NCBI RefSeq assembly: GCF_988242995.1 | Contig: NZ_OZ547043.1 | Length of the DNA stretch: 64,000 nt | Direction: 5' to 3' (one strand) | Shown: piece by piece, positions 1-64,000 of the stretch | Layout: the number at the start of each line of letters is the position of its first letter | Position numbering within the stretch: the stretch's first letter is position 1 | Translations under genes and position numbers: made by a program | The notes under the pieces: model-generated | Databases searched by the model: none | The model's input: the letters and a program-made list of their open reading frames with translations, nothing else | What the model was told of the DNA's origin: nothing

Positions 1-702
1 GGTAGTGCGATGAAAATCCTCGTACGGGAAAATACCGCTAGCCTGCGCGCCACCGATGAACGTTTGTTATTGGCCTGCGGTGCAAATATGGTTATCCCAT
101 GGAATGCCCCACTCTCCCGCTGTCTGACGATGATCGAAAGCGTGCAAGGGCAGAAGTTTAGTCGCTATGTGCCGGAAGATATCACTACCTTGCTGTCAAT
201 GACCCAGCCGCTCAAACTGCGTGGTTTCCAGAAGTGGGATGTGTTCTGTAATGCCGTCAACAACATGATGAATAACCCTCTATTACCTGCCCACGGTAAA
301 GGCGTTCTGGTTGCCCTACGTCCGGTACCGGGTATCCGCGTTGAGCAAGCCCTGACGCTGTGTCGCCCTAACCGCACCGGCGATATCATGACTATTGGCG
401 GTAATCGGCTGGTGCTGTTTCTCTCATTCTGTCGGATTAACGATCTGGATACCGCGTTGAATCATATTTTCCCATTGCCGACTGGCGACATTTTCTCAAA
501 CCGTATGGTCTGGTTTGAAGATGATCAAATCAGTGCCGAGCTGGTGCAGATGCGCCTGCTTGCCCCAGAACAATGGGGCATGCCGCTGCCTTTAACGCAA
601 AGTTCTAAACCGGTCATCAATGCCGAGCACGATGGTCGCCACTGGCGACGAATACCAGAACCAATGCGACTGTTAGATGATGCTGTGGAGCGCTCATCAT
701 GA
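1..702 (+). CDS. bcsE: Cellulose biosynthesis protein BcsE, C-terminal part (gene starts upstream of window)
   Basis: Reading frame open from window edge to stop at 700-702; 230-aa in-window ORF; lies immediately upstream of bcsF-bcsG as in the E. coli bcsEFG operon. Confidence 0.8.
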
Positions 703-890
703 TGACCATCAGCGATATCATTGAAATTATTGTCGTTTGCGCACTGATATTTTTCCCGCTGGGCTATCTGGCGCGGCACTCTTTGCGACGCATTCGCGAC
801 ACCTTACGTTTGTTCTTTGCTAAACCTCGTTATGTTAAACCGGCCGGGACGTTACGCCGCACGGAAAAAGCCAGGGCAACCAAAAAATGA
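699..890 (+). CDS. bcsF: Cellulose biosynthesis small membrane protein BcsF (63 aa)
   Basis: 63-aa ORF with one hydrophobic helix and basic C-terminus; ATG overlaps bcsE stop; position between bcsE and bcsG. Confidence 0.85.
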
Positions 891-2566
891 CTCAATTTAC
901 GCAAAATACCGCCATGCCTTCTTCCCTCTGGCAATACTGGCGCGGTCTTTCCGGCTGGAACTTCTATTTTCTGGTTAAGTTCGGCCTGTTGTGGGCGGGA
1001 TATCTTAACTTCCATCCGCTCCTCAATCTGGTGTTTGCCGCGTTTCTGCTGATGCCCATTCCGCGCTACAGCCTGCATCGCTTACGCCACTGGATTGCCC
1101 TGCCGATCGGCTTTGCTTTGTTCTGGCATGACACCTGGTTGCCTGGCCCGGAAAGCATAATGAGCCAGGGTTCGCAGGTGGCGGGGTTCAGTACCGATTA
1201 TTTAATCGACCTTGTCACACGCTTTATTAACTGGCAGATGATTGGGGCCATTTTTGTTTTATTAGTGGCCTGGTTATTCCTGTCACAATGGATTCGCATT
1301 ACCGTTTTTGTGGTTGCCATTCTGCTATGGCTGAACGTACTTACCCTGGCGGGACCAAGTTTCTCCTTGTGGCCAGCCGGTCAACCGACGACCACTGTAA
1401 CAACGACGGGTGGTAACGCAGCGGCAACCGTTGCGGCGACGGGTGGCGCACCGGTAGTGGGTGATATGCCCGCACAAACTGCACCGCCAACAACGGCGAA
1501 TCTTAACGCCTGGCTGAATAATTTCTATAACGCGGAGGCGAAACGTAAATCGACCTTCCCGTCTTCGCTGCCCGCTGATGCTCAGCCATTTGAACTACTG
1601 GTGATTAATATCTGTTCGCTTTCCTGGTCGGATATTGAAGCCGCCGGGTTGATGTCGCATCCGCTGTGGTCGCATTTCGATATTGAGTTCAAGAACTTTA
1701 ACTCCGCCACCTCCTACAGTGGCCCGGCGGCGATCCGTTTACTGCGCGCCAGCTGCGGGCAGACTTCGCACACTAATCTGTATCAACCGGCAAATAACGA
1801 CTGCTATCTGTTTGATAACCTGTCGAAACTGGGCTTTACCCAGCACCTGATGATGGGACATAACGGCCAGTTCGGCGGTTTTTTGAAAGAAGTTCGCGAA
1901 AATGGCGGCATGCAGAGCGAATTGATGGATCAAACAAATCTGCCGGTTATTTTGCTGGGCTTTGATGGTTCGCCGGTTTATGACGATACCGCCGTGCTTA
2001 ACCGCTGGCTGGACGTTACCGAAAAAGATAAAAACAGCCGTAGTGCCACGTTCTACAACACGCTTCCACTGCATGACGGCAACCATTATCCGGGCGTCAG
2101 CAAAACAGCGGATTACAAAGCGCGAGCGCAGAAATTCTTTGATGAGCTGGACGCCTTCTTTACTGAACTGGAGAAATCGGGTCGTAAAGTGATGGTGGTC
2201 GTGGTGCCGGAACACGGTGGCGCGCTGAAGGGCGACAGAATGCAGGTATCTGGCCTACGTGATATCCCTAGCCCGTCTATCACAGACGTCCCCGTTGGGG
2301 TGAAATTCTTCGGCATGAAGGCACCACATCAGGGGGCACCGATTGTCATCGACCAACCGAGCAGCTTCCTGGCTATCTCCGATCTGGTGGTTCGCGTTCT
2401 TGATGGCAAGATTTTCTCCGAAGACAATGTTGACTGGAAAAAACTCACCAGTGGGTTACCACAAACAGCACCGGTCTCCGAGAACTCAAATGCAGTAGTT
2501 ATTCAATACCAGGATAAACCGTACGTTCGCCTGAACGGCGGCGACTGGGTGCCTTACCCGCAATAA
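887..2566 (+). CDS. bcsG: Cellulose biosynthesis protein BcsG (559 aa), membrane-anchored alkaline-phosphatase-superfamily enzyme
   Basis: 559-aa ORF with N-terminal TM helices and a Thr/Ala/Gly-rich linker; ATG overlaps bcsF stop; recognised as E. coli BcsG/YhjU. Confidence 0.9.
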
Positions 2567-2571
2567 GAACG

Positions 2572-2602
2572 AAAAAGGCCGCAGAGTTTCACCCCTGCGG
2601 CC
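2572..2602 (-). terminator. Rho-independent terminator (hairpin ggccgcag...ctgcggcc with T-run on minus strand) downstream of ldr copy 1
   Basis: Inverted repeat GGCCGCAGAGTTTCACCCCTGCGGCC preceded on plus strand by an A-run; identical element repeated at 3055-3085. Confidence 0.6.
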
Positions 2603-2652
2603 TGGTCCGGGCGCAAATTGCCATTACGGCAGCCTGACGCCCGCATGACACG

Positions 2653-2760
2653 TTACTTCCGCTTATTCAGCGAGTTCACGATCAGACTGGCAAGAATGCC
2701 AGCAATGATCGGAGCCGCTAAATCATGCCAGAAGGCCATGCCCAGCTCTGCGAGCGTCAT
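2653..2760 (-). CDS. ldrD: Type I toxin Ldr family, 35 aa (MTLAELGMAFWHDLAAPIIAGILASLIVNSLNKRK)
   Basis: 35-aa peptide at the 3' end of the 80-aa ORF-track frame; ATG (plus-strand cat) at 2758-2760; hydrophobic helix plus KRK tail typical of Ldr toxins. Confidence 0.8.
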   Translation of the reverse strand: MTLAELGMAFWHDLAAPIIAGILASLIVNSLNKRK

Positions 2761-2804
2761 ATAGCCGCCTGTGTTGTAATGACAACGTTTCGCGGCTATT
2801 CTTG

Positions 2805-2872
2805 TATTGTTTGGATGCAAGAATGGCCCCCGTGGTGTTGTCAGGTGCATACCTGCAACGTGCGGGGGTTTT
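2805..2872 (+). ncRNA. rdlD: Candidate Rdl antisense RNA (antitoxin) of LDR copy 1; ends approximate
   Basis: Plus-strand GC-rich hairpin followed by TTTTCTCTC at about 2850-2876, antisense to the ldr mRNA leader; placement from known LDR architecture. Confidence 0.35.
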
Positions 2873-3054
2873 CTCTCTCCAGCAACCAATGCCACCAGGG
2901 ATTAAGCCCCCGCAACATTGCGCCTCACCGGAACCCTTCCGGCTTGACGCTGATTCTACGACTGTTTTTCTGTTCCGGAATCCATCACGTCTTCACTCTG
3001 TGCTGCGCATTCCGCAGAATATTATCCGCTTGCAACCGTTGCATTTTTCTTACG

Positions 3055-3085
3055 AAAAAGGCCGCAGAGTTTCACCCCTGCGGCC
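3055..3085 (-). terminator. Rho-independent terminator downstream of ldr copy 2
   Basis: Same hairpin as at 2577-2602 with A-run on plus strand. Confidence 0.6.
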
Positions 3086-3135
3086 TGATCCGGGCGCAAA
3101 TTGCCATTACGGCAGCCTGACGCCCGCATGACACG

Positions 3136-3243
3136 TTACTTCCGCTTGTTCAGCCAGTTCATGATCATACTGGCAAGAATGCCAGCAATGACCGGAGCCG
3201 CTAAATCATGCCAGAAGGCCATGCCCAGTTCTGCGAGCGTCAT
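3136..3243 (-). CDS. ldrD: Type I toxin Ldr family, 35 aa (MTLAELGMAFWHDLAAPVIAGILASMIMNWLNKRK)
   Basis: 35-aa peptide at 3' end of the 80-aa ORF-track frame; ATG (plus-strand cat) at 3241-3243; differs from copy 1 at 5 residues. Confidence 0.8.
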   Translation of the reverse strand: MTLAELGMAFWHDLAAPVIAGILASMIMNWLNKRK

Positions 3244-3291
3244 ATAGCCGCCTCTGTTGTAATGACAACGTTTCGCGGCTATTCTTGAGTG

Positions 3292-3356
3292 GTCTAGAGT
3301 CAAGATTAGCCCCCGTGGTGTTGTCAGGTGCATACCTGCAACGTGCGGGGGTTTTC
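3292..3356 (+). ncRNA. rdlD: Candidate Rdl antisense RNA of LDR copy 2; ends approximate
   Basis: Same GC-rich hairpin plus T-run as in copy 1, antisense to ldr leader. Confidence 0.35.
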
Positions 3357-3718
3357 TCTCTCCAGCGACCAATGCCACCAGGGATTAAGCCCCCGCAACA
3401 TTGCGCCTCACCGGAACCTTTCCGGCTTGCCGCTGATTCTACGACTGTTTTTTACCGTCAGCACCCGGCAATCTTCCTCATTGCGTGATGCCTTCCAGCT
3501 TAATTTCTTTATTTGCATTAGTTGCAGTTCATATCCGGGCTGACTCCAGACTGGTAGTGAAATGCGCAATTTTGTAGAATTGCGCCTCCTCGCGACCTCC
3601 CCAGTGAATCTGTTGCCTCATTTTTTACATACTGCGTATTCGACTTCTCCACCTGTTGCGCAAGAGAAACTGGGTTTATTCATTTTTGCGAGGCCGACTT
3701 CTTTCTGGACAGGACTTT

Positions 3719-4990
3719 ATGCAGCACAACACACTACCGAAACACGATCAGAAAATGCCGTTTACACGCTACGACTTCGGCTGGGTTTTATTATGCATAG
3801 GCATGGCGATTGGTGCCGGAACCGTGCTGATGCCAGTACAAATTGGCTTGAAGGGAATTTGGGTATTTATTACCGCAGCGATCATTGCTTATCCTGCCAC
3901 CTGGGTAGTGCAGGACATTTATTTAAAAACCCTTTCTGAAAGCGATTCCTGTAATGACTACACCGATATTATCAGTCATTACCTGGGGAAGAACTGGGGA
4001 ATTTTCCTCGGGGTTATCTACTTTTTGATGATTATCCACGGGATTTTTATCTACTCTCTCTCCGTGGTTTTCGACAGCGCCTCGTACCTGAAAACCTTCG
4101 GTTTAACCGATGCCGATCTTTCACAATCTCTACTTTATAAAGTCGCTATTTTCGCCGTACTGGTGGCGATTGCGTCTGGTGGTGAACGATTACTGTTTAA
4201 GATTTCCGGGCCAATGGTGGTGGTCAAAGTAGGGATTATTGTCGTGTTCGGTTTTGCGATGATCCCGCACTGGAATTTCGCCAATATAACCGCCTTCCCG
4301 CAAGCCTCCGTCTTTTTCCGCGATGTCCTGCTTACCATTCCATTTTGCTTCTTTTCTGCAGTATTTATTCAGGTACTAAACCCAATGAATATTGCCTATC
4401 GTAAACGGGAAGCGGATAAAGTACTGGCAACCCGGCTCGCGCTGCGTACCCACCGAATTAGTTATATCACGCTCATCGCGGTGATCCTGTTTTTTGCCTT
4501 TTCGTTTACCTTCTCAATTAGCCACGAAGAAGCCGTTTCTGCCTTTGAACAAAATATCTCGGCACTGGCACTGGCCGCGCAGGTGATCCCTGGGCATATC
4601 ATTCATATCACCTCTACGGTGCTGAATATCTTTGCCGTACTGACCGCATTCTTTGGCATTTATCTCGGTTTCCACGAGGCCATTAAAGGCATTATTCTCA
4701 ATCTGTTAAGCCGAATTATTGATACCAAGAAAATTAATTCACGCGTGCTGACTCTGGCGATCTGCGCTTTTATCGTCATTACGTTGACGATTTGGGTTTC
4801 GTTTCGTGTATCGGTGCTGGTGTTCTTTCAGTTGGGAAGCCCGTTATATGGCATTGTGTCGTGCCTCATTCCGTTTTTCCTGATCTATAAAGTCGCACAA
4901 CTGGAAAAACTTCGCGGATTTAAAGCCTGGCTGATTCTGCTTTACGGCATTTTGCTATGCTTGTCGCCACTGTTGAAGCTGATTGAGTAA
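3719..4990 (+). CDS. yhjV: Putative amino-acid transporter YhjV (HAAAP/serine-threonine transporter family), 423 aa
   Basis: Polytopic membrane ORF; start trimmed from ORF-track 3656 to ATG at 3719 ([10 protein letters not shown]...), giving the 423-aa length I recall for K-12 YhjV. Confidence 0.85.
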
Positions 4991-5019
4991 ACCGGAGCGC
5001 ATGGCCCCGGTTTTGTGAG

Positions 5020-6024
5020 TTAACGCTGCGGATTTTCATCCTGATCAACAGCAAAACAAGCTACCAGTTGACCGCCGTAGTCTTTTAGCTGCGGCTGCAA
5101 CTGGGTGCAGGGGCCGAAGTGCCGACGACAGCGGGCGTTAAACGCGCAGCCCGGCGGTGGATTGAGCGGGCTTGGCAGTTCACCGGTGAGCTTGATGCGC
5201 TCGCGGCGATCGTCCGGGTTCAGGCGCGGCGTCGCGGAGAGTAGCGCCTGAGTGTACGGATGACGCGGGTTATTGAAGATTTGGTCCTTCGTTCCCTTCT
5301 CCACGCAGCGGCCCAGGTACATCACCATCACTTCATCGGCAATGTGCTCAACCACTGACAGGTCGTGCGAGATAAAGACATAAGACAGCCCCAACTCCTG
5401 CTGCAAATCCATCATCAGATTCAGCACCTGCGCACGCACTGAAACGTCCAGCGCGGAAACCGGTTCATCGGCAATCACCACATCCGGGTCGAGCATCAGA
5501 CCACGGGCAATGGCGATACGCTGACGCTGACCGCCGGAGAACATATGCGGATAGCGGTCATAATGTTCGGTTTTCAGGCCGACTTTCGCCATCATCGACA
5601 GGGCTTTTTCCCGACGCTGTTCTTTGCTTAAGCTGGTATTAATCAGCAGCGGCTCCTCAAGAATTTGCCCGACTTTTTTACGTGGATTCAGCGAACCGTA
5701 AGGGTTCTGGAAGACAATCTGGATTTTCTGCCGACGCAGCTTCTGCGCCTGCGGATCGTGCTTGAGCAGATCCTGCCCCTGGTAATACAGCTCACCGCCG
5801 GTGGGCGTTTCGATCATCGTAAGCAACCGACCGAGGGTAGATTTACCGCAGCCGGATTCACCTACTACCGCCAGCGTTTTGCCACGTTCAAGGTTAAACG
5901 AAACGCCATCCAGCGCCTTCACCAGACGTTCCGGAGCGAACATACCTTTCTTCACCGGATAATGTTTTTTCAGGTCGATAGCCTGCAACAGCGGTTGTTG
6001 CGAGGTGGCCTCATGCGTACTCAT
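5020..6024 (-). CDS. dppF: Dipeptide ABC transporter ATP-binding protein DppF
   Basis: 334-aa ORF with Walker [13 protein letters not shown] signature LSGGQRQR and oligopeptide C-terminal domain; last gene of dppABCDF. Confidence 0.92.
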
Positions 6025-7004
6025 AGTGTCGGCCTCCCGGCATCATCAAGTGGGTAATGGCATTTGGACTGACGCCCGTCAGAGAGCATATTCAGCGCCG
6101 GTTCTTCAGCGCGACATCTGTCAGTGGCATAGGGGCAGCGCGGGTTAAGCAGGCAGCCGTTCGGGCGGTCGTACTTACCGGGAACGACACCTGGCAACGA
6201 CGCCAGACGTTCTTTGTCCTGAGCAAATTCCGGCAGCGCACGCAGCAATGCCTGAGTATACGGGTGACGCGGCGCATGGAAGATAGCGTGCGCATCGCCC
6301 GTTTCTACTACCTGGCCTGCATACATCACGATGATTTTATGTGCCGCTTCCGCCACCAGTGCCAGGTCATGAGTGATCAACACCAGCGCCATGTTCTCTT
6401 TCTGCTGTAGCTCCAGCAGTAGTTCAATGATTTGCGCCTGAATGGTCACGTCCAGCGCAGTGGTTGGTTCATCGGCAATCAGCAGCTTTGGCCGACAGGC
6501 AATCGCCATGGCGATCATCACGCGCTGGCTCATGCCGCCGGAAAGCTGATGCGGGTAAACATCCAGACGCGATGCCGGATCGGGAATACCGACCTGATTC
6601 AGCAGGTCAATCGCTCGCTGACGGCGGGTACTTTTGTTGCCGCCCTGATGCACCTTTATCGCTTCCATAATCTGGAAACCCACGGTGTAGCACGGGTTAA
6701 GGCTGGTCATCGGGTCCTGGAAGATCATTGCCACTTCGGCACCCACCAGGTTGCGGCGCTCTTTTTCTGAGATACGCTGTAAATCCTGACCGTTAAACTC
6801 CAGCTTTTCCGCCATTACGCGGCCCGGATAATCAATCAGCCCCATAATCGCCAGCGAACTGACCGATTTACCAGAGCCGGACTCACCCACAATCCCGACC
6901 ACTTCGCCCTGTTTTACGCTGTAGCTGATGCGGTCTACGGCGCGGAACGGTGCGCTTTCGTCGCCGAAATGCACCGATAATTTATCTACATTTAATAACG
7001 CCAT
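6021..7004 (-). CDS. dppD: Dipeptide ABC transporter ATP-binding protein DppD
   Basis: 327-aa ORF with Walker A GESGSGKS and signature LSGGMSQR; stop overlaps dppF start. Confidence 0.92.
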
Positions 7005-7014
7005 CTCGAACCTC

Positions 7015-7917
7015 TTACTGCTTCAGTTTGGGATCGAGCGCGTCACGCAGACCGTCACCCATCAGGTTAAATGCCAGCACCGTCAGCAGGATCGCCAGAC
7101 CCGGGAAGGTCACGACCCACCAGGCGCTTTGCGCGAACTGCAACACATCGGAGAGCATGGTGCCCCACTCCGGCGTTGGCGGCTGCGCCCCCATGCCGAG
7201 GAAACCAAGAGCAGCCATATCGAGAATGGCGTTAGAGAAACCGAGCGACGCCTGAACAATCAGAGGCGCAAGGCAGTTCGGGAAGATGTTAATAAACATC
7301 TGACGCATCGCCCCGGCACCTGCCACGCGAGACGCGGTAACGTAATCGCGATTCACCTCCACCAGCACGGCGGCGCGTGTTAAGCGCACATAGTGCGGCA
7401 AGGCAACGAAGGTCAGCGCCAGCGCGGCGTTACCAATCGACGGGCCGAAAATCGCCACCAGCACCAGTGCCAACAGCAGACTTGGCAGCGCCAGCATGAT
7501 ATCGACCACGCGCATGATGATGTTATCGACCAGGCCGCCGAAGTAACCGGCGATCAGGCCGAGAATAACGCCCATAATCAGCGATAACACAACTACCAGA
7601 CAGCCAACCAGCAGTGACAATCGCGCACCGTACATCAGACGCGACAGCACATCACGGCCTACGTCATCGGTGCCCAGCAAGTGCGCCATGCTGCCGCCTT
7701 CCTGCCAGGCTGGCGGGGCGAGCAGTGCATCGCGGAACTGTTCCGCCGGGTTATAGGGTGCAATCCAGTTGGCAAAGATCGCGATAAACAGCACGATGAC
7801 GACGTAAACCAGCCCGACGACCGCGCCTTTGTTGCGTTTAAAATAGTGCCAGAACTCCTGTAACGGGGTCATCGGCACCGGTGCGCTAATCACTTTATTT
7901 TCAGTAACCTGTGACAT
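7015..7917 (-). CDS. dppC: Dipeptide ABC transporter permease DppC
   Basis: 300-aa polytopic permease; operon position. Confidence 0.92.
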
Positions 7918-7926
7918 GATGTCCCC

Positions 7927-8946
7927 TTACTTCTTATGACGAATACGCGGGTTCACCACGCCGTACAGCAGATCGACCAGCAAGTTGACGAGGATAATCA
8001 TCGTCGCCACCAGCAATACGCCGCCCTGCACTACCGGATAGTCGCGGCGTTGCAGTGCGTCAATCAACCAGCGCCCCAGACCGGGCCACGAGAAGATGGT
8101 TTCGGTCAGAATCGCCCCCGCCAGCAATGTTCCCACCTGGAGGCCGATAACGGTCACTACCGGCAGCATCGCGTTACGCAGCGCATGGACGATAATCACC
8201 CGCATGCGGGTCAACCCTTTGGCGCGCGCGGTGCGGATATAATCTTCACCCAGCACTTCCAGCATCGAGGAGCGTGTCATACGCACAATGACCGCCAGCG
8301 GGATAGTACCCAGCACAATGGCGGGCAAGATCATATGGGCGACGGCATCGATAAAGTTACCGTCTTCACCCCAGATGGCGGTGTCGATCAGCATAAAACC
8401 GGTTAACGGATTGGAATCATCGAGGAACACCATGTCGCTCACGCGACCGGAGACGGGCGTCAGGTTCCAGTGCACCGAAACCAGCATGATCAGCATCATG
8501 CCCCACCAGAAGATCGGCATTGAATAACCTGTCAGCGCCAGGCCAACCGCCGTGTGATCGAAAATGGAACCGCGTTTAACCGCAGCCAGCACACCAACCG
8601 GAATACCGACTGCCGTAGCAAAAATCATCGCGCAGACGCCAAGTTCCAGCGTGGCCTGAAAGCGCGGCACGAACTCTTCCCATACCGGGATGCGGCTTTT
8701 CATCGAAATGCCTAAATCGCCGTGCATTACGCCCCAAATGTAATGGAGATACTGCTGCCACATCGGTTTATCTAAGCCGAGTTCAGCCAGCAGCTGCGCG
8801 TGACGCTCTGGGGAGATCCCACGCTCGCCCGCCATGATCATCACCGGATCGCCCGGGATCATGTGGACAAAGGCAAATGTGAGAAGGGTAATACCGATAA
8901 ACGTGGGGATGACGAGTCCCAAACGTCGGAGAATAAACTGCAACAT
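7927..8946 (-). CDS. dppB: Dipeptide ABC transporter permease DppB (339 aa)
   Basis: Permease ORF; start trimmed from ORF-track 9072 to ATG (plus-strand cat 8944-8946; MLQFILRRLGLV...). Confidence 0.9.
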   Translation of the reverse strand: MLQFILRRLGLVIPTFIGITLLTFAFVHMIPGDPVMIMAGERGISPERHAQLLAELGLDKPMWQQYLHYIWGVMHGDLGISMKSRIPVWEEFVPRFQATLELGVCAMIFATAVGIPVGVLAAVKRGSIFDHTAVGLALTGYSMPIFWWGMMLIMLVSVHWNLTPVSGRVSDMVFLDDSNPLTGFMLIDTAIWGEDGNFIDAVAHMILPAIVLGTIPLAVIVRMTRSSMLEVLGEDYIRTARAKGLTRMRVIIVHALRNAMLPVVTVIGLQVGTLLAGAILTETIFSWPGLGRWLIDALQRRDYPVVQGGVLLVATMIILVNLLVDLLYGVVNPRIRHKK

Positions 8947-9096
8947 AACCCGGATTCTCTGTAGTGACCCGCAGCCTGGAACTGCGTGTCTGTATTGCTC
9001 ACAAATCAATTCCCGCCCAGGTTGGGCAGGGAATGAAGTATTGCTGCCGGATGGCGCTGCACGCAGAGGCACAGCGCCACCGGGTATGGCTTTTAA

Positions 9097-10704
9097 TTAT
9101 TCGATAGAGACGTTTTCGAAGTGATGTTTGCCTAATGGATCAACCACATAGCCTTTAACTTCTTTGCGTACCGGTTCAAACACGGTGGAGTGAGCGATGA
9201 TCAGTGCCGGAGCCTGATCGTGCATCACCACCTGTGCTTGTTTGTACAGTTCAACGCGCTTGTTGTGGTCGTCGGTGGCACGCGCCGGTTGAATCAGATC
9301 TTCAAACGGTTTGTAGCACCATTTTGAGTAGTTGGAGCCTTGTTCAGAGGCGGCGCAGCTGAACAGGGTGGCGAAGAAGTTATCCGGATCCCCGTTATCG
9401 CCAGTCCAGCCCATCATTACCGTCTGGTGCTCGCCATCTTTCGCACGCTTGAGGTACTCACCCCATTCGTAGGTGACAATTTTGGCCTGCACGCCGACTT
9501 TCGCCCAGTCTGCCTGAATCATCTCTGCCATGCGGCGAGCGTTCGGGTTATACGGACGTTGTACCGGCATTGCCCACAGGTCGATGGAGAAGCCTTTTTC
9601 CAGGCCCGCTTCTTTCAGCAAGGCTTTCGCTTTTTCGGGATCGTAGGTGTAGTCCTGAACGTCGTCGTTATAGCCCCACATGGTTGGCGGGATCAGGTTT
9701 TTCGCTGCCACGCCCGCGCCCTGATAAACCGCTTTGATGATAGCGTCTTTGTTCACCGCGTAGGTCAGAGCCTGGCGAACTTTCACGTCATCAAGTGGTT
9801 TTTTCTGCACGTTATATGAAAGATAGCCGACGTTAAGCCCCGGCATTTCCATCAGGTTGATGGATTTATCCTGCTTCATGCGAGCGATGTCTGCCGGGTT
9901 CGGGTACGGCATCACCTGGCATTCATTCTTCTGCAATTTCGCGTAACGCACGGAAGCATCAGGGGTAATAGAGAAGACCAGCGTATCGATCTGCGGTTTG
10001 GTGCCCCAGTAGCCATCAAACGCTTTGTAGCGGATACGGGAATCTTTTTGATACTGCTGTAACTGGAACGGACCGGTGCCGATTGGGTTGAGGTCCAGTT
10101 TTTCCGGCGTACCGGCTTTCATCATCGCGTCAGCATATTCTTTTGACAGAATAGAGGCGAAGTCCATTGCCAGATCCGCGAGGAACGGCGCTTCCGGGCG
10201 AGTCAGCACGAACTGAACGGTGTTATCGTCCACCTTTTTCACTTCGCTGATCAGCTCCGGCAAGCCCATGCCTTCGAAGTATTCGTAGCTGCCGCCAGAG
10301 ACTTTATGGTACGGGTTTTGCGCGTTTTTCTGACGATCGAACGAGAACACCACGTCATCGGCGTTCAGTTCGCGCGTCGGTTTGAATTCTTTGTTGTCGT
10401 GCCACTTCACACCTTTACGCAGATGGAAGGTATAGGTTTTTCCGTCTTCGCTGACTTCCCACTTTTCAGCGAGGCCCGGGATTACTTCGGTGGTGCCGAT
10501 TTTAAATTCAACCAGGCGGTTATAAAGCGGCACGGAAGAGGCGTCATAGGTGGTACCGGAGGTAAACAGCTGCGGGTTAAACCCTTCCGGAGATCCTTCT
10601 GAGCAATAAACCAGAGTTTTAGCCTGAACACTTGCTGCGACGGTCATAGCCACCAGGCTGAGACCAAGCTTCAGCATCCCTGACTTTTTCAAGGAAATAC
10701 GCAT
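9097..10704 (-). CDS. dppA: Periplasmic dipeptide-binding protein DppA (535 aa)
   Basis: 535-aa ORF with signal peptide MRISLKKSGMLKLGLSLVAMTVAASVQA; family 5 solute-binding protein; first gene of dpp operon. Confidence 0.95.
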   Translation of the reverse strand: MRISLKKSGMLKLGLSLVAMTVAASVQAKTLVYCSEGSPEGFNPQLFTSGTTYDASSVPLYNRLVEFKIGTTEVIPGLAEKWEVSEDGKTYTFHLRKGVKWHDNKEFKPTRELNADDVVFSFDRQKNAQNPYHKVSGGSYEYFEGMGLPELISEVKKVDDNTVQFVLTRPEAPFLADLAMDFASILSKEYADAMMKAGTPEKLDLNPIGTGPFQLQQYQKDSRIRYKAFDGYWGTKPQIDTLVFSITPDASVRYAKLQKNECQVMPYPNPADIARMKQDKSINLMEMPGLNVGYLSYNVQKKPLDDVKVRQALTYAVNKDAIIKAVYQGAGVAAKNLIPPTMWGYNDDVQDYTYDPEKAKALLKEAGLEKGFSIDLWAMPVQRPYNPNARRMAEMIQADWAKVGVQAKIVTYEWGEYLKRAKDGEHQTVMMGWTGDNGDPDNFFATLFSCAASEQGSNYSKWCYKPFEDLIQPARATDDHNKRVELYKQAQVVMHDQAPALIIAHSTVFEPVRKEVKGYVVDPLGKHHFENVSIE

Positions 10705-10707
10705 TAT

Positions 10708-10760
10708 TCTGCTCCAATTGTGATGTTTGTTGTTTTAACCCTTTGCAGTGGGTTGTCGCT
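10708..10760 (-). promoter_or_regulatory. dppA 5' leader with C/A-rich element (AACAACAAACAUCACAA on the mRNA) just upstream of the SD; candidate GcvB-type sRNA pairing site
   Basis: C/A-rich tract read on the minus strand immediately 5' of the dppA SD/ATG; function inferred from known GcvB regulation of dppA. Confidence 0.45.
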
Positions 10761-11468
10761 GCCTGACCTTTTTTGTTTTTTGCCCGGTCGGGTCAACGTT
10801 ATGAGGTGGGGATGCCGTACTAATTAACATCAGTGTAACAGTGCGGATCCTCCATAAAATGCCCCTCGTGACCTACAATCTGTCAACAGAATGTGAAAAC
10901 GTCAATACAGCCAACCGGGATTTACACCAACGGTGAGAATCCACAAACAAAGATTAAAAAAACTTCAAACAGCTATTTGCAGCAGAGAAATTTGTGCTAC
11001 TCCAACATGACCAGAACAATCAGCTTAATATTTAGCAACAATTGGTGATTAAGTTTTATGCATTTAGTGAAAAAAATCTGAGGAAAAGGTGGATATCTGA
11101 GCGATTAATACCATGAACGCTAAAACGCACAGGGGAAAATGCCAGCGCCAGCCATAAGTAACGCAAAAAAAGATTTAAGCAAATATAAAAAAAGACAATG
11201 GTTTCTGTCACAAATCCGTTAATGGATAGTGAGATATGGGGCGCAAATTTGGCAGGGAAATATGTGGTGTGTTGCCGTTTAGATCGGATAAGACGGATAC
11301 GCTGTATCCCACAATGAGTGCGGTGCCGAATTTGGTCGGTGCCAGAGGATTACTCGCCACTTCGTGGCTCGCCCTGCGGGCCGTTGCTGGCGCAACGTTC
11401 TCTCGCTTCGCTCGAGTCGAACCTCCCTGCCCCCGGAGGTTCTCATCCTCTTCAGGCCGCAGAAAGCA

Positions 11469-11497
11469 AAAAAACCAGCCCGTAGGCTGGTTTTTCT
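11469..11497 (-). terminator. Rho-independent terminator downstream of tRNA-Pro
   Basis: Hairpin CCAGCCCGTAGGCTGG flanked by A-run and T-run (aaaaaccagcccgtaggctggtttttc); may act bidirectionally. Confidence 0.7.
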
Positions 11498-11501
11498 AAA
11501 T

Positions 11502-11578
<77 letters not shown>

Positions 11579-11669
11579 AATGCGGGGCGCATCTTACTGC
11601 GCAGATACGCCCTCGTCAATCCCTTAATAGCAAAATGCCTTTTGATCGGCGAGAAAGTCAGCAGGCCTC

Positions 11670-13361
11670 TTAGTTAGCCGCTGCCTCTTTTGCCTGCGGG
11701 ATGTGACACCAGTTGTTGTTTTCGTTAATTCCACCATCAGGTGAAGTATAGCCAAGACACCCCATGATGGTGTCGTACAGCTCTACGTGACGGCGTGACA
11801 CTTTCATGTCGGCTTCTTTTTTCAGCTGCGCAAATGCCTGCGCATTGGCCGGATTTTCCAGATATTTATCCGACATCCAGACCATCATCGGCACACGGAA
11901 CTGTTCCGGCGGTGCCAGTTCACGCGGCGTGCCGTGCAGGTGCTCGCGTTCATTAATTGACTCACCGTGGTCAGCTGCGTAGAACACAATCGCTTTCTTA
12001 TCGCGAACCTGATCAATCACGCTGGAGATAAAGTGATCCACATAGGTCACCGAGTTGTCATAGGAGTTGATCATCTGCGCTTTGGTACAGCCGCTATCAA
12101 CACCAATACATTCCGGCTTCCACTGCGCAAAGCTGCGCGGGTAACGCTGGGTGTAGTTAAAGTGTGAGCCTTTGGTATGCAGAATGATCAGATGCTTACC
12201 ATCCGGGTTGCGCCCCAGCGATTGCTGCATTTCGTCTACCAGCAACATATCATCTACCGGCTTGCCACGGTTACGTGGCTCCGCACCAATCTGCTCACGA
12301 TAAGCAATGTTGTCCGCCATCGTATTGCTGTAGAACCACATTTCGCTTTGCATAGCGTAGAGATCAGAACTGAATCCTAACTGCTTCAATACCGCGAAAA
12401 TGTTCTGTTCTTTTAATGTGCGCTGCGGATTATCTTCTGCTCCACCCTGACGTACAAACATGCAACGCAGTGAGAGTTTGGTTGCGGTATCACAGGAGTA
12501 ACCACGGAACGCCGCCAGATTTTTCTCCTGGGCCAGCTTCGGCGTGGTATTACGCTCATAGCCAAAAATGCCCATATGGTCCCAACGCGTGGTTTCACCG
12601 ATGATAAACACGACATAAGTGTCATCAACGTTTTGCGGTGCCTGATAAGTGAATTTCTTCGCCGGATTAAGCAATGAATTATTATCGGAAGATTCATCGA
12701 CCCGCGCCCAGGCATACAGCCCCAACGCAGAAAGCCAGTTTGATGGCAGATAAGAGTTCGCTACGACACCGCCATAACTCGGCAAATCAACGCCGGTCGC
12801 CCTCTCCACTTTCTTCTGCTGGATATCCAGCAAACGAATCGGTGCCCAAACCATAATACCCGCCAGTACGACGACCGCCAGGCTGCGAATACGCTGCCCT
12901 GGGGTTCGCAGTTGTCGGAGCAAGGTGTAGCGACAGCGGTTATTCCAGATAAGGATAAGAGGCAATGCACTAACGGCGATTAACCAGAGAATAAAGTTCA
13001 GACCAACAACTTCTTTTGACAGGTCGATATCGGTGGTCATGACGGAAGCGATGATGCCATAACCAATGACCACATTAAGGAAGGTCATGTAATAGCTGGC
13101 ACCGGCGGAAAAGAGCACCACCAGCGATGCCAGAATACGCCAACTGCGGCGGCCAAACAGCGAAAGAAGACGTAGTAAAAAGAAGGTCACCAGTACGGTG
13201 GCAGCCAGTTCAACAACAGCAGAAATGCCTTTCCAGACGGTAAAATCGTGCGCATAGCTGCCGAAGCGGCGGTAAAAAACCGCGCCATTCATAAAAAGGC
13301 CAATATAGATTGCAAGCAAAAAGCTCAGCTTCTGCTGTGTAATCGATTTGATGTATCTCAT
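11670..13361 (-). CDS. eptB: Kdo2-lipid A phosphoethanolamine transferase EptB (563 aa)
   Basis: N-terminal TM domain plus sulfatase-like domain; start trimmed from 13394 to ATG (plus-strand cat 13359-13361; [10 protein letters not shown]...). Confidence 0.9.
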
Positions 13362-13577
13362 GCAAACAAACCCTGGACAAACAGGTGATAACACCCTGCT
13401 TAACGGCTTTTCAGGCCCGGCAGGGGAAAAGTGCGGAGGTAGTCAGATAAGTAAAATCTACACGCGCGAATAAGTAGACCACAGCAAAGGGAAAAAGTGT
13501 GGGGAAAGAGTGTGCACGAAGCACAAATTTACAAAAATGCAAGTTTGAAAAGAGACTTTAGCGTTACAAAAAGCAGT

Positions 13578-13606
13578 AAAAAGGGCCAGTTAACTGGCCC
13601 AAATTT
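13578..13606 (-). terminator. Rho-independent terminator downstream of yhjX
   Basis: Hairpin GGGCCAGTTAACTGGCCC followed by T-run on minus strand. Confidence 0.65.
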
Positions 13607-13684
13607 TACGCGTCATTGTTTATACATTGCGTTGAAGCGTTTGATTCACACTAAGGCTAAAGCCCAGTAGCTCGCGGCAGATGA

Positions 13685-14893
13685 TTAAAGGGAGCCATGC
13701 GCCTCACGCAACATTTTCTGCTCTGGCTGACGAATCGTCGTAGAGAGCGCCAGTGACAGAATCAGCAGGGCGAAAATCACGTAGAAGGTCACATAGAAGC
13801 CGCCAAACAGTGAGGCGATAATCGACCCACAAATGCTGCCGATACCGAAACCGAGATAAATCACACCGTAGTTTTTCGCCAGGTTATTGAGGCCGAAGAA
13901 CTCACTGACCAGTGACGGGAACACCGTGATAGTGCCGCCAAAGTTAAACGCCACGCAGGCAATCGCTGCAAAGAACGTCACTGCATTCAATGGTGCAAAC
14001 AGCAGGGCCGCCATACCCACCAGCGAAATCACCTGACCAATGGTGATAACACGGATTCGGGCGATTTTGTCAGACAGTATCCCCAGAACCAGACGGCCTG
14101 AAAGGTTGGCGATGGAAATAACAGTGACTGCATTGGCTGCGGAAACCACATCAAGGTGTGCCAGACTTTGGGCGATATCTTTCGCTACCCCAATCACGTA
14201 CAGGCCGCTCATGCAGGCAGTCAGGAACATTACCGCTAACATCCAGTACTGCGGTTTACGCATCGACTCTGCCAGCGTGTAATCTTTCTCCACGACACCA
14301 TTGCTGGTTTTCACTTCCTGTTTTGGTGCGTCTTTCATTAACGTTGCGCCGAAAACAATCATCACCAGCGCAATCGCTCCCCAAATCACAAAAGTTTTTT
14401 CCAGACCCACCGTTTCCAGCAGCTGCGTGTCGATAAATTTGAACCCCAGGCTACCCAGACCATAAGAACCGATAGCGAACGCGGAGATCAGACCTTTACG
14501 CTCCGGGAACCACTTCACGCAGTTAGAGAGCGTCAGCAGGTAACCCGCGCCATCCGCCAGACCGACCAGCACACCGGCGCTTAACCACAGCATCATCAGG
14601 TTGTCAGAATGCGCTGTCAGGAAGAAGCCTAATCCCAGCAAAATGCCGGAAGCCATAGTGACGCGTTTAACGCCAAAACGTTCCTGTAATTTCCCCGCAA
14701 CAGAAGATGAAATTGCCAGCCCCAGACTTAACAAGCCGAAAGAGAAAGCGACCTGGCTTACCGGCGCATCCAGCTTGGCAGAAAGCGCGCCGTTAAACAG
14801 GCTCCAGGTATAAACCGACCCAAGGGCAAACTGGGTAATGATAGTACCGATGAGTGTCAACCAGCGGGTACGCTGATAATTTGAAGGTGTCAT
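13685..14893 (-). CDS. yhjX: MFS transporter YhjX (oxalate/formate antiporter-like), 402 aa
   Basis: 12-TM MFS ORF; start trimmed from 14938 to ATG (plus-strand cat 14891-14893; MTPSNYQRTRW...). Confidence 0.88.
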   Translation of the reverse strand: MTPSNYQRTRWLTLIGTIITQFALGSVYTWSLFNGALSAKLDAPVSQVAFSFGLLSLGLAISSSVAGKLQERFGVKRVTMASGILLGLGFFLTAHSDNLMMLWLSAGVLVGLADGAGYLLTLSNCVKWFPERKGLISAFAIGSYGLGSLGFKFIDTQLLETVGLEKTFVIWGAIALVMIVFGATLMKDAPKQEVKTSNGVVEKDYTLAESMRKPQYWMLAVMFLTACMSGLYVIGVAKDIAQSLAHLDVVSAANAVTVISIANLSGRLVLGILSDKIARIRVITIGQVISLVGMAALLFAPLNAVTFFAAIACVAFNFGGTITVFPSLVSEFFGLNNLAKNYGVIYLGFGIGSICGSIIASLFGGFYVTFYVIFALLILSLALSTTIRQPEQKMLREAHGSL

Positions 14894-15121
14894 GGCAGTA
14901 TTCCTGCAGTAATAAAAAGGAAAAATCTCTGCTGACAACCATAACGAAGTGCACTTTATGCCTGGGGAAAAACGGCATGAAATGCCATCAGAACGGAATG
15001 AAATGCATTAGTTCAGGAATGAATGACTCGACAATTATTCACCAAATTTATTATTTAGTAAGTTAGCACCCACTATCGCCACAACTGTTGTTATTCAATG
15101 GTTTCAATTGTATCTATAACG

Positions 15122-15820
15122 TTAAAATCTGGCGCTAACCCCCATCGTATACAGATAGTCGCTATTGTTAGTGGTATTTTCTGCCTGAGATAGCGCAGCA
15201 TAGGCAGCAATATTTTGATTGAGCAACATATCAGCGCCTACGGTGACATCCAGCCAGTTGCCGTTCTGGTTTGTCGCCGTCATCCGGCTCAGGCCTGATT
15301 GCGCCTTCCAGATATTCTCGCCAAATTGCTGGTTATAGCTGATTTGCGCCCAGGGTCGGAGATCGCCAAGCCGGGAGTCAACACGCCAGCCTAAGGTACT
15401 CACGCTGGCATGCCATAACGGATCGGCCAGCGTGGTAGTACTGTCGCCAAACTCGTTATACATCGAGGTGGTTGTGCCATCGTAATGTAATGCCGCGACC
15501 GGGCCGGTTGTAACCTGCTCATATAAAGGAAAATTCCAGCCCATACTCATACTGCTGGTCACATCCACAGGAGTTTCTTCCGCCAGATTGACTTCCAGTC
15601 CCAGCGCCCTTTGGCTACTTTGAATACGTTGCGACAAAATATCGTTGTAATCAGGTTGATGGTCACTATCCCAGGTGTAACGCTCTGTGGAATGTCCGGG
15701 TTGCGTATCAACGATATATTCTTGTTGCCAGGCGTAAGCTGTGTTGAGAAAAAAGGCACTGATTACCACACTCGCCAGCAGGCTTAGCTGCCAGCGACCA
15801 CCGCTTTTTTTTATGATCAT
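15122..15820 (-). CDS. yhjY: Outer-membrane beta-barrel protein YhjY (autotransporter beta-domain-like, no passenger), 232 aa
   Basis: Signal peptide then beta-strand-rich sequence ending in aromatic C-terminal residue (...VSARF); ATG at plus-strand cat 15818-15820. Confidence 0.8.
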   Translation of the reverse strand: MIIKKSGGRWQLSLLASVVISAFFLNTAYAWQQEYIVDTQPGHSTERYTWDSDHQPDYNDILSQRIQSSQRALGLEVNLAEETPVDVTSSMSMGWNFPLYEQVTTGPVAALHYDGTTTSMYNEFGDSTTTLADPLWHASVSTLGWRVDSRLGDLRPWAQISYNQQFGENIWKAQSGLSRMTATNQNGNWLDVTVGADMLLNQNIAAYAALSQAENTTNNSDYLYTMGVSARF

Positions 15821-15977
15821 TAACACGACTCCAGGGAAGAGCCGAATTCGGCAATATTATTGTCATTGTATGAAGGATATCGGGCATAGTAGCCCTGTAT
15901 TAAATATTGACTTTTTCACCGATGCGTCAAGAAAAGCGGCTGAAATTTTTACGATCGGGTACATAGCGAGGGAAAGT

Positions 15978-16541
15978 ATGGAACGTTGCGGCTGGGTGAG
16001 TCAGGACCCGCTTTATATTGCCTACCATGATAATGAATGGGGCGTGCCTGAAACTGACAGTAAAAAACTGTTCGAAATGATCTGCCTTGAAGGGCAGCAG
16101 GCTGGGTTATCGTGGATCACCGTCCTCAAAAAACGCGAAAACTATCGCGCCAGCTTTCATCAGTTCGATCCGGTGAAGGTGGCTGCAATGCAGGAAGAGG
16201 ATGTCGAAAGACTGGTACAGGACGCCGGGATTATCCGCCATCGCGGGAAAATTCAGGCAATTATTGGTAATGCGCGGGCGTACCTGCAAATGGAACAGAA
16301 CGGCGAACCGTTTGCCGACTTTGTCTGGTCGTTTGTCAATCATCAACCACAGGTGACACAAGCCACAACGTTGAGCGAAATCCCTACATCTACGCCCGCC
16401 TCCGACGCTCTATCTAAAGCCCTGAAAAAGCGTGGTTTTAAGTTTGTTGGTACCACAATCTGTTACTCCTTTATGCAGGCATGTGGGCTGGTGAATGATC
16501 ATGTGGTTGGCTGCTGTTGCTATCCGGGAAATAAACCATGA
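15978..16541 (+). CDS. tag: DNA-3-methyladenine glycosylase I (Tag), 187 aa
   Basis: Start trimmed from 15741 to ATG at 15978 (MERCGWVSQDPLYIAYHDNEWGVP...); Cys-rich zinc-binding C-terminus. Confidence 0.92.
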   Translation: MERCGWVSQDPLYIAYHDNEWGVPETDSKKLFEMICLEGQQAGLSWITVLKKRENYRASFHQFDPVKVAAMQEEDVERLVQDAGIIRHRGKIQAIIGNARAYLQMEQNGEPFADFVWSFVNHQPQVTQATTLSEIPTSTPASDALSKALKKRGFKFVGTTICYSFMQACGLVNDHVVGCCCYPGNKP

Positions 16542-16978
16542 TTCGGGAAGCGCAACGTTCAGAACTCCCCGCGATCCTCGAACTGTGGCTGGAAAGTACA
16601 ACCTGGGGGCATCCCTTTATAAAAGCGAATTACTGGCGTGATTGCATTCCGCTGGTGCGGGATGCCTATCTTGCCAACGCGCAAAACTGGGTCTGGGAAG
16701 AAGACGGTAAGTTTCTCGGTTTTGTCAGCATTATGGAAGGCCGATTTCTGGCTGCAATGTTTGTCGCACCGAAGGCCGTCAGACGCGGTATTGGTAAGGC
16801 GCTGATGCAGTATGTGCAGCAGCGCCATCCCCATCTGATGCTGGAGGTTTATCAAAAAAATCAACCGGCGATAGATTTCTACCATGCGCAGGGTTTTCAC
16901 ATTGTCGACTGCGCATGGCAGGATGAAACCCAACTACCCACCTGGATTATGAGCTGGCCGGTGGTTCAAACGCTGTAA
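16538..16978 (+). CDS. yiaC: GNAT-family N-acetyltransferase YiaC
   Basis: 146-aa ORF with acetyl-CoA-binding motif (RRGIGKALM); ATG overlaps tag stop; 3' end overlaps bisC 3' end. Confidence 0.88.
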
Positions 16979-19280
16979 GTGTCAGTTCCGGACCGTTGTA
17001 TTTTTCCAGCCATGCCAGCGCCGTATTACCCGCACAGCCATTCCCCAGCCGCGAGCTGGGGAGATCTTTGGTCAGAACGTTCACCGCGCCGTTTTTACAA
17101 ATACCGTCAGCGGTTAAATCCAGATCCGGCCAAGCCCCTTCATGAATACAAATCACGCCAGGTTTAATTCCCTCGCTAATGACCGCTCCGGCAAGAATTT
17201 GCCCGCGTGCGTTCCACAACCGAACAATATCGCCATCTTGTATGCCGCGCGCCTGGGCATCGTCAGGATGAATGGTGACAGGCTCACGATTTGCCACCGC
17301 GTACAATTCGCGCAGAGAACTGTAATTCAGCTGGCTGTGCAGACGATGTGCCGGATGAGCAGAAAGTACCTGCAACTGTTCCGGTTCGGCATTGCCCTGC
17401 CATTCGTCCGGCTCCAGCCACATTGGATGCCCAGGGCAATCCGGATAAGCGTAATCGGCAATACGCTGCGAGAAGATTTCAATCTTGCCGCTGGCGGTTT
17501 TTAATGGATGCGCCTGCGGATCGCGGCGAAAATCGGCGAAGCGAATAAACCGCTCGCTGTCCGGGTTTTCCGGCATCTCAATTAACTGGTTGGCTTGCCA
17601 GAACTCAGCAAATGGCGGCAATTCAACCTGCTGGCTTGCCCCGCGCTGCCGGGCAACGTTATAAAACGTTTCCAGCCATTGCAGCTCACTTTTTCCTTCC
17701 GTAAACCGCGCATAGCCGCCCTTCTCCCAACGTTCACTCAACTCGGCAAAGACATCAAAATCATTACGCGCTTCATAACGTGGCGGCACCACTTGTTTCA
17801 TCGGCACCAGATGCTGATTGCTGTAATCGCCGGTCATGGTGAGATCATTACGCTCAAACGAAGTGGTCGCAGGCAGAACGATATCCGCGTGTTTCGCCGC
17901 AGCCGTCCAGAAACATTCGGAGATAACCACCAGTTCCGGTTTTTGCCAGGCACGGATCAGGCGATTGGTATCCTGATGATGAGTAAAGTTGGCACCGCCC
18001 GCCCACCAGATAAAACGAATATCCGGGAAATGTCGGTTCATACCGTTGTGTTGATATGCGCCACCAGGGTTTTCCAGTGCTTCAACAATGCGGGCAACAG
18101 GGATTTTATCTACCGCATCGGTGCCGCCAGGCAAGCTGCCCTGCATGGAAGAGAGCACCGCAGAACGCCGCGTGGGGTTACCACCATTGGCAAAATGATA
18201 AGAAAGACCAAAACCGCCGCCGGGTGTGCCGATTTGCCCCAACATTGCCGCCAGCGTGACGATCATCCAATGTTTTTGCTCACCAAACTGTTGACGCTGC
18301 ATTCCCCAGCCAGCCATCAGCATGGTCGTGTTTTGGTGGAAAAGAGCCGCCAGCTCGCGGATTTTCTCTGCGTTAACCCCACAAATCCCTGCCGCCCATT
18401 CGGCGGTTTTGGCTATTCCGTCACTCTCGCCCAGCAAATAAGAGGCGAAGACGGCATAACCGGTGGTGCAACGCGCCAGAAACGCTTCGTCGTGCCAACC
18501 ATTTTCCACCAACGTATGGGCGATCCCCAGCATCAGCGCAACATCGGTGCCCATGTGCGGTGCCACCCACTCCATTTTATCGCCAAAGAAATCGACGGTT
18601 TCCGATCGCATTGGATCAATGCAGATCAGCTTTTTCCCGCTGTCACGCAGTGCGGAAAAGTAAGAAAGCCCCTGCTCATCGGATGCATTCCAAGCAATTT
18701 TCAGCGTATTGAGTGGATTAGCACTCCACAGCACCACAACATCGCTATGTTCCAGCACCAGCGGCCAACTGGTTTGCTGTTGATAAACTTCGCTGCCACC
18801 CACGACATACGGCATGATCGCCTGTGCCGCGCCGGTCGAATAATCCCCCAGATGCCCGGTATAACCGCCTGCCAGCGCCATATAGCGTTGTAATAATGTC
18901 GAGGCCTTATGCAGCACGCCGTTTGAACGCCAGCCGTAGGAACCAGCAAAAATCGATGCCGGACCATAAGCCTCACGAATGCGTTTATGTTGTTGGTGAA
19001 TAAGCTCCAGCGCCTCATCCCAACTCACACGAACAAATTCATCCTGCCCGCGAATGCCTTGCGGTTTTTCCGGTGACGCAAGAAAGCCTTTGCGCACCAT
19101 TGGAAATCGTACCCGCGTATTGCTGTGAACCTGGTCGCGAACCGCGCTCTGCAAGGAGTTTTCCATTCCTGTGACTAACGCGCCACGCGAGCTAAACACG
19201 GTTTCGCCGTCGGTTTCAACCAGCATCGGCCCCCAGTGGGCGGCAGTCAGAACGGAATATCGTGAGGATGAGTTGGCCAA
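16947..19280 (-). CDS. bisC: Biotin sulfoxide reductase BisC (molybdopterin oxidoreductase), 777 aa
   Basis: 777-aa DMSO-reductase-family ORF; first codon is TTG (plus-strand caa at 19278-19280) so a non-ATG start is implied. Confidence 0.9.
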
Positions 19281-19432
19281 ACCGAAGACTCCTGAAAGGT
19301 TAGATGTATTGAGCAGTTAAATATTACTTACAAATTTCCGAGTATTCCCAGGAATAATCTTCATGTTCACGCGGCATAATCTCCCGCCACGGAACCCGTG
19401 GCAAAGAATAAAAAGGTTATTAAGGATTAACA

Positions 19433-20092
19433 ATGAAGAAACGTGTTTATCTTATTGCCGCAGTAGTGAGTGGCGCTCTGGCGGTATCTGGCTGCACAAC
19501 TAACCCTTACACCGGCGAACGCGAAGCAGGTAAATCTGCTATTGGCGCAGGTCTGGGCTCTCTCGTGGGCGCGGGTATTGGTGCGCTCTCTTCTTCGAAG
19601 AAAGATCGCGGTAAAGGCGCGCTGATTGGCGCAGCAGCAGGCGCAGCTCTGGGCGGCGGCGTGGGTTATTACATGGATGTGCAGGAAGCGAAGCTACGTG
19701 ACAAAATGCGCGGCACTGGTGTTAGCGTAACCCGCAGCGGGGATAACATTATCCTCAATATGCCGAACAATATGACCTTCGACAGCAGCAGCGCGACCCT
19801 GAAACCGGCAGGCGCTAACACCCTGACCGGCGTGGCAATGGTGCTGAAAGAGTATCCGAAAACGGCGGTTAACGTGATTGGTTATACCGACAGCACGGGT
19901 GGTCACGACCTGAACATGCGTCTCTCCCAGCAGCGTGCGGATTCCGTTGCCAGCGCGTTGATCACCCAGGGCGTGGACGCCAGCCGCATCCGTACTCAGG
20001 GCCTTGGCCCGGCTAACCCAATCGCCAGCAACAGCACCGCAGAAGGTAAGGCGCAAAACCGCCGTGTAGAAATTACCTTAAGCCCGCTGTAA
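19433..20092 (+). CDS. yiaD: OmpA-family lipoprotein YiaD
   Basis: Lipoprotein signal with lipobox LAVSGC, Gly-rich region, C-terminal OmpA peptidoglycan-binding domain (NRRVEI). Confidence 0.9.
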   Translation: MKKRVYLIAAVVSGALAVSGCTTNPYTGEREAGKSAIGAGLGSLVGAGIGALSSSKKDRGKGALIGAAAGAALGGGVGYYMDVQEAKLRDKMRGTGVSVTRSGDNIILNMPNNMTFDSSSATLKPAGANTLTGVAMVLKEYPKTAVNVIGYTDSTGGHDLNMRLSQQRADSVASALITQGVDASRIRTQGLGPANPIASNSTAEGKAQNRRVEITLSPL

Positions 20093-20195
20093 TCCCTTTC
20101 ATGCCAGGTGATGCAGAAATCACCTGGCATTCTTCAGTTTTCCTTCATCATATTTCAGGCTAAGGTGATCGCCTTATCAGTGAATGGAGAGAAGC

Positions 20196-21170
20196 ATGAA
20201 GCCGTCCGTTATCCTCTACAAAGCCTTACCTGATGATTTACTGCAACGCCTGCAAGAGCATTTCACCGTTCACCAGGTGGCAAACCTCAGCCCACAAACC
20301 GTCGAACAAAATGCAGCAATTTTTGCCGAAGCTGAAGGTTTACTGGGTTCAAACGAGAATGTTGATGCCGCATTGCTGGAAAAAATGCCGAAACTGCGTG
20401 CCACATCAACGATCTCTGTCGGCTATGACAATTTTGATGTCGATGCGCTTACCGCCCGAAAAATTCTGCTGATGCACACGCCAACCGTATTAACAGAAAC
20501 CGTCGCCGATACGCTGATGGCGCTGGTGTTGTCTACCGCTCGTCGGGTTGTGGAGGTAGCAGAACGGGTAAAAGCAGGCGAATGGACCGCGAGCATAGGC
20601 CCGGACTGGTACGGTACTGACGTTCACCATAAAACACTGGGCATTGTCGGGATGGGACGGATCGGTATGGCGCTGGCACAACGTGCGCACTTTGGTTTCA
20701 ACATGCCCATCCTCTATAACGCGCGCCGCCACCATAAAGAAGCAGAAGAACGCTTCAACGCCCGCTACTGCGATTTGGATACACTGTTACAAGAGTCAGA
20801 TTTCGTTTGCCTGATCCTGCCGTTAACTGATGAAACGCATCATCTGTTTGGCGCAGAACAATTCGCCAAAATGAAATCCTCCGCCATATTCATTAATGCC
20901 GGACGTGGCCCGGTGGTTGATGAAAATGCACTGATTGCTGCATTGCAGAAAGGGGAAATTCACGCTGCCGGGCTGGATGTCTTCGAACAAGAGCCACTGT
21001 CTGTAGATTCGCCGTTGCTCTCAATGGCCAACGTCGTCGCAGTACCGCATATTGGATCTGCCACTCATGAGACGCGTTATGGCATGGCCGCCTGTGCCGT
21101 GGATAATTTGATTGATGCGTTACAAGGAAAGGTTGAGAAGAACTGTGTGAATCCGCACGTCGCGGACTAA
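20196..21170 (+). CDS. ghrB: Glyoxylate/hydroxypyruvate reductase B (2-ketogluconate reductase), 324 aa
   Basis: D-2-hydroxyacid dehydrogenase ORF with NAD-binding GxGxxG (GIVGMGRIG); start trimmed to ATG at 20196 ([16 protein letters not shown]...). Confidence 0.92.
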
Positions 21171-21219
21171 GCCGCGACTGCGTGGAGTAAAGCCCGATAA
21201 TCGCTCGGGCTTTTACTCT

Positions 21220-21930
21220 TTATTGGGTTGCAGTAACTGCTGTAGTCCAGGCCTGATTAAACGCCTGATGCTGTGCCGGTAATGGCGCAATCAGTTTGTT
21301 ATATTCACTTGCCTGCTGTGACGTCGGGAACTGGATGCCATTTGCGACAAAGCTCACCTGAGTACCTTGCTGAGCAATGTAGTCTCCAACCATCACCAGT
21401 TGTTGCGTGAAAGTTTGTGCCGCCGGAATCAACGGTTGCAATGCATCAGCTGGCGTCGTTACCACTTTGGTGAATGCCTGATCAAAGACCGGTTTCAGGT
21501 CATCGCTCTGTTTTAGCGCAGAGTGCGCAGCATCGGCCTGCAACTTCGCATTTTGCAGCTGTTGCGCCAGTACGCCCAGAGAACCGTTCATTTCACGCAG
21601 TGGGCCGCTTTGCGTAACGTAATCCTGCGGTACGCGAATTGCGTTAACGCTGTCTACGACCGGGCGCAGACCGGAATCCATCGCCTGATTCACCTGCTGA
21701 GAATAACCATACAGAATCGCGTAATCAGAGACAAAAGGACCAAATTGTTTTTTCTGATCGGCAGTCAGGGTAGGTAGACGTTCACCGCTACGCATCACTG
21801 TATTCTGCAGGAAGTCGATAAACGCTTTACGCTGATCGCCTTCTTTATCAAAACACCCACTCAGGCTAACTACCATTAATAACGCCGCAAGAGGCGCAAA
21901 CCAGCGAGAGCAGGACTTTCCTGTCGCCAT
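21220..21930 (-). CDS. yiaF: Lipoprotein YiaF (DUF3053), 236 aa
   Basis: Start trimmed from 22050 to ATG (plus-strand cat 21928-21930); signal peptide with lipobox LSGC. Confidence 0.85.
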   Translation of the reverse strand: MATGKSCSRWFAPLAALLMVVSLSGCFDKEGDQRKAFIDFLQNTVMRSGERLPTLTADQKKQFGPFVSDYAILYGYSQQVNQAMDSGLRPVVDSVNAIRVPQDYVTQSGPLREMNGSLGVLAQQLQNAKLQADAAHSALKQSDDLKPVFDQAFTKVVTTPADALQPLIPAAQTFTQQLVMVGDYIAQQGTQVSFVANGIQFPTSQQASEYNKLIAPLPAQHQAFNQAWTTAVTATQ

Positions 21931-22363
21931 TTTCTTACTCCTTTCACCCAAAAAAAGCGCACAACGACACACGCGTGTCTGACGTGACAAGGATAGTCCA
22001 GGACAGGCTTGCAGGATACCCTTTCTACGTAATCTTCCTGGTAAAATCATGGAGAAAATGAAACAAGGTTAATTTGTTGTTTCATTGTTAAAAAATGATG
22101 GTGCCGTTGCTTTTTTTGTAGCCAGAGATTTACGCCTTCGCAGAACATTAGATTTTCGAAATCTTTACAAACCGGGAGTGGTAAGAGATATATCGGCATT
22201 TATCAGATCGTTAGGTGGCTATAAGTCACGCTAAATGACTGGCTGAATCGAATCATAGCCAGAGCATGCCCTGACTTCACCCCGCTGTGTCTGCTTTTCC
22301 CGACTATTCTTAATGAGCTTCGATGCAATTCACGATCCCGCAGTGTGATTTGAGGAGTTTTCA

Positions 22364-22654
22364 ATGGAATATAAAGATCCAATGCATGAGCTGTTGAGCA
22401 GCCTGGAACAGATTGTTTTTAAAGATGAAACGCAGAAAATTACCCTGACGCACAGAACAACATCCTGTACCGAAATTGAGCAGTTACGAAAAGGGACAGG
22501 ATTAAAAATCGATGATTTCGCCCGGGTTTTGGGCGTATCAGTCGCCATGGTAAAGGAATGGGAATCCAGACGCGTGAAGCCTTCAAGTGCCGAACTAAAA
22601 TTGATGCGTTTGATTCAAGCCAACCCGGCATTAAGTAAGCAGTTGATGGAATAG
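22364..22654 (+). CDS. yiaG: XRE-family HTH transcriptional regulator YiaG
   Basis: 96-aa ORF with HTH (LRKGTGLKIDDFARVLGVSVAMVKEWE); good SD (gaggag) upstream. Confidence 0.88.
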   Translation: MEYKDPMHELLSSLEQIVFKDETQKITLTHRTTSCTEIEQLRKGTGLKIDDFARVLGVSVAMVKEWESRRVKPSSAELKLMRLIQANPALSKQLME

Positions 22655-22699
22655 ACTTTTATCCACTTTATTGCTGTTTACGGTCCTGATGACAGGACC

Positions 22700-22934
22700 G
22701 TTTTCCAACCGATTAATCATAAATATGAAAAATAATTGTTGCATCACCCGCCAATGCGTGGCTTAATGCACATCAACGGTTTGACGTACAGACCATTAAA
22801 GCAGTGTAGTAAGGCAAGTCCCTTCAAGAGTTATCGTTGATACCCCTCGTAGTGCACATTCCTTTAACGCTTCAAAATCTGTAAAGCACGCCATATCGCC
22901 GAAAGGCACACTTAATTATTAAAGGTAATACACT
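22700..22934 (+). promoter_or_regulatory. cspA promoter region and long 5' untranslated leader (cold-box region); bounds approximate
   Basis: AT-rich region upstream of cspA; function from established cspA biology, elements not individually mapped. Confidence 0.45.
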
Positions 22935-23147
22935 ATGTCCGGTAAAATGACTGGTATCGTAAAATGGTTCAACGCTGACAAAGGCTTCGGCTTCATCACT
23001 CCTGACGATGGCTCTAAAGACGTGTTCGTACACTTCTCTGCTATCCAGAACGATGGTTACAAATCTCTGGACGAAGGTCAGAAAGTGTCCTTCACCATCG
23101 AAAGCGGCGCTAAAGGCCCGGCAGCTGGTAACGTAACCAGCCTGTAA
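22935..23147 (+). CDS. cspA: Major cold-shock protein CspA (70 aa)
   Basis: Recognised sequence [70 protein letters not shown] with RNP motifs. Confidence 0.97.
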
Positions 23148-23171
23148 TCTCTGCTTAAAAGCACAGAATCT

Positions 23172-23202
23172 AAGATCCCTGCCATTTGGCGGGGATTTTT
23201 TT
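23172..23202 (+). terminator. Rho-independent terminator of cspA
   Basis: Hairpin ATCCCTGCCATTTGGCGGGGAT followed by TTTTTTT. Confidence 0.75.
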
Positions 23203-23334
23203 ATTTGTTTTTCAGGAAATAAATAATCGATCGCGTAATAAAATCTATTATTATTTTTGTGAAAAATAAATTTGGGTGCAATGAGAATGCGCAACGCCGT
23301 AAGAAAGGCGGGAATAACTTCCCGCCGAAGACTC

Positions 23335-23487
23335 TTACTCTTTCAAATTGCAGGCTAAAAATGCCGCCAGCTCATAACTCCCCTGTTTAATATGCAATTC
23401 ACACAGTGAATCTCTTATCATCCAGGTGAAAAATAAAAGCGTGAAACAAATCACTATTAAAGAAAGTAATCTATATTTCTGCGGCAT
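23335..23487 (-). CDS. hokA: Hok-family type I toxin HokA (50 aa); the in-frame upstream extension in the ORF track may correspond to the mok leader frame
   Basis: 50-aa peptide MPQKYRLLSLIVICFTLLFFTWMIRDSLCELHIKQGSYELAAFLACNLKE; ATG at plus-strand cat 23485-23487; antisense sok RNA expected nearby but not mapped. Confidence 0.85.
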   Translation of the reverse strand: MPQKYRLLSLIVICFTLLFFTWMIRDSLCELHIKQGSYELAAFLACNLKE

Positions 23488-23764
23488 TCCCAGCCCCCTA
23501 TGTTGATTTCCAACGAGTAAGAGGCTAACCTTATGGTGTTCAGGCATAGGGTAGCCTCACTTTGATTTATAGTCAGGTGGGGCTTTTCTCTGTCTGCCTT
23601 TCGGTGAATACCTGAGACAAACAGTCTCAAGCACCCGCAGCTATTCTAGCTTAATAAGTTCGTTTCTTCTCCTTGATATAATCCTAAAAAAATCTCATAA
23701 AATTAATATATGAGACAATCTTTATTCAGCAGAAGATTATTAAAGGTTGCTCTATTATTTAGCG

Positions 23765-23796
23765 ATAAAAAAGCCTGCCAGATGGCAGGCTTTTTA
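23765..23796 (-). terminator. Rho-independent terminator downstream of glyS
   Basis: Hairpin AGCCTGCCAGATGGCAGGCT flanked by A-run and T-run (bidirectional character). Confidence 0.7.
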
Positions 23797-23808
23797 ATAA
23801 CGGCGTTA

Positions 23809-25878
23809 TTACTGTAACAGCGAAATATCCGCAACGCGCAGGAACAGTTCGCGCAGTTTCTCCAGCATGGTCAAACGGTTGATACGCAATTCTTTGTCAT
23901 CAACCATGACCATCACTTTATCGAAGAAGGCATCAACCGGTTCACGCAGCTCAGCCAGTTCGACCAGCGCATCCTGGTAACGACCTTCAGCAAAGTACGG
24001 CTCCAGTTTATCGCGCAGCACAACCACCTGCATCGCCAGTTTAATTTCTTCCGGCTCTTTCAGAGTAGAAGCATTCACGCGATCGCTCAGCACTTCGTCA
24101 GACTTCGCCAGAATGTTAGATACACGTTTGTTCGCCGCCGCCAGTGCAGCAGCTGCATCCAGGGTACGGAAGTGCGATACCGCCTTCATACGGGCATCGA
24201 AATCTGCCGGACGAGTCGGACGACGCGCCAGTACCGCCTGGATGGTATCAACGGTATAACCTTCGTCCTGATACCAGGCGCGGAAGCGACCGAGCATAAA
24301 GTCGATAACATCATCAACCACGTTGGCATTAGTCAGCTTATCGCCATACAGACGCACTGCTTCTTCGGTCAGCGTTTGCAGATCAAGGTTGAGGTTCTTC
24401 TCAACGATAATGCGCAGCACACCAAGTGCGGCACGACGCAGCGCAAACGGGTCTTTATCGCCTTTCGGATGCTGACCGATACCGAAGATACCTGCCAGGG
24501 TGTCCATCTTGTCAGCAATCGCCAGCGCACAAGCCACTGGGTTAGACGGCAGGTCATCACCGGCAAAACGCGGCTGATACTGCTCGTTCAGCGCCACTGC
24601 CACATCTTCCGCTTCGCCATCGTGACGCGCGTAGTGCATCCCCATAACGCCCTGGGTGTCGGTGAACTCGAAGACCATGTTGGTCATCAGGTCGCACTTG
24701 GACAGCAGGCCCGCACGGGTTGCGTGGTTAACGTCAGCGCCAATCTGTTCAGCAATCCAGCCAGCCAGCGCCTGGATGCGGTCAGTTTTGTCGCGCAGTG
24801 TACCCAGCTGTTGCTGAAACAACACGGTTTGCAGGCGCGGCAGGTTATCTTCCAGACGTTTTTTACGGTCAGTGTTGAAGAAGAACTCGGCATCCGCCAA
24901 ACGTGGACGAACGACTTTCTCGTTACCAGAGATAATTTGCTGCGGATCTTTCGATTCGATGTTGGCAACGAAGATAAAGTTCGGCAGCAGTTTGCCGTCG
25001 TTCGCGTACACCGGGAAGTACTTCTGGTCACCTTTCATGGTGTAAACCAGCGCTTCAGACGGCACAGCGAGGAATTTCTCTTCAAATTTCGCGGTCAGCA
25101 CAACCGGCCACTCCACCAGCGAAGCCACTTCTTCCAACAGGCTTTCGCTTAAGTCAGCGTTACCGCCAATCTTACGCGCCGCTTCTTCGGCATCGGCTTT
25201 AATCTTCGCCTTACGTTCTTCGTAATCGGCGATGACTTTCCCGCGCTCACGCAGAATTTCCGGATACTGATCGGCATTGTCGATAGTGAATTCCGGCTCG
25301 CCCATAAAGCGGTGGCCGCGAATCACGCGATCGGACTGAATGCCCAGAATGGTAGCCGGAATAACTTTGTCGCCCAGCAGCAGGGTCACGGTGTGCACCG
25401 GACGCACGAAGTGCACGTCGCTTGCACCCCAACGCATCAGTTTCGGGATCGGCAGTTTCGCCAGCGAAGTCGCAACCATATTCGGCAACAGTGCTTCAGT
25501 GCTTTCGCCCTTCACGTGGGCGCGATACAGCAGCCATTCACCTTTATCGGTAGTCAGACGCTCAGCCTGGTCTACGGTAATACCGCAACCACGCGCCCAG
25601 CCTTCTGCCGCTTTGCTCGGTTTGCCTTCAGCGTCGAACGCCTGAGCAATCGCCGGGCCGCGTTTTTCGATTTCACGATCCGGTTGCGCTTCCGCCAGGT
25701 TAGCTACTTTCAGCGCCAGACGACGCGGAGCAGCAAACCATTGAACGGTGCCGTGTGCGAGACCAGCGTTATCCAGCTCCGCAGTAAAATTCGCAGCAAA
25801 GGACTCAGCCAGGCTGCGCAGTGCTTTTGGTGGCAGCTCTTCAGTGCCAATTTCCACCAGGAAAGTTTTCTCAGACAT
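23809..25878 (-). CDS. glyS: Glycine--tRNA ligase beta subunit GlyS (689 aa)
   Basis: 689-aa ORF recognised as GlyS; immediately downstream of glyQ. Confidence 0.95.
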
Positions 25879-25887
25879 AGCCGCCTC

Positions 25888-26799
25888 TTACTTATCTTTG
25901 TTGCACATCGGGAAGCCGAGGGCTTCACGGGAAGCGTAGTATGCTTCAGCCACTGCTTTGGTCAGGGTGCGAATGCGCAGAATGTAGCGCTGACGCTCGG
26001 TGACGGAGATGGCTTTACGCGCATCCAGCAGGTTGAAGCTGTGGGCGGCTTTTAGAATACGCTCGTAGGCTGGCAGCGGCAGTGGATTTTCCAGCGCCAG
26101 CAGCTGCTGCGCTTCTTTCTCGTACTGCTCAAAGCAGGTGAACAGGAAGTCCACATCCGCGTATTCGAAGTTGTAAGTGGACTGCTCCACTTCGTTCTGA
26201 TGGAACACGTCGCCGTAGGTGGTTTTACCCAGCGGGCCGTCGCTCCAGACCAGGTCGTAAACGCTGTCTACGCCCTGAATGTACATTGCCAGACGTTCCA
26301 GACCGTAGGTGATCTCGCCGGTAACCGGTTTACACTCCAGACCACCAACCTGCTGGAAGTAAGTGAACTGCGTCACTTCCATGCCGTTCAGCCACACTTC
26401 CCAGCCCAGCCCCCAGGCACCCAGCGTCGGGTTTTCCCAGTTATCTTCCACGAAACGGATGTCGTGGATGGTCGGGTCCATGCCCAGCTCTTTCAGAGAA
26501 CCAAGGTACAGCTCCTGAATATTGTCCGGCGATGGCTTAATGACCACCTGGAACTGATAGTAGTGCTGTAAACGGTTGGGGTTTTCGCCGTAGCGACCAT
26601 CGGTCGGGCGACGAGAAGGCTGAACATAAGCAGCCGCCATCGGTTCTGGCCCCAGCGCGCGCAGACAGGTCATTGGGTGAGAGGTTCCCGCGCCGACTTC
26701 CATGTCCAATGGTTGAACAATGGTGCAGCCCTGGCGAGCCCAGTAATCCTGTAAGGTCAGGATCAAGCCCTGGAAGGTCCTGGTATCAAACTTTTGCAT
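25888..26799 (-). CDS. glyQ: Glycine--tRNA ligase alpha subunit GlyQ (303 aa)
   Basis: 303-aa ORF recognised as GlyQ ([25 protein letters not shown]...). Confidence 0.95.
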
Positions 26800-26893
26800 A
26801 TTATTTCGTGCTGGATACGTGTGGATTTAAAGGAAGGGATCAGTATACCCGCTGGATGGAAGATATACAGTACGAAACGGGAAAAAGCAGGGC

Positions 26894-27202
26894 TTAACGC
26901 ATGGAAAGATGCAAAAAATGGCCATCTGCGTCAAAAGAACAGACAAACTGCTCTTTACGGAAGGTATAACCGCGCATTTCGTAGCTCCCCTGGAACTGTT
27001 CAAATGCGGTGACGTCGATTTTTTGCGCACCTGTATTATAGCGTTTTGCCGCCTGATCTTTGCATAGCCCTTCCATATTCAACGAACGCAGAGGATCAAC
27101 CTTTACCCGTTGTGCTTTCTGCACGGGTGGCGGTGTAGAACAACCCACTAGCGCCATAAGCACCATAAGCGCCATTGCCGGAAAGAAAGAGTTCATCATC
27201 AT
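26894..27202 (-). CDS. ysaB: Small lipoprotein YsaB (start codon among first three Met uncertain)
   Basis: About 100-aa ORF with signal peptide and lipobox LVGC. Confidence 0.7.
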   Translation of the reverse strand: MMMNSFFPAMALMVLMALVGCSTPPPVQKAQRVKVDPLRSLNMEGLCKDQAAKRYNTGAQKIDVTAFEQFQGSYEMRGYTFRKEQFVCSFDADGHFLHLSMR

Positions 27203-27376
27203 TAAATTACCGTCTGGTTTGCAGGTGAGTCTTATTATTTATATCGGTATAGTGGCTGATATCTTACGAATTTCCTTAAGCCTCTATAAGCTGTAGTGAT
27301 AAAACTCAGATTATTCCAGTGCGCCAACCGAATGATTTATCGGTCAGACTTTTTTTAACCAGATACAGAGACACAG

Positions 27377-28372
27377 ATGCAGCCCAAAATTTACTGGATT
27401 GATAACCTGCGAGGGATAGCGTGTTTAATGGTGGTGATGATTCACACCACTACCTGGTATGTGACCAATGCTCATAGTGTTAGCCCCGTCACATGGGATA
27501 TCGCCAATGTTCTGAATTCTGCCTCTCGTGTCAGCGTGCCGCTATTTTTCATGATTTCCGGCTATCTCTTTTTTGGCGAACGCAGCGCCCAGCCGCGCCA
27601 TTTCTTGCGTATCGGCTTATGTCTGCTTTTTTATAGCGCAATCGCACTGCTCTACATTGCGCTGTTTACCTCCATCAATATGGAGTTAGCGCTGAAAAAC
27701 CTGCTGCAAAAGCCAGTGTTTTACCACTTGTGGTTTTTCTTCGCGATTGCGGTGATTTATCTGGTTTCACCGCTGATTCAGGTGAAGAACGTCGGCGGAA
27801 AAATGTTGCTGGTGCTAATGGTGGTGATTGGCATTATCGCTAACCCAAACACAGTGCCGCAGAAAATTGACGGTTTTGAATGGCTGCCAATTAACTTATA
27901 TATCAATGGCGATACTTTTTACTACATCCTGTATGGCATGTTGGGCCGCGCTATAGGGATGATGGACACACAGCATAAAGCACTGTCGTGGGTGTGCGCC
28001 GCACTGTTTGCGACGGGGGTTTATATTATCTCTCGCGGGACATTATATGAATTGCAGTGGCGCGGAAATTTTGCCGATACCTGGTATCTTTACTGTGGGC
28101 CGATGGTTTTTATCTGCGCAATCACGCTATTGACTCTGGTTAAAAACACGCTGGATACGCGTACCGTTCGCGGACTTGGCTTAATCTCCCGCCATTCGTT
28201 GGGTATATACGGATTCCACGCCTTGATTATCCATGCACTGCGCACCCGGGGGATTGAGCTTAAAAACTGGCCAATACTCGATATTATTTGGATCTTTTGC
28301 GCGACGTTGGCAGCGAGTTTGTTACTTTCTATGCTGGTACAACGAATCGACAGAAACAGACTAGTGAGTTAA
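27377..28372 (+). CDS. wecH: O-acetyltransferase WecH (acyltransferase-3 family membrane protein)
   Basis: 331-aa polytopic ORF recognised as WecH/YiaH. Confidence 0.88.
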
Positions 28373-28380
28373 ATAAATAT

Positions 28381-28406
28381 CCTCCGGCATAGCCGGAGGT
28401 TTTTCA
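28381..28406 (+). terminator. Rho-independent terminator of wecH
   Basis: Hairpin CCTCCGGCATAGCCGGAGG followed by TTTTTC. Confidence 0.7.
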
Positions 28407-28409
28407 AAT

Positions 28410-29085
28410 GCGCCTATAAGGCTCTCTTACCAGCCGCGCCCTAACAGGCGCACACGATCTGACATTTGCATCCAACTTCGTTACTTACGGCCCGTAAACG
28501 GGCTGCCCGGATAGGGAATCGATAACTGCTCTCCCATTTTATCCTCTTCAAGCTGGTGCTTTATGTAATCCTGTATCTTCGCCGTGTTCTTACCCACTGT
28601 ATCGACGTAGTACCCTCTGCACCAGAACTCCCTGTTCCTGTATTTGAATTTCAAATCACCAAACTGCTCGTAAAGCATCAGACTGCTTTTCCCTTTCAGA
28701 TATCCCATAAAGCCGGATACGCTCATTTTGGGCGGGATCTCCACAAGCATATGGATATAATCTGCACAGCATTCAGCTTCCAGAATCCGTACGCTTTTCC
28801 ACTCACACAGCTTTCTCAAAATACTGCCTATTGCTCTACGCTTCTCTCTGTAGAACACCTGTCTTCGGTATTTTGGCGCAAAAACTATGTGATATTTACA
28901 GTTCCATCGGGTGTGCGCTAAGCTCTTTTCGTTCCCCATTGGGACCCCCTTTTGATTTCTTGTTTGACACTTGCAGTTGCCAGACCGCAAAGTGTTTTAA
29001 CAAATCAAAAGGGGTTTTAATAACTGGCTCAAAGCTGAAAGCTTTCCGGAACCCCCAGCCTAGCTGGGGGTTTTCTGTGCACAAT
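28410..29085 (-). mobile_element. IS200-like insertion sequence (IS200/IS605 family); boundaries approximate
   Basis: Single Y1-transposase gene flanked by about 70 bp (3' side) and about 150 bp (5' side) containing a strong hairpin (ACCCCCAGCCTAGCTGGGGGTT, 29053-29076), typical of the IS200 left end; inserted between the wecH and yiaA terminators. Confidence 0.7.
28481..28939 (-). CDS. tnpA: IS200/IS605-family Y1 transposase TnpA (152 aa)
   Basis: Start trimmed to ATG (plus-strand cat 28937-28939); MGNEKSLAHTRWNCKYHIVFAPKYRRQ... with HuH motif (YIHMLV) and catalytic Tyr region. Confidence 0.9.
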   Translation of the reverse strand: MGNEKSLAHTRWNCKYHIVFAPKYRRQVFYREKRRAIGSILRKLCEWKSVRILEAECCADYIHMLVEIPPKMSVSGFMGYLKGKSSLMLYEQFGDLKFKYRNREFWCRGYYVDTVGKNTAKIQDYIKHQLEEDKMGEQLSIPYPGSPFTGRK

Positions 29086-29124
29086 AAAGGCCCGGTCACA
29101 TTGGACTGACCGGGCTTATGTGAA

Positions 29125-29562
29125 TTATTCGCTGTATTCTTCCTGGGTAACCTGTGTTTCTTTTAGTGGGTTTATTCCGGCATCACGAATATTCTTCTGC
29201 ACCGCTACTGCACCAAACAAGCTTAAGAAGAAAGCTAGTCCATAAAAACCTTTCTCGCTGAGTAATAATGTCGCATTCCACAGACCTACCATCAGTAATG
29301 CAACAGAGATAATAAAGACAGTCAGGCAGGTCATATAATAAATGGAAGTGGTCGGTATGCCTTCATACTTGTCCCGAACGGTCTTTTGATAAGACGCAGC
29401 AGAAAACAGTCCTAATACCAGTACGGCAAAATAATATCCTTTTTCATTTAACTGCATCTCTGCATTCCATAGCCCTAACAGATAGGTAACGATACCACCA
29501 ACGAGAGCTATCCATGACACAATACTGAATGCCGGAGAATAGGTTGATATTTTGTTGTCCAT
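29125..29562 (-). CDS. yiaA: Inner membrane protein YiaA (145 aa)
   Basis: Hydrophobic ORF with duplicated YiaAB two-helix motif; ATG at plus-strand cat 29560-29562; own terminator hairpin at 29089-29116. Confidence 0.82.
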
Positions 29563-29607
29563 CACAGTATTCCTTTCATTCCTGAATGTGTAAGAGCTTT
29601 ATGTTGC

Positions 29608-29949
29608 TCATGCCGGGCGAAACAAACGCATTTGACCAAACAAGCAGACAAAAAAGGCGATAGGGTAGATCACCATTTCATAAGCATTGATAGGTGCGTT
29701 TAAAACACCTATAAACAAGAGACCGATAGTGATTAACGCAACTAACTGGCAGATGTGGGTAAAAAAATCATCCAGTTGCCCGAGTTTTTCTGCGCGAAGA
29801 TATGCATAGTTGCCAAAAGTTGCCGTCATTAACACGCCAAGAAAATAGCCTTTTCCACTTAACAATGGGCATGAGATCCATAGCCCAAGCAGATAAACCA
29901 GCGCCCCGGCAACAAATAATATTTTTGCCACAGTCTTTGAGGTTTTCAT
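29608..29949 (-). CDS. yiaB: Inner membrane protein YiaB (113 aa)
   Basis: Paralog-like to YiaA; start set to internal ATG (plus-strand cat 29947-29949; MKTSKTVAKILF...), giving the 113-aa length I recall for K-12 YiaB; ORF-track start 29991 possible. Confidence 0.72.
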   Translation of the reverse strand: MKTSKTVAKILFVAGALVYLLGLWISCPLLSGKGYFLGVLMTATFGNYAYLRAEKLGQLDDFFTHICQLVALITIGLLFIGVLNAPINAYEMVIYPIAFFVCLFGQMRLFRPA

Positions 29950-30116
29950 AACGATCTCCATATCTACCAGCGATACATTACGAGTAACCAACGAAAGACA
30001 AAACTGAAAAATGCCATTAACAAATGATTTCAGAATAAATTCATACTAAATATTAATTAATTACTGATATATATAGATGTAAATTATCCCCCACCCGGTC
30101 AGGCAGGGGATAACGT

Positions 30117-31571
30117 TTACGCCATTAATGGCAGAAGTTGCTGATAGAGGCGACGGAACGTTTCACGTCGTGGCTGATAAGCGGCATAACGCTGCGCATC
30201 TGGTAGATGCGACTGTTCTAACGGCAGTTGCGGCAACAACTCAATGAGCGATTTCTCTGGATTCGCCGCAATCTGCGCCAGCCTTGCTGCGCCCAGTGCT
30301 GGCCCCACATCCCCCCCCGTACGGTAATCGAGCCGCTGACCGCTGATATCCGCCAGCATCTGACGCCAGTACTCACTACGCGCCCCGCCACCAATCAACG
30401 TAACACTTTGCGGTTTAATGCCGCAGGCATGCACGACATCCATGCCATCTGCCAGCGCATAACCCACGCCTTCCAGCACTGCTCGCGCCAGTTCATTGGG
30501 GCCATGTTGATGAGTCAAACCAAAGAAAACCCCCTTCGCCTGGGGATTATTGTGTGGTGTACGCTCGCCGGAAAGATAAGGCAGAAACCAAACTGGCTCG
30601 GCACTTTCATCAGCCTGTTGAGCAGCCGCGATTAAAGCTGGGACATTGTTCAGGCCCGTTAATTTCGCAGCCCAATCCAGACACGACGCTGCACTCAGCA
30701 TTACAGACATTAAATGCCAACGCTGCGGTAGCGCATGGCAAAAGCTGTGTACGGCGCTTTCTGGCTTGCTTAAGAACCCTTCGCTGACAGCAAAATAGAC
30801 CCCCGACGTCCCCAGCGATAACATTGCCTGATTAGCATCAACCATTCCTACACCAACCGCACCAGCTGCATTATCACCACCGCCTGCGACAACTGGCACC
30901 GCCGCCATACCCCACGCTTTCGCAACTTCAGGTAGCAAAGCACCAGTAATTTCGCTGCCTTCGTATAATGCGGGCATCTGGTCACGAGATAAGTGGCAAG
31001 CCTGCAGCATGACGTCACTCCAGTCACGCTTTGCGACATCCAGCCACATGGTGCCAGCTGCGTCAGACATATCGCTGGCAAACTCCCCCGTCATACGCAG
31101 ACGCAAGTAATCTTTCGGTAACAATACTTTGTCGATTTGACGGAATATCTCCGGCTCATGCCGCTGAACCCATAGCAATTTAGGCGCAGTAAATCCGGGC
31201 ATCATCAGGTTACCGGTAATCACCCGCGATTGCGGAACTCGCGCTTCCAGCAAAGCGCACTCTTGCGCACAGCGCCCGTCGTTCCACAAAATGGCAGGGC
31301 GTAATAACCGTTGCTGGGCATCCAGTAAGGTTGCACCGTGCATCTGGCCGGCAATACCCAATGCTTTAACGTCCTGCAGAGAATGCTGATCGCCCAGGGC
31401 TTTCATTGCGCGATCAGTTGCCTGCCACCACTGTTCCGGGTCTTGTTCCGACCAGAGTGGATGCGGGCGCGAAACGGTCAGCTTTTCCGTTTGCGAAGCA
31501 ACCACCTCGCCCTGCTCGTTGAGCAAAATAACTTTTACGCCCGAGGTGCCAAGATCTATCCCGATATACAT
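30117..31571 (-). CDS. xylB: Xylulokinase XylB (484 aa)
   Basis: FGGY carbohydrate kinase ORF (MYIGIDLGTSGVKVILL...); downstream of xylA. Confidence 0.95.
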   Translation of the reverse strand: MYIGIDLGTSGVKVILLNEQGEVVASQTEKLTVSRPHPLWSEQDPEQWWQATDRAMKALGDQHSLQDVKALGIAGQMHGATLLDAQQRLLRPAILWNDGRCAQECALLEARVPQSRVITGNLMMPGFTAPKLLWVQRHEPEIFRQIDKVLLPKDYLRLRMTGEFASDMSDAAGTMWLDVAKRDWSDVMLQACHLSRDQMPALYEGSEITGALLPEVAKAWGMAAVPVVAGGGDNAAGAVGVGMVDANQAMLSLGTSGVYFAVSEGFLSKPESAVHSFCHALPQRWHLMSVMLSAASCLDWAAKLTGLNNVPALIAAAQQADESAEPVWFLPYLSGERTPHNNPQAKGVFFGLTHQHGPNELARAVLEGVGYALADGMDVVHACGIKPQSVTLIGGGARSEYWRQMLADISGQRLDYRTGGDVGPALGAARLAQIAANPEKSLIELLPQLPLEQSHLPDAQRYAAYQPRRETFRRLYQQLLPLMA

Positions 31572-31642
31572 ATCGATCGTTCCTTAAAAAAATGCCCGGT
31601 ATCGCTACCGATAACCGGGCCAACGGACTGCACAGTTAGCCT

Positions 31643-32965
31643 TTATTTGTCGAACAGATAATGGTTTACCAGATTTTCCAGTTGCTCCTGGCGACCACTC
31701 TGATGCACCGGAGACAAATTGTGTTCCTGAGCATATTTGGCTAAATCTGCCAGTGACATTTGGCCTTTCAGGATTTGCTGGCCTAATTCGCTATTCCAGC
31801 CGGAATAACGCTGCGCGATGCGTTTATCCAGCTCGCCATCTTCAATCATGCGTGCTGCAATTTTCAGCGCCAACGCCATCGTATCCATCGCGCCGATATG
31901 ACCGTAAAACAGATCATATTTATCAGTACTTTGACGACGTACTTTGGCATCGAAGTTCAGACCGCCGGTGGTGAAACCGCCTGCTTTGAGAATTTCATAC
32001 ATCACCAACGCATTCTCTTCCACACTGTTCGGGAACTGGTCGGTGTCCCAGCCCAGTTGTGCATCGCCACGGTTAGCGTCGACAGAACCGAACAGGCCAA
32101 GCGCAATGGCGGTGGCTATTTCATGATGGAAAGAGTGACCTGCCAGCGTCGCGTGGTTAGCTTCAATGTTCAGTTTAATCTCTTTTTCCAGACCAAACTG
32201 TTTCAGGAAGCCATACACCGTCGCAGCATCGTAATCATATTGATGTTTAGTCGGTTCTTGCGGTTTCGGTTCGATAAGCAACGTGCCCTGGAAGCCGATT
32301 TTATGTTTATGCTCAACCACCATCTGCATAAAGCGGCCCAGTTGTTCACGCTCCTGACGCAGGTCGGTATTTAACAGCGTTTCGTAACCTTCACGACCGC
32401 CCCACAGGACATAGTTTTCACCACCCAATTTATGGGTTGCTTCCATCGCTGTAACAACTTGAGTTGCCGCCCAACTAAAGACTTCAGGATCTGGGTTCGT
32501 CGCCGCACCCGCGCCGTAGCGAGGGTTTGTAAAGCAGTTAGCGGTTCCCCACAGCAGCTTCACGCCGCTCTCTTCTTGCTTGCCTGCCAGGACATCAACC
32601 ATTTGCGCAAAATTATTGATGTACTCTTTTAACGACGCGCCCTCAGGGGAAACATCCACGTCGTGGAAGCAATAAAATGGCACATGTAACTTGTGGAAAA
32701 ACTCAAATGCGACATCTGCTTTACGCTTCGCCAACGCCAGTGCCTCACCAGGCTGCTGCCACGGACGATTAAACGCCCCCACACCAAACATGTCCGCCCC
32801 GTTCCAGCAGAAGGTGTGCCAGTAGCAGGCGGCAAATCGCAAGTGCTCTTCCATACGCTTGCCCAACACCAGTTCGTCGGGATTATAGTGATGGAATGCT
32901 AACGGGTTAGAGGATTTTGAGCCTTCATAACGAACGCGATCGAGCTGGTCAAAATAGGCTTGCAT
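31643..32965 (-). CDS. xylA: Xylose isomerase XylA (440 aa)
   Basis: Start trimmed to ATG (plus-strand cat 32963-32965; [16 protein letters not shown]...); recognised sequence. Confidence 0.95.
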
Positions 32966-33330
32966 ATTGAACTCCATAATCAGGTAATGCCGCGGGTGAT
33001 GGATGATGTCGTAATATTGGGCACTCCCTTTCAGTTGCTCAATTATGTTATTTCACACTGCTATTGAGATAATTCACAAGTGTGCGCTCGCTCGCAAAAT
33101 AAAATGGAATGAGGAAACTGGGTAATTCCTCGAAGAGAAAAATGCAATAAGTACAATTGCGCAACAAAAGTAAGATCTCGGTCATAAATCAAGAAATAAA
33201 CCAAAAATCGTAATCGAAAGATAAAAATCTGTAATTGTTTTCCCCTGTTTAGTTGCTAAAAATTGGTTACGTTTATCGCGGTGATTGTTACTTATTAAAG
33301 CTGTCCTCTACCTACAGAAGGCCCTACACC
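32966..33330. promoter_or_regulatory. xylA / xylF divergent promoter region (expected XylR and CRP binding sites)
   Basis: 365-bp AT-rich intergenic region between divergent xylAB and xylFGH; sites not individually mapped. Confidence 0.5.
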
Positions 33331-34323
33331 ATGAAAATAAAGAACATTCTACTCACCCTTTGCACCTCACTTCTGCTTACCAACGTTGCGGCACACGCCA
33401 AAGAAGTCAAAATAGGTATGGCGATTGATGATCTCCGTCTTGAACGCTGGCAAAAAGATCGAGATATTTTTGTGAAAAAGGCAGAATCTCTCGGCGCGAA
33501 AGTATTTGTACAGTCTGCAAATGGCAATGAAGAAACACAAATGTCGCAGATTGAAAACATGATTAACCGGGGCGTCGATGTTCTTGTCATTATTCCGTAT
33601 AACGGTCAGGTATTAAGTAACGTTGTAAAAGAAGCCAAACAAGAAGGTATTAAAGTATTAGCTTACGACCGTATGATTAACGATGCGGATATCGATTTTT
33701 ATATTTCTTTCGATAACGAAAAAGTCGGTGAACTGCAGGCAAAAGCCCTGGTCGATATTGTTCCGCAAGGTAATTACTTCCTGATGGGCGGCTCGCCGGT
33801 AGATAACAACGCCAAGCTGTTCCGCGCCGGGCAAATGAAAGTGTTAAAACCTTACGTTGATTCCGGAAAAATTAAAGTCGTTGGTGACCAATGGGTTGAT
33901 GGCTGGTTACCGGAAAACGCATTGAAAATTATGGAAAACGCGCTAACCGCCAATAATAACAAAATTGATGCTGTAGTTGCCTCAAACGATGCCACCGCAG
34001 GTGGGGCAATTCAGGCATTAAGCGCGCAAGGTTTATCAGGGAAAGTAGCAATTTCCGGCCAGGATGCGGATCTCGCAGGTATTAAACGTATTGCTGCCGG
34101 TAGGCAAACTATGACGGTGTATAAACCTATTACATTGTTGGCAAATACTGCCGCAGAAATTGCCGTTGAGTTGGGCAATGGTCAGGAACCAAAAGCAGAT
34201 ACCACTCTGAATAATGGTCTGAAAGATGTTCCCTCCCGCCTGCTGACACCGATCGATGTGAATAAAAACAACATCAAAGAAACGGTAGTTAAAGACGGAT
34301 TCCACAAAGAGAGCGAGCTGTAA
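33331..34323 (+). CDS. xylF: D-xylose ABC transporter periplasmic binding protein XylF (330 aa)
   Basis: Start trimmed to ATG 33331 (MKIKNILLTLCTSLLLTNVAAHA signal peptide). Confidence 0.93.
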   Translation: MKIKNILLTLCTSLLLTNVAAHAKEVKIGMAIDDLRLERWQKDRDIFVKKAESLGAKVFVQSANGNEETQMSQIENMINRGVDVLVIIPYNGQVLSNVVKEAKQEGIKVLAYDRMINDADIDFYISFDNEKVGELQAKALVDIVPQGNYFLMGGSPVDNNAKLFRAGQMKVLKPYVDSGKIKVVGDQWVDGWLPENALKIMENALTANNNKIDAVVASNDATAGGAIQALSAQGLSGKVAISGQDADLAGIKRIAAGRQTMTVYKPITLLANTAAEIAVELGNGQEPKADTTLNNGLKDVPSRLLTPIDVNKNNIKETVVKDGFHKESEL

Positions 34324-34400
34324 GCGTTACGCCCCGGCGAGGAGCGGGGGCGTGATTTCTCTCCATGCCGCGTGAATGAATTGGCTTAGGTGGGGTCGTT

Positions 34401-35942
34401 ATGCCTTATCTACTTGAAATGAAGAACATTACCAAAACCTTCGGCAGTGTGAAGGCGATTGATAACGTCAGCTTGCGGTTGAATGCTGGCGAAATCGTCT
34501 CACTCTGTGGGGAAAATGGGTCTGGTAAATCAACGCTGATGAAAGTGCTGTGTGGTATTTACCCCCATGGCTCCTACGAAGGCGAAATTATTTTTGCGGG
34601 AGAAGAGATTCAGGCGAGTCACATCCGCGATACCGAACGCAAAGGTATCGCCATCATTCACCAGGAATTGGCCCTGGTGAAAGAATTGACCGTGCTGGAA
34701 AATATCTTCCTGGGTAACGAAATAACCCACAATGGCATTATGGATTATGACCTGATGACGCTACGCTGTCAGAAGCTGCTCGCACAGGTCAGTTTATCCA
34801 TTTCACCTGATACCCGCGTTGGCGATTTAGGGCTTGGGCAACAACAACTGGTTGAAATTGCCAAGGCACTTAATAAACAGGTGCGTTTGTTAATTCTCGA
34901 TGAACCGACAGCCTCATTAACTGAGCAGGAAACGTCGGTTTTACTGGATATTATTCGCGATCTGCAACAGCACGGTATCGCCTGTATTTATATTTCGCAC
35001 AAACTCAACGAAGTCAAAGCGATTTCCGATACGATTTGCGTTATTCGCGACGGTCAGCACATTGGTACGCGTGATGCTGCCGGAATGAGTGAAGACGATA
35101 TTATCACCATGATGGTCGGGCGAGAGTTAACCGCGCTTTACCCTAATGAACCACATACCACCGGAGATGAAATATTACGTATTGAACATCTGACGGCATG
35201 GCATCCGGTTAATCGTCATATTAAACGAGTTAATGATGTCTCGTTTTCCCTGAAACGTGGCGAAATATTAGGTATTGCCGGACTCGTTGGTGCCGGACGT
35301 ACAGAGACCATTCAGTGCCTGTTTGGCGTGTGGCCCGGACAATGGGAAGGAAAAATTTATATTGATGGCAAACAGGTAGATATTCGTAATTGTCAGCAAG
35401 CCATCGCCCAGGGGATTGCGATGGTCCCCGAAGACAGAAAGCGCGACGGTATCGTTCCGGTAATGGCGGTTGGTAAAAATATTACCCTCGCCGCACTCAA
35501 TAAATTTACCGGCGGTATTAGCCAGCTTGATGACGCGGCAGAGCAAAAATGTATTCTGGAATCAATCCAGCAACTCAAAGTTAAAACGTCGTCCCCCGAC
35601 CTTGCTATTGGACGTTTGAGCGGCGGTAATCAGCAAAAAGCGATCCTCGCTCGCTGCCTGTTACTCAACCCGCGCATTCTCATTCTTGATGAGCCTACCA
35701 GGGGTATCGATATTGGCGCGAAATACGAGATCTACAAATTAATTAACCAACTCGTCCAGCAGGGTATTGCCGTTATTGTCATCTCTTCCGAATTACCTGA
35801 AGTGCTCGGCCTTAGCGATCGTGTACTGGTGATGCATGAAGGGAAACTAAAAGCCAACCTGATAAATCATAACCTGACTCAGGAGCAGGTGATGGAAGCC
35901 GCATTGAGGAGCGAACATCATGTCGAAAAGCAATCCGTCTGA
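34401..35942 (+). CDS. xylG: D-xylose ABC transporter ATP-binding protein XylG (513 aa)
   Basis: Tandem ABC domains (GENGSGKST; LSGGNQQK). Confidence 0.93.
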
Positions 35943-37101
35943 AGTGAAATTGGCCGTACCGACATCCGGTGGCTTTTCCGGGTTGAAGTCACTGAATTTG
36001 CAGGTCTTCGTGATGATTGCAGCTATCATCGCAATCATGCTGTTCTTTACCTGGACCACCGATGGTGCCTACTTAAGCGCTCGTAACGTCTCCAACCTGT
36101 TACGCCAGACCGCGATTACCGGCATCCTCGCGGTAGGAATGGTGTTCGTCATAATTTCTGCTGAAATCGACCTTTCCGTCGGCTCAATGATGGGGCTATT
36201 AGGTGGCGTCGCGGCGATTTGTGACGTCTGGCTAGGCTGGCCTTTGCCACTTACCATCATTGTGACTTTGGTTCTGGGACTGCTTCTCGGTGCCTGGAAC
36301 GGATGGTGGGTCGCGTACCGCAAAGTCCCTTCATTTATTGTCACCCTCGCGGGCATGTTGGCATTTCGCGGCATACTCATTGGCATCACCAACGGCACGA
36401 CTGTATCCCCCACCAGCGCCGCGATGTCACAAATCGGGCAAAGCTATCTACCCGCCAGCACCGGCTTCATCATTGGCACGCTTGGCTTAATGGCTTTTGT
36501 TGGCTGGCAATGGCGCGGAAGAATGCGCCGTCAGGCTTTGGGTTTGCAGTCTCCGGCCTCTACCGCAGTTGTCGGTCGCCAGGCATTAACGGCGATTATC
36601 GTCTTAGGCGCAATCTGGCTGTTGAACGATTACCGTGGCGTTCCCACTCCTGTTCTGCTGCTGACGTTGCTGTTACTCGGCGGAATGTTTATGGCAACGC
36701 GGACGGCATTTGGACGACGCATTTATGCCATCGGCGGCAATCTGGAAGCAGCACGTCTCTCCGGGATTAACGTTGAACGCACCAAACTTTCCGTGTTCGC
36801 TATTAACGGATTAATGGTAGCCATCGCCGGATTAATCCTCAGTTCTCGACTTGGCGCTGGTTCACCTTCTGCGGGGAATATCGCCGAGCTGGACGCAATT
36901 GCAGCATGCGTGATTGGCGGCACCAGTCTGGCAGGCGGCGTCGGGAGCGTGGCTGGAGCGGTAATGGGGGCATTCATCATGGCTTCACTGGATAACGGTA
37001 TGAGTATGATGGATGTACCGACCTTCTGGCAGTATATCGTTAAAGGTGCGATTCTGTTGCTGGCAGTATGGATGGACTCCGCAACCAAACGCCGTTCTTG
37101 A
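35920..37101 (+). CDS. xylH: D-xylose ABC transporter permease XylH (393 aa)
   Basis: Polytopic permease overlapping xylG 3' end by 23 bp. Confidence 0.93.
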
Positions 37102-37178
37102 TTTTGATAAAAATTTTCTCAAAGCCGGTAACATATTACCGGTTTTGAGTTTTTGCATGATTCAGCAGGAAAAGAACC

Positions 37179-38357
37179 ATGTTTACTAAACGTCACCGCA
37201 TCACATTACTGTTCAATGCCAATAAAGCCTATGACCGGCAGGTAGTAGAGGGCGTAGGGGAATATTTACAGGCGTCACAATCGGAATGGGATATTTTCAT
37301 TGAAGAAGATTTCCGCGCCCGCATTGATAAAATCAAGGACTGGTTAGGAGATGGCGTCATTGCCGACTTCGACGACAAACAAATCGAGCAAGCGCTGGCT
37401 GATGTCGACGTCCCCATTGTTGGGGTTGGCGGCTCGTATCACCTTGCAGAAAGTTACCCACCCGTTCATTACATTGCCACCGATAACTATGCGCTGGTTG
37501 AAAGCGCATTTTTGCATTTAAAAGAGAAAGGCGTTAACCGCTTTGCTTTTTATGGTCTTCCGGAATCAAGCGGTAAACGTTGGGCCACTGAACGCGAATA
37601 TGCATTTCGTCAGCTTGTCGCCGAAGAAAAGTATCGCGGAGTGGTTTATCAGGGATTAGAAACCGCGCCAGAGAACTGGCAACACGCGCAAAATCGGCTG
37701 GCAGACTGGCTACAAACGCTCCCACCGCAAACCGGGATTATTGCCGTTACTGACGCCCGGGCGCGGCATATTCTGCAAGTATGTGAACATCTACATATTC
37801 CCGTACCGGAAAAATTATGCGTGATTGGCATCGATAACGAAGAACTGACCCGCTATCTGTCGCGTGTCGCCCTTTCTTCGGTCGCTCAGGGCGCGCGGCA
37901 AATGGGCTATCAGGCGGCAAAACTGTTGCATCGATTATTAGATAAAGAAGAAATGCCGCTACAGCGGATTTTGGTCCCACCAGTTCGCGTCATTGAACGG
38001 CGCTCAACAGATTACCGCTCGCTGACCGATCCCGCCGTTATTCAGGCCATGCATTACATTCGTAATCACGCCTGTAAAGGGATTAAAGTGGATCAGGTAC
38101 TCGATGCGGTCGGGATCTCGCGCTCCAATCTTGAGAAGCGTTTTAAAGAAGAGGTGGGTGAAACCATCCATGCCATGATTCATGCCGAGAAGTTGGAGAA
38201 AGCGCGCAGTCTGCTGATTTCAACCACCTTGTCAATCAATGAGATATCGCAAATGTGCGGTTATCCATCGCTGCAATATTTCTACTCTGTTTTTAAAAAA
38301 GCATATGACACGACGCCAAAAGAGTATCGCGATGTAAATAGCGAGGTCATGTTGTAG
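37179..38357 (+). CDS. xylR: Xylose operon transcriptional activator XylR (AraC family), 392 aa
   Basis: Periplasmic-binding-protein-like N-domain plus C-terminal AraC HTH. Confidence 0.93.
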   Translation: MFTKRHRITLLFNANKAYDRQVVEGVGEYLQASQSEWDIFIEEDFRARIDKIKDWLGDGVIADFDDKQIEQALADVDVPIVGVGGSYHLAESYPPVHYIATDNYALVESAFLHLKEKGVNRFAFYGLPESSGKRWATEREYAFRQLVAEEKYRGVVYQGLETAPENWQHAQNRLADWLQTLPPQTGIIAVTDARARHILQVCEHLHIPVPEKLCVIGIDNEELTRYLSRVALSSVAQGARQMGYQAAKLLHRLLDKEEMPLQRILVPPVRVIERRSTDYRSLTDPAVIQAMHYIRNHACKGIKVDQVLDAVGISRSNLEKRFKEEVGETIHAMIHAEKLEKARSLLISTTLSINEISQMCGYPSLQYFYSVFKKAYDTTPKEYRDVNSEVML

Positions 38358-38464
38358 CGATGATGAGAATTGTCGGCGTCGCTTCAGGTAACTCAGCACA
38401 ACCACCTGATGGGAGCAAAAGCCTTATCCGACAGACAAATCGGATAAGGCTCGAGGAAATGCAA

Positions 38465-39289
38465 TTACATATGTGCCGCGATTAACCGTTGGTTATCCTG
38501 GTACATTGCGAACAGGTAGTTGTTATAACTCTTCCCTTTGGTCGAGTAGCCCTTCAGCTTGTGAATCATCGCTGTGGCAGTCACTTCCTGATCTGCTTTA
38601 CGCAGCTGTGCACGCGATTTACGGAACGAAGAGTAAGCCGGATGCGTATTCAGGTTAGTAACATAGGCGCTCACCGATTCTTTGACAGAACTAAACTGTG
38701 AGTACCCCTTCACTTTACCCGGCGCATTAGTACAACGTCCTTTCATGCATTTCATGCCGAACAGATTGTTGTTGTTGCGCGCCAGCTTCGACGTTCCCCA
38801 ACCGCTTTCTGCTGCAGCCATCGTCGCTACCATACTGGTGGGGATAATGTCTACGCGTTCAAGCAAGGTATTCCACGGGATTTTTCGCGTATTACCAGAC
38901 CACTTCACCTTGTAGCGTTTGGCGATGTCTTTCAGACGCGCACGCTCAGCAGGTGACCATTGGCCCTGATACTGTTTTGAAATCAGCCAGTTACGTTCCG
39001 CAGTAATGGCCGCATTTTGGCTGGTAATGTAAGGCATTACAGTCCGGAGAAACGCCTTTTTCCTTGGTGTTCCGGAAGGGTATTTTCGCAAATCAGGAAG
39101 TGAACTACTCTTTGCACTATTGCGAGAATACTCTTGTTTACTGCTTACCTGGTTATTACTAGCTTTAGTTAAGTGGGACTTTTGACTCGCTGTTGTTGTG
39201 TGCGTCTTCGCTAACACCTCACTCGAAAACACCAGAGTGAGTAACATAAGAATCATCGCCCCATATCGTCGTATGGGAGTCAAAATCAT
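38465..39289 (-). CDS. bax: Bax protein (glucosaminidase-like domain), 274 aa
   Basis: Signal peptide plus FlgJ/glucosaminidase-like domain; synteny xylR-bax-malS. Confidence 0.85.
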   Translation of the reverse strand: MILTPIRRYGAMILMLLTLVFSSEVLAKTHTTTASQKSHLTKASNNQVSSKQEYSRNSAKSSSLPDLRKYPSGTPRKKAFLRTVMPYITSQNAAITAERNWLISKQYQGQWSPAERARLKDIAKRYKVKWSGNTRKIPWNTLLERVDIIPTSMVATMAAAESGWGTSKLARNNNNLFGMKCMKGRCTNAPGKVKGYSQFSSVKESVSAYVTNLNTHPAYSSFRKSRAQLRKADQEVTATAMIHKLKGYSTKGKSYNNYLFAMYQDNQRLIAAHM

Positions 39290-39608
39290 CAGGTCTCCTG
39301 GTCGGATTTAATCATTCCAACACCTTATATTTTTCACAAATTTGAGAGTTGAATCTCAAATCATATCAAAAATAGCTGTCAAGAGCACCCCAAGGAATAG
39401 TCCAAATCTGAAACTATGTCACGAGTTAACGATTCAGATTGGCGCTAAATCGCAGAAAATGTGGGGTTTATCGCAAAATTCAGCCGTTTTTTGCGCGCGA
39501 TCGCTCACCCTTGCTTCTCATCCTGTGGACTTACCGCTCAGGGATGAGTTTTGTCTGGCTTATCGCTGGCAAACTGTCTGAAATCGCAGCAATAAGGACT
39601 CATTCACC

Positions 39609-41639
39609 ATGAAACTCGCCGCCTGTTTTCTGACGCTCCTTCCTGGCTTCGCCGTTGCCGCCAGCTGGACTTCTCCGGGGTTTCCCGCCTTTAGCGAACA
39701 GGGGACGGGAACATTTGTCAGCCACGCACAGTTGCCCAAAGGTACGCGTCCACTAACGCTAAATTTTGACCAACAGTGCTGGCAGCCTGCGGATGCGATA
39801 AAACTCAATCAGATGCTTTCCCTGCAACCTTGTAGCAACACGCCGCCTCAATGGCAATTGTTCAGGGACGGCGAATATACGCTGCAACTAGACACCCGCT
39901 CCGGTACACCAACATTGATGATTTCCATCCAGAACGCCGTCGAACCGGTAGCAAGCCTGGTCCGTGAATGCCCGAAATGGGATGGATTACCGCTCACACT
40001 GGATGTCAGCGCCACTTTCCCGGAAGGAGCCGCCGTACGGGATTATTACAGCCAGCAAATTGCGATAGTGAAGAACGGTCAAATAACGTTACAACCCGCT
40101 GCCACCAGCAACGGTTTACTCCTGCTGGAACGGGCAGAAACTGACGCCCCTGCCCCTTTTGACTGGCATAACGCCACAGTTTACTTTGTGCTGACAGATC
40201 GTTTCGAAAACGGCGATCCCAGTAATGACCAGAGTTACGGACGTCATAAAGACGGTATGGCAGAAATTGGCACTTTTCACGGCGGCGATTTACGCGGCCT
40301 GACCAACAAACTGGATTACCTCCAGCAGTTGGGCGTTAATGCTTTATGGATAAGCGCCCCATTTGAGCAAATTCACGGCTGGGTCGGCGGCGGTACAAAA
40401 GGTGATTTCCCGCATTATGCCTACCACGGTTATTACACACAGGACTGGACGAATCTTGATGCCAATATGGGCAGCGAAGCCGATCTACGGACACTGGTTG
40501 ATAGCGCGCATCAGCGCGGTATTCGTATTCTCTTTGATGTCGTGATGAACCACACTGGCTATGCCACGCTGGCGGATATGCAGGAGTATCAGTTTGGCGC
40601 GTTATATCTTTCTGGTGACGAAGTGAAAAAAACGTTGGGTGAACGCTGGAGCGACTGGAAACCTGCCGCCGGGCAAACCTGGCATAGCTTTAACGATTAC
40701 ATTAATTTCAGCGACAAAACAGGCTGGGATAAATGGTGGGGAAAAAACTGGATCAGAACCGATATCGGCGATTACGACAATCCTGGATTCGACGATCTCA
40801 CTATGTCGCTGGCCTTTTTGCCGGATATCAAAACCGAATCAACGACCGCTTCTGGTCTACCAGTGTTCTATAAAAACAAAACGGATACCCACGCTAAAGT
40901 TATCGACGGTTTTACCCCTCGCGATTACTTAACCCACTGGTTAAGTCAGTGGGTCCGCGACTATGGGATTGATGGTTTTCGGGTCGACACCGCCAAACAT
41001 GTTGAGTTGCCCGCCTGGCAGCAACTGAAATCCGAAGCCAGCGCCGCACTTCGCGAATGGAAAAAAGCTAACCCCGACAAAACATTAGATGACAAACCGT
41101 TCTGGATGACCGGTGAAGCCTGGGGCCACGGCGTGATGCAAAGTGATTACTATCGCCACGGCTTCGATGCGATGATCAATTTCGATTATCAGGAGCAGGC
41201 GGCTAAAGCAGTCGATTGTCTGGCGCAGATGGATACGACCTGGCAGCAAATGGCGGAGAAATTGCAGGATTTCAACGTGTTGAGCTACCTCTCATCGCAT
41301 GATACCCGCCTGTTCCGTGAAGGGGGCGACAAAGCAGCAGAGTTATTATTATTAGCGCCAGGCGCGGTACAAATCTTTTATGGTGATGAATCCTCGCGTC
41401 CGTTCGGCCCCACCGGTTCGGATCCGCTGCAAGGTACGCGTTCGGATATGAACTGGCAGGATGTTAGCGGTAAATCTGCCGCCAGCGTCGCGCACTGGCA
41501 GAAAATCAGCCAGTTCCGCGCCCGCCATCCCGCAATTGGCGAGGGCAAACAAACGACACTTTCGCTGAAGCAGGGCTACGGCTTTGTTCGTGAGCATGGC
41601 GACGATAAAGTGCTGGTCATCTGGGCTGGGCAACAGTGA
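39609..41639 (+). CDS. malS: Periplasmic alpha-amylase MalS (676 aa)
   Basis: Signal peptide; GH13 motifs (GFRVDTAKH, FDVVMNHTG). Confidence 0.93.
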   Translation: MKLAACFLTLLPGFAVAASWTSPGFPAFSEQGTGTFVSHAQLPKGTRPLTLNFDQQCWQPADAIKLNQMLSLQPCSNTPPQWQLFRDGEYTLQLDTRSGTPTLMISIQNAVEPVASLVRECPKWDGLPLTLDVSATFPEGAAVRDYYSQQIAIVKNGQITLQPAATSNGLLLLERAETDAPAPFDWHNATVYFVLTDRFENGDPSNDQSYGRHKDGMAEIGTFHGGDLRGLTNKLDYLQQLGVNALWISAPFEQIHGWVGGGTKGDFPHYAYHGYYTQDWTNLDANMGSEADLRTLVDSAHQRGIRILFDVVMNHTGYATLADMQEYQFGALYLSGDEVKKTLGERWSDWKPAAGQTWHSFNDYINFSDKTGWDKWWGKNWIRTDIGDYDNPGFDDLTMSLAFLPDIKTESTTASGLPVFYKNKTDTHAKVIDGFTPRDYLTHWLSQWVRDYGIDGFRVDTAKHVELPAWQQLKSEASAALREWKKANPDKTLDDKPFWMTGEAWGHGVMQSDYYRHGFDAMINFDYQEQAAKAVDCLAQMDTTWQQMAEKLQDFNVLSYLSSHDTRLFREGGDKAAELLLLAPGAVQIFYGDESSRPFGPTGSDPLQGTRSDMNWQDVSGKSAASVAHWQKISQFRARHPAIGEGKQTTLSLKQGYGFVREHGDDKVLVIWAGQQ

Positions 41640-41816
41640 CTTTTCCGGCTTCCCGTTCGTCAGTACCTCGGGAAGCCGCCAACCAGGATAAAATGTCAGC
41701 TCTAATCAGCGTTGCAGGATAAAGCACCGCTCCCTCTTCAACAGAGCGATTTGCACCCCAGCAAATGTAGCGTTATTGTTACCTTCCTTGCTACAGAGTT
41801 CGACAGATATCCCGCT

Positions 41817-43070
41817 ATGACATTCTCCCTTTTTGGTGACAAATTTACCCGCCACTCCGGCATTACGCTGCTGATGGAAGATCTGAACGACGGTTTACGC
41901 ACGCCCGGCGCGATTATGCTCGGCGGCGGTAATCCGGCGCAGATCCCGGAAATGCAGGACTACTTCCAGACGCTACTGACCGACATGCTGGAAAGTGGCA
42001 AAGCGACTGATGCACTGTGCAATTACGACGGTCCACAGGGGAAAACGGAGCTACTCACACTGCTTGCCGGAATGCTGCGCGAGAAGTTGGGCTGGGATAT
42101 CGAACCACAGAATATTGCACTAACAAACGGCAGCCAGAGCGCGTTTTTCTACTTATTTAATCTGTTCGCCGGACGCCGTGTCGATGGTCGGGTCAAAAAA
42201 GTGCTGTTTCCGCTGGCACCGGAATACATTGGCTACGCTGACGCCGGACTGGAAGAAGATCTGTTTGTCTCTGCGCGTCCGAATATTGAACTGCTGCCGG
42301 AAGGCCAGTTTAAATACCACGTCGATTTTGAGCATCTGCATATTGGCGAAGAAACCGGGATGATTTGCGTCTCCCGGCCGACGAATCCAACAGGCAATGT
42401 GATTACTGACGAAGAGTTGCTGAAGCTTGACGCGCTGGCGAATCAACACGGCATTCCGCTGGTGATTGATAACGCTTATGGCGTCCCGTTCCCGGGTATC
42501 ATCTTCAGCGAAGCGCGCCCGCTGTGGAATCCGAATATCGTACTGTGCATGAGTCTTTCCAAGCTGGGTCTACCAGGCTCCCGCTGCGGCATTATCATCG
42601 CCAATGAAAAAATCATCACCGCCATCACCAATATGAACGGCATTATCAGCCTGGCACCTGGCGGTATTGGTCCGGCGATGATGAGTGAAATGATTAAGCG
42701 TAACGATCTGCTGCGCCTGTCTGAAACAGTCATCAAACCGTTTTACTACCAGCGTGTTCAGGAAACTATCGCCATCATTCGCCGCTATTTACCGGAAGAT
42801 CGCTGCCTGATTCATAAACCCGAAGGAGCCATTTTCCTCTGGCTATGGTTTAAGGATTTGCCAATTACGACCGAGCAGCTCTACCAGCGCCTGAAAGCAC
42901 GGGGCGTGCTGATGGTGCCGGGGCACAGCTTCTTCCCAGGGCTGGATAAACCGTGGCCGCATACGCATCAATGTATGCGCATGAACTACGTACCAGAGCC
43001 GGAGAAAATTGAGGCGGGAGTGAAGATTCTGGCGGAAGAGATAGAAAGAGCCTGGGCTGAAAGTCACTAA
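41817..43070 (+). CDS. avtA: Valine--pyruvate aminotransferase AvtA (417 aa)
   Basis: Start trimmed from 41712 to ATG 41817 (MTFSLFGDKFTRHSGI...); PLP aminotransferase fold. Confidence 0.9.
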   Translation: MTFSLFGDKFTRHSGITLLMEDLNDGLRTPGAIMLGGGNPAQIPEMQDYFQTLLTDMLESGKATDALCNYDGPQGKTELLTLLAGMLREKLGWDIEPQNIALTNGSQSAFFYLFNLFAGRRVDGRVKKVLFPLAPEYIGYADAGLEEDLFVSARPNIELLPEGQFKYHVDFEHLHIGEETGMICVSRPTNPTGNVITDEELLKLDALANQHGIPLVIDNAYGVPFPGIIFSEARPLWNPNIVLCMSLSKLGLPGSRCGIIIANEKIITAITNMNGIISLAPGGIGPAMMSEMIKRNDLLRLSETVIKPFYYQRVQETIAIIRRYLPEDRCLIHKPEGAIFLWLWFKDLPITTEQLYQRLKARGVLMVPGHSFFPGLDKPWPHTHQCMRMNYVPEPEKIEAGVKILAEEIERAWAESH

Positions 43071-43074
43071 AAAT

Positions 43075-43190
43075 TGCCTGATGCGCTACGCTTATCAGGC
43101 CTACATGATTTCTGCAATATATTGAATTTGGTAGAATTTGTAGGCCGGATAAGGCGTTTTAGCCGCATCCGGCATAAACAAAGCGCACTA
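43075..43190. repeat. REP/BIME cluster (two REP-type palindromes) between avtA and ysaA
   Basis: gcctgatgcgctacgcttatcaggcctac and taggccggataaggcgttttagccgcatccggcat match the E. coli REP consensus. Confidence 0.8.
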
Positions 43191-43221
43191 TCCCTGCGTT
43201 GAGAAACGCCGGAAAAACGTT

Positions 43222-43695
43222 TCAAACAGGCTGCTGCCGTAGCCGATGTCGCTGCACTTTCTCGACATCCATGCACTGCAACGCCTTTGTCGGGCAGGCT
43301 TCAACACAGGCCGGTCCCGTCGCCCGATGCCAGCACAGATCGCACTTAATCGCCCTCGCCTTTTTGCGCGAAGAAACGACCTCCATCGCACCAAACGGGC
43401 AAGCCAGCATACAGCTTTTACAGCCAATGCAACGTGATTGTTCAACGAAAATATGCCCATGTTCGCGGCTTATCGCGTCAACAGGGCAGACATTCGCGCA
43501 CGGTGCATCTTCACACTGATGGCAGGCTACAGCCGTGGTCCATGTGTGGTCTTTAATGACACGAATACGGGAAATAAACTCGTCTGGTGACAACGCAGCG
43601 CAATCCTGATTTTCCTGATGCGACACTGCGCAAGCCACTTCACAGGTACGGCAACCGATACATTTCGTCGCATCTGCAATAATAAACCGGTTCAT
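43222..43695 (-). CDS. ysaA: 4Fe-4S ferredoxin-type protein YsaA (157 aa)
   Basis: Multiple CxxCxxCxxxCP motifs; ATG at plus-strand cat 43693-43695 (ORF-track start is GTG two codons upstream). Confidence 0.85.
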   Translation of the reverse strand: MNRFIIADATKCIGCRTCEVACAVSHQENQDCAALSPDEFISRIRVIKDHTWTTAVACHQCEDAPCANVCPVDAISREHGHIFVEQSRCIGCKSCMLACPFGAMEVVSSRKKARAIKCDLCWHRATGPACVEACPTKALQCMDVEKVQRHRLRQQPV

Positions 43696-43796
43696 GATCA
43701 CTCCTTTGCACTAAAACAGCAGAGTGCCAGAGAGCGCGTCTCTACTGCTTTGATCCAACGAAGGAAATGTTAAAGTTTTGGCACTTGTCCAAAGCG

Positions 43797-44645
43797 TTAT
43801 GTGATCGCGCCCTGGTCGTCCCTGACAGTAAATCCCAGTTCATTAGAAATAGCCTGCGCGGTTTCACGCAGTGGTTTCAGGAGATTTTTCTCCCCCACCT
43901 GTTTCAGACGCGATGTCGAAAGAGAAATCGACACGGCGTACGGCACCCGCCCATGAATATCAAACACCGGAACAGCAATACAAGAGACGCCGAGTTCGTT
44001 TTCTTCTCTGTCCATCGCCGCTCCGCTTTCACGAATGTGCGCCAGTTCGTCGAACATCGCGGGCAGCTCGGTAATGGTATTGCGGGTTAACGGCTGGATC
44101 TCATGCTGATGGCTTTCCCAGTATGACTTCACGTAGTCCGGGTGACCAAACGCCATGTAGATCTTGCCCATTGCGGAACAGTAGAGCGGCATATGCTGGC
44201 CTATATAGGCACGGGTTCGCAGCATCCCGGTTGTGGGTTCCAGCTTATAAATCAAAATAGCGTGATCGTCTTCGCGGCTCGAGAAGTTAATGGTTTCACC
44301 AGTGGCGATGTTCAGTGCCTCAAGATGCGGAGCGGCGATATGAATGATATTCAGCGAAGACAGCGCCTTCTGCCCGACGGCAATAAATTTGGTAGTCAGG
44401 CGGTAACTCCCTGCGGCGGGCGCGGTGGTCACATAGCCGCAGGATTGTAATCCCTGCAATAAGCGATGGACGGTACTCTTATTTAAACCAGCCAGCTCCG
44501 AAAGATGCGCCAACGGACAACCGTTTGGATAGTTGCTCAAAATCTCAATCAGCATCAACCCGCGAAACAGACTCTGGCTTCCGGCTGGACGCTCTTTTTC
44601 CTGCGCCATCTCGTTCTCTTTTTTTCCCATCACTTCTTTCCCCAT
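43797..44645 (-). CDS. yiaJ: IclR-family transcriptional repressor YiaJ of the yiaK-S operon (282 aa)
   Basis: N-terminal HTH plus IclR effector domain; divergent from yiaK. Confidence 0.9.
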   Translation of the reverse strand: MGKEVMGKKENEMAQEKERPAGSQSLFRGLMLIEILSNYPNGCPLAHLSELAGLNKSTVHRLLQGLQSCGYVTTAPAAGSYRLTTKFIAVGQKALSSLNIIHIAAPHLEALNIATGETINFSSREDDHAILIYKLEPTTGMLRTRAYIGQHMPLYCSAMGKIYMAFGHPDYVKSYWESHQHEIQPLTRNTITELPAMFDELAHIRESGAAMDREENELGVSCIAVPVFDIHGRVPYAVSISLSTSRLKQVGEKNLLKPLRETAQAISNELGFTVRDDQGAIT

Positions 44646-44846
44646 TTTGTCGCGTCCTGATGGTAGCGCAAAGTGTGTCGTAGTTCACGATCTCGACAGA
44701 TAATTTATAACCACTTGATTTTTAAGTTTTTTGAAATTCATCAATCAGATTGCTTTGTTAAAAAGCGATCGATATATTTGAAATCAGATTTCGCATATTG
44801 AAATTTTATGCCAAAAAAGCGATCAAAAAAAACAAGGAAGCCAGGG

Positions 44847-45845
44847 ATGAAAGTGACATTTGAGCAGTTAAAAGCAGCCTTTAATCGAGTCTTAATTTCA
44901 CGCGGCGTTGACAGCGAAACGGCTGATGCCTGTGCCGAGATGTTCGCCCGCACCACCGAATCCGGCGTTTATTCTCACGGCGTCAACCGTTTCCCTCGTT
45001 TCATTCAACAACTGGAAAACGGCGATATCATTCCCAATGCCCAACCCAAACGTATAACCAGCCTCGGCGCAATTGAACAGTGGGACGCCCAGCGTTCGAT
45101 CGGTAACCTGACAGCGAAAAAGATGATGGATCGCGCCATTGAACTGGCTGCCGATCACGGTATTGGTCTGGTGGCACTACGTAATGCCAACCACTGGATG
45201 CGCGGCGGCAGCTACGGCTGGCAGGCGGCGGAAAAAGGCTATATTGGCATTTGCTGGACCAACTCCATCGCCGTAATGCCGCCGTGGGGCGCAAAAGAGT
45301 GTCGCATCGGCACTAACCCGCTGATCGTCGCCATTCCTTCTACCCCAATCACCATGGTCGATATGTCGATGTCGATGTTCTCTTACGGCATGTTAGAAGT
45401 TAACCGTCTGGCAGGCCGTCAGCTCCCGGTCGATGGTGGCTTTGATGATGAGGGCAATTTGACCAAAGAACCTGGCGTTATCGAGAAGAATCGCCGCATT
45501 TTGCCGATGGGCTACTGGAAAGGTTCTGGCATGTCGATTGTGCTGGATATGATCGCCACTCTCCTTTCTGACGGCGCATCGGTTGCCGAAGTCACCCAGG
45601 ACAACAGCGACGAATACGGCATTTCACAAATTTTTATTGCCATTGAAGTAGATAAGCTTATCGACGGCCCCACCCGCGATGCCAAGCTGCAACGCATCAT
45701 GGATTACGTTACTACCGCTGAACGCGCTGACGAAAACCAGGCCATCCGCTTACCCGGCCACGAATTTACTACCCTGCTGGCCGAAAACCGCCGTAACGGC
45801 ATCACCGTTGATGACAGCGTGTGGGCCAAAATCCAGGCGTTATGA
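44847..45845 (+). CDS. yiaK: 2,3-diketo-L-gulonate reductase YiaK (332 aa)
   Basis: Start trimmed to ATG 44847 ([16 protein letters not shown]...); malate/L-lactate dehydrogenase-2 family. Confidence 0.92.
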
Positions 45846-45853
45846 GGAGATAA

Positions 45854-46324
<471 letters not shown>

Positions 46325-46441
46325 TCGAATAATCGTCTACGCCAGAACGCCTGGGTAATGTTATTGCTCTAACTATATTAATAATTCAGGTTGCTGCACA
46401 TGCAACTTGAATTATGACAAACATAGCCTCAAGGAATAGCT

Positions 46442-46915
46442 ATGAAAAAAATACTTGAAGCAATACTGGCGATTAATCTCGCCGTACTTTCCTGTATTGT
46501 GTTTATAAACATTATTTTAAGATATGGTTTTCAGACAAGCATTTTATCTGTAGATGAATTGTCACGTTATTTATTTGTCTGGTTAACATTTATTGGCGCG
46601 ATTGTGGCTTTTATGGATAACGCCCACGTTCAGGTCACCTTTCTGGTGGAGAAACTCTCCCCCGCATGGCAGCGACGAGTCGCTCTGGTTACCCATTCCT
46701 TAATCTTATTTATTTGTGGCGCACTGGCCTGGGGCGCAACGCTAAAAACAATTCAGGACTGGAGCGATTATTCACCGATCCTCGGTTTGCCCATCGGCCT
46801 GATGTATGCCGCTTGTCTGCCCACCAGCCTCGTTATCGCATTCTTTGAACTGCGTCATTTATATCAACTCATCACGCGTAGCAATTCTCTAACGTCGCCA
46901 CCGCAAGGAGCTTAA
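46442..46915 (+). CDS. yiaM: TRAP transporter small permease YiaM
   Basis: 157-aa 4-TM ORF (DctQ-like). Confidence 0.9.
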
Positions 46916-46917
46916 TC

Positions 46918-48195
46918 ATGGCTGTGCTGATTTTTCTGGGCTGTCTGTTGGGTGGTATTGCTATCGGTTTGCCTATTGCCTGGGCACTGTTGTTGTGCGG
47001 AGCGGCGTTAATGTTCTGGCTGGACATGTTTGATGTCCAGATCATGGCACAAACGCTGGTGAACGGAGCCGACAGCTTCTCCCTGCTGGCGATTCCGTTC
47101 TTTGTGCTGGCGGGTGAAATCATGAATGCGGGCGGCTTGTCGAAACGCATTGTTGACCTGCCGATGAAACTGGTGGGGCATAAGCCTGGTGGGCTTGGCT
47201 ACGTCGGCGTGCTGGCGGCAATGATTATGGCGAGCCTTTCCGGTTCTGCCGTTGCAGATACCGCCGCCGTTGCCGCACTACTGGTGCCGATGATGCGCAG
47301 CGCCGACTACCCGGTCAACCGGGCGGCGGGGCTGATTGCCTCTGGCGGCATTATCGCGCCAATTATTCCCCCTTCCATTCCGTTTATTATTTTCGGCGTT
47401 TCCAGCGGATTATCCATCAGTAAGCTGTTTATGGCGGGCATTGCCCCTGGCATGATGATGGGCGCAACGCTGATGCTTACCTGGTGGTGGCAGGCCAGTC
47501 GCCTTAATTTACCCCGCCAGCAAAAAGCAACGATGCAGGAAATCTGGCACTCTTTTGTCTCCGGTATCTGGGCGCTGTTTCTTCCAGTCATCATTATTGG
47601 CGGGTTTCGCTCCGGTCTGTTTACCCCTACCGAAGCCGGGGCCGTTGCTGCTTTCTATGCGCTGTTTGTCGCCACAGTTATTTACCGTGAAATGACCTTC
47701 GCCACACTTTGGCATGTGCTCATTGGCGCAGCGAAAACGACCTCAGTGGTGATGTTTCTGGTGGCCTCGGCACAAGTTTCCGCCTGGCTGATCACCATTG
47801 CTGAACTGCCGATGATGGTTTCTGATTTACTGCAACCGCTGGTCGATTCACCGCGTCTGCTGTTTATCGTCATTATGGTGGCTATCCTGATTGTCGGCAT
47901 GGTCATGGATTTAACGCCGACGGTATTAATTCTTACCCCGGTATTAATGCCTTTAGTTAAAGAGGCAGGAATCGATCCGATTTATTTCGGTGTCATGTTT
48001 ATCATTAACTGCTCAATCGGCTTAATTACACCGCCTATCGGTAATGTGCTTAACGTTATTTCAGGGGTGGCAAAACTCAAATTCGATGATGCAGTCAGAG
48101 GCGTTTTCCCTTACGTCCTGGTTTTATATTCATTATTAGTCGTATTTGTTTTTATTCCCGATCTCATCATCCTCCCTTTGAAATGGATTAATTAA
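46918..48195 (+). CDS. yiaN: TRAP transporter large permease YiaN
   Basis: 425-aa polytopic DctM-like ORF. Confidence 0.9.
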   Translation: MAVLIFLGCLLGGIAIGLPIAWALLLCGAALMFWLDMFDVQIMAQTLVNGADSFSLLAIPFFVLAGEIMNAGGLSKRIVDLPMKLVGHKPGGLGYVGVLAAMIMASLSGSAVADTAAVAALLVPMMRSADYPVNRAAGLIASGGIIAPIIPPSIPFIIFGVSSGLSISKLFMAGIAPGMMMGATLMLTWWWQASRLNLPRQQKATMQEIWHSFVSGIWALFLPVIIIGGFRSGLFTPTEAGAVAAFYALFVATVIYREMTFATLWHVLIGAAKTTSVVMFLVASAQVSAWLITIAELPMMVSDLLQPLVDSPRLLFIVIMVAILIVGMVMDLTPTVLILTPVLMPLVKEAGIDPIYFGVMFIINCSIGLITPPIGNVLNVISGVAKLKFDDAVRGVFPYVLVLYSLLVVFVFIPDLIILPLKWIN

Positions 48196-48207
48196 AAGGA
48201 AAATATT

Positions 48208-49194
48208 ATGAAATTACGTTCTGTAACCTACGCTTTATTAATTTCCGGAGTGGCTGCGTTCAGCACATCTTCTCTGGCGGCACAATCATTACGTTTCGGT
48301 TATGAAACCTCACAAACCGACTCGCAACATATTGCGGCAAAGAAATTCAATGAATTATTACAGGAAAAAACCAAAGGCGAACTGAAATTAAAATTGTTTC
48401 CGGATAGCACTCTCGGTAATGCGCAGGCGATGATCAGCGGCGTACGTGGCGGCACCATCGATATGGAAATGTCCGGCTCGAATAACTTTGCCGGGTTATC
48501 ACCAGTGATGAACTTGCTTGATGTCCCTTTCCTGTTCCGCGATACCGCTCACGCGCATAAAACGCTCGACGGCAAAGTCGGTGATGATCTGAAAGCCTCA
48601 CTTGAAGGTAAAGGACTAAAAGTACTGGCCTACTGGGAAAACGGCTGGCGCGATGTCACCAACTCGCGCGCACCGGTTAAAACCCCCGCCGACCTGAAAG
48701 GGCTGAAAATTCGCACCAACAATAGCCCGATGAATATCGCCGCATTCAAAGTCTTTGGCGCTAACCCGATCCCGATGCCGTTTGCCGAAGTCTATACCGG
48801 GCTGGAAACGCGCACTATCGACGCACAGGAACACCCGATCAACGTCGTCTGGTCAGCAAAATTTTTCGAAGTACAGAAGTACCTTTCTCTGACGCACCAC
48901 GCCTATTCGCCACTTCTGGTGGTGATCAACAAAGCGAAGTTTGACGGCTTAACCCCGGAGTTCCAGCAGGCGCTGATCTCATCTGCGCAGGAAGCGGGTA
49001 ACTACCAGCGCAAACTGGTTGCCGAAGATCAGCAAAAAATCATCGACGGCATGAAAGAAGCGGGCGTGGAAGTCATCACCGATCTCGACCGCAAAGCCTT
49101 TAGCGACGCACTGGGGAATCAGGTTCGCGACATGTTTGTTAAAGATGTTCCGCAGGGTGCTGATCTGCTGAAAGCCGTGGATGAGGTGCAATAA
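48208..49194 (+). CDS. yiaO: TRAP transporter periplasmic solute-binding protein YiaO
   Basis: 328-aa ORF with signal peptide, DctP-like. Confidence 0.9.
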   Translation: MKLRSVTYALLISGVAAFSTSSLAAQSLRFGYETSQTDSQHIAAKKFNELLQEKTKGELKLKLFPDSTLGNAQAMISGVRGGTIDMEMSGSNNFAGLSPVMNLLDVPFLFRDTAHAHKTLDGKVGDDLKASLEGKGLKVLAYWENGWRDVTNSRAPVKTPADLKGLKIRTNNSPMNIAAFKVFGANPIPMPFAEVYTGLETRTIDAQEHPINVVWSAKFFEVQKYLSLTHHAYSPLLVVINKAKFDGLTPEFQQALISSAQEAGNYQRKLVAEDQQKIIDGMKEAGVEVITDLDRKAFSDALGNQVRDMFVKDVPQGADLLKAVDEVQ

Positions 49195-49197
49195 ACC

Positions 49198-50694
49198 ATG
49201 ACGCAATACTGGCTGGGGTTAGATTGTGGCGGTAGCTGGCTGAAAGCCGGGCTGTATGACCGCGAAGGCCGGGAGGCAGGCGTGCAGCGCCTGCCGCTGT
49301 GCGCATTAAGCCCGCAGCCAGGCTGGGCAGAGCGCGATATGGCAGAACTGTGGCAATGCTGCATGGCTGTCATTCGCACCCTGCTTACTCATTCTGGTGT
49401 CAGCGGGGAGCAAATAGTGGGTATCGGTATCTCCGCACAGGGAAAGGGCTTGTTTTTGCTGGATAAAAACGACAAGCCGCTCGGGAATGCTATTTTGTCC
49501 TCGGACCGCCGGGCGATGGAAATCGTTCGTCGCTGGCAGGAAGATGGCATCCCGGAAAAACTCTACCCGCTGACCCGACAAACCTTGTGGACCGGGCATC
49601 CGGTGTCGCTGTTACGCTGGCTGAAAGAGCACGAACCAGAACGCTACGCGCAAATTGGCTGCGTGATGATGACGCACGACTACCTGCGCTGGTGTTTAAC
49701 TGGCGTCAAAGGCTGTGAAGAGAGCAATATTTCCGAGTCCAATCTCTACAACATGAGTCTTGGGGAATATGACCCGTGTCTCACCGACTGGCTGGGGATC
49801 GCTGAAATCAACCACGCCCTGCCGCCTGTTGTCGGATCTGCCGAAATCTGCGGGGAAATCACCGCTCAGACAGCCGCACTGACCGGTCTGAAAGCGGGTA
49901 CGCCCGTTGTCGGCGGCCTGTTTGATGTGGTTTCCACCGCACTCTGTGCCGGGATCGAAGACGAATTTACCCTTAATGCGGTGATGGGCACCTGGGCGGT
50001 GACCAGCGGAATAACCCGTGGTTTACGTGACGGTGAAGCGCATCCGTATGTCTATGGTCGCTACGTTAACGATGGTCAATTTATCGTTCACGAAGCCAGC
50101 CCCACCTCTTCCGGCAACCTCGAATGGTTTACCGCACAGTGGGGAGAAATCTCGTTTGATGAGATTAACCAGGCCGTTGCCAGCTTGCCGAAGGCCGGGG
50201 GCGATCTCTTTTTCCTGCCGTTCCTGTACGGCAGCAACGCCGGACTCGAGATGACCAGCGGTTTCTACGGGATGCAGGCCATTCACACCCGCGCACACCT
50301 GTTGCAGGCCATTTATGAAGGCGTGGTGTTCAGCCATATGACCCATCTCAACCGAATGCGCGAACGTTTTACTGATGTGCACACCCTGCGCGTCACTGGC
50401 GGCCCGGCGCATTCCGATGTCTGGATGCAAATGCTGGCGGACGTCAGCGGGCTGCGTATCGAACTGCCGCAGGTGGAAGAAACCGGCTGTTTTGGCGCGG
50501 CGCTTGCCGCCCGCGTCGGCACCGGGGTTTATCGCGATTTCAGCGAAGCCCAACGTGATTTACAGCACCCGGTACGCACCCTGCTGCCGGATATGACCGC
50601 CCATCAGCTTTACCAACAAAAATACCAACGCTATCAGCATCTCATTGCCGCACTTCAGGGCTTTCACGCCCGCATCAAGGAGCACACATTATGA
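49198..50694 (+). CDS. lyxK: L-xylulose/3-keto-L-gulonate kinase LyxK (498 aa)
   Basis: FGGY kinase family (YWLGLDCGGSWLKAGLYD...). Confidence 0.92.
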   Translation: MTQYWLGLDCGGSWLKAGLYDREGREAGVQRLPLCALSPQPGWAERDMAELWQCCMAVIRTLLTHSGVSGEQIVGIGISAQGKGLFLLDKNDKPLGNAILSSDRRAMEIVRRWQEDGIPEKLYPLTRQTLWTGHPVSLLRWLKEHEPERYAQIGCVMMTHDYLRWCLTGVKGCEESNISESNLYNMSLGEYDPCLTDWLGIAEINHALPPVVGSAEICGEITAQTAALTGLKAGTPVVGGLFDVVSTALCAGIEDEFTLNAVMGTWAVTSGITRGLRDGEAHPYVYGRYVNDGQFIVHEASPTSSGNLEWFTAQWGEISFDEINQAVASLPKAGGDLFFLPFLYGSNAGLEMTSGFYGMQAIHTRAHLLQAIYEGVVFSHMTHLNRMRERFTDVHTLRVTGGPAHSDVWMQMLADVSGLRIELPQVEETGCFGAALAARVGTGVYRDFSEAQRDLQHPVRTLLPDMTAHQLYQQKYQRYQHLIAALQGFHARIKEHTL

Positions 50695-51353
50695 GCCGAC
50701 CACTTCTGCAACTGGCCCTCGACCACTCATCACTTGAAGACGCACAGCGCGACGTGATGCTGTTAAAAGACAGCGTCGATATCGTCGAAGCGGGCACCAT
50801 TCTCTGTTTAAACGAAGGGCTTGGCGCAGTGAAAGCCTTGCGCGAACAGTGCCCGAACAAAATCATCGTCGCTGACTGGAAGGTCGCCGATGCCGGTGAA
50901 ACGCTCGCTCAACAAGCATTTACCGCAGGTGCTAACTGGATGACCATCATCTGCGCCGCACCGCTCGCGACGGTGGAAAAAGGCCACGCGATGGCGCAAC
51001 GCTGCGGCGGTGAAATTCAGATAGAGCTGTTCGGTAACTGGACGCTGGACGACGCCCGCGACTGGCATCGTATTGGCGTGCGGCAGGCGATTTATCATCG
51101 CGGTCGCGACGCGCAAGCCAGCGGGCAACAGTGGGGCGAAGCCGATCTTGCACGCATGAAGGCGCTTTCCGATATCGGCCTTGAGCTTTCCATTACCGGC
51201 GGTATTACTCCTGCTGATCTGCCACTGTTTAAAGATATCCGCGTAAAGGCGTTTATTGCCGGACGGGCGCTGGCAGGCGCAGCAAATCCGGTGCAGGTGG
51301 CTGGCGATTTCCATGCGCAAATCGACGCTATCTGGGGAGGCGCGCGTGCGTAA
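50691..51353 (+). CDS. sgbH: 3-keto-L-gulonate-6-phosphate decarboxylase SgbH (220 aa)
   Basis: OMP-decarboxylase-like ORF; ATG overlaps lyxK stop. Confidence 0.92.
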
Positions 51354-52206
51354 TCATCCGTTAGGGATTTATGAAAAAGCGCTGGCGAAAGATCTCTCCT
51401 GGCCGGAGCGGCTGGTGCTGGCAAAAAGCTGCGGCTTTGATTTTGTCGAAATGTCGGTGGATGAAACTGACGAGCGTCTGTCACGCCTTGACTGGAGCGC
51501 CGCACAACGTGCTTTGCTGGTCACTGCGATGATCCAAACGGGTGTTGCCATTCCGTCGATGTGCCTGTCCGCACATCGTCGCTTTCCTTTTGGTAGCCGT
51601 GACGACGCGGTACGCCAGAGAGCACGGGAGATCATGAGTAAAGCGATTCGCCTGGCGCGCGATCTCGGCATTCGTACTATTCAACTGGCAGGTTACGACG
51701 TCTATTACGAAGACCACGACGAAGGCACCCAGCAACGTTTTGCTGAAGGGCTGGCGTGGGCGGTCGAACAGGCGGCGGCATCACAAGTCATGCTGGCAGT
51801 GGAGATTATGGATACCGCGTTTATGAACTCCATCAGCAAATGGAAAAAATGGGACGAGATGCTCGCCTCGCCGTGGTTCACCGTCTACCCGGACGTCGGC
51901 AACCTCAGCGCCTGGGGCAATGATGTTCCCGCCGAACTGAAACTGGGCATTGATCGTATCGCCGCGATCCACCTGAAAGACACCCAGCCAGTCACCGAGC
52001 AAAGCCCCGGACAGTTCCGCGACGTGCCGTTTGGCGAAGGCTGCGTCGATTTCGTTGGCATCTTCAAAACGCTGCATGAACTGAACTATCGCGGTTCTTT
52101 CCTGATTGAGATGTGGACCGAAAAAGCCAAAGAGCCGGTGCTGGAGATTATTCAGGCGCGGCGCTGGATTGAAGCGCGTATGCAGGAGGCTGGATTTATA
52201 TGTTAG
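51346..52206 (+). CDS. sgbU: L-ribulose-5-phosphate 3-epimerase SgbU (286 aa)
   Basis: Xylose-isomerase-like TIM barrel; start placed at GTG 51346 ([18 protein letters not shown]...) overlapping sgbH stop by 8 bp; ORF-track ATG at 51256 would overlap sgbH by 98 bp. Confidence 0.85.
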
Positions 52207-52895
52207 AGCAACTGAAAGCCGACGTGCTGGCGGCAAATCTGGCACTTCCCGCTCACCATCTGGTGACGTTCACCTGGGGCAATGTCAGCGCGGTAGACGA
52301 AACGCGGCAATGGATGGTAATCAAACCTTCCGGCGTCGAGTACGACGTGATGACCGCCGACGATATGGTGGTGGTTGAGATAGCCACCGGTAAGGTGGTG
52401 GAAGGCAGAAAAAAACCCTCGTCCGACACGCCAACGCATCTGGCGCTCTACCGTCGCTATGCCGAAATCGGTGGCATTGTGCATACCCACTCGCGCCACG
52501 CGACCATCTGGTCACAGGCCGGGCTGGATCTCCCCGCCTGGGGCACCACGCACGCCGATTACTTCTATGGAGCCATCCCCTGCACGCGCCTGATGACCGC
52601 AGAAGAGATCAACGGCGAGTATGAATACCAGACTGGCGAAGTGATCATTGAAACCCTCGAAGAACGCGGCAGGAGTCCAGCGCAAATCCCGGCGGTTCTG
52701 GTACATTCTCACGGCCCGTTCGCCTGGGGAAAAAATGCCGCCGATGCAGTGCATAACGCCGTGGTGCTGGAAGAGTGCGCCTATATGGGCCTGTTCTCGC
52801 GCCAGCTTGCGCCGCAACTCCCTGCGATGCAAAACGAACTGTTGGATAAGCACTACCTGCGTAAGCATGGGGCCAATGCCTATTACGGGCAGTAA
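52200..52895 (+). CDS. sgbE: L-ribulose-5-phosphate 4-epimerase SgbE (231 aa)
   Basis: Class II aldolase/epimerase family (AraD-like); overlaps sgbU stop. Confidence 0.92.
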
Positions 52896-52926
52896 TCCCT
52901 CACGCCGGGGCTTCATCGCCCCGGCA

Positions 52927-53742
52927 CTACGAATTGATATGTTCCTTGCTGTAACGTCGCTTCCACGCAGCTGGCGTTAAACCGGTGTGTTTGCGAAAAA
53001 TCTGTCGGAAATAACCAACGTCATTAAACCCGCACAACGCCGCCACTTCCGTGAGCGATCGCGCTTCGCTAATTAACAGCTTTTCGGCTTCGCGCACTCG
53101 CTGGCGATGAATTGCTTCTGTTAACGTCAGATGAAACACCCGCCGATAGACACGCCCAAGATAATCGGCATTGCAGTACAGCTCGCGGGCTAAAAGCGCC
53201 GTGGAAAGCGGGCGATGATATTGCGTGCGGATCAGTTTCTGCGCTTTCCAGGCAAGCGTGGTACCTGCGGCATCGGCCTGTTCATCAAGACGCGCGTCAC
53301 GGGTGAGTTGCTGCAAAATCAGCAGCACAATAAACTCCAGCGCCGGAGTGCGTTGATGCTTTTCCTGTTCGCTTAAGAACTGGCGAAACAGGGCCACCAA
53401 CGCCTGCGGATCGGCAACCTTCGTTTGTTGCGGCACGCTAAGATGAGTGAGCCAGCGCGGGTCGCTATCCGGCGCTTTAACCTCAAAATGCAGCCAGTAA
53501 AATTTGAGATCGGCGGGAAAATCCTCTACCCCAACATGCTGTCGGTTCGGCCAGAGTAATAAACTCTCTCCCGCATCGACCAGAAATATCCGCTCTTCTT
53601 CCTGAATCGCTAATCGACCTTTTTCGACAAAGATAATTTCCCATGACTCCAGCCGCCTTGCCGGATGCCTCCCTACGCCACGGGAAATAAATAATCCACC
53701 ATTTTGCACTTTAATCGGTAACGTTATGGATAATTCGAGCAT
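52927..53742 (-). CDS. AraC/XylS-family transcriptional regulator (271 aa)
   Basis: N-terminal cupin-like ligand-binding region plus C-terminal double HTH (signature ...DVGYFRQIFRKHTGLTPAAWKRR); divergent from transporter gene. Confidence 0.85.
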   Translation of the reverse strand: MLELSITLPIKVQNGGLFISRGVGRHPARRLESWEIIFVEKGRLAIQEEERIFLVDAGESLLLWPNRQHVGVEDFPADLKFYWLHFEVKAPDSDPRWLTHLSVPQQTKVADPQALVALFRQFLSEQEKHQRTPALEFIVLLILQQLTRDARLDEQADAAGTTLAWKAQKLIRTQYHRPLSTALLARELYCNADYLGRVYRRVFHLTLTEAIHRQRVREAEKLLISEARSLTEVAALCGFNDVGYFRQIFRKHTGLTPAAWKRRYSKEHINS

Positions 53743-53967
53743 TGATATGTAATTTCCCGCTTATTCATTAATGATTAAACACATTACCTTTTGATTATGA
53801 ATCAAAAACATTAATTTCACCTGATCCAATTCACACTTTTAAATTCAGGTCGGAATCGTCACCTTTTTTTACTCTTTTCTCGCCTTGTTGATATTCCCGT
53901 TCACGGCAGAATTAATCATGTCATTGCAATAAAACTAAAAATTGCTCCCTATTCACGAGGAATATCT
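53743..53967. promoter_or_regulatory. Divergent promoter region between the AraC-family regulator gene and the GPH transporter–GH127 gene pair
   Basis: 225-bp AT-rich intergenic region with homopolymer tracts (ttttttt) and SD-like sequence (cacgaggaa) before the transporter ATG; individual sites not mapped. Confidence 0.4.
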
Positions 53968-55368
53968 ATGACCTCTACACCGATTACTGCCGCTGATATC
54001 GCTAAAGGTAAAATTGACGATGCGTTATCTGTACGGGAAAAAATAGGCTACGGCCTGGGTGACGCAGGCGGCACCGTAATAACTTGCCTGATCATGAACT
54101 TTCTCACCTTTTTCTACACCGACGTTTTTGGCTTAACTCCGGCGCTGGTCGGCACGCTGTTTATTGCACTGCGCGTGTTTGATGCCATCTCCGACCCGGT
54201 GATGGGCGTCATTGCCGACCGGACGCAAAGTCGCTGGGGGCGCTTTCGTCCGTGGCAGTTATGGATTGCCATTCCCATCGGCATTATCGGCATCCTGACG
54301 TTCACCGTGCCAGATGCCAGCATGGGAGTAAAAATCGCCTGGGCGTTCGGCACTTACCTGCTCCTTTCAGTCGGTTATACCGCCATCAACGTGCCGTACT
54401 GCGCGCTGATCAACACCATGACCACCCGCCACAATGAAGTGATCTCCTGCCAGTCCTGGCGATTCGTTCTCTGCGGCGTAGCGGGATTTCTGGTTTCGGT
54501 AGGCTTACCGTGGATGGTAGATCTCTTCGGTCAGGGTAATGCCGCGCGCGGCTATCAACTGGGCGTCGGCGTGCTGTGCGCCATCGCTGTGGTGATGTTC
54601 CTGTGCTGTTTCTTCTGGGTTCGTGAACGGGTGCCACTCTCCACAATGGGGAAATTTACCCTGCGCGAACATCTTGCCGGGCTGCGAAACAACGACCAAC
54701 TACTGCTGATGCTGGTCATGTCTTTCCTGCTGATTAACGTCTTTAACATTCGCGGCGGTGGGTATATGTACTTCATTACCTACGTCTTACAAGGCAGTAC
54801 GGGCTACACGTCGCTGTTCTTCACCATGGTCACCTTCGCCTCCATTATCGGCTCGGTGATTGTCAGCCCGTTAACGCGGCGTTTCGATACCGTCAAAATT
54901 TATTACTACACCAACCTGCTCCTCGCTGCGCTGGCGGTGTTGATGTGGTTCCTGCCCTCCGGCCCGGCTTATCAAACGCTGTGGCTGGCGGTGATCCTCG
55001 GTAATGGCGTGATTCTTGGCTTCACATTGCCACTGCACTTCTCATTGATGGCCTTTGCCGATGACTACGGCGAGTGGAAAACCCGCGTACGTTCTTCCGG
55101 CATGAACTTCGCCTTCAATCTGTTTTTCATCAAACTGGCCTGGGCCTCCAGCGCCGGGATCATCAGCCTGCTGTTTATTTTTGTCGCCTACCAGCCAGGC
55201 GTGGAAAACCAGACCACCAGTTCGCTTGGCGGGATCACGGCGATGGAAACATTACTGCCTGCGCTATTCCACCTGCTGCTGGCAGGGGCGATCCGCTTTT
55301 GCAAACTCAATAACCCTATGATGTCACGCATTGCTACCGACCTGCGTCAGCGTCATGTACAGCCTTAA
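53968..55368 (+). CDS. Glycoside-pentoside-hexuronide (GPH):cation symporter family transporter (MFS superfamily), 466 aa
   Basis: 12-TM ORF with N-terminal GPH-type sequence (...[25 protein letters not shown]...); stop 10 bp before GH127 start. Confidence 0.85.
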
Positions 55369-55378
55369 GGAGCACAAG

Positions 55379-57343
55379 ATGAACATTTCGGAAGTCGATC
55401 TGCATAAACTGACGGTCAGCGATCCGTTCCTCGGTCAGTACCAACAACTGGTCCGCGATGTGGTGATTCCTTATCAGTGGGACGCCTTGAACGATCGTAT
55501 CCCAGAAGCGGAACCCAGCCATGCGATTGAAAACTTTCGCATTGCCGCAGGACTGCAAGACGGTGAATTTTACGGGATGGTGTTTCAGGACAGCGACGTC
55601 GCCAAATGGCTGGAAGCGGTAGCCTGGTCGCTGTGCCAGAAGCCGGATGCCGAACTGGAAAAAACCGCTGACGAGGTAATCGAACTGGTCGCTTCCGCCC
55701 AGTGCGAAGATGGCTATCTCAATACTTACTTTACGGTAAAAGCGCCCGAAGAACGCTGGAGCAATCTGGCGGAGTGTCATGAACTTTACTGCGCCGGTCA
55801 TCTGATTGAAGCCGGAGTCGCCTTCTTCCAGGCCACGGGCAAGCGGCGCTTGCTGGAAGTGGTTTGCCGTCTGGCCGATCATATCGACAGCGTATTTGGT
55901 CCAGGTGAAAGTAAGTTACACGGTTATCCTGGTCACCCGGAAATTGAACTGGCGCTAATGCGCCTGTATGAAGTGACCGAAGAGCCGCGCTACCTGGCGC
56001 TGACGAACTATTTTGTCGAACAGCGTGGTGCGCAACCGCACTATTACGACCAGGAATATGAAAAGCGCGGGCAGACCTCGCACTGGCACACCTACGGCCC
56101 GGCGTGGATGGTGAAAGATAAAGCCTACAGCCAGGCGCATTTGCCCATCGCACAGCAACAAACCGCCATCGGACATGCAGTACGCTTTGTATATCTGATG
56201 ACTGGCGTCGCACATCTGGCGCGTTTAAGTCACGATGAAAGCAAGCGTCAGGATTGCCTGCGGCTGTGGAACAATATGGCCCAGCGTCAGTTATATATTA
56301 CCGGCGGCATTGGCTCACAAAGCAGCGGCGAAGCGTTCAGCAGCGATTACGATCTGCCGAATGACACGGTTTACGCCGAAAGCTGTGCTTCCATCGGCCT
56401 GATGATGTTCGCCCGGCGAATGCTGGAAATGGAAGGCGACAGTCAATATGCCGATGTGATGGAGCGCGCACTGTACAACACCGTGCTCGGCGGCATGGCG
56501 CTGGATGGCAAACATTTCTTCTATGTGAATCCGCTGGAAGTACATCCAAAATCGCTGAAATTCAACCATATCTACGATCACGTTAAGCCGATCCGCCAGC
56601 GTTGGTTTGGTTGCGCTTGTTGTCCGCCAAATATCGCCCGCGTGCTGACCTCGATTGGTCATTATCTCTACACGCCGCGTGAAGATGCGTTGTATATCAA
56701 CATCTACGCAGGAAACAGCATGGAAGTGCCGGTAGAAAATGGCACGTTGCGCCTGCGGGTTAGCGGGAACTATCCGTGGCAGGAACAGGTGACAATTGCG
56801 GTTGAATCGCCCCAGCCGGTGCGTCATACGCTGGCTTTACGTCTGCCGGACTGGTGCACACAGCCGCAGATCATATTGAATGGGGAAGAGGTCGGGCAGG
56901 ATATTCGTAAAGGGTATTTGCACATTACCCGCGAATGGCAGGAGGGCGACACACTGAATCTGACTTTGCCAATGCCGGTACGTCGCGTTTACGGTAACCC
57001 TCTGGTGCGTCACGTCGCCGGAAAAGTGGCGATTCAGCGCGGCCCGCTGGTGTATTGCCTGGAACAGGCCGACAACGGCGAGTCACTGCATAACCTGTGG
57101 CTGCCTACCGATGCGCCATTTACGACCTTTGACGGCAAGGGATTGTTCCGCCATAAGATCTTAATCCAGGCACCGGGTTACCGGTATGAACAGAGCAATC
57201 CAGAGCAGCAACCGCTGTGGCATTACGACAGCGCGCCAGCCAAACGCCAGCCGCAAACCCTGACCTTTATCCCGTGGTTTAGCTGGGCCAACCGGGGTGA
57301 AGGCGAAATGCGGATCTGGGTGAATGAGGAAACCAGCGCATGA
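55379..57343 (+). CDS. Glycoside hydrolase family 127 / DUF1680 protein (beta-L-arabinofuranosidase-like), 655 aa
   Basis: Start trimmed to ATG 55379 preceded by SD aaggag; contains the Cys-rich CACCPPN motif and conserved Glu/Cys positions typical of HypBA1-type enzymes; family assignment from recalled motifs, not from a search. Confidence 0.75.
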   Translation: MNISEVDLHKLTVSDPFLGQYQQLVRDVVIPYQWDALNDRIPEAEPSHAIENFRIAAGLQDGEFYGMVFQDSDVAKWLEAVAWSLCQKPDAELEKTADEVIELVASAQCEDGYLNTYFTVKAPEERWSNLAECHELYCAGHLIEAGVAFFQATGKRRLLEVVCRLADHIDSVFGPGESKLHGYPGHPEIELALMRLYEVTEEPRYLALTNYFVEQRGAQPHYYDQEYEKRGQTSHWHTYGPAWMVKDKAYSQAHLPIAQQQTAIGHAVRFVYLMTGVAHLARLSHDESKRQDCLRLWNNMAQRQLYITGGIGSQSSGEAFSSDYDLPNDTVYAESCASIGLMMFARRMLEMEGDSQYADVMERALYNTVLGGMALDGKHFFYVNPLEVHPKSLKFNHIYDHVKPIRQRWFGCACCPPNIARVLTSIGHYLYTPREDALYINIYAGNSMEVPVENGTLRLRVSGNYPWQEQVTIAVESPQPVRHTLALRLPDWCTQPQIILNGEEVGQDIRKGYLHITREWQEGDTLNLTLPMPVRRVYGNPLVRHVAGKVAIQRGPLVYCLEQADNGESLHNLWLPTDAPFTTFDGKGLFRHKILIQAPGYRYEQSNPEQQPLWHYDSAPAKRQPQTLTFIPWFSWANRGEGEMRIWVNEETSA

Positions 57344-57345
57344 TG

Positions 57346-57380
57346 CGACGCTTAACGCGTCTTATCAGTATCAACATATC
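57346..57380. repeat. REP-like palindromic element downstream of the GH127 gene
   Basis: gatgcgacgcttaacgcgtcttatcag resembles the E. coli REP consensus. Confidence 0.6.
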
Positions 57381-57414
57381 GGTGCGGTTGCCCGCCAACC
57401 ATCGAAACGCGAGA

Positions 57415-57825
57415 TTAAACGCCCGGCAATACACGCCGGGCAGCTTCCGCCAGAAACGCACTTCTGTTGGCATAGTCTGGGTTATTGCGCACGTAGGTAT
57501 CAATCTTGTTCAGTAATCTTTTTGGCATCGTAATATTGATACGTTCAGCCCGACCTTCGAACTGATTCATATTGATATCCACCAGCAACCATTGCCCGCC
57601 AATAAAGTCCTGCGCACGCTGGACCAGATGTGTTTCCACAGAGCCTGGAAGCGGCAACTCTTCATTCATCTCGCATAAGGTTTCGAAGTGCGCGACCAGT
57701 GCACTTCGCGCATCCTGGAAAGCGTAGTCCAGCGTATCACCAGCAAAATAACAGCCTGGAACATCAGGGAAAAAACCGCTGGCACTGCCGTCAGGATCAC
57801 TGTGGATATAGGCGGGATAAAACAT
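57415..57825 (-). CDS. hicB: HicB-family antitoxin (RNase-H-like N-domain plus C-terminal ribbon-helix-helix), 136 aa
   Basis: MFYPAYIHSDPDGSASGFFPDVPGCYFAGDT... N-terminus typical of HicB/UPF0150; C-terminal RHH-like segment (INITMPKRLLNKIDTYV); 14 bp downstream of hicA. Confidence 0.8.
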   Translation of the reverse strand: MFYPAYIHSDPDGSASGFFPDVPGCYFAGDTLDYAFQDARSALVAHFETLCEMNEELPLPGSVETHLVQRAQDFIGGQWLLVDINMNQFEGRAERINITMPKRLLNKIDTYVRNNPDYANRSAFLAEAARRVLPGV

Positions 57826-57841
57826 ATTGCCTCCTGAAATT

Positions 57842-58027
57842 TTAAAATGTTAAACCAGCCTGACGCCCAATTTGCGCCAGCGTACCGGGCTTAATATCTT
57901 TTTTAGGGTGCGGAACCGTCACCAGACCCGGATGAACAGGGTGGCGGAACTGATGATGACTGCCACGGGTTCGAATATGTTCCCAGCCATGCTGCTTCAG
58001 GATGGCGATCACGTCTGCACTTTTCAC
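57842..58027 (-). CDS. hicA: HicA-family mRNA-interferase toxin (61 aa)
   Basis: MKSADVIAILKQHGWEHIRTRGSHHQFRHPVHPGLVTVPHPKKDIKPGTLAQIGRQAGLTF; matches the YcfA/HicA pattern (GSHH..F.HP...G.VTVPHP.KD...GTL..I.KQAGL). Confidence 0.85.
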   Translation of the reverse strand: MKSADVIAILKQHGWEHIRTRGSHHQFRHPVHPGLVTVPHPKKDIKPGTLAQIGRQAGLTF

Positions 58028-58239
58028 ATCCCTGCCCTTCCATGATTATACACACGATACACACACAATTAGCGATAACAATCACGATAGCGCGATTTAT
58101 ATGGGCCGTCAGGGGGATAAAGTTGACTCGCTCGGAAGGAGAATAACGGTGTGCAGTAACTTGTTGAAAAGATGCGAGGAGACTCGTAATTAAGTTCAAT
58201 CAATATTCAGTCATTCAAGACGTAGACATTTGAATTGGT

Positions 58240-58285
58240 AAAACGCGTAAGCGTCGCATCAGGCAATGAATACCCAATGCGACCA
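58240..58285. repeat. REP-like palindromic element between hicA upstream region and aldB 3' end
   Basis: gcgtaagcgtcgcatcaggcaatgaatacccaatgcgacc contains REP-type inverted repeat. Confidence 0.5.
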
Positions 58286-58295
58286 GCTTCTTATA

Positions 58296-59834
58296 TCAGA
58301 ACAGCCCCAACGGTTTATCCGAATAGCTCACCAGCAGGCACTTGGTTTGCTGGTAATGCTCAAGCATCATCTTATGGGTTTCGCGTCCGATGCCCGACTG
58401 TTTGTAGCCGCCAAACGCCGCATGTGCCGGGTAAGCGTGATAACAGTTGGTCCACACGCGCCCAGCCTGAATGCCGCGCCCCATCTTATAGGCCAGATTA
58501 CCGTTGCGGCTCCAGACACCCGCGCCCAGGCCATATTGCGTGTCGTTCGCCAGCTCCAGCGCTTCTTCCATCGTTTTGAAGGTGGTCACCGCCAGCACCG
58601 GACCAAAAATTTCTTCCTGGAACACGCGCATATTATTCTGACCAAACAGAATCGTCGGTTCGAGGTAGTAGCCGTCTTTCAGTTCGCCTTCCAGCAGCTT
58701 GCGCCGCCCGCCGGTGAGCACATCAGCGCCTTCTTTTTTACCGATATCAATGTAATTGAGGATGGTTTCCAGTTGCCCGTGCGAAACCTGCGCCCCCATT
58801 TGCGTCACGCTGTCGAGTGGGTTACCGCTACGAATGCTTTCGACACGGCGGATGGCGCGTTCCATAAAGCGTTCGTAGATAGACTCCTGCACTAAAGCAC
58901 GGCTTGGACAGGTGCAAACTTCGCCCTGGTTAAAGGCAAACAGTGCAAAGCCTTCCAGCGCTTTATCGAAAAAGGCATCTTCTTCATCCATCACATCAGC
59001 AAAGAAGATATTTGGCGATTTGCCGCCCAGCTCCAGGGTTACCGGAATAATGTTTTGCGTAGCGTATTGCATAATTTGTTGGCCCACTTCCGTTGAGCCG
59101 GTAAACGCCACTTTAGCGATGCGTTTCGAGGTCGCCAGATATTCGCCAATTTCCCCACCTGCACCGTTGACCACGTTCACCACGCCTGGCGGCAGTAAAT
59201 CACCGACGATTTCCATTAGCAGCAGTACAGAAAGCGGGGTAAGACGTGCGGGTTTCAGCACCACACAGTTGCCCGCCGCCAGCGCGGGGGCCATTTTCCA
59301 GCTCGCCATCAGCAGCGGGAAGTTCCACGGAATAATCTGCCCCACCACGCCTAACGGTTCGTGGAAGTGATAAGCCACAGTTTCGCTATCCACTTCACTA
59401 ATACCGCCTTCCTGCGCCCGAATACACGAGGCGAAATAGCGGAAATGGTCAATCGCCAGCGGCACATCGGCAGCACTGGTTTCGCGAATGGGTTTGCCGT
59501 TATCCCAGGTTTCAGCGGTCGCTAACAGTTCGAGGTTCTGCTCCATCCGATCGGCAATCTTAAACAGAATCGCCGCGCGATCCTGCACCGAGGTATGCGC
59601 CCATTTATCTTTCACTTTGTGCGCAGCATCCAGCGCCAGATCGATATCTCGTTTGCCCGAAGACGCCACTTCGCACAGCAGCTGCCCGGTCACCGGCGTC
59701 AGGTTCTGGTAATACTCGCCGTCGGCAGGGGCTACCCATTCGCCGCCAATAAAGTTGTCGTAGCGGGCTTTTAACTTGAGGGGGAAACCATACTCGCCGG
59801 GCTTAATCTGTGCTGAAGGGGGATTATTGGTCAT
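58296..59834 (-). CDS. aldB: Aldehyde dehydrogenase B (AldB), 512 aa
   Basis: Start trimmed from 59924 to ATG (plus-strand cat 59832-59834; [17 protein letters not shown]...); ALDH motifs (catalytic Cys in GQNCTCPSR-like context). Confidence 0.93.
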
Positions 59835-59993
59835 GATCGTCTCCTTGCAGTGTGAGGTATAACAAGGGTAGACGTGACTGGCGAAATCTTCGCCAGTCGG
59901 TAACAGCTTTACGACGGCTATCACGAATTTACGGGCAAGGACTACAGAGATAACTAAAACTCTCTCAAAAATCGCAAATTTTGAGATAGTTTA

Positions 59994-60024
59994 AAAAATG
60001 GCTGACAATTAGCCAGCCATTGGG
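59994..60024 (-). terminator. Rho-independent terminator downstream of yiaY
   Basis: Hairpin ATGGCTGACAATTAGCCAGCCAT with T-run on minus strand (A-run on plus). Confidence 0.6.
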
Positions 60025-60034
60025 GGAATGATGA

Positions 60035-61186
60035 TTACATCGCAGCGCGATAAATTGCCACAATCTCTTCGTGAGTTGCCTGAATCGGGTTAGTAAACCC
60101 ACACGCATCTTTCAGGGCATTGGTGGCCAGTACCGCGAAATCCTCTTCTTTCACGTTCAGGTCACGCAGGCCTGCCGGGATATTCACTTTCTTCGCCAGT
60201 TCACGGATGGCATTGATGCACGCTTCTGCGCCTTCCGCGTCATTTTTGCCTGTCACGTTAACGCCCATGGCAGCAGCACAGTCACGCAGACGCGCAGCAG
60301 CGACTTTGCTGTTGAACACCTGAACGTGTGGCAGCAGAACGGCATTACATACACCATGTGGCAGGTTGTAGAAACCGCCCAGCTGGTGCGCCATCGCATG
60401 AACATAACCAAGAGATGCGTTGTTGAATGCCATGCCAGCGAGGAACTGGGCATAAGCCATTGCTTCACGCGCTTTAGCATTGCTGCCATCTTCAACGGCT
60501 AACGGCAGATTTTCGGCAATCATGGTCACCGCTTTCAGTGCGCAAGCGTCAGTGATCGGCGTTGCAGCAATTGAAACATACGCTTCAATAGCGTGTGTTA
60601 AGGCATCCATACCGGTTGCGGCGGTCAGTGACTTCGGCATACCGATCATCAGAGAGGAGTCATTGACAGAAAGCAGCGGGGTCACGTGCTTATCAACAAT
60701 CGCCATTTTGATGTGACGCGCTTCGTCAGTGATGATGCAGAAACGGGTCATTTCAGAGGCCGTACCCGCCGTGGTATTGATGGCGATCATCGGCAGCTGC
60801 GGTTTTGCAGAGCGGTCAACGCCTTCATAATCGCGAATATCGCCACCATTGGCCGCCACCAGCGCAATACCTTTTGCGCAGTCGTGTGGAGAACCACCGC
60901 CTAAGGAAATCACGCTATCGCAATTATTTTCTTTAAGTAATTTCAAACCTGCAGCGACGTTTTCCGTGGTGGGGTTAGGTTGGGTGCCATCATAAATAAC
61001 ACTAAAAATATTGCGTTCTTCCAGTGCTTTTTGCACATCACCCGCCATACCCAATTTCGTTAACATATTGTCAGTGACAATTAAGGTACGGGTAAATCCA
61101 TAATCTGCCATCATATTCATTGCATCATTCAATGAATCAGCACCAATAACATTCACGGAAGGAATAAAAAAGGTTGAAGCTGCCAT
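60035..61186 (-). CDS. yiaY: Iron-containing (group III) alcohol dehydrogenase YiaY, 383 aa
   Basis: Fe-ADH family ORF with NAD-binding GGGSPHD motif. Confidence 0.9.
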
Positions 61187-61283
61187 AACACACTCCTGAA
61201 AGTGTAAAAAAGGGCGGGCAGCTTACTGAGGATTTTCATTCAAAAATATGATCAGTATTATTGATTATCAAAATTAATCTAAT

Positions 61284-61322
61284 AAAAAGCACATTGTATT
61301 CATTAAACAATGTGCTTTTTTT
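61284..61322 (-). terminator. Rho-independent terminator downstream of selB (bidirectional hairpin)
   Basis: AGCACATTGT...ACAATGTGCT hairpin flanked by A-run and T-run. Confidence 0.7.
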
Positions 61323-61375
61323 AAATTCATAAGAATTTTGTATTAATTTATTTTAAAACTTAATTAATCATTTCC

Positions 61376-63220
61376 TTATTTTTCCGGAAATAATAATGCG
61401 TCGCGCAATAAATGATCATTTCCACGACGACGCGTAAAGCCAATGCGGTCAAAATATTCCAAAATCTGAATTGCCAGCTTTCGGCCTACACCTAAGCGAT
61501 CGCGGAAATCCGCCGCGCAGGTTGAACCACACTCCTGATCGAGATCGCGGATCATATTGGCAAACTCGACAATCCGATCGTTACGGTAATAACGATCTTT
61601 AACGATCGCGGTAATTATCCCCTGCTGCGCCGCCTGGCGTAGCGTCAGGCGCATTGCCTGCTCGTCGGTTCCCGTCTCTTTTGCCAGGTCACGCACCCAC
61701 CACGGTTCGTCACCAAACAGCGGCTCTGCTTTTTGCCAGACGACCTGCTGCTCTTCGCTGAAGCCCGCTTTATGATCCGGCAGATGCAGCCAACCGTGAT
61801 GACTGAGGATGTCGCCGCTTTCGCGCATCTTTTCAATCAGCAACAGTACCAGCGCTTCATCTTCCATTGGCAACGCCATACGTCGCAGACGTTCGCGCCC
61901 AGGACCAGGTTCATCGCGATGTTGCTCATGATAAGTCGCTAATGTGTCGAGAATTTTCCGCTGCCAGCGGGCGGCAACCGGCGCATTCAACAAGCTATAA
62001 CCAGCCTGAATATAGCCAGGCTGTTGCAGCAGTTCGCGCATCCCTTCGCCGTTGAGCTGCCGTGCCCAGGCGAAATCCGCAAGGTTAACCGCTCCGCGTT
62101 CCAGATGAACAGATAACGCATCGGCATCGCTCTGCGCCCGTGCAAGAGACGCCAGCCATTGCAGATATTCCGGCTTACGCTTACCGCGACGCGGCGGGTT
62201 AAGCATCACCACACGCGCCCCCGCCAGCGTGTTGCGGGCCGAGATATCGCGCAGCACCAGGCGATCGTTATCCGCCAGCCATAGCGGCGTGTCGAACACC
62301 AGCTCGGCAAGGTTATCTTCCAGCAGCGAAACGCGTCCCGTGACGTGGCTGGCGGCGTGGTGAATATGCAGCGGCTGCCACTGGGTCAGCGGTGTATGGG
62401 TTTGAAGCTCGACAATCACCCGTGTGAAAGGCTCCGGCGGCGCATCGGCAAGCAGCCAGTCACCACGGTGAATCTGCTCTTTTTCCGCATCACCCGCGAT
62501 GTTAAGCGCGATACGCTGACCGGCATGGGCAGTTTCTGTTGGCTGATTTTGCGCATGCAGCGCACGCACGCGCATCGGTTTATTTACACCAGTCAGCCAT
62601 AGTGAATCGCCTACCTTCACTTCCCCGCTTAACGCCGTACCGGTGACGACCAGCCCGGCACCTTTTACGGTAAATGCACGGTCGATCGCGAGGCGGAAAC
62701 TATGTTGGCTGGCGTGTTCACGTTCTGGTAACTGAAGCAAATGCTCGCGCAGGGCATCAATTCCCCGACCTTCGGTTGCTGCGGTGATAAACAGTTTTGC
62801 CTCAGCAAAACCGTATTCCCGCAGCACCTCCTTTACCTGGCGTTCAACCTCATCAACACGCGCTTCGTCCACGCGATCGGCTTTGGTCAGCGCCACTGTC
62901 AGCATCGGGTTACCGGTCAGCTGCAAAATCGCCAGATGCTCACGGGTCTGTGCCATCACGCCGTCATCGCACGCCACCACCAGCAGCGCATGATCGATAC
63001 CCCCGACGCCCGCCAGCATGTTGGAAAGAAACTTTTCATGACCGGGAACGTCGATAAAACCAGGCACGCGGCCATCCGGCTGCGGCCAGTAGGCATAACC
63101 GAGATCGATGGTCATGCCGCGCTTTTTTTCTTCCGGCAGACGGTCGGCATTTACGCCAGTAATCGCCTGCAATAAGGTTGTTTTGCCGTGGTCAACGTGT
63201 CCGGCAGTCGCAATAATCAT
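61376..63220 (-). CDS. selB: Selenocysteine-specific translation elongation factor SelB (614 aa)
   Basis: N-terminal GTPase ([10 protein letters not shown]) plus winged-helix C-terminal domains. Confidence 0.95.
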
Positions 63221-64000
63221 TTCAACAACATCTCCAAAAACCGTTGCTCATCTTCAAGGCAGCGTAAATCCAGCCACAATCGTCCGTCATAAATACGACC
63301 AATCACCGGCACTGGCAATTCACGCCAGCGGGCGGCTAATGACTCAAGGTGGCTACCGCGTCCATCATGGGGTGTAAACGTTAATGCCGCGCTCGGCAGG
63401 CGATCAACCGGCAGCGAACCACTGCCAATCTGCGAAAGACATGGCATAACCTGTACCGCAAACTCCGCGCCGTAATGTGCGGCAAGGGGAGCCTGTAAAC
63501 GTTGTGCCTGGATTTGAATGACCTCTGCGCTGCGGGTAAGCAGGCGCAGGGTCGGTAATTTTTCACTCAGAGCTTCAGGGTGTAAATAAAGACGCAACGT
63601 GGCTTCCAGCGCCGCGAGGGTCATTTTATCCGCGCGTAATGCACGCTTCAGCGGGTGGCTTTGCAGGCGGGCGATCATCTCTTTTTTACCAACGATAATC
63701 CCTGCCTGCGGCCCGCCTAACAACTTGTCGCCGGAGAAACTCACCAGACTGACGCCCGCCGCAATCAACTCCTGCGGCATTGGCTCTTTCGGCAAACCGT
63801 ACTGGCTAAGATCAACCAGCGAGCCACTGCCTAAATCAGTCACTACGGGAACATCCAGCTCTTTGCCGAGCGCCACCAGTTCCGCTTCATCTATCGCTTT
63901 GGTGAATCCCTGAATGCTGTAGTTACTGGTATGTACTTTCATCAACAGCGCGGTATTTTCATTCACCGCCTGGCGATAATCATTAGCGTGCGTGCGGTTG
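63217..64000 (-). CDS. selA: L-seryl-tRNA(Sec) selenium transferase SelA, C-terminal part (gene continues beyond window end)
   Basis: Reading frame open to window edge; C-terminal sequence recognised as SelA; stop overlaps selB start. Confidence 0.85.

Follow-up and report, generated by a model that had tools for sequence, protein, structure and literature searches.

The interval between bcsG and yhjV in the DNA analyzed here, a stretch of 64,000 nucleotides that we call the window, very probably contains two tandem units of the LDR-D long direct repeat of E. coli, each of them a full type I toxin-antitoxin module (ldr/rdl), and the number of units is one state of a common polymorphism. It is a known toxin-antitoxin locus with common copy-number variation, and not a new duplication specific to one lineage.

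Architecture of the tandem array

Repeat search and pairwise alignment placed two direct repeats in this interval, with a period of 483 nt. The pairwise alignment of the two units contained 20 mismatches in 401 nt and no indels (95.0% identity), and the core recovered by the repeat search was a 300-nt direct repeat (2569-2868 and 3052-3351; spacing 483, 94% identity). The repeat is thereby confirmed as real, far beyond chance. The features are as follows.

887..2566, plus strand: bcsG, gene for cellulose phosphoethanolamine transferase, flanking the LDR-D site on its left side; 559-aa ORF, collinear with K-12 bcsG (b3538) and annotated as bcsG in matching genomes
2569..2969: LDR-D-type repeat unit 1, bcsG-proximal; direct repeat, spacing 483
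2576..2603, minus strand: intrinsic terminator of the unit 1 ldr mRNA; 11-bp stem with 8 GC pairs, then a T-run
2653..2760, minus strand: ldr toxin gene of unit 1, MTLAELGMAFWHDLAAPIIAGILASLIVNSLNKRK, with Ser for Trp30; 35-aa ORF, PF13940
2809..2874, plus strand: rdl antisense antitoxin RNA of unit 1; Rfam rdlD RF01813, 81.7 bits, full length (1-66)
2841..2918, minus strand: conserved 25-codon ORF in the unit 1 ldr leader (MLRGLNPWWHWLLERENPRTLQVCT), candidate leader ORF
2970..3051: spacer between the units, peculiar to tandem LDR-D arrays; contains the sequence upstream of the unit 1 ldr -10 region
3052..3452: LDR-D-type repeat unit 2, yhjV-proximal, counterpart of K-12 LDR-D
3059..3086, minus strand: intrinsic terminator of the unit 2 ldr mRNA, from the terminator search
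3136..3243, minus strand: ldr toxin gene of unit 2, MTLAELGMAFWHDLAAPVIAGILASMIMNWLNKRK; 35-aa ORF, PF13940
3292..3357, plus strand: rdl antisense antitoxin RNA of unit 2; Rfam rdlD RF01813, 87 bits, full length
3324..3401, minus strand: conserved 25-codon ORF in the unit 2 ldr leader, candidate leader ORF
3719..4990, plus strand: yhjV transporter gene, right flank; ATG at 3719 gives 423 aa, the same as K-12 b3539

The locus was assigned to LDR-D and not to LDR-A/B/C because it is flanked by bcsG (yhjU) and yhjV, and because it is 96-97.9% identical to K-12 LDR-D as against about 81% to LDR-A/B/C. The spacer of about 80 nt is not repeated, and its local alignments to the sequence downstream of unit 2 and to the K-12 LDR-A/B/C spacers were no better than those of shuffled sequences (z of 0-1.5; positive control, z of 93). 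An earlier note, made from the letters of the window, had proposed a tandem duplication of LDR-D units at this site, and the alignment, the PF13940 and RF01813 matches and the flanking genes all agree with it; the 35-aa Ldr ORF, the terminator hairpin and the plus-strand hairpin with T-run that it ascribed to each unit were indeed found in both. Its two-unit layout likewise stands, but the period is 483 nt where it gave about 482, and its unit boundaries, 2572-2973 and 3054-3453, have to be shifted leftward by 2-3 nt.

Copy number across E. coli

Of 5426 complete E. coli genomes, 3301 (61%) contain the unit-spacer-unit junction, and the four junction matches that were checked for place, two of them three-copy arrays, all lay at bcsG-yhjV. 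In about 60% of complete E. coli genomes the site has two or three copies, and the one-copy state of K-12 is the minority. In a sample of 59 chromosomes taken at even steps, 23 had one copy (about 39%), six had two (10%), and in the other 30 (51%) the best alignment started at the first unit, which was scored as three or more; two of these 30 were fetched and both had three copies. Three copies appear to be the commonest state at LDR-D, and the three-copy arrays keep the 483-nt period. Both toxin genes are already annotated by PGAP/RefSeq, and both peptides are present in public databases.

These counts bear on two other accounts of the second copy. Had the array arisen by a recent duplication in this lineage alone, and were it unusual among E. 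coli, the single unit at bcsG-yhjV in K-12 and in O157:H7 and the one intact ldr adjoining bcsG in E. albertii would be as expected. However, the units are only 95% identical, the spacer and junction are widespread, three-copy arrays were the commonest in the sample, and unit 1 resembles its neighbor, unit 2, less (94.1%) than it does first or middle units from other strains (96.8-97.3%); the junction count, the copy-number sample and the unit comparison together effectively refute this account, which we regard as highly improbable. The unusualness that the earlier note had implied is lost with it, although its statement on K-12 was accurate, since MG1655 has one unit here and three tandem units only at kdsA-chaA; it was also right that the copies are not a recent identical duplication. 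Even more improbable is an assembly artifact, in which a single LDR-D unit would have been expanded into two. Short reads can mis-assemble tandem repeats of about 480 nt, which was a concern of the earlier note, but the copies differ at 20 positions and by four amino acids, and this two-unit layout, alleles included, recurs at 99.1-99.5% identity in eight complete-genome records and several independent draft assemblies. The polymorphism of one, two or three units would most likely have arisen by unequal homologous recombination and gene conversion between units. Lineage-specific ldr duplications have been described (PMC2887945).

Toxins, leaders and antisense RNAs of the two units

Pfam PF13940 (Ldr_toxin) matched both peptides over residues 1-35, with 83.4 bits for unit 1 and 89.1 bits for unit 2 (cut-off 27); it was the only Pfam family matched, and an NCBIfam scan of the two peptides returned no family. 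The peptides differ at four of 35 positions (I18V, L26M, V28M and S30W, unit 1 to unit 2), and not at five as first counted, and four of the six differences between the coding sequences are non-synonymous. The unit 2 toxin differs from K-12 LdrD at two of 35 residues (F3L, V28M). The signature of the Ldr/Fst superfamily consists of a hydrophobic helix, a conserved Trp and a charged C-terminus (Fozo et al. 2010, PMC2887945); unit 2 (...AGILASMIMNWLNKRK) has both Trp30 and the KRK tail, while unit 1 (...AGILASLIVNSLNKRK) keeps the helix and the KRK tail and has Ser at position 30. Trp30 is present in 18 of 19 other variants, namely eight of the nine other members of the peptide cluster (the ninth has Cys) and all ten other peptides compared. 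The exact unit 1 peptide (P0004) occurs on 419 public contigs and the exact unit 2 peptide (P0001) on at least 1000, and the 191-nt allele of unit 1 is rare, being found at 99% identity or more in only eight complete-genome records. The Ser30 allele was seen in arrays of one, two and three units, and in one assembly it occupies both units, together with K-12-type Rdl tails. Most strains have Trp30 toxins in every LDR-D unit.

Terminators were found for all four transcripts, i.e., two ldr and two rdl. The 25-codon leader ORF is common to both window units, K-12 LDR-D and K-12 LDR-A, and had no match in the Pfam search. In the predicted fold of the leader, the Shine-Dalgarno sequence GGCGG pairs with AUAGCCGC, and this predicted pairing is invariant in 16 leaders; RNAalifold returned 55 pairs, none of them with compensatory changes, as the sequences are too similar, and the leader structure therefore stays at the level of prediction. 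A simple sigma-70 scan of the region gave no promoter above threshold, so that any promoter positions are putative; by eye, TTGTAA-17-TATTCT is a candidate rdl promoter and TAGAAT a candidate ldr -10 element. Upstream of this -10 element the two units differ, unit 1 having the spacer and unit 2 the yhjV-side flank, and the two toxin genes need not, therefore, be equally transcribed.

Both rdl matches to RF01813 exceeded its gathering score of 50. Each Rdl lies on the strand opposite to ldr, 49-114 nt upstream of the toxin ATG (at 2760 in unit 1 and 3243 in unit 2), and is predicted to fold into a single-stranded 5' tail and a terminator stem-loop (-30.1 kcal/mol for unit 1). All six differences between the two Rdl RNAs fall within the 17-nt tail, the 49-nt stem-loop being identical, and the tail of Rdl2 is identical to that of K-12 rdlD. 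The earlier note had expected each Rdl to pair best with its own leader, and the predicted tail duplexes conform to this, at -27.9 and -26.3 kcal/mol for the cognate pairs against -13.0 and -8.8 for the crossed ones. Over 16 LDR-D units, which are not independent of one another, the tail was the most variable segment (permutation p = 0.0002 for clustering), with a nucleotide diversity of 0.21 as compared to 0.045 overall and 0.048 at third codon positions.

By analogy with K-12, we infer that in this strain both copies are transcribed, and that their toxins are toxic and are repressed by Rdl. The minus strand of each unit would yield an ldr mRNA of about 370 nt, with a long structured 5' leader, the ORF of the 35-aa hydrophobic membrane toxin and the intrinsic terminator, and from the plus strand, inside the leader region, would come the 66-nt Rdl, fully complementary to the leader segment 49-114 nt upstream of the toxin start. 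Rdl would then pair with the leader, and RNase III would cut the duplex, as in K-12, where ldrD-rdlD double-stranded RNA is cleaved by this enzyme in vivo (PMC7373196). The block of toxin translation would be indirect: Rdl leaves the ldr ribosome-binding site uncovered, a separate hairpin is predicted to sequester this site, and the routes proposed in the literature are a leader ORF ('ldrX') and a refolded leader. In K-12, LdrD is toxic and RdlD represses it, and ldrX is a model that is unproven; toxicity on overexpression and its relief by the cognate Rdl are known for K-12 LdrD/RdlD only (PMC4147584).

What the differences between the units mean was considered in two ways. It is unlikely that the units have diverged in function, such that unit 2 is the working LdrD/RdlD pair, and unit 1, its toxin attenuated or in decay (Ser for Trp30, plus I18 and L26), keeps an Rdl and serves mainly as a spare antitoxin or is a relic. 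The signature Trp after the transmembrane helix is missing from unit 1, whose toxin may on that account be attenuated; its loss lowers confidence in full toxicity, not in homology, and the four non-synonymous changes among six and the rarity of the allele point the same way. Nonetheless, the ORF, start codon, Shine-Dalgarno hairpin, terminator and rdl of unit 1 are all intact, PF13940 still scores it at 83 bits, the allele is spread over hundreds of public contigs and has even been copied into the second unit of one assembly, and the prototype toxin Fst has Val at the signature position and yet is toxic, which shows that the Trp is not essential (PMC7472228). Somewhat less doubtful, but still only tentative, is the proposal that each tandem copy works as a cognate pair insulated from the other, with the Rdl tail and its leader segment as a specificity determinant that selection keeps different between copies, as in Sib/Ibs and Zor/Orz. 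The confinement of the Rdl differences to the tail, its high diversity, and the 13-19 kcal/mol by which cognate tail duplexes are predicted to be more stable than crossed ones all favor it, and discrimination by a few nucleotides has precedents in OrzO/OrzP (PMC8167048) and in Sib/Ibs (PMC2943612). On the other hand, the remaining 49 nt would pair without a mismatch to either mRNA, and crossed full Rdl/leader duplexes are still predicted at -117 to -128 kcal/mol; weak constraint on an unstructured segment of non-independent units could also generate high diversity. Strict distinctness of the tails within an array was rejected, since units 2 and 3 of isolate 68 share one tail, as do both units of L014.

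A bolder reading, offered with similar reserve, is that the 17-nt tail and the leader segment paired with it may form a hypervariable recognition module, which would diversify faster than synonymous sites and which gene conversion would reshuffle between units, whatever the toxin allele. Tandem units would then be partly insulated pairs, here a standard LdrD unit and a rare Ser30 unit with a private antitoxin tail. As a discovery the array carries little weight, the module, toxin family, antisense RNA and tendency to tandem duplication having all been described already. K-12 is, however, unrepresentative at LDR-D, and because most E. coli have two or three units, conclusions drawn in K-12 on 'the' ldrD/rdlD pair, such as deletion phenotypes and cross-talk, may not transfer. 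The concentration of natural variation in the Rdl tail also provides a ready-made allele series for the study of cognate recognition.

Relation to known systems

[quoted passage not shown] The toxin family of hok/sok is unrelated, and membership of the ldr leaders in hok/sok was rejected, as they scored 30.3 and 23.9 bits with Rfam RF01794 against a gathering score of 59, and the peptides matched PF13940 only. K-12 LDR-A/B/C (ldrABC/rdlABC, at kdsA-chaA) also consists of tandem ldr/rdl modules, alike in gene order and RNA elements, but differs in locus, in its 535-nt period, in nucleotide identity (about 81%), in its unrelated spacer, in toxin subgroup (...ILAGIITAAIVSWWRNRK), and in a 1-nt indel that alters the frame relation of the long upstream ORF to ldr.

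K-12 LDR-D (ldrD b4453, rdlD b4454) has the same site, bcsG-ldrD-rdlD-yhjV, and the same unit architecture. Unit 2 and its downstream flank are 97.9% identical to it in one alignment, and unit 1 together with bcsG is 96% identical to the K-12 region; however, K-12 has one unit and lacks the spacer of about 80 nt, and the extra, bcsG-proximal unit of the window differs in its Rdl tail and has I18, L26 and S30 in its toxin. Other two- and three-unit LDR-D arrays of E. coli (for example those of MEI003, ST2747, O111:H8 2009C-3675, isolate 68 and d1-58) share the site, the 483-nt period and the spacer, and RefSeq labels their toxins 'type I toxin-antitoxin system toxin Ldr family protein'. In MEI003, unit 1 is 100% identical to that of the window and the whole 1501-nt region is 99.5% identical; the two second units differ at eight positions (98.0% identity), some of which match the unit 1 state, a mosaic pattern that suggests local gene conversion.

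Two LDR-D-type modules between bcsG and yhjV

A repeat search returned direct repeats at 2569-2868 and 3052-3351, 94% identical at a spacing of 483, and pairwise alignment extended the shared part, without indels, to 2569-2969 (unit 1, next to bcsG) and 3052-3452 (unit 2, next to yhjV), where the similarity ends abruptly on both sides. The two units differ at 20 of 401 positions (95.0% identity). The features of the region are as follows.

887-2566, plus strand: left flank, bcsG ORF of 559 amino acids (from the ORF and K-12 collinearity)
2603-2576 and 3086-3059, minus strand: intrinsic terminators of units 1 and 2
2653-2760 and 3136-3243, minus strand: 35-codon ldr toxin ORFs of units 1 and 2
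2809-2874 and 3292-3357, plus strand: 66-nt rdl antitoxin RNA elements of units 1 and 2, each ending in a GC-rich hairpin and a T-run
2970-3051: inter-unit spacer of about 80 nt, found nowhere else in the window
3719-4990, plus strand: right flank, yhjV transporter ORF (from the ORF and K-12 collinearity)

The Pfam family PF13940 (Ldr_toxin) spans both peptides end to end (83.4 and 89.1 bits; cut-off 27), and the Rfam rdlD antitoxin family RF01813 matches both plus-strand elements at full length (81.7 and 87 bits; gathering score 50). The whole region is collinear with K-12 bcsG-ldrD-rdlD-yhjV; unit 2 with its downstream flank is 97.9% identical to K-12, and bcsG with unit 1 is 96.0% identical when set against the single K-12 unit, whereas the units are only about 81% identical to the K-12 LDR-A/B/C array. 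Together, the family matches, flanks and K-12 identities document that the region contains two ldr/rdl type I toxin-antitoxin modules of the LDR-D type. The anatomy described in the earlier note (repeats, toxin ORFs, terminators and plus-strand hairpins with T-runs) was thus recovered in full, except that the peptides, MTLAELGMAFWHDLAAPIIAGILASLIVNSLNKRK in one unit and MTLAELGMAFWHDLAAPVIAGILASMIMNWLNKRK in the other, are distinguished by four residues (18, 26, 28 and 30) and not by five. The coding sequences account for six of the 20 differences between units, four of them non-synonymous and two synonymous.

Copy number and history of the array

The second copy is very unlikely to be an assembly artefact: 20 sites distinguish it from the first, and the two-unit structure with matching alleles recurs at 99.1-99.5% identity in eight complete-genome records (MEI003, three ST2747 records, JNEC-KY178, ETEC1738 and two pig isolates), as well as in independent draft assemblies. 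As the earlier note stated, K-12 MG1655 has one unit at bcsG-yhjV and three only at kdsA-chaA; O157:H7 also has one copy at the LDR-D site. The rarity that the note implied for the tandem arrangement did not stand, however, since a 156-nt query across the junction (end of unit 1, spacer, start of unit 2), counted when covered at 80% or more, was found in 3301 of 5426 complete E. coli genomes (61%). Copy number was sampled at even steps along the ranking of matches to the whole 1501-nt region, giving 59 chromosomes and one plasmid record. One unit was present in 23 of the 59 chromosomes (record span 1018 nt) and exactly two in six (span 1501 nt); in the remaining 30 the best alignment starts only at the first unit, as expected with three or more units, and the two of these that were fetched both had three units at a 483-nt period at the bcsG-yhjV site. 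Two more junction matches, from different ranking positions, also lay at bcsG-yhjV, and a 191-nt unit-internal query matched a median of three places per genome. RefSeq labels such loci 'type I toxin-antitoxin system toxin Ldr family protein (x2)' or '(x3)', and lineage-specific duplication of ldr loci, with Ldr numbers that vary widely from one E. coli or Shigella genome to the next, is on record (Fozo et al. 2010, PMC2887945). On the junction frequency, sampled copy numbers, annotation and this earlier work, the locus represents a type I toxin-antitoxin module that was known before, at a copy number common in E. coli and with one of its units carrying a rare toxin allele; the one-copy condition of K-12 and O157:H7 is the minority.

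Unit 1 is 100% identical to unit 1 of MEI003 and 96.8-97.3% identical to the first or middle units of other strains, but only 94.1% to unit 2 of the window, which groups with K-12 and the last units of other strains (97.3-98.0%). Since units group by position across strains, the duplication, judged from sequence, is older than the divergence of the strains compared. The bcsG-proximal unit is the constant position of the Ser30 toxin allele, in arrays of one (locus L018), two (L013-L015, L017) or three units (L016); in L014 (ERZ28769566 contig NODE_3) it is in both units, each with a K-12-type Rdl tail. The combinations in L014, L016 and L018 indicate that toxin and antitoxin-tail alleles have been reshuffled between units, a pattern that unequal crossing-over and gene conversion between units would be expected to produce. 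E. albertii has one intact ldr adjoining bcsG, plus degenerate LDR-like remnants farther off. Downstream, in loci L009-L012, other genes replace the immediate yhjV neighborhood, among them one for an Imm57-domain protein and, in a single strain, one for an IS transposase; L010 has a further LDR-like fragment about 1.8 kb away. In uropathogenic E. coli EcPF5 (L019, 1-1133), the annotation gives the bcsG beside a two-unit LDR-D array as a pseudogene, interrupted by an internal stop.

The unit-1 toxin and the ldr leader

The unit-1 toxin has Ser30 in place of the Trp that is a signature of the Ldr/Fst superfamily (Fozo et al., PMC2887945). All ten other Ldr peptides from the fetched loci have this Trp, as do eight of nine other retrieved cluster members, the remaining one having Cys; the 191-nt unit-1 allele was found at 99% identity or more in only eight complete-genome records. 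The substitution could attenuate the toxin. Against this, neither the ORF nor any of the RNA signals is disrupted, the unit-1 peptide is on 419 public contigs (at least 1000 carry that of unit 2), and the Fst prototype, which is toxic, has Val at the signature position (PMC7472228).

[quoted passage not shown] RNase III cuts the ldrD-rdlD duplex in vivo (PMC7373196). In both units, rdl lies on the opposite strand, 49-114 nt upstream of the ldr ATG, and is predicted to fold into a single-stranded 5' tail of 11-16 nt followed by a long terminator stem-loop (-30.1 and -29.5 kcal/mol). A consensus fold predicted from 16 distinct leaders pairs the ldr Shine-Dalgarno (GGCGG) with AUAGCCGC in an invariant hairpin and puts the Rdl target in a long hairpin of its own; this fold is a prediction only, because covariation support was absent among the 16. 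We infer by analogy with K-12 that the standard model holds for both units, and with it transcription, toxicity and repression in this strain. Each unit would then yield an ldr mRNA that is stable and closed to translation, together with an Rdl whose 5' tail pairs with the leader, leading to RNase III cleavage and leaving the toxin untranslated, such that toxin would be made only once Rdl falls. The region upstream of the -10-like TAGAAT of ldr is outside the repeat and not shared by the units, being the spacer for unit 1 and the yhjV-side flank for unit 2; a simple promoter scan flagged nothing. The two toxin genes may therefore be expressed at unequal levels.

A long leader ORF from GUG (2761-2895 and 3244-3378, minus strand) runs without a stop as far as the toxin start in every unit compared. 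It shares the ldr frame in LDR-D units, where the ORF search accordingly lists 80-amino-acid ORFs; in K-12 LDR-A (among the K-12 units, L002) a 1-nt indel puts it out of frame and its UGA overlaps the ldr AUG (AUAUGA), a classic coupling arrangement. A second leader ORF of 25 codons, MLRGLNPWWHWLLERENPRTLQVCT (2841-2918 and 3324-3401, minus strand; SD-like GGUGAGG), is kept in both units, K-12 LDR-D and LDR-A, although the two types are about 81% identical in nucleotide sequence; Rdl covers the 3' half of this ORF, which had no Pfam match. The ldr leaders (2758-2911 and 3241-3394, minus strand) also match Rfam RF01794, 'sok (CssrC)', below threshold (30.3 and 23.9 bits; E = 2e-4 and 0.01; gathering score 59), which hints at a leader architecture shared with hok-type mRNAs. 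[quoted passage not shown] Other Rfam matches, all on the minus strand, were an RtT element adjoining a tRNA (11333-11578), the Hfq-binding sRNA STnc490 (28949-29072) and ES036 (CssrF; 43097-43139), the last barely over its gathering score.

Divergence of the Rdl tail

Nine of the 20 differences between units cluster at 2805-2825, a stretch that takes in the region where rdl transcription starts and the 5' tail of the RNA. The two antitoxin RNAs, Rdl1 and Rdl2, have six differences, all within the first 17 nt, the other 49 nt being identical. In line with what the earlier note expected, each Rdl is predicted to pair best with its own leader: cognate 17-nt tail-leader duplexes score -27.9 and -26.3 kcal/mol and crossed ones -13.0 and -8.8, and at full length the cognate duplexes score -143 to -145 and the crossed ones -117 to -128. 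Crossed full-length duplexes are still very stable, and cross-repression between the units may still occur.

Among 16 LDR-D units from eight genomes (L001, L003-L008 and the window), a small set of non-independent units, the tail is the most variable segment: nucleotide diversity is 0.21 there, compared with 0.048 at third codon positions, 0.014 in the Rdl stem-loop and 0.045 overall. A permutation test of such clustering, on the same non-independent units, gave p = 0.0002. The hot spot (2801-2825 and 3284-3308) takes in the tail and a few bases upstream of the rdl start, and at least six tail haplotypes occur among the 16 units, the stem-loop being almost invariant. Such variation might reflect strong selection for insulation of cognate pairs, but identical tails within arrays (units 2 and 3 of isolate 68; L014) and the small, non-independent sample argue against this, and the variability could instead stem from relaxed constraint on a segment that is unstructured. 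The variable Rdl tail, the most interesting lead of the locus, resembles the specificity regions of OrzO/OrzP (PMC8167048) and of Sib/Ibs (PMC2943612).

Follow-up and report, generated by a model that had tools for sequence, protein, structure and literature searches.

The element at positions 11333-11467, on the minus strand of the window (the whole 64,000-nucleotide stretch of DNA that was analysed), is very probably one unit of the tRNA-derived, structured RtT repeat, situated downstream of proK within a conserved dppA-proK-eptB interval. When positions 10900-11700 were scanned against all Rfam families, this segment matched the RtT RNA model (RF00391) over its full length (98.3 bits against a gathering score of 45, E = 1.3e-20, model positions 1-130 of 130), and extension of the scan to the whole 64-kb window identified it as the only RtT copy present. 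The element lies just downstream of proK (11502-11578, minus strand) and on the same strand, and its tail is identical at 17 of 19 positions to the last 19 nucleotides of proK, the CCA included. The window contains a single unit, with 169 bp from the tRNA 3' end to its copy, against 1.5 (K-12) or two units in relatives.

In E. coli genomes the NCBI pipeline annotates an ‘RtT sRNA’ at the same site, between dppA and proK (tRNA-Pro), and no different conserved element was seen there in relatives; the feature is thus a catalogued element at its usual place, and the proK-side RtT copy is ordinary and already known. Identity to E. coli genomes across the dppA-eptB interval amounts to 98.2-98.4%, and none of the complete E. 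coli genomes attains 99% there, so that this Escherichia-like DNA may come from a Shigella or from some other closely related Escherichia. The features of the locus are as follows.

11591-11619, minus strand: sigma-70-like promoter site upstream of proK (TTGACG, 17 nt, TAAGAT; consensus scan 9 of 12, a pattern match only)
11502-11578, minus strand: proK, tRNA-Pro(CGG), the intact source of the copied 3' part (ARAGORN; Rfam tRNA model, 60.7 bits)
11466-11497, minus strand: intrinsic-terminator-like hairpin between proK and RtT (13-bp stem, loop UACG, 7 U)
11333-11467, minus strand: complete RtT RNA element, RF00391 (cmscan, 98.3 bits; E. coli annotation)
11445-11457, minus strand: 5' strand of the closing helix, in which AGAGGAU (11445-11451) pairs with AUCCUCU of the tail (MFE fold; outer helix of the Rfam model)
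11455-11457, minus strand: GCC extension of the closing helix, which can pair with GGC of the tail
11440-11444, minus strand: junction strand GAGAA, its central A-G-A invariant in 30 aligned copies
11422-11439, minus strand: inner hairpin of CCUCC, GGGGGCAG and GGAGG (inverted repeat with the proK T arm; fold; alignment to proK 44-53)
11417-11421, minus strand: UUCGA, the first five T-loop bases (repeats and proK alignment)
11351-11416, minus strand: 66-nt core inserted in the T loop (alignment A2; covariation; four small hairpins)
11333-11350, minus strand: tail of AU, CCUCU, GGCACCG and ACCA, comprising the T-stem 3' strand and acceptor 3' strand and with two substitutions relative to proK (GG for AU)
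11281-11317, no strand assigned: REP-like palindromic unit beyond the RtT trailer and not part of RtT (REP-like by eye and in alignment A1)

Relationship of the element to proK

An initial annotation of the same DNA had described, beside proK, a copy of the 3' end of that gene with two differences and a second T-arm piece at about 11417-11427, and had read the pair as a degenerate copy of the 3' half of proK, broken into two pieces and oriented like the gene itself; it had also proposed aligning the interval with proK and scanning it at low threshold for tRNA or tmRNA. This description was borne out, with coordinates that were right to within one to three bases. Positions 11333-11351 (TGGTCGGTGCCAGAGGATT) resemble the first 19 nucleotides of the minus-strand proK gene (11502-11520) with two mismatches, and the second fragment, at 11417-11426, is the other half of the T arm (GGAGGTTCGA). 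The former match sits within a direct repeat of 23 nucleotides (11329-11351 versus 11498-11520; 87% identity, spacing 169) that extends 4 nucleotides beyond the tRNA end, so that part of the trailer is included in the repeat, and a repeat search also recovered GAGTCGAACCTCC (11414-11426) as a repetition of GATTCGAACCTCC (11517-11529). With the 66-nt core left out, the last 36 nucleotides of RtT correspond in alignment to positions 44-77 of proK (variable loop through CCA), with 31 of the 34 tRNA positions identical and two extra bases in the copy; from this alignment, the two fragments together make up a single T arm, which is interrupted between UUCGA and AU.

Chance similarity, which had been entertained as an explanation for these matches, was ruled out, as 100 shuffles of the window yielded no match to the proK 19-mer with three or fewer mismatches. 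A tRNA gene or pseudogene, or a tmRNA, was likewise rejected: ARAGORN finds proK as the sole tRNA gene in the window, only tRNA positions 44-77 are represented in the copy, and neither ARAGORN nor the tRNA covariance model (at E values up to 10) made a tRNA or tmRNA call at 11325-11467.

Predicted fold and internal organisation

The MFE fold of RtT (-57.7 kcal/mol, with a z-score of -2.2 that is modest for a single copy) contains the closing helix, the inner helix and four hairpins within the core. In that fold GAACCUCC pairs with GGAGGUUC, and the 3' end (...CACCGACCA) is single-stranded. Because its 5' segment pairs with the tail, the RtT RNA is predicted to adopt a closed multi-hairpin junction from which a single-stranded 3' end (...ACCGACCA) would protrude. 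Within the inner hairpin, GGGGGCAG resembles a variable loop and GGAGG is a copy of the 5' strand of the proK T stem; compensatory changes are seen in this hairpin at alignment columns 40-53 and 41-52. The strands that join the hairpins of the core (GAGCGAAGCGAGA, CCCGNAGGGCGAG and CGAGUA) are near-invariant. The core as a whole (its 3' boundary being ambiguous by one A) does not differ between the window, E. coli K-12 and E. whittamii, and the copies of other genera are 97-98% identical to it.

Comparison of the tail of the window copy (11333-11351) with those of relatives (L001, L010, L031, L040) distinguishes two forms. The window variant (GG for AU) is common to E. coli O169:H41, Escherichia sp. 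E1V33, UBA5654 and Phytobacter massiliensis, and a tail identical to proK is found in K-12, E. whittamii, Citrobacter and Superficieibacter; their distribution among these relatives marks the two tails as old variants. In the window the GG of the tail can pair with an upstream GCC, a pairing that is inconsistent across relatives.

The RtT family across Gammaproteobacteria

Further copies were collected by scanning contigs with a pattern drawn from the two ends of the core; the 41 loci that resulted are a sample and not a census, with E. coli and Salmonella omitted. They fall in Enterobacterales, in Oceanospirillales-like genera (Marinobacterium and Amphritea) and in Cellvibrionaceae. In an Rfam scan of 35 of these loci, RF00391 scored at or above its gathering score at nearly all core copies, and at every copy linked to a tRNA gene. 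One locus from Solimonas (L025) matched the pattern and gave no RtT match in the Rfam scan.

The same core adjoins seven types of tRNA: Pro(CGG), Pro(UGG), Tyr, Lys(UUU), Arg(CCG), Ser(GGA) and Val(GAC). The 19 nucleotides that follow the core agree with the 3' end of the nearest upstream intact tRNA at 15-19 of 19 positions in all but two copies (and mostly at all 19), and the tRNA type that best matches the tail is that of the neighbouring gene in nearly every case. For every tRNA type the 5' segment and the tail of the same copy are complementary, and the sequences involved differ from type to type (GGGGAAGGAU with AUCCUUCCCC for Tyr, and CGCCUGGAGGG with CCCUCCAGGCG for Arg); this closing helix was checked with a separate script, because copies of the ‘GGAU-GAGAA’ and ‘GGGU-GAGAA’ types are misaligned with each other in the 5' region of alignment A2.

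In alignment A2, which comprises 30 copies, the stems vary by compensatory substitution and the joining strands are near-invariant, and two of the invariant elements, CCCGNAGGGCGAG and the AGA of GAGAA (A19, G20 and A21), lie outside the search pattern. A covariation test on the RNAalifold structure, which was derived from this same alignment and is favoured by it, found 97% of cells to be paired and 54 cells with double changes, against 14.5 in shuffled data and 1-9 with slid partners. The structure returned by RNAalifold is a mixed one, and includes an invariant GUUCG/CGAGC helix that offers no variation by which its pairing could be tested. The compensatory changes in the core stems, combined with near-invariant joining strands, point to selection on the RNA fold. 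Published R-scape and CaCoFold analyses (PMC7657543; PMC8250186) likewise report that RtT covaries and contains a tandem G-A motif, and members of the family located by tRNA-Asn and tRNA-Lys genes of Actinobacillus pleuropneumoniae have been detected as RNAs (PMC4986893).

Several arrangements outside the usual one were also noted. At two Yersinia loci (L004, 115-162; L036, 4159-4206) a divergent second core ends in ...ACGAGTAA, followed by CCTGCGTTCAGGTTCGA and the next core, an arrangement which indicates that successive cores can be linked through T-stem strands alone. RtT-like cores without any tRNA context occur in an uncultured Enterobacterales MAG (L019, 156-217; L020, 373-434; L021, 7803-7864) and in Ewingella americana (L028, 380-441; L043, 14-75). 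These are partial matches to RF00391 (46-47 bits), and all are located near contig ends, as expected of multi-copy repeats. Near the core of L020 there is a CTTCTTT-type microsatellite (248-300) and a GGTGTGGGCGGCGAGCCCACGACTTTGACCTTCA-type unit repeated with a period of about 63 bp at approximately 580-830.

Alleles of the proK locus

Alignment of four alleles (A1) indicates that the window and E. coli O169:H41 each carry one RtT unit, which at this locus measures about 169 bp. E. coli K-12 carries 1.5 units (in which the tRNA 3' end, the trailer, the terminator and the 5' part of RtT are repeated), the second of them being cut off by a REP directly after UUCGACUCGA. Strain ZJ3920 retains a 5' stump and a REP only, and there too the REP starts right after UUCGACUCGA. 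Two units are found in RIVM_C039227 and in E. whittamii. This series of a stump, one, 1.5 and two units would fit unequal crossing-over between repeated tRNA 3' ends, since exchange between copies of the 3' end and trailer that lie 169 bp apart could yield each of these alleles. In K-12-like strains the locus seemed to be broken at query position 2424, which was discounted as probably an effect of BLAST joining across the tandem repeat; the locus of this kind numbered L002 is contiguous.

Among 5426 complete E. coli genomes, the RtT element is at least 80% present in 2677 and some part of it in 4051. The proK-side RtT is thus dispensable, and any role that it plays is non-essential, given that about half of E. 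coli genomes are without a complete copy.

The stem of the hairpin that follows proK also differs between alleles (AAAAACCAGCC...GGCTGGTTTTT in the window versus AAAAGCCTGCTC...GAGCAGGCTTTT in three E. coli alleles, L001-L003), with conserved flanks. Judged from these sequences, the proK terminator seems to have been exchanged or extensively remodelled while keeping its hairpin form. The REP-like unit that follows the trailer AAUUCG in the window differs from the REP of K-12 and ZJ3920; matches to the REP-derived naRNA4 (RF02564) adjoin RtT at two other loci (L015, 896-1222; L031, 474-555).

Alternative explanations

The position of the copied segment had suggested, in the initial annotation, the scar of an excised or decayed element; such a scar would be an attR-like remnant of an element that had once entered the 3' end of proK by means of a tyrosine integrase. 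The tail copy does run from the T loop to the CCA, as a direct repeat in the orientation of the tRNA, and the identity block of integrases that cross over in the T loop extends from that loop to the tRNA 3' end. However, what survives in such a scar would be limited to the part between the crossover and the 3' end, and here the 5' strand of the T stem, UUCGA and the variable-loop region have been copied as well. The repeats are only 169 bp apart and enclose the terminator and the RtT body, with no open reading frame of note, no integrase and no foreign DNA between them, and the conserved genes dppA and eptB flank the locus directly. The whole stretch is instead a full-length RtT match, whose core adjoins seven types of tRNA, and the E. 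coli alleles differ from one another by RtT units or by a REP junction and not by an island. A sample of rows, taken from the 5,422 E. coli genomes with a match, contained no island at proK, and the single broken locus that was inspected, in strain EL361, proved to be an IS621 insertion with a rearrangement. The attachment-site reading is thus not supported, being largely refuted by these observations, and a decayed integration is regarded as extremely improbable. A structured leader, another reading that had been put forward for this interval, would make RtT a cis-regulatory element in the 5' leader of dppA, for which speak its location upstream of that gene on the same strand and the Rfam class of the family (‘Cis-reg’). 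It lies, however, about 630 nucleotides before the dppA start codon, beyond the REP-like palindrome and a promoter-like site at 11211-11182, and members of the family follow tRNA genes whatever the next gene may be, so that a dppA leader also seems very improbable.

A neutral origin, in which the element would be what decay has left of a partial tandem duplication of proK and would have no RNA function of its own, is compatible with the lack of a complete copy in about half of E. coli genomes, with the terminator-like hairpin that precedes RtT, and with the drift of the tail from proK at two bases. It is at odds with a core that is 100% identical in the window, E. coli K-12 and E. whittamii (and 97-98% identical in other genera), with junction strands that are invariant across orders of Gammaproteobacteria even outside the search pattern and that accompany covarying stems, and with the detection of family members as RNAs elsewhere (PMC4986893); on balance it is judged unlikely.

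The structured RtT repeat could also be viewed in another manner, in which its core of 64-66 nucleotides is a mobile, intron-like insertion that targets tRNA T loops, and RtT units are invaded copies of tRNAs. The core would then be a discrete T-loop insertion that moves between tRNA loci within a lineage (through a targeting mechanism, or by conversion via the universal GGTTCGA/ATCC flanks) and that in some bacteria interrupts, like an intron, tRNA-Lys genes that are otherwise perfect, and the proK copy would be an old and domesticated one. Six tandem, full-length copies of tRNA-Lys in Photorhabdus caribbeanensis carry the core, and removal of 64 nucleotides from one of them (L006, 9460) leaves a tRNA-Lys that is identical, by eye, to its intact neighbour at 76 of 76 positions; all six Photorhabdus copies, once rid of the core, are called as tRNA-Lys by ARAGORN. 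The core occupies the same T-loop position in seven types of tRNA, copies outside any tRNA context exist at contig ends, and some cores group by lineage and not by tRNA type: the Tyr-linked core of Ewingella is separated by a distance of 0.05 from a copy elsewhere in that genome that has no tRNA context, and its nearest counterpart in other genomes is a Lys-linked core of Yersinia (0.11). Against this, no transposase or homing enzyme is associated with the core, and Pro-linked cores are near-identical across genera at the same locus, as vertical descent predicts. The hybrid genes of Photorhabdus are explained more simply if a tRNA-Lys gene and a Lys-type RtT underwent unequal crossing-over inside the GCAGGTTCGA that both contain, and the GAGAA motif that is shared at the 5' side shows that whole RtT units, and not cores alone, are related. 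The sample is moreover small and was chosen with a fixed pattern. Mobility of the core, whether in this general form or as the history of the proK copy, is accordingly thought doubtful, if conceivable.

Interrupted tRNA-Lys genes

Tandem arrays of tRNA-Lys(UUU) with a period of 176 bp, in which the T loop is split by a 64-nt core, are present at L006 (9046-9646) and L007 (82-710), which belong to the same Photorhabdus caribbeanensis contig, and further arrays of interrupted tRNA-Lys genes occur at L038, L034 and L033. In Rfam scans the interrupted copies score both as RtT (81-91 bits) and, weakly, as tRNA (33-37 bits), and those of L006 display copy-specific variants (for example GGTCACAGG and GATCGCAGG). 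An intron of this type was rejected for proK itself, where removal of the core of the window copy restores only the 3' 34 positions of a tRNA-Pro.

Expression and possible function

The hairpin between proK and RtT is built on a perfect inverted repeat (11470-11480 with 11485-11495) and has a predicted stability of -20.7 kcal/mol (z-score -4.0); it was folded directly because a simple terminator scan did not list it. On the RtT strand, promoter-like sites are located only upstream of proK and downstream of RtT, and the consensus scan found none that directly precedes the element. Given this arrangement, the proK-side RtT is probably expressed solely by read-through of the proK terminator, and the strength of the terminator-like hairpin, together with the lack of a preceding promoter-like site, suggests that this copy may be poorly transcribed. 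Transcription that did proceed from the proK side through the terminator would enter RtT, whose tRNA-like 3' end might be handled by the tRNA 3'-processing machinery to form the ACCA end, and an RNA of approximately 130-170 nucleotides might be released, by analogy with the copies at tyrT. According to papers that cite the work of Bosl and Kersten from 1991, the tyrT copies are reportedly released from the operon transcript by processing, and were proposed to affect the stringent response. RtT is no longer mentioned in the latest version of the CoCoNuT preprint, and nothing relevant was found in a pseudouridine-mapping preprint or in literature on proK.

The host-tailored tail and pairing strands, the invariant junction strands and the tRNA-Lys genes interrupted in the T loop all provide handles on the role of the RtT RNA, although they concern the family and are not special to the proK locus. 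The proK-side RtT does not mark a lost mobile element and matters little for the window. It does carry a caution, namely that when, in enterobacteria, a tRNA gene is followed by a copy of a tRNA 3' end, that copy is often part of an RtT unit and not an attachment site.

Comparison with known systems

The closest counterpart is the RtT RNA of E. coli tyrT (gene rttR, RF00391), with which the window copy shares its family model and its place after a tRNA gene on the same strand. In both, the tail corresponds to the last 19 nucleotides of the tRNA, CCA included, the core is conserved and GAGAA is present at the 5' side, and the repeat units are of similar size (about 170-180 bp). The tail and T-stem strands of the window copy are specific to Pro, where those at tyrT are specific to Tyr, because the host tRNA is proK. 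The tyrT repeats form a tandem array of about three RtT units of 178 bp, against one in the window, and a strong terminator-like hairpin separates tRNA and RtT in the window; to our knowledge, no such hairpin has been described between the tRNA and the repeats at tyrT.

Other systems resemble the element in part. The attL/attR repeats of tRNA-targeting integrases (for example, those of P4-like elements) are likewise direct repeats of a tRNA 3' end, from the T loop onward, downstream of an intact gene; in contrast, the repeats in the window enclose no element, are accompanied by the other half of the T arm, and go with a conserved, structured core that many tRNA loci share. As in tRNA minihelices and the corresponding domains of tmRNA, RtT has paired ends, a helix similar to that of the acceptor and T stems, a free NCCA and a large insertion inside; unlike tmRNA, it has no tmRNA features recognised by ARAGORN or Rfam, and its T loop is disrupted. 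REP/BIME elements, which here abut RtT, are also short, GC-rich, hairpin-forming intergenic repeats that are polymorphic in presence and absence, but RtT differs from them in its tie to tRNA genes, in having a model of its own and in its host-matched tRNA segments. Finally, the insertion in the tRNA-Lys genes of Photorhabdus can be removed exactly, as can the non-canonical introns of archaeal tRNAs (including those in the T loop), whereas the window copy is without a tRNA 5' half; we know of no bulge-helix-bulge motif or splicing enzyme in these bacteria.

Surroundings of the locus

In E. coli EL361 (L045, 10960-12432) the transposase gene of IS621 (an IS110-like element) lies upstream of dppA, and beyond it yiiF, yiiE and other genes stand in place of proK-eptB, a replacement that indicates an IS-associated rearrangement at this intergenic region. 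Elsewhere in the window, six other Rfam matches exceed their gathering scores (2809-2874, 3292-3357, 22775-23202, 23485-23636, 28949-29072 and 43097-43139); they comprise two rdlD antitoxin RNAs, the cspA thermoregulator, a sok antitoxin RNA, STnc490 and ES036. The gene order that these matches and dpp-proK-eptB describe for the window is that of the E. coli K-12 region around cspA.

Follow-up and report, generated by a model that had tools for sequence, protein, structure and literature searches.

The yhjY gene of Escherichia coli very probably encodes, as judged from sequence comparison, an internally deleted autotransporter of the GDSL-esterase type, in which the signal peptide and a relic of about 40 residues of the passenger domain are followed by the last seven strands of the translocator barrel. 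The best explanation overall, to which a probability of roughly 0.55 is assigned, is that this deleted esterase autotransporter has been kept as a small monomeric outer-membrane protein. YhjY would accordingly be described as a small outer-membrane protein (OMP), neither an autotransporter nor a lipase. Databases already list the gene itself and its partial domain match. Neither the origin of YhjY by internal deletion, nor the retained passenger relic, nor the positional orthology with full-length esterase autotransporters, nor the strong purifying selection acting on the half barrel was found in the literature that could be searched.

The yhjY gene and the ends of its product

The gene was examined in a window of 64,000 nucleotides (the whole stretch of DNA that was analysed, from contig NZ_OZ547043.1), and the coordinates of the features discussed below are collected in Table 1. 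RefSeq annotates yhjY at this position in E. coli genomes, in the gene order yhjX, yhjY, tag, yiaC, bisC. Among 5426 complete E. coli genomes, 5420 match bases 14000-17000 of the window, with identities of 95-99.6%, and the same number carry yhjY. The start codon was assigned to the ATG at 15820 and not to the in-frame GTG at 15826, because the GGAG element is spaced 8 nt from the former and only 2 nt from the latter. A scan of the yhjY flanks for promoters and terminators returned nothing above chance. The position of the gene, the length of the product (232 residues), the signal peptide and the C-terminal aromatic residue (..VSARF), all of which were part of the original prediction, were confirmed by the open reading frame, its translation and conservation.

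Table 1. Features of the yhjY locus, with positions in the window
Feature	Position	Strand	Details	Basis
yhjY CDS	15122..15820	(-)	232 codons and TAA stop (15122-15124); ATG at 15820	ORF list and translation
Shine-Dalgarno GGAG	15829..15832	(-)	8 nt upstream of ATG 15820	Read from sequence
Putative complement of RybB 5' seed	15796..15809	(-)	mRNA +12 to +25, inside signal-peptide codons	Predicted duplex of 12 bp
Sec signal peptide	15731..15820	(-)	Residues 1-30; predicted cleavage between A-Y-A and W31	n-, h- and c-regions
Probable esterase-passenger relic	15611..15730	(-)	Residues 31-70, WQQEYIV...RYTWDSDHQPDYNDILSQRI	BLASTP, alignment A3
Probable junction of the deletion, with a candidate for the recruited strand 1	15560..15610	(-)	Residues 71-87, RALGLEVNLAEETPVDV	Lies between both BLAST segments
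C-terminal part, about half, of autotransporter beta-domain	15125..15559	(-)	Residues 88-232	PF03797, TIGR01414, P0132 homology, AF2 strands
Beta-signal for BAM	15125..15151	(-)	Residues 224-232, YTMGVSARF	Conservation

The two ends of YhjY resemble those of much longer proteins. The signal peptide carries K4, K5 and R9 and the hydrophobic core LSLLASVVISAFFL, with A-Y-A preceding W31, and AlphaFold2 (AF2) predicts a helix over residues 9-25 inside it. The signal peptides of full-length esterase autotransporters align with that of YhjY, the A-x-A site before W included, and in these relatives it is A-S-A that precedes the W at the equivalent site. At the other end of the protein, Y224, G227, V228, S229, A230 and F232 are invariant in a family alignment of 30 sequences (A1), and the full-length relatives also end in ...LGVSARF.

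Homology in two pieces to GDSL-esterase autotransporters

The autotransporter beta-domain PF03797 is the sole Pfam family matched by YhjY at E <= 1, and the families of small 8-stranded OMPs are not matched at that threshold. The match pairs residues 88-209 with profile positions 119-253 of 255, which amounts to about half of the profile, whereas the long forms described below cover positions 2-254. Likewise, the NCBIfam model TIGR01414 aligns its positions 285-432 of 432 with residues 88-232. Residues 31-87 are without a match to any family, and searches of the PDB with the YhjY sequence or profile returned nothing even at E <= 10. Residues 88-232 would comprise seven strands equivalent to strands 6-12 of a 12-strand ancestor, where strands 1-5 were assigned by counting amphipathic segments in the alignment of the long forms.

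A profile search among 1.84 billion representative proteins identified only 127 related clusters, which include short forms of ~210-240 residues, many fragments and about ten long proteins of 600-715 residues (mostly ~660-700) in which the match to the YhjY profile is confined to the extreme C-terminus. Of these long proteins, a Winslowiella protein of 665 residues (P0132; E 1.8e-52) scores best; its Lipase_GDSL domain spans 35-348, and an Autotransporter domain of full length follows at 396-643. Among solved structures, EstA of Pseudomonas aeruginosa (PDB 3KVN; E 1e-34) is nearest to the long form, and its barrel has 12 strands (see also PMC9289746).

BLASTP aligns YhjY with P0132 in two collinear pieces. 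Residues 1-66 correspond to P0132 1-69 (E 5e-7) and residues 57-232 to P0132 486-665 (40% identity, E 9e-41), so that the stretch of P0132 from ~70 to ~495, about 425 residues, has no counterpart in YhjY. Strands 1-5 of the barrel and the bulk of the esterase domain lie within this gap, as does the alpha-helical linker of the long forms (P0132 ~350-385). The passenger domain is reduced in YhjY to ~40 residues, with about 90% of the esterase domain gone. The junction is placed after I69 of P0132, since the motif ILAE[KR]I of the short forms matches the N-terminal copy of a repeated motif; the idea that the deletion arose when the 'YDDI' motifs at 61-64 and 487-490 of P0132 recombined was rejected for this reason.

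In alignment A3, A-S-A and the following WDQLYVFGDSLSDSGNNGRYTWDGSTHPLYDDILAEKI of the long form stand opposite A-Y-A and WQQEYIVDTQPGHSTE--RYTWDSDHQPDYNDILSQRI of YhjY. Block I of the esterase, FGDSLSD in P0132, P0150, P0162 and P0166, is VDTQPGH in YhjY, and the GDS(L) motif is thereby lost. Blocks II, III and V of the SGNH signature (Gly, Asn and Asp-x-x-His) lie in the region P0132 ~70-348, which is without a YhjY counterpart, and the GDSL lipase family PF00657 finds no match in YhjY even at E <= 1. Since both the catalytic Ser motif and most of the esterase domain have been lost, YhjY would not be an esterase.

What is left of the passenger is well conserved. Residues 31-70 are among the best-conserved stretches of YhjY in an alignment of 30 orthologues, where W31 is nearly invariant and Q32, Q33, E34, Y35, R47, Y48, W50, D51, P56, Y58, L62, R65 and I66 are invariant. 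The helix predicted by AF2 at residues 58-68 is the homologue of the first helix of the esterase domain and not of the linker. Thus, the earlier description of a signal peptide followed directly by a beta-rich region does not hold, residues 31-70 being a conserved non-barrel segment derived from the esterase and including the helix 58-68. The description of YhjY as a barrel domain that stands alone, without any passenger, is not supported either, as the C-terminal part, about half, of the barrel domain is all that is present and a passenger relic of ~40 residues persists.

YhjY is therefore best compared with the GDSL-lipase autotransporters of type Va (EstA of P. aeruginosa, ApeE of Salmonella, Lip-1 of Photorhabdus; 'Group 6', PMC9289746), of which it is a homologue, and with the Winslowiella- and Serratia-type members of ~660 residues, of which it is a positional orthologue. 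The likeness extends to the cleavage context, the first ~40 mature residues, the last seven strands and the ...GVSARF ending; unlike these proteins, YhjY is without the Ser motif, about 90% of the esterase, the linker and strands 1-5. Two of five features of type Va, the Sec signal peptide and the aromatic beta-signal, are present, and the passenger, the linker and the 12-strand barrel are absent. Lacking a passenger, a linker and strands 1-5, YhjY would be unable to translocate and display a passenger.

Genomic context, selection and expression

The long and short forms occupy a shared locus. In Winslowiella, the gene for P0132 is divergent from a PF03352 (Tag) gene, beyond which lie yiaD and a LacI/PfkB cluster, and it is bounded on the other side by dnaT-dnaC. 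A Pantoea short form of 231 residues (P0301) stands at exactly this position, and its flanking genes are those of P0132. In Serratia, a homologue of ~650 residues covering P0132 16-665 is likewise divergent and adjoins tag-yiaC-yiaD; in long-read assemblies that are rich in errors, this long homologue is distributed among three reading frames. A genome scan matched 206 species, and the loci were taken from the best 80 of the 206, all of which carry Enterobacteriaceae short forms. The order bisC-yiaC-tag<->yhjY was observed in all of these best 80, followed in almost all by yhjX-eptB; Salmonella is without yhjX at the yhjY locus. The long forms of P. ananatis (P0150) and Xenorhabdus (P0162) were considered as representatives of the ancestral state and set aside as paralogues, being located elsewhere.

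The comparison with full-length autotransporters at the same locus that had been proposed along with the original prediction thus yielded a long gene beside tag in both Winslowiella and Serratia. A full-length esterase autotransporter is the ancestral state of the tag-adjacent gene, and the short form descends from it, the spread of the long forms at the tag locus being read from few loci, with the best 80 of 206 all short. The original prediction had left the choice between a minimal OMP and a remnant of an autotransporter; the remnant is strongly supported, since both ends of YhjY align to an esterase autotransporter of 660 residues at a shared locus.

The deletion may have occurred once or twice. 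All short forms group together in a quick neighbour-joining tree, which carries no support values. The Pantoea short forms show 48-50% identity to the Winslowiella long form versus 40-42% to E. coli YhjY, share with that long form a signal peptide beginning MLQK..., and have lost a different portion of the N-terminal relic than YhjY. An origin of the extra ~25 residues of the Pantoea short forms from the start of the linker ('LDAPAQV') was also considered and rejected, there being no significant BLAST match.

Across many enteric genera, purifying selection on the short form is strong. The orthologous open reading frames are intact, at 226-237 residues, in all of the best 80 of 206 species loci. 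For mature YhjY, the dN/dS ratio is 0.07 in the comparison with E. albertii (dS 0.70) and 0.05-0.08 in those with Salmonella and Citrobacter; for the barrel part it is 0.03-0.06. The junction segment (residues 71-90) is the least constrained region of mature YhjY, with ratios of 0.35-0.95 in most comparisons and 0.09 against E. albertii. Given such selection on the short form, 'remnant' is not to be equated with 'pseudogene', and an internally deleted autotransporter that has been kept by selection across many genera implies the acquisition of a new function.

RybB is a sigmaE-dependent small RNA. Its 5' end is predicted to pair with the yhjY mRNA; the putative seed duplex of 12 bp has an energy of -17.5 kcal/mol, which is reached by 0.4% of 500 shuffles. 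The core CAGUGGY recurs in orthologues, and among the best 80 of the 206 species, 60 pair at -12 kcal/mol or better. An in-cell contact between RybB and the yhjY RNA is reported from TRIC-seq in a 2025 preprint, beside those with ompA, ompC, ompW and bamA (bioRxiv 10.1101/2025.09.11.675593). The yhjY mRNA thus appears to be a target of RybB like other OMP mRNAs, and the contact together with the seed match suggests that the cell handles yhjY as it does OMP genes. In addition, yhjY has been listed among the RpoS-controlled genes of O157:H7 (PMC2907692, where the table gives it a value of 55) and found to be induced at a growth transition (PMC2241611).

Predicted fold and alternative explanations

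When AF2 was supplied with 30 close orthologues, the pLDDT was 35. A broader alignment (A5) of 123 sequences, comprising 113 short forms at <88% identity and 10 long forms trimmed to the parts homologous to YhjY, gave a model with a mean pLDDT of 66, a pTM of 0.52 and values of 88-91 in the strand cores. The model has strands at residues 74-79, 88-100, 103-114, 138-149, 154-166, 188-199, 205-215 and 222-231, the first of these with a pLDDT of about 73. In the model, connections of 2-5 residues alternate with connections of 6-23 residues, as is usual for OMPs. If the C-terminus is periplasmic, then the short turns (101-102, 150-153 and 200-204) would face the periplasm and the longer loops (80-87, 115-137, 167-187 and 216-221) the exterior, and from this strand topology residues 31-70 would be periplasmic as well.

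Foldseek comparisons of the model gave TM-scores of about 0.35 and set it apart from a canonical closed 8-stranded barrel; 12-stranded barrels gave the better superposition when compared with closed 8-stranded ones. The model may therefore be described as an open arc with the curvature of a 12-stranded barrel, a curvature that may itself stem from the prior of AF2 for autotransporters. As regards the closed barrel expected in the original prediction, eight strands were predicted, yet the better fit to 12-stranded than to closed 8-stranded barrels leans against it. YhjY is a member of the curated 'OMP-ome' of K-12, and an earlier I-TASSER barrel was described there as 'deformed or broken' (Horne et al. 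2020, PMC7383365), an outcome attributable to the YhjY sequence holding only about half of the ancestral barrel. The candidate first strand (~72-80, LGLEVNL) is short, shows weak dyad amphipathicity across the family and lies in the fastest-evolving segment. When mean-field covariation among 270 short forms (Neff 64) was used to look for pairing of the first strand with the eighth, gap artefacts prevailed and known neighbouring strands were not recovered.

Comparison with the known 8-stranded barrels (the OmpA N-domain, OmpX, OmpW, PagP and NspA) reveals a similar mature size (202 residues in YhjY), an even number of predicted strands, short periplasmic turns, long external loops and an aromatic beta-signal, and yhjY is apparently controlled by RybB like ompA and ompW. 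Unlike these proteins, YhjY does not belong to any of their families, its AF2 model fits 12-stranded barrels better, and it carries a conserved N-terminal extension of 40 residues of different origin.

On the preferred explanation, the ancestor of the Enterobacterales would have possessed a GDSL-esterase autotransporter of the EstA/ApeE/Lip-1 type encoded divergently from tag, and an in-frame loss of roughly 425 codons would have fused the signal peptide and ~40 esterase residues to the last seven strands. The product would be exported by the Sec pathway, cleaved after A30, recognised by BAM through its intact C-terminal beta-signal and presumably inserted into the outer membrane, a location for which the signal peptide, the beta-signal, the apparent targeting by RybB and the listing in the K-12 'OMP-ome' offer indirect support. 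The seven inherited strands may then form an 8-stranded antiparallel sheet with one strand recruited from the junction (residues ~72-80), and the conserved segment 31-70, the helix 58-68 included, would stay in the periplasm, having taken on a new role. Expression would be induced by RpoS in stationary phase and repressed by RybB during envelope stress. The part of this explanation that concerns the fold, a small barrel of eight strands, draws on the model and is put forward tentatively, at somewhat less than an even chance.

The names under which YhjY is found in databases correspond to two other explanations. 'Autotransporter beta-barrel domain-containing protein' would denote a complete, stand-alone 12-stranded translocator without a passenger, in keeping with the significant PF03797 and TIGR01414 matches and the C-terminal beta-signal; however, these matches span the C-terminal half of the models only, relatives need about 250 residues for the barrel (P0132 396-643) against 145 homologous residues in YhjY, the segment holding the linker helix and strands 1-5 is missing, and AF2 finds 8 strands and not 12, which together render a complete translocator extremely improbable. 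The probability of an active (phospho)lipase or esterase, as suggested by legacy names such as 'putative lipase', 'Lipase 1' and 'lipase [Cronobacter]' in some sources and by a homology with Photorhabdus Lip-1 to which PMC6637259 draws attention, is close to nil: that homology falls in the barrel and not in the enzyme domain, PF00657 is not matched, FGDSLSD has become VDTQPGH and the other SGNH blocks lay in the deleted ~425 residues. That yhjY is a functionless relic, an autotransporter gene inactivated by deletion and still annotated as an open reading frame, is very unlikely. Every feature that defined the function of the ancestor has indeed been lost, shortened copies of 146-176 residues occur in Shigella and some E. 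coli assemblies (P0064, P0066, P0081 and P0090), and no yhjY phenotype was found in the literature searched; against this stand the intact reading frames of near-constant length in the best 80 of 206 species, the dN/dS of 0.05-0.08 at near-saturated dS, the invariant residues in both of the pieces kept, the regulated expression and the conserved putative sRNA target site.

A further explanation accepts the deletion and differs in the assembly of the barrel, in that the sheet of 7-8 strands would join further copies of YhjY or another barrel protein into a multi-chain or hybrid barrel, the conserved N-terminal segment mediating assembly. It is considered unlikely, and has several observations in its favour: the sheet of the AF2 model is curved like 12-stranded and not closed 8-stranded barrels, the I-TASSER barrel was broken as well (PMC7383365), the seven inherited strands are an odd number with a weak and poorly constrained candidate for the eighth, and a monomer offers no obvious role for the N-terminal relic, in spite of its strong conservation. 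The curvature may, however, reflect the autotransporter-barrel prior of the model together with the 10 long-form rows of the alignment, and eight strands at the curvature of a 12-stranded barrel do not give a whole number of copies. It also counts against such an assembly that we know of no OMP protomer of 7-8 strands in a shared barrel. In the trimeric autotransporters (type Vc), three chains of four strands each build one 12-stranded barrel; they are a precedent for a partial-barrel chain in type V and bear on the multi-chain explanation only, and YhjY differs from them in having 7-8 strands and not 4, no coiled-coil stalk, no passenger and no detected sequence relationship. The stricter proposition that the partial barrel is unable to close alone, and forms a multi-chain or hybrid structure in the outer membrane with the esterase-derived segment as an assembly or plug element, is regarded as quite improbable. 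The small monomeric outer-membrane protein remains the preferred explanation.

For a core gene of E. coli, these results would correct two widespread annotations, 'autotransporter' and 'lipase'. For the physiology of E. coli, they add another uncharacterised envelope protein under RpoS and apparent RybB control. If the multi-chain arrangement were true, YhjY would represent a new mode of barrel construction in the outer membrane and would serve as a natural experiment in the alteration of barrel strand number. For the study of OMP folding and evolution, YhjY offers a tractable natural case of a transition from 12 to 7-8 strands, with full-length orthologues at the same locus.

Arrangement of yhjY and its neighbouring genes

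The features of yhjY and its neighbours in the window are listed in the table below. The overlap between tag and yiaC suggests that the two genes are translationally coupled. The small distance between the start codons of tag and yhjY leaves only a short control region, common to the two divergent genes.

Positions of features in yhjY and the adjacent genes
Feature	Window position	Remarks
yhjY codon 21 (S21S site)	15758-15760	within signal-peptide codons
tag start	15978	ATG; 157 bp from yhjY start; genes divergent
tag/yiaC overlap	16538-16541	4 bases, ATGA
yiaC/bisC 3'-end overlap	16947-16978	32 bases; ORFs convergent

The site complementary to RybB is upstream of yhjY codon 21, at a distance of about 35 nt. 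According to a preprint that studied how rifampicin resistance is compensated, 5 of 12 populations that had evolved independently carried the identical synonymous mutation, YhjY S21S, and its effect on fitness was not measurable (bioRxiv 10.1101/2023.01.13.524028). This recurrence could reflect a mutational hotspot, a variant that was already present, or an effect on the mRNA or its regulation exerted within the signal-peptide codons.

Conservation of the locus

The order yhjY-yhjX-eptB is kept in almost all of the Enterobacteriaceae loci examined other than those of Salmonella. In the loci of Salmonella enterica subsp. arizonae and diarizonae (L016, L030), yhjX is missing between yhjY and eptB, and eptB follows directly, about 230 bp beyond the yhjY stop codon. 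A typical Enterobacteriaceae locus (bisC-yiaC-tag-yhjY-yhjX-eptB) was also found under the title Chryseobacterium sp. 18061 (L079), its layout and identities closely matching those of the locus from 'Citrobacter sp. 18056' (L077). Similarly, a protein named Levilactobacillus brevis (P0338) is a Serratia-like autotransporter fragment ascribed to a Lactobacillus assembly. The source assemblies of both are probably mislabelled or contaminated.

Apparent expansion, shortening and truncation in the family

Downstream of prs in Xenorhabdus (L089, 5001-11877), three tandem genes encode GDSL-type autotransporters of 695, 719 and 651 aa, the middle one with only a faint lipase-domain match; the family of esterase autotransporters seems to have expanded locally here. 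The short forms, which lack most of the esterase domain, are shorter still in Klebsiella and Cronobacter (clusters P0128, 193-214 aa, and P0127, 209-212 aa), with further trimming of the long loop that connects strands 3 and 4 externally and of some of the junction segment; many of these carry the source name 'lipase', yet the enzyme domain is absent. Sizeable clusters of truncated yhjY products (P0064, P0066, P0081, P0090 and P0105; 146-185 aa, 97-99% identity), one of them bearing the name partial, Shigella flexneri, suggest that yhjY, though conserved elsewhere, has been inactivated in a lineage-specific manner in Shigella and some E. coli.

Follow-up and report, generated by a model that had tools for sequence, protein, structure and literature searches.

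The TTG start codon of bisC and its tail-to-tail overlap with yiaC in Escherichia coli

Introduction

The gene for the cytoplasmic Mo-bisMGD biotin/methionine sulfoxide reductase BisC raises two questions in the stretch of Escherichia coli DNA analysed here (64,000 nt of contig NZ_OZ547043.1, assembly GCF_988242995.1; hereafter, the window). The 777-aa reading frame of bisC (16947..19280, minus strand) opens with a TTG codon, and its 3' end runs into that of the convergent gene yiaC (16538..16978, plus strand), which encodes a GNAT lysine N-acetyltransferase of 146 aa. Does translation of BisC start at the TTG or at the methionine found 18 codons further on, and is the overlap of the two gene ends a regulatory arrangement or a by-product of two genes that abut? 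The first of these questions has a history, as the annotation of K-12 carried a wrong bisC start until 2014. We examined both questions by sequence and family analysis, by comparison of orthologous loci and by reading published ribosome-profiling and transcript data against the locus.

Results and discussion

The yiaC-bisC locus

Both coding regions were identified as open reading frames and agree with family profiles, Pfam domains and the RefSeq annotation. BisC scores 1101.5 bits with the NCBIfam profile TIGR00509 (bisC_fam), above the family cut-off of 1017.55, and its residues 13-775 match profile positions 1-768 of 772. In Pfam, it matches Molybdopterin (PF00384, 306.5 bits) and Molydop_binding (PF01568, 87.6 bits), and the N-terminal domain Molybdopterin_N (PF18364) was detected over residues 12-52 at 24.2 bits, just below its cut-off of 26. 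K-12 BisC is a cytoplasmic protein with biotin sulfoxide and free Met-S-sulfoxide reductase activity, and the window gene, which encodes a BisC-type Mo-bisMGD S/N-oxide reductase by its family profile, is predicted to share this activity. YiaC matches Pfam Acetyltransf_1 and the equivalog profile NF007853 (267.6 bits, cut-off 125; residues 1-145 on profile positions 1-145 of 146). The ATG of yiaC overlaps the stop codon of tag (ATGA).

The layout is the one annotated in K-12. In the K-12 RefSeq record (NC_000913.3), bisC (b3551, NP_418007.3) occupies 3714061..3716394 and yiaC (b3550) 3713652..3714092 in the same gene order, and K-12 shares with the window a bisC of 2334 nt with a TTG start and AGGAG at -8, a yiaC of 441 nt and the 32-bp overlap. 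The two differ by strain-level substitutions only (96.9% DNA identity between K-12-lineage genomes and a 3.1-kb query); over the K-12 region read, BisC of the window has Val at residue 36, where K-12 has Ala. The nearest strain is JNEC-KY178 (99.3%), and the RefSeq annotation of this closest genome gives the same layout. A search of 5426 complete E. coli genomes found the stretch with yiaC-bisC in 5419. Among the 12 matches listed, 11 carry annotations of both genes at the matching site; the exception among them, BE104, has 31% of the query covered and no bisC, and is according to its published description an MC4100 derivative with deletions of methionine sulfoxide reductase genes. Because the K-12 and closest-genome annotations agree and the stretch recurs in nearly all complete genomes, the layout is neither chance nor an artefact of gene calling. 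We are highly confident that the tag-yiaC / bisC locus of the window is the ordinary one, already annotated in E. coli, with the bisC start and the overlap as described here.

The bisC start codon

The TTG initiation codon (19278..19280, minus strand), which was read directly and is identical in K-12, follows a Shine-Dalgarno sequence AGGAG (19289..19293, minus strand) with an 8-nt spacer, in the context tttcAGGAGtcttcggtTTGgccaac. It is the first ATG, GTG or TTG past the upstream in-frame stop, and the open reading frame has no in-frame start further upstream. The next in-frame ATG is codon 19 (19224..19226, minus strand), which served as the start in the 2006 annotation and is not used. The sequence-only reading had claimed that the 777-aa frame opens with TTG and has no in-frame ATG until Met-19, and both the open reading frame and the sequence bear this out. 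A Shine-Dalgarno sequence 5-10 nt 5' of an in-frame NTG, with no better start upstream, is the arrangement looked for in Shine-Dalgarno-led UUG initiation, and it is the arrangement found at bisC. UUG starts are decoded by the initiator fMet-tRNA. Translation of BisC initiates at the UUG at 19280-19278, placed there by the strong AGGAG 8 nt 5' of it; the initiator Met is probably cleaved off before Ala-2, and Met-19 is an ordinary internal residue.

Published start-site data for K-12 point to the same codon. In the tetracycline ribosome profiling (TetRP) of Nakahigashi et al. (2016), bisC is row 52 of Table S2, where its start is moved from the 2006 position to a TTG that lies 54 nt further upstream. 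The TetRP signal at the TTG was 78.6, 80.1 and 91.1, and that at the former start, Met-19, was 0, 0 and 0. Ribosome profiling was among the checks that the sequence-only reading had proposed, with initiation only at the internal Met as the outcome that would speak against it; the published K-12 data show the opposite. The TetRP start agrees with the 2014 re-annotation of bisC, whose 2006 GenBank record used Met-19, and ybeZ and yliA were likewise shifted to TTG in the same study. The bisC entry in Table S2 carries no reporter-fusion result (its confirmation column reads '6. nt', which we take as not tested), and a BisC N-terminal peptide is absent from both that table, where the peptide column is blank, and the TRAINSPOTTER supplements. 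These measurements come from K-12, with which the window strain is identical over the 102 nt upstream of the TTG; when the first 20 bisC codons are added to these 102 nt, two synonymous sites are the only differences.

We compared the start of bisC among 67-69 orthologues from other Enterobacteriaceae genera (75-96% aa identity). The start codon was TTG at 63-65 loci, GTG at 4 and ATG at none, and GGAG was found 6-8 nt 5' of the start codon in every scorable orthologue. The first ~9 residues of BisC are variable. Residues 11-18 (LTAAHWGP) are invariant among 69 orthologues and form part of the family fold, and the position of Met-19 is occupied by Ile in 13 and by Val in 2 of the 69. This comparison provides independent support, drawn from sequence, for the 2014 correction of the K-12 start.

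The N-terminus given by the TTG start is also in keeping with the relatives of BisC of known structure. The periplasmic DMSO/TMAO reductases DorA, TorA and TorZ (type III Mo-bisMGD enzymes; 1EU1, 1DMR, 7L5I and 1TMO) are homologous to BisC over its full length, with E-values down to 1e-280. The alignment with the DMSO reductase chain 1EU1, which has 780 residues, pairs BisC residues 10-775 with residues 8-778 of that chain and places residue 10 of BisC on its residue 8. The 823-residue DMSO reductase chains are longer than 1EU1 by ~40 residues at the N-terminus, and in them BisC residue 10 corresponds to residue ~47. The profile matches of BisC to TIGR00509 and Molybdopterin_N, which begin at residues 13 and 12, are in line with this start as well. 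TorA, DorA and TorZ carry a Tat signal peptide, whereas the cytoplasmic BisC has none, and the N-terminus of the 777-aa BisC matches the mature N-terminus of the periplasmic DMSO reductases. TorZ-like paralogue loci, which we found in Citrobacter, Trabulsiella and Entomohabitans, differ from bisC in having a long N-terminal extension and no adjoining yiaC. Taken together, the TTG start of bisC is settled in the literature, a conclusion supported by the published ribosome profiling and by conservation.

The lack of any ATG start among the 67-69 orthologues, which represent many genera and begin with TTG or GTG, would also be expected if selection, rather than mutational inertia, held the weak UUG start in place to keep BisC synthesis low, for example because the supply of Mo-bisMGD is limited. 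UUG and GUG starts yield 10-100% of AUG output, and the conservation of start position 1 (94%) is reached by only 2.9% of 171 four-fold sites. However, for the codon to remain a start, the T at this position can change only by transversion (to A or G), and in a count restricted to transversions, 17% of the four-fold sites equal or exceed its conservation, which is not significant. Moreover, about three independent switches to GTG indicate that the start codon is not frozen. We consider such selection possible but doubtful, and since the fair, transversion-only comparison is not significant, we do not claim it.

Two further readings give Met-19 a role in initiation. The TTG might be the main start while Met-19 gives rise to a minor isoform with a truncated N-terminus: many E. 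coli genes have dual start sites according to Nakahigashi et al., and bisC is weakly expressed, so that a minor site could escape detection. We nevertheless regard dual initiation as very unlikely, as the reads at Met-19 are zero in each of the three samples, no GGAG-type Shine-Dalgarno sequence precedes it, the residue is not conserved and the shorter isoform would be without part of the N-terminal domain. That translation begins at Met-19 only, giving a 759-aa protein and making the TTG an annotation artefact, is barely credible even though ~83% of E. coli genes start with ATG, more than with any other codon, and the 2006 record used this one, as this start is already contradicted by the published TetRP data, its upstream sequence (ccactgggggccg) contains no AGGAG- or GGAG-type Shine-Dalgarno, 15 of the 69 orthologues have Ile or Val in place of this Met and the invariant LTAAHWGP, which aligns with solved family structures and profiles, would be removed.

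The TTG start and the yiaC-bisC overlap are already known. The finding is correct but ordinary, because the reference annotation already contains both features, and published ribosome-profiling and RNA-seq data support them. Its importance beyond annotation hygiene is small: a non-ATG start that was wrong in the K-12 annotation until 2014 can be recovered from the sequence by a first-pass reading.

The overlap between yiaC and bisC

The ORF list and the sequence place the last 32 nt of both genes on the same segment (16947..16978), which confirms the earlier claim of a convergent 32-bp overlap between the two coding regions. Within the overlap, the first codon positions of the two genes lie opposite each other, and the second positions of either gene lie opposite the third positions of its partner. 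The tail-to-tail overlap was found in 71 of 71 orthologous loci, with a length of 23 bp (7 loci), 32 bp (31 loci) or 38 bp (33 loci); it persists across the Enterobacteriaceae sampled, and a TTG or GTG start together with the convergent overlap is common to every genus sampled. The BisC tail is constant in length and ends in ...PP(A/T/P)xx in all 71 loci, and it is the stop of yiaC that moves to give the three length classes. Opposite the bisC stop and its last three codons lie the yiaC codons Ile137-Trp140 (16946..16957, plus strand), the end of the last GNAT beta-strand. Of these YiaC residues, M138 and W140 do not vary, and the conservation of I137 is 90% or higher. In the AlphaFold2 model of YiaC (mean pLDDT 95.4), this strand spans residues 133-140 and is followed by a low-confidence tail, residues 141-146.

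These features suggest how the overlap may have come about. The two genes would simply abut tail to tail, with the last beta-strand of YiaC (...TWIMSW) encoded opposite the last BisC codons, and the short, floppy YiaC tail would read on to a chance stop, the position of which would be set by synonymous codon choice in bisC. Because the wobble position of each gene faces the second codon position of the other, the arrangement is hard to change. The sequence-only reading had raised transcriptional interference or antisense coupling as a possible consequence of the overlap. We infer that a constrained by-product of two abutting genes explains the overlap as well as a regulatory account does, and that the overlap probably has no dedicated regulatory role. 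Against the by-product view, the universal conservation of the overlap and a compensatory synonymous change in a nearby hairpin leave room for a selected function at the RNA level.

This GC-rich hairpin (17041..17063, plus strand), which was found by a terminator-like scan and also as inverted repeat I3, consists of TTCCCCAGC-CGCGA-GCTGGGGAG followed by ATCTTTGG and lies 63 nt beyond the yiaC stop, within the bisC coding region. Its stem has 8-9 bp, of which 6 are GC pairs, and its tail AUCUUUGG is a weak U-tract. The hairpin is kept in most genera and lost in Klebsiella/Raoultella, and one of its pairs swaps from C-G (32) to G-C (8) through synonymous bisC changes. It is a candidate 3'-end hairpin of the tag-yiaC transcript; termination in this area is reported as Rho-dependent (Adams et al.).

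Overlapping transcripts of yiaC and bisC are required by the overlap of the coding regions, and they are reported from MG1655 RNA-seq. The pair is named among 165 E. coli convergent excludons (MG1655 excludome; ExcludonFinder catalogue 2025), where at least 50% of 58 RNA-seq data sets place it in this class. Supplementary file 2 of Adams et al. (2021) lists a Rho region at K-12 position 3714344 (plus strand), antisense to bisC, with a Rho score of 7.3 (p = 5.5e-14). Mapped by its offset from the bisC 3' end, this region of Rho-dependent termination of plus-strand transcription falls at ~17230 of the window, a coarse position, as the method uses 800-nt windows. Plus-strand transcripts run ~250 nt antisense into bisC before they are terminated by Rho. 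Overlapping transcription of the two genes is documented by these data. Each mRNA has to cover the 3' end of the other gene, and Rho curtails plus-strand read-through into bisC. The Term-seq table of 3' ends in Adams et al. lists neither gene, perhaps a sign of weak expression, the TERMITe supplements contain no 3'-end entry for them, and in the literature on bidirectional terminators and SEnd-seq we found nothing specific to this locus.

If the conserved overlap were a functional excludon, transcription of tag-yiaC and of bisC would mutually interfere, either because RNA polymerases collide or because RNase III cuts the mRNA duplex, and an operon for DNA repair and acetyltransferase functions would be coupled inversely to the oxidative-stress-induced bisC. 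The catalogue entry, the antisense extension into bisC, the presence of the overlap in every locus, the compensatory synonymous changes in the hairpin near the bisC 3' end and the inducibility of bisC by H2O2 and HOCl are all in line with this. However, the label 'excludon' is trivially earned by any overlapping CDS pair, and E. coli is reported to have 75 convergent CDS pairs that overlap. Conservation of the overlap is expected in any case from the double coding constraint, with wobble facing second positions and the last YiaC strand lying in the overlap. The hairpin is lost in two genera, and the missing Term-seq 3' ends tell against the reading, with the reservation on weak expression given above. 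In general, weak transcription of convergent genes makes collisions rare. We believe that mutual interference at this locus is unlikely. Classical excludons, following the concept of Sesto et al. (2013), have convergent overlapping transcripts and bring about mutually exclusive expression of functionally opposed genes through a long antisense transcript. The yiaC-bisC pair shares the transcript overlap with them and is likened to them by this alone, and we do not file it as a functional excludon.

A more elaborate proposal joins the overlap, the hairpin at 17041-17063 and the Rho-limited antisense read-through into an ancient, selected cis-antisense module that, together with the weak UUG, would keep BisC low except under oxidative stress and would couple bisC inversely to tag-yiaC. 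We find this combination quite unlikely. If the overlap or the hairpin did modulate expression, the locus would provide one more case of cis-antisense control, here of an oxidative-stress repair enzyme, and would bring no new principle.

Other elements near the two genes

An Rfam scan of 16400-19700 gave no match at E<=1. RNA folds at the gene ends did not differ significantly from shuffled sequences on either strand (z = -0.57 and -1.68 for plus and minus, respectively), and the terminator-like scan and folding found no canonical intrinsic bisC terminator on the minus strand. A 432-aa open reading frame antisense to bisC (17595-18893) has no Pfam match and was treated as a shadow ORF. Upstream of bisC, a predicted promoter-like element, TTGCCA-17-GATTAT (19376..19404, minus strand), is conserved across genera and contains an inverted repeat at 19386-19402.

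Identity and annotation of the locus

Megablast of window positions 16400-19500 identified the locus as E. coli tag-yiaC / bisC / yiaD, with matches in 5422 of 5426 complete E. coli genomes (5419 at ≥80% query coverage). Identity reached 99.3% among E. coli genomes and was 96.9% for K-12-lineage genomes. Among the 12 matches listed, bisC, yiaC, tag and yiaD were annotated under the match in 11; the exception, for which no bisC is given, was BE104, according to its published description an MC4100 derivative with methionine sulfoxide reductase genes deleted. BisC scored 1101.5 bits against TIGR00509 bisC_fam (cut-off 1017.55) and YiaC 267.6 bits against the equivalog NF007853, and Pfam matched the Molybdopterin, Molydop_binding and GNAT domains. 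The ORF listing places bisC at 16947..19280 (–, 777 aa, TTG first codon) and yiaC at 16538..16978 (+, 146 aa). The nearest genome is annotated identically, and K-12 (RefSeq NC_000913.3: bisC 3714061..3716394, NP_418007.3; yiaC 3713652..3714092) has the same 32-bp overlap and the same AGGAG-N8-TTG. Both the TTG start and the overlap are therefore in the current reference annotation and already known. At 16538-16541, ATGA combines the tag stop codon with the yiaC start codon; 4-nt overlaps of this kind are typical for translationally coupled operon genes.

Initiation of bisC at a TTG codon

The bisC start lies in the upstream context ...tttcAGGAGtcttcggtTTGgccaac..., where a Shine-Dalgarno AGGAG (19293-19289, –) stands 8 nt ahead of the TTG at 19280-19278 (–), the first start-capable codon past the upstream in-frame stop. 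The sequence-only reading that no in-frame ATG precedes Met-19 (codon 19; 19226-19224, –) was borne out by the ORF listing and the sequence. It had also proposed ribosome profiling as a check, and such data exist for K-12: the tetracycline-inhibited ribosome profiling (TetRP) of Nakahigashi et al. 2016 (PMC4909307) located initiating ribosomes in this strain. Their Table S2 (row 52) gives for bisC a new TTG initiation site 54 nt (18 codons) upstream of the 2006 start, with TetRP depths of 78.6, 80.1 and 91.1 compared to 0, 0 and 0 at the 2006 site, which is Met-19; this contradicts initiation at the internal Met only. The 2006 annotation was corrected in U00096.3, in agreement with the ribosome data, and the TetRP start differs from the 2014 record by zero. 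Table S2 contains no N-terminal peptide or reporter-fusion result for bisC, and the TRAINSPOTTER N-terminomics supplements contain no bisC N-terminal peptide.

Scanning one genome per species yielded 80 loci with ~70 orthologues (75-96% identical to the window protein) from Escherichia, Citrobacter, Salmonella, Enterobacter, Klebsiella, Raoultella, Kosakonia, Kluyvera, Lelliottia, Leclercia, Phytobacter, Pluralibacter, Pseudocitrobacter, Trabulsiella, Shimwellia, Cedecea and others. In all scorable orthologues, GGAG was found 6-8 nt ahead of an in-frame TTG (63-65 loci) or GTG (4 loci), placed 11-15 codons before an invariant His-Trp-Gly; none had an ATG with a Shine-Dalgarno sequence as the bisC start. 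Residues 2-10 vary and residues 11-18 (LTAAHWGP) are invariant. Of 69 orthologues, 13 have Ile and 2 have Val in place of Met-19, so this position cannot be the start in those species. BisC residues 10-775 align to a Rhodobacter DMSO reductase chain of 780 residues, 1EU1 (residues 8-778), which lacks ~40 N-terminal residues present in the DMSO reductase chains of 823 residues and which we read as the mature enzyme. The TIGR00509 and Pfam Molybdopterin_N profiles begin at BisC residues 13 and 12, so that a start at Met-19 would, judging from these alignments, cut into the conserved N-terminal domain. The TTG start thus has the support of published experiments together with strong comparative evidence, the latter new in this analysis.

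A TTG start is unremarkable as such, since ~3% of genes in E. coli begin with UUG, and output from UUG or GUG is 10-100% of that from AUG (Hecht et al.). Its retention across the family at first seemed striking, as only 2.9% of 171 four-fold sites equalled the conservation of start-codon position 1. The fair yardstick is transversions, the sole type of change able to keep a start codon at this position, and when the purine/pyrimidine class alone was counted, 17% of four-fold sites were at least as conserved. For this reason we make no claim of selection for a weak start, which we consider a modest possibility.

Three loci carry an interrupted or shortened bisC, either pseudogenes or assembly errors: L065 (Leclercia adecarboxylata NCTC13032; frameshift within codons 1-15), L078 (Citrobacter amalonaticus AUH_CA_2023_1; only 60 codons open) and L005 (Escherichia sp. 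MOD1-EC7003; 762 aa). Citrobacter, Trabulsiella and Entomohabitans have a second paralogue that is ~67% identical (loci L066-L072, L074, L075, L077). This TorZ-like paralogue has an N-terminal extension that is long and open, and carries RWG where BisC orthologues have HWG. No yiaC adjoins it, and the overlap is therefore specific to the bisC orthologue context.

Conserved elements upstream of bisC

The bisC-yiaD intergenic region contains a conserved block, TTGCCAC-loop-GTGGCGG-N-GATTATGAC, with an inverted repeat at 19386-19402 inside a promoter-like element (19376-19404, –) that has no Rfam match. Pairing in the repeat is maintained by changes in both arms (GTCAC/GTGAC in Klebsiella/Raoultella, GCCGCG/CGCGGC in Pluralibacter, ACCGC/GCGGT in Shimwellia), and the loop varies freely. 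Since the AT-rich hexamer of the block reads CATAAT on the plus strand, immediately upstream of the repeat, the element could act either as an operator within the spacer of the bisC promoter or as the 5'-terminal hairpin of yiaD mRNA. Two more conserved blocks, GAAAATTCC and AAATTTGTAA, lie in the bisC 5' leader (19300-19375, –; loci L015-L058 of the cross-genus scan). In genera other than Escherichia, Citrobacter and Salmonella, a ACACCTGCA block similar to the 16S rRNA anti-SD sequence lies ~15-20 nt upstream of the Shine-Dalgarno sequence, with which, from its sequence, it could pair.

The tail-to-tail overlap of yiaC and bisC

The ORF coordinates confirmed the 32 bp of convergent coding sequence shared by yiaC and bisC (16947-16978, both strands). 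All 71 orthologous loci have such an overlap, of 23 bp (7 loci), 32 bp (31) or 38 bp (33). The BisC tail has constant length, ends in ...PP(A/T/P)xx in 71/71 loci and aligns with the end of DMSO reductase chains; bisC is therefore not the gene that moved. The overlap classes are set by the yiaC stop position, after ...WQAD, ...WQADQTP or ...WQADQTPSA. In the AlphaFold2 model of YiaC (mean pLDDT 95.4), the last beta-strand spans 133-140 and the tail (141-146) is of low confidence; conservation is complete at M138 and W140 and ≥90% at I137. By this model, 11 nt of the overlap (16947-16957), facing the bisC stop and last three codons, are predicted to encode structural YiaC residues, and the other 21 nt a floppy tail. 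The third codon position of either gene lies opposite the second position of its partner, and no change in this phase is silent in both genes, a constraint that suffices to explain the conservation of the overlap. Such arrangements are not rare: Huvet and Stumpf counted 75 pairs of convergent CDS that overlap in E. coli.

Transcription across the overlap

The yiaC-bisC pair is among 165 convergent excludons found in ≥50% of 58 MG1655 RNA-seq data sets (ExcludonFinder, PMC12288877), a listing close to tautology for genes with overlapping coding regions. A Rho termination region reported by Adams et al. 2021 for K-12 position 3714344 (+; Rho score 7.3, p 5.5e-14) corresponds to ~17230 in the window, ~250 nt beyond the yiaC stop. 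As this region is antisense to bisC, tag-yiaC transcription continues into bisC in antisense orientation until Rho halts it. The Term-seq table of the same study lists no yiaC or bisC 3' end, and we found no canonical bisC terminator on the minus strand and no Rfam match in the locus. Transcript overlap is documented; the antisense coupling raised by the sequence-only reading is a hypothetical and rather unlikely possibility.

A GC-rich hairpin (17041-17063, +; 8-9 bp, weak U-tract) is located within the bisC coding sequence, 63 nt beyond the yiaC stop. It is kept in most Enterobacteriaceae genera and lost in Klebsiella/Raoultella, Shimwellia and Cedecea. One pair shows a compensatory switch from C-G (32 sequences) to G-C (8) via synonymous changes in Leu and Gly codons of bisC, and 87.5% of cells were paired compared to 83.1% in shuffles, with 0/500 shuffles matching the observed value. 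We conjecture that this hairpin may stabilise the tag-yiaC mRNA at its trimmed 3' end.

Inside yiaC, an inverted repeat (16879-16921, +) has 13-nt arms, CTACCATGCGCAG and CTGCGCATGGCAG, that are 92% complementary around a 17-nt loop. On the bisC strand it lies ~30-70 nt downstream of the bisC stop and is followed after ~20 nt by a U7 run (16852-16860); it is not a canonical terminator. Antisense within bisC, a TTG-initiated ORF of 432 aa (17595-18893, +) gave no Pfam match at E≤0.1; most likely it is a shadow frame, free of stops, in a GC3-rich gene.

Follow-up and report, generated by a model that had tools for sequence, protein, structure and literature searches.

In the stretch of DNA analysed here (64,000 nucleotides of contig NZ_OZ547043.1, hereafter the window), the segment between cspA and glyS very probably represents a wild-type, uninterrupted hokA/mokA/sokA type I toxin-antitoxin locus in its ancestral state, which IS150 has broken both in K-12 and in about half of E. 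coli genomes. A probability of about 0.85 is given to this reading. As read from the letters of the locus, the window holds all canonical hok/sok parts (Table 1). Intact hokA/sokA in non-K-12 E. coli has been known since 1999, is common and is routinely annotated by RefSeq. The locus has little significance as a discovery, and serves as a reminder that K-12 is not ancestral at the hokA site.

Reading frames and boundaries of the locus

The ORF list of the window includes a 70-aa ORF on the minus strand, and the C-terminal 50 aa of this ORF, starting from the ATG at 23487, correspond to HokA (MPQKYRLLSLIVICFTLLFFTWMIRDSLCELHIKQGSYELAAFLACNLKE). HokA matched the Pfam family HOK_GEF (PF01848) with a score of 83 bits (E 9e-24, cut-off 22), as expected of a small hydrophobic toxin of the Hok/Gef family, and the NCBIfam HokA equivalog NF007290 with 131.9 bits (cut-off 89). 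The 50-aa HokA ORF, described as intact in the initial annotation, is thus confirmed by the ORF list and by both the Pfam and the equivalog match. The in-frame, mok-like extension proposed there was also recovered. Its start codon is the ATG at 23547, which is preceded by a GAGG box 7 nt upstream, and the frame is the same as that annotated as mokA in NC_000913.3. As judged by these features, an upstream mok frame with its own Shine-Dalgarno (SD) sequence is present, and translational coupling of mok to hok is predicted.

The neighbours of the locus, as given by the ORF list and Rfam, are cspA (22935-23147), at which the Rfam cspA thermoregulator scored 501 bits, and glyS (23809-25878, minus strand). 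The test applied for orthology consisted of cspA-glyS synteny and an equivalog-level protein match, and both were found for the window hokA. At the cspA-glyS site, hokA is annotated by RefSeq in every record inspected. The glyS stop codon occupies 23809-23811, and the glyQS terminator hairpin delimits the locus towards glyS. This hairpin was missed by the consensus promoter/terminator scan. It also gave a sub-threshold match to the Rfam family STnc370.

In the alignment with K-12, the window is collinear with both flanks of IS150 and the extra DNA is absent, which bears out the earlier statement that the sequence from hokA to the glyS terminator is free of IS elements. For the span first assigned to the locus, 23300-23810, the lower boundary was set too high, as fbi and the inferred 3' end of the mRNA are found at 23286-23271.

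Table 1. Features of the hokA/mokA/sokA locus and its glyS-side boundary (window coordinates; mRNA nt numbered from the inferred 5' end of hokA mRNA).
Feature	Position	Strand	Basis
hokA CDS, 50-aa toxin and stop codon	23335..23487	-	ORF list, Pfam, NCBIfam
mokA frame, 70 aa; 20 codons 5' of hokA and in frame with it, stop codon common with hokA	23335..23547	-	
Putative hokA promoter, -10 TAGAAT	23643..23648	-	Sequence; aligned to R1-like TATGAT
hokA mRNA, inferred full length, about 366 nt	23271..23636	-	Homology
tac, GGGUGCUUGAGA, mRNA nt 1-12	23625..23636	-	Conserved with R1 GGCGCUUGAGG
ucb (anti-SD box), AAGCCCC, mRNA nt 52-58	23579..23585	-	Folding; matches Rfam consensus structure
mok Shine-Dalgarno, GAGG, mRNA nt 79-82	23555..23558	-	R1-like alignment, Rfam model positions
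dcb box, GCCUC, mRNA nt 112-116; open-form partner of mok SD	23521..23525	-	Rfam consensus, R1-like alignment
3' stem-loop, GGCGGGAAGUUAUUCCCGCC, right after hokA stop	23307..23326	-	Terminator-like, 8 pairs; aligns with R1-like GGCGGGCGCAGGCCCGCC
fbi, UCUCAUUGCACCC, mRNA nt 351-363	23274..23286	-	MFE pairing with tac
Putative sokA promoter: -35 TTGATT (23503-23508), 17-nt spacer, -10 TAACCT (23526-23531)	23503..23531	+	
SokA antisense RNA, about 52-55 nt	23539..23593	+	5' end inferred; 3' end from K-12 sokA annotation
glyQS terminator hairpin, AAAAAGCCUGCC-AUCU-GGCAGGCUUUUU	23767-23795 (about)	-	Read from sequence, directly after glyS stop

RNA elements and predicted folding

The leader of hokA (23485-23636) matched the Rfam model RF01794 ('sok') over its full length, 1-157, with 125 bits (gathering score 59, E 1e-29). 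The match lies on the hokA-sense strand, and the model spans the segment from the 5' end of the hok mRNA (GGGUGCUUGAG) to the hok AUG. Given that its consensus includes a tac/ucb stem and an SD/dcb stem (GAGGC with GCCUC), RF01794 effectively models the hok leader and the Sok target. The 5' end of the hokA mRNA was set by homology, from the +1 of R1 hok and position 1 of the Rfam model, and the 3' end was placed just past fbi. The putative -10 box of the hokA promoter precedes the inferred +1 by 6 nt, and the -35 box is poor (GAGAAG). The stem-loop that follows the hokA stop codon would act as a barrier to 3' exonucleolytic trimming and would define the truncated mRNA; this role is based on that of the R1 3' hairpin as summarised in PMC9841398.

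On the plus strand, a cis-encoded antisense SokA RNA complementary to the mok initiation region appears to be present, with both a promoter and a terminator. The search for a sok antisense promoter, suggested in the initial annotation as a check, returned the candidate TTGATT-17-TAACCT, which by its position and its sequence is the homologue of the R1-like TTGCGC-17-TATCCT, and the end of the spacer (GTAAGAGGC) is common to both. In a simple consensus scan for sigma-70 promoters, both the hokA and the sokA promoter stayed below threshold, and their positions were therefore derived from homology with the R1-like locus. The R1 hok promoter is likewise weak by consensus. The sokA remnant of K-12 (3722077-3722111) corresponds to 23559-23593 in the window, which is the 3' 35 nt of SokA. 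For SokA, folding predicts a hairpin with a U-tract, CUUUUCUCU, on its 3' side (-21.3 kcal/mol, z = -4.5). The length quoted for the Sok target in PMC3562002 is 52 nt.

For the full-length hokA mRNA (366 nt), the minimum free energy (MFE) was -139.8 kcal/mol, with z = -8.5 relative to shuffled sequences. In this fold, tac (nt 1-12) is paired with fbi (nt 351-363) in a duplex of -18.9 kcal/mol, the probability of pairing between tac and the 3' end being 1.00, and ucb (nt 54-58) is paired with the mok SD (nt 79-83). When the tail was removed up to the hairpin at 23326-23307, tac (nt 1-8) was predicted to pair with ucb (nt 52-58) with P = 0.70. The R1-like hok mRNA, used as a positive control, also gave a probability of 1.00 for pairing of tac with the 3' end. 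When the 3'-terminal 20 nt of the hokA mRNA were shuffled, the mean probability fell to 0.11, and a value of at least 0.5 was reached in 2 of 30 shuffles. The fold-back elements fbi and tac, to which the initial annotation had drawn attention, are both found at the locus, and their predicted pairing is as in R1 hok.

Folding hence predicts the classical hok switch, in which the RNA is closed at full length and open once truncated, and this matches the R1 model as set out in PMC9841398. The open form is reproduced only partly by the thermodynamic prediction, since in the truncated MFE structure of the window allele the mok SD has a local partner (nt 92-95) instead of dcb. For the alleles of 042, RIVM_C036204 and JJ1887, the SD/dcb stem is predicted in the truncated MFE structure.

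Comparison with K-12, E. coli C and R1-like hok

In K-12 MG1655 (hokA b4455, mokA b4647, sokA b4614) the locus occupies the same site, the flanks are about 97-98% identical to those in the window, and both carry an intact hokA ORF. The initial annotation placed an insertion element in the K-12 locus, and NC_000913.3 indeed includes a 1443-bp IS150 (3720633-3722075), mokA and sokA being listed there as pseudogenes. K-12 is also without 39 nt that correspond to 23520-23558 of the window, and these include the mok SD (23558-23555), the mok ATG (23547), dcb (23525-23521), and the -10 box and start of sokA. As judged by this alignment, the K-12 locus is more damaged than by a simple insertion, and K-12 represents the derived state at the hokA site. 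HokA of K-12 differs from that of the window in 2 aa (G35E and N47K, with E35 and K47 in K-12), and the hok SD is AGGAGG in K-12 but AGGGGG in the window. Among the sequences compared, AGGGGG is located upstream of the hokA ATG in the window, in E. coli C and in most sampled intact alleles, and GGAGG in K-12 and JJ1887. The possibility that AGGGGG is a private inactivating mutation of the hok SD was rejected, as this form is the commoner one among sampled intact loci and is found in E. coli C as well.

One of the closest known systems, the hokA/sokA locus of E. coli C (NZ_CP020543.1, 346202-346354), has the same IS-free cspA-hokA-glyS site and encodes a HokA that is 100% identical (WP_001135738.1). 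Its tac, ucb, mok SD and ATG, dcb, 3' hairpin, fbi and sok promoter are those of the window, and it gave the same predicted folds and pairing probabilities. The two loci differ at 10 positions over about 490 nt. Four of these are within the mRNA, namely 23500 (synonymous in mokA), 23344 (synonymous in hokA) and 23292/23291 (3' UTR), and two are in the promoter discriminator (23638-23639). The SNP at 23500, which is 3 nt 5' of the sok -35 box, is private to the window, because the 181-nt core was matched with 100% identity in no genome. Across the sampled alleles, which are up to about 4% divergent elsewhere, no change is seen in the ORF, tac, ucb, SD or dcb, and an fbi variant only in JJ1887 (23279 G>A). 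The initial annotation had named inactivating mutations of the mok/hok coupling and missing fold-back elements as findings that would speak against it; the alignments and folds of the window locus revealed no mutation that would inactivate the coupling or the fold-back elements, and the latter are in place.

The R1 comparator was the R1-like copy on pMTY1886_IncFII (NZ_CP128973.1), the Hok protein of which is 100% identical to R1 Hok. The order of elements and the predicted refolding switch are the same in R1-like hok and in the hokA locus, and the two have in common tac GGnGCUUGAG, ucb AGCCCC, mok SD GAGGC and dcb AGCCUCUUAC, together with the metastable hairpin, the 3' hairpin, fbi GCnCC and an antisense promoter opposite dcb. 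The tac/fbi duplex differs in a compensatory manner, being GGGUGC/GCACCC in hokA and GGCGC/GCGCC in R1-like hok. In the alignment of the two, the mean column identity is 73%, and 175 columns out of 454 are identical. The hokA locus is chromosomal, and its mRNA is some 30 nt shorter than the R1-like hok mRNA. In R1, mok and hok are read in different frames, whereas in the window mokA is in frame with hokA. The Mok residue labels used in PMC9841398 agree with R1 mok lying out of the hok frame. Post-segregational killing is mediated by R1, but reportedly not by the intact hokA locus.

Distribution of the intact site and predicted function

Of 5426 complete E. coli genomes, 5425 gave a match to a 751-nt query for the site, which was uninterrupted in 2830 of the 5425. 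With a 181-nt core query (23470-23650), 2800 of the 5426 genomes were intact. The uninterrupted hokA locus, present in 52% of complete E. coli genomes, is therefore the majority state, and the absence of an insertion is no special feature of the window. Disruptions, found in about 48% of genomes, are clustered at 23488-23564 and fall into at least four junction types. In an evenly spaced sample of 60 records, the K-12-type junction accounts for about 27%, and an oppositely oriented IS150 at 23558-23564 for about 18%. The latter junction occurs in two backgrounds with flanks several percent apart (L003 and L014). In another record (L015), IS150 is accompanied by an inversion and hokA is truncated at 23488, and in ATCC 8739 (L005) a different IS3-family element adjoins hokA, with the left junction as in K-12. 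The occurrence of distinct IS150 junctions in one short leader segment concerns other genomes than that of the window and may merit dedicated study.

The expected mode of regulation follows from homology to plasmid R1 hok/sok. A weak promoter would give rise to a stable hokA mRNA of about 366 nt, in which tac would pair with fbi and ucb would sequester the mok SD, so that the full-length mRNA would be translationally silent. Slow trimming of the 3' end to the hairpin at 23326-23307 would remove fbi, after which tac would pair with ucb and the mok start region would be exposed. Translation of mokA, in frame with hokA, would then open the hokA start. The short, unstable SokA (about 23539-23593, plus strand) would bind the mok start region and trigger decay.

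A wild-type locus of this kind was described in E. coli C by Pedersen & Gerdes (1999, Mol Microbiol 32:1090), and is cited in PMC3562002 as having hok-like characteristics and the usual regulation by sokA. According to the account of the same study in bioRxiv 10.1101/2025.08.07.668861, the intact hokA of E. coli C gave neither post-segregational killing nor activation by rifampicin, the former result having been obtained with a plasmid-borne clone of the E. coli C allele and not with the window allele. Given that the near-identical E. coli C locus is without post-segregational killing, the window locus is most likely regulated correctly yet phenotypically silent under laboratory conditions, and a classical killing phenotype would be contradicted by the evidence published on E. 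coli C. The suggestion that this intact copy may be a functional hok/sok system consequently stands as regards intactness, for which both elements and folds speak, and is unsupported as regards function. HokA was included as a previously characterised toxic control in an over-expression assay, and toxicity is reported only for the over-expressed HokA CDS (bioRxiv 10.1101/2025.08.07.668861).

An active killer or stress module, in which loss of SokA through transcription shut-off, phage or stress would allow HokA to depolarise the membrane, and in which IS150 would be a selected disarming, is unlikely. The regulatory elements are all intact with a predicted fold as in R1, over-expressed HokA is toxic in the assay above, and a single chromosomal R1 hok without Sok is described as lethal (PMC9841398), so that copy number alone would be no bar to activity. 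However, E. coli C, with the same HokA and a near-identical mRNA, is reported to show neither post-segregational nor rifampicin-induced killing, and 52% of genomes retain the intact locus at no obvious cost. The disruption of about 48% of genomes within 23488-23564, through at least four junction types, would fit repeated disarming, but this clustering may equally reflect target-site preference of IS150 together with descent. It is slightly more doubtful still that the uninterrupted locus is a conditionally active killer in natural E. coli, triggered for example when phage shuts off transcription, or directed against plasmid addiction, and that the clustering of independent IS150 insertions and rearrangements within about 75 bp of the mok start/sok promoter in about 48% of genomes reflects repeated selection for disarming and not IS150 target preference. 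Nothing within the window bears on this proposal.

A correctly regulated but silent locus is also to be distinguished from an inert relic, which would look complete while weak signals (the poor hokA -35 box and the GGGGG hok SD) block synthesis of HokA, and in which the RNA elements would persist through recent ancestry. The failure of the consensus scan to find either promoter would fit such a relic, as would AGGGGG in place of AGGAGG before the hokA ATG in the window, E. coli C and most sampled alleles, and the published absence of post-segregational killing in E. coli C, as far as it is recounted in the source cited above. Yet the R1 hok promoter is weak by consensus too, and the E. coli C locus is cited as hok-like and regulated by sokA as usual (PMC3562002). 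The ORF, tac, ucb, SD and dcb are moreover constant across alleles up to about 4% divergent, with fbi differing only in JJ1887. On this evidence an inert relic is improbable.

That the ORF and the apparent elements are accidents of an AT-rich intergenic region, for which the short length of the ORF and nothing else could be adduced, has a negligible likelihood in view of the Pfam (E 9e-24), NCBIfam (131.9 bits) and Rfam (E 1e-29) matches, the fold z-score of -8.5, and the fact that 5425 of the 5426 E. coli genomes have the locus at this position.

Sequence variation and IS150 insertion in the hokA leader

When the window was compared with the intact alleles at the same site in three other E. 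coli genomes (L010, L012 and L013), a substitution-dense patch was found at 23540-23553, with 6-7 changes in 14 nt. This patch covers the start of mok together with the SokA 5' end, and two haplotypes of it, GAGGCUACCCUAUGCCUGA and GAGGCCCCUCUAUGCAUAG, are seen among the intact E. coli alleles. Elsewhere the hokA leader is invariant in the intact E. coli alleles compared, with no other dense patch. The sequence at 23540-23553 may represent a diversifying Sok/target recognition sequence.

The leader is also a recurrent site of IS150 insertion, and at least four types of junction are seen at window equivalents 23488-23564 in the genomes designated L002, L003, L005 (ATCC 8739), L014 and L015; either a hotspot or shared descent may account for this. 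The right junctions of the K-12 type (23559) and of the opposite-orientation type (23558) nearly coincide, lying within 1 nt of each other. In WB61, part of hokA is inverted, and IS150 is present.

In the JJ1887 allele, 1 nt is deleted directly before the hokA ATG (window equivalent 23488), and mokA is consequently out of frame with hokA. In R1, too, mok and hok are in different reading frames. The JJ1887 allele is further altered, in window equivalents, in the hokA -10 element (23647), at nt 12 adjacent to the 5' element tac (23625), and in its 3' partner fbi (23279), and the predicted value for pairing between tac and the 3' end is down to 0.83.

Flanks of hokA and the antisense ORF ysaE

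An AT-rich inverted repeat, TCTCATA-N9-TATGAGA followed by T7, lies in the interval that separates the hokA promoter from the glyS terminator (Table). It was not flagged in the terminator scan of the window, as it includes too few G-C pairs, and could be a second, weak terminator that insulates hokA from glyQS read-through. On the other side of the locus, a single genome, strain 405, has an insertion of approximately 450 bp in the interval from the cspA terminator to the 3' end of hokA (window equivalent 23205-23264); a yidD-like gene (membrane protein insertion efficiency factor) is annotated in this insertion.

The small ORF ysaE is intact in the window and is antisense to the 3' end and 3' UTR of hokA, including the protective hairpin. 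The YsaE of K-12 differs from that of the window at 3 of 23 residues. An NCBIfam search with the ysaE product returned no match, and PGAP annotates it as 'hypothetical protein' in most strains.

Table. Minor features of the window
Feature	Position	Strand	Details
Ldr ORF	~2653-2760	-	35 aa
rdlD	2809-2874	+	Rfam match, 81.7 bits
Ldr ORF	~3136-3243	-	35 aa
rdlD	3292-3357	+	Rfam match, 87 bits
cspA	22935-23147	+	
cspA thermoregulator	22775-23202		Rfam
ysaE	23287-23358	+	23 aa, MRNAVRKAGITSRRRLLLFQIAG
Inverted repeat	23686-23715	-	

Tandem ldr/rdl units and the naming of cspA

Positions 2653-3378 hold a tandem pair of ldr/rdl type I toxin-antitoxin units, spaced by ~483 bp. At this site, E. coli C and ATCC 8739 are each annotated with one ldrD.

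The product of the cspA gene is named 'CspE' by PGAP in many of the RefSeq records at this site. In NCBIfam it scores best against the CspA subfamily (172 bits). The gene lies within the span of the cspA thermoregulator; the 'CspE' label is simply an annotation quirk.
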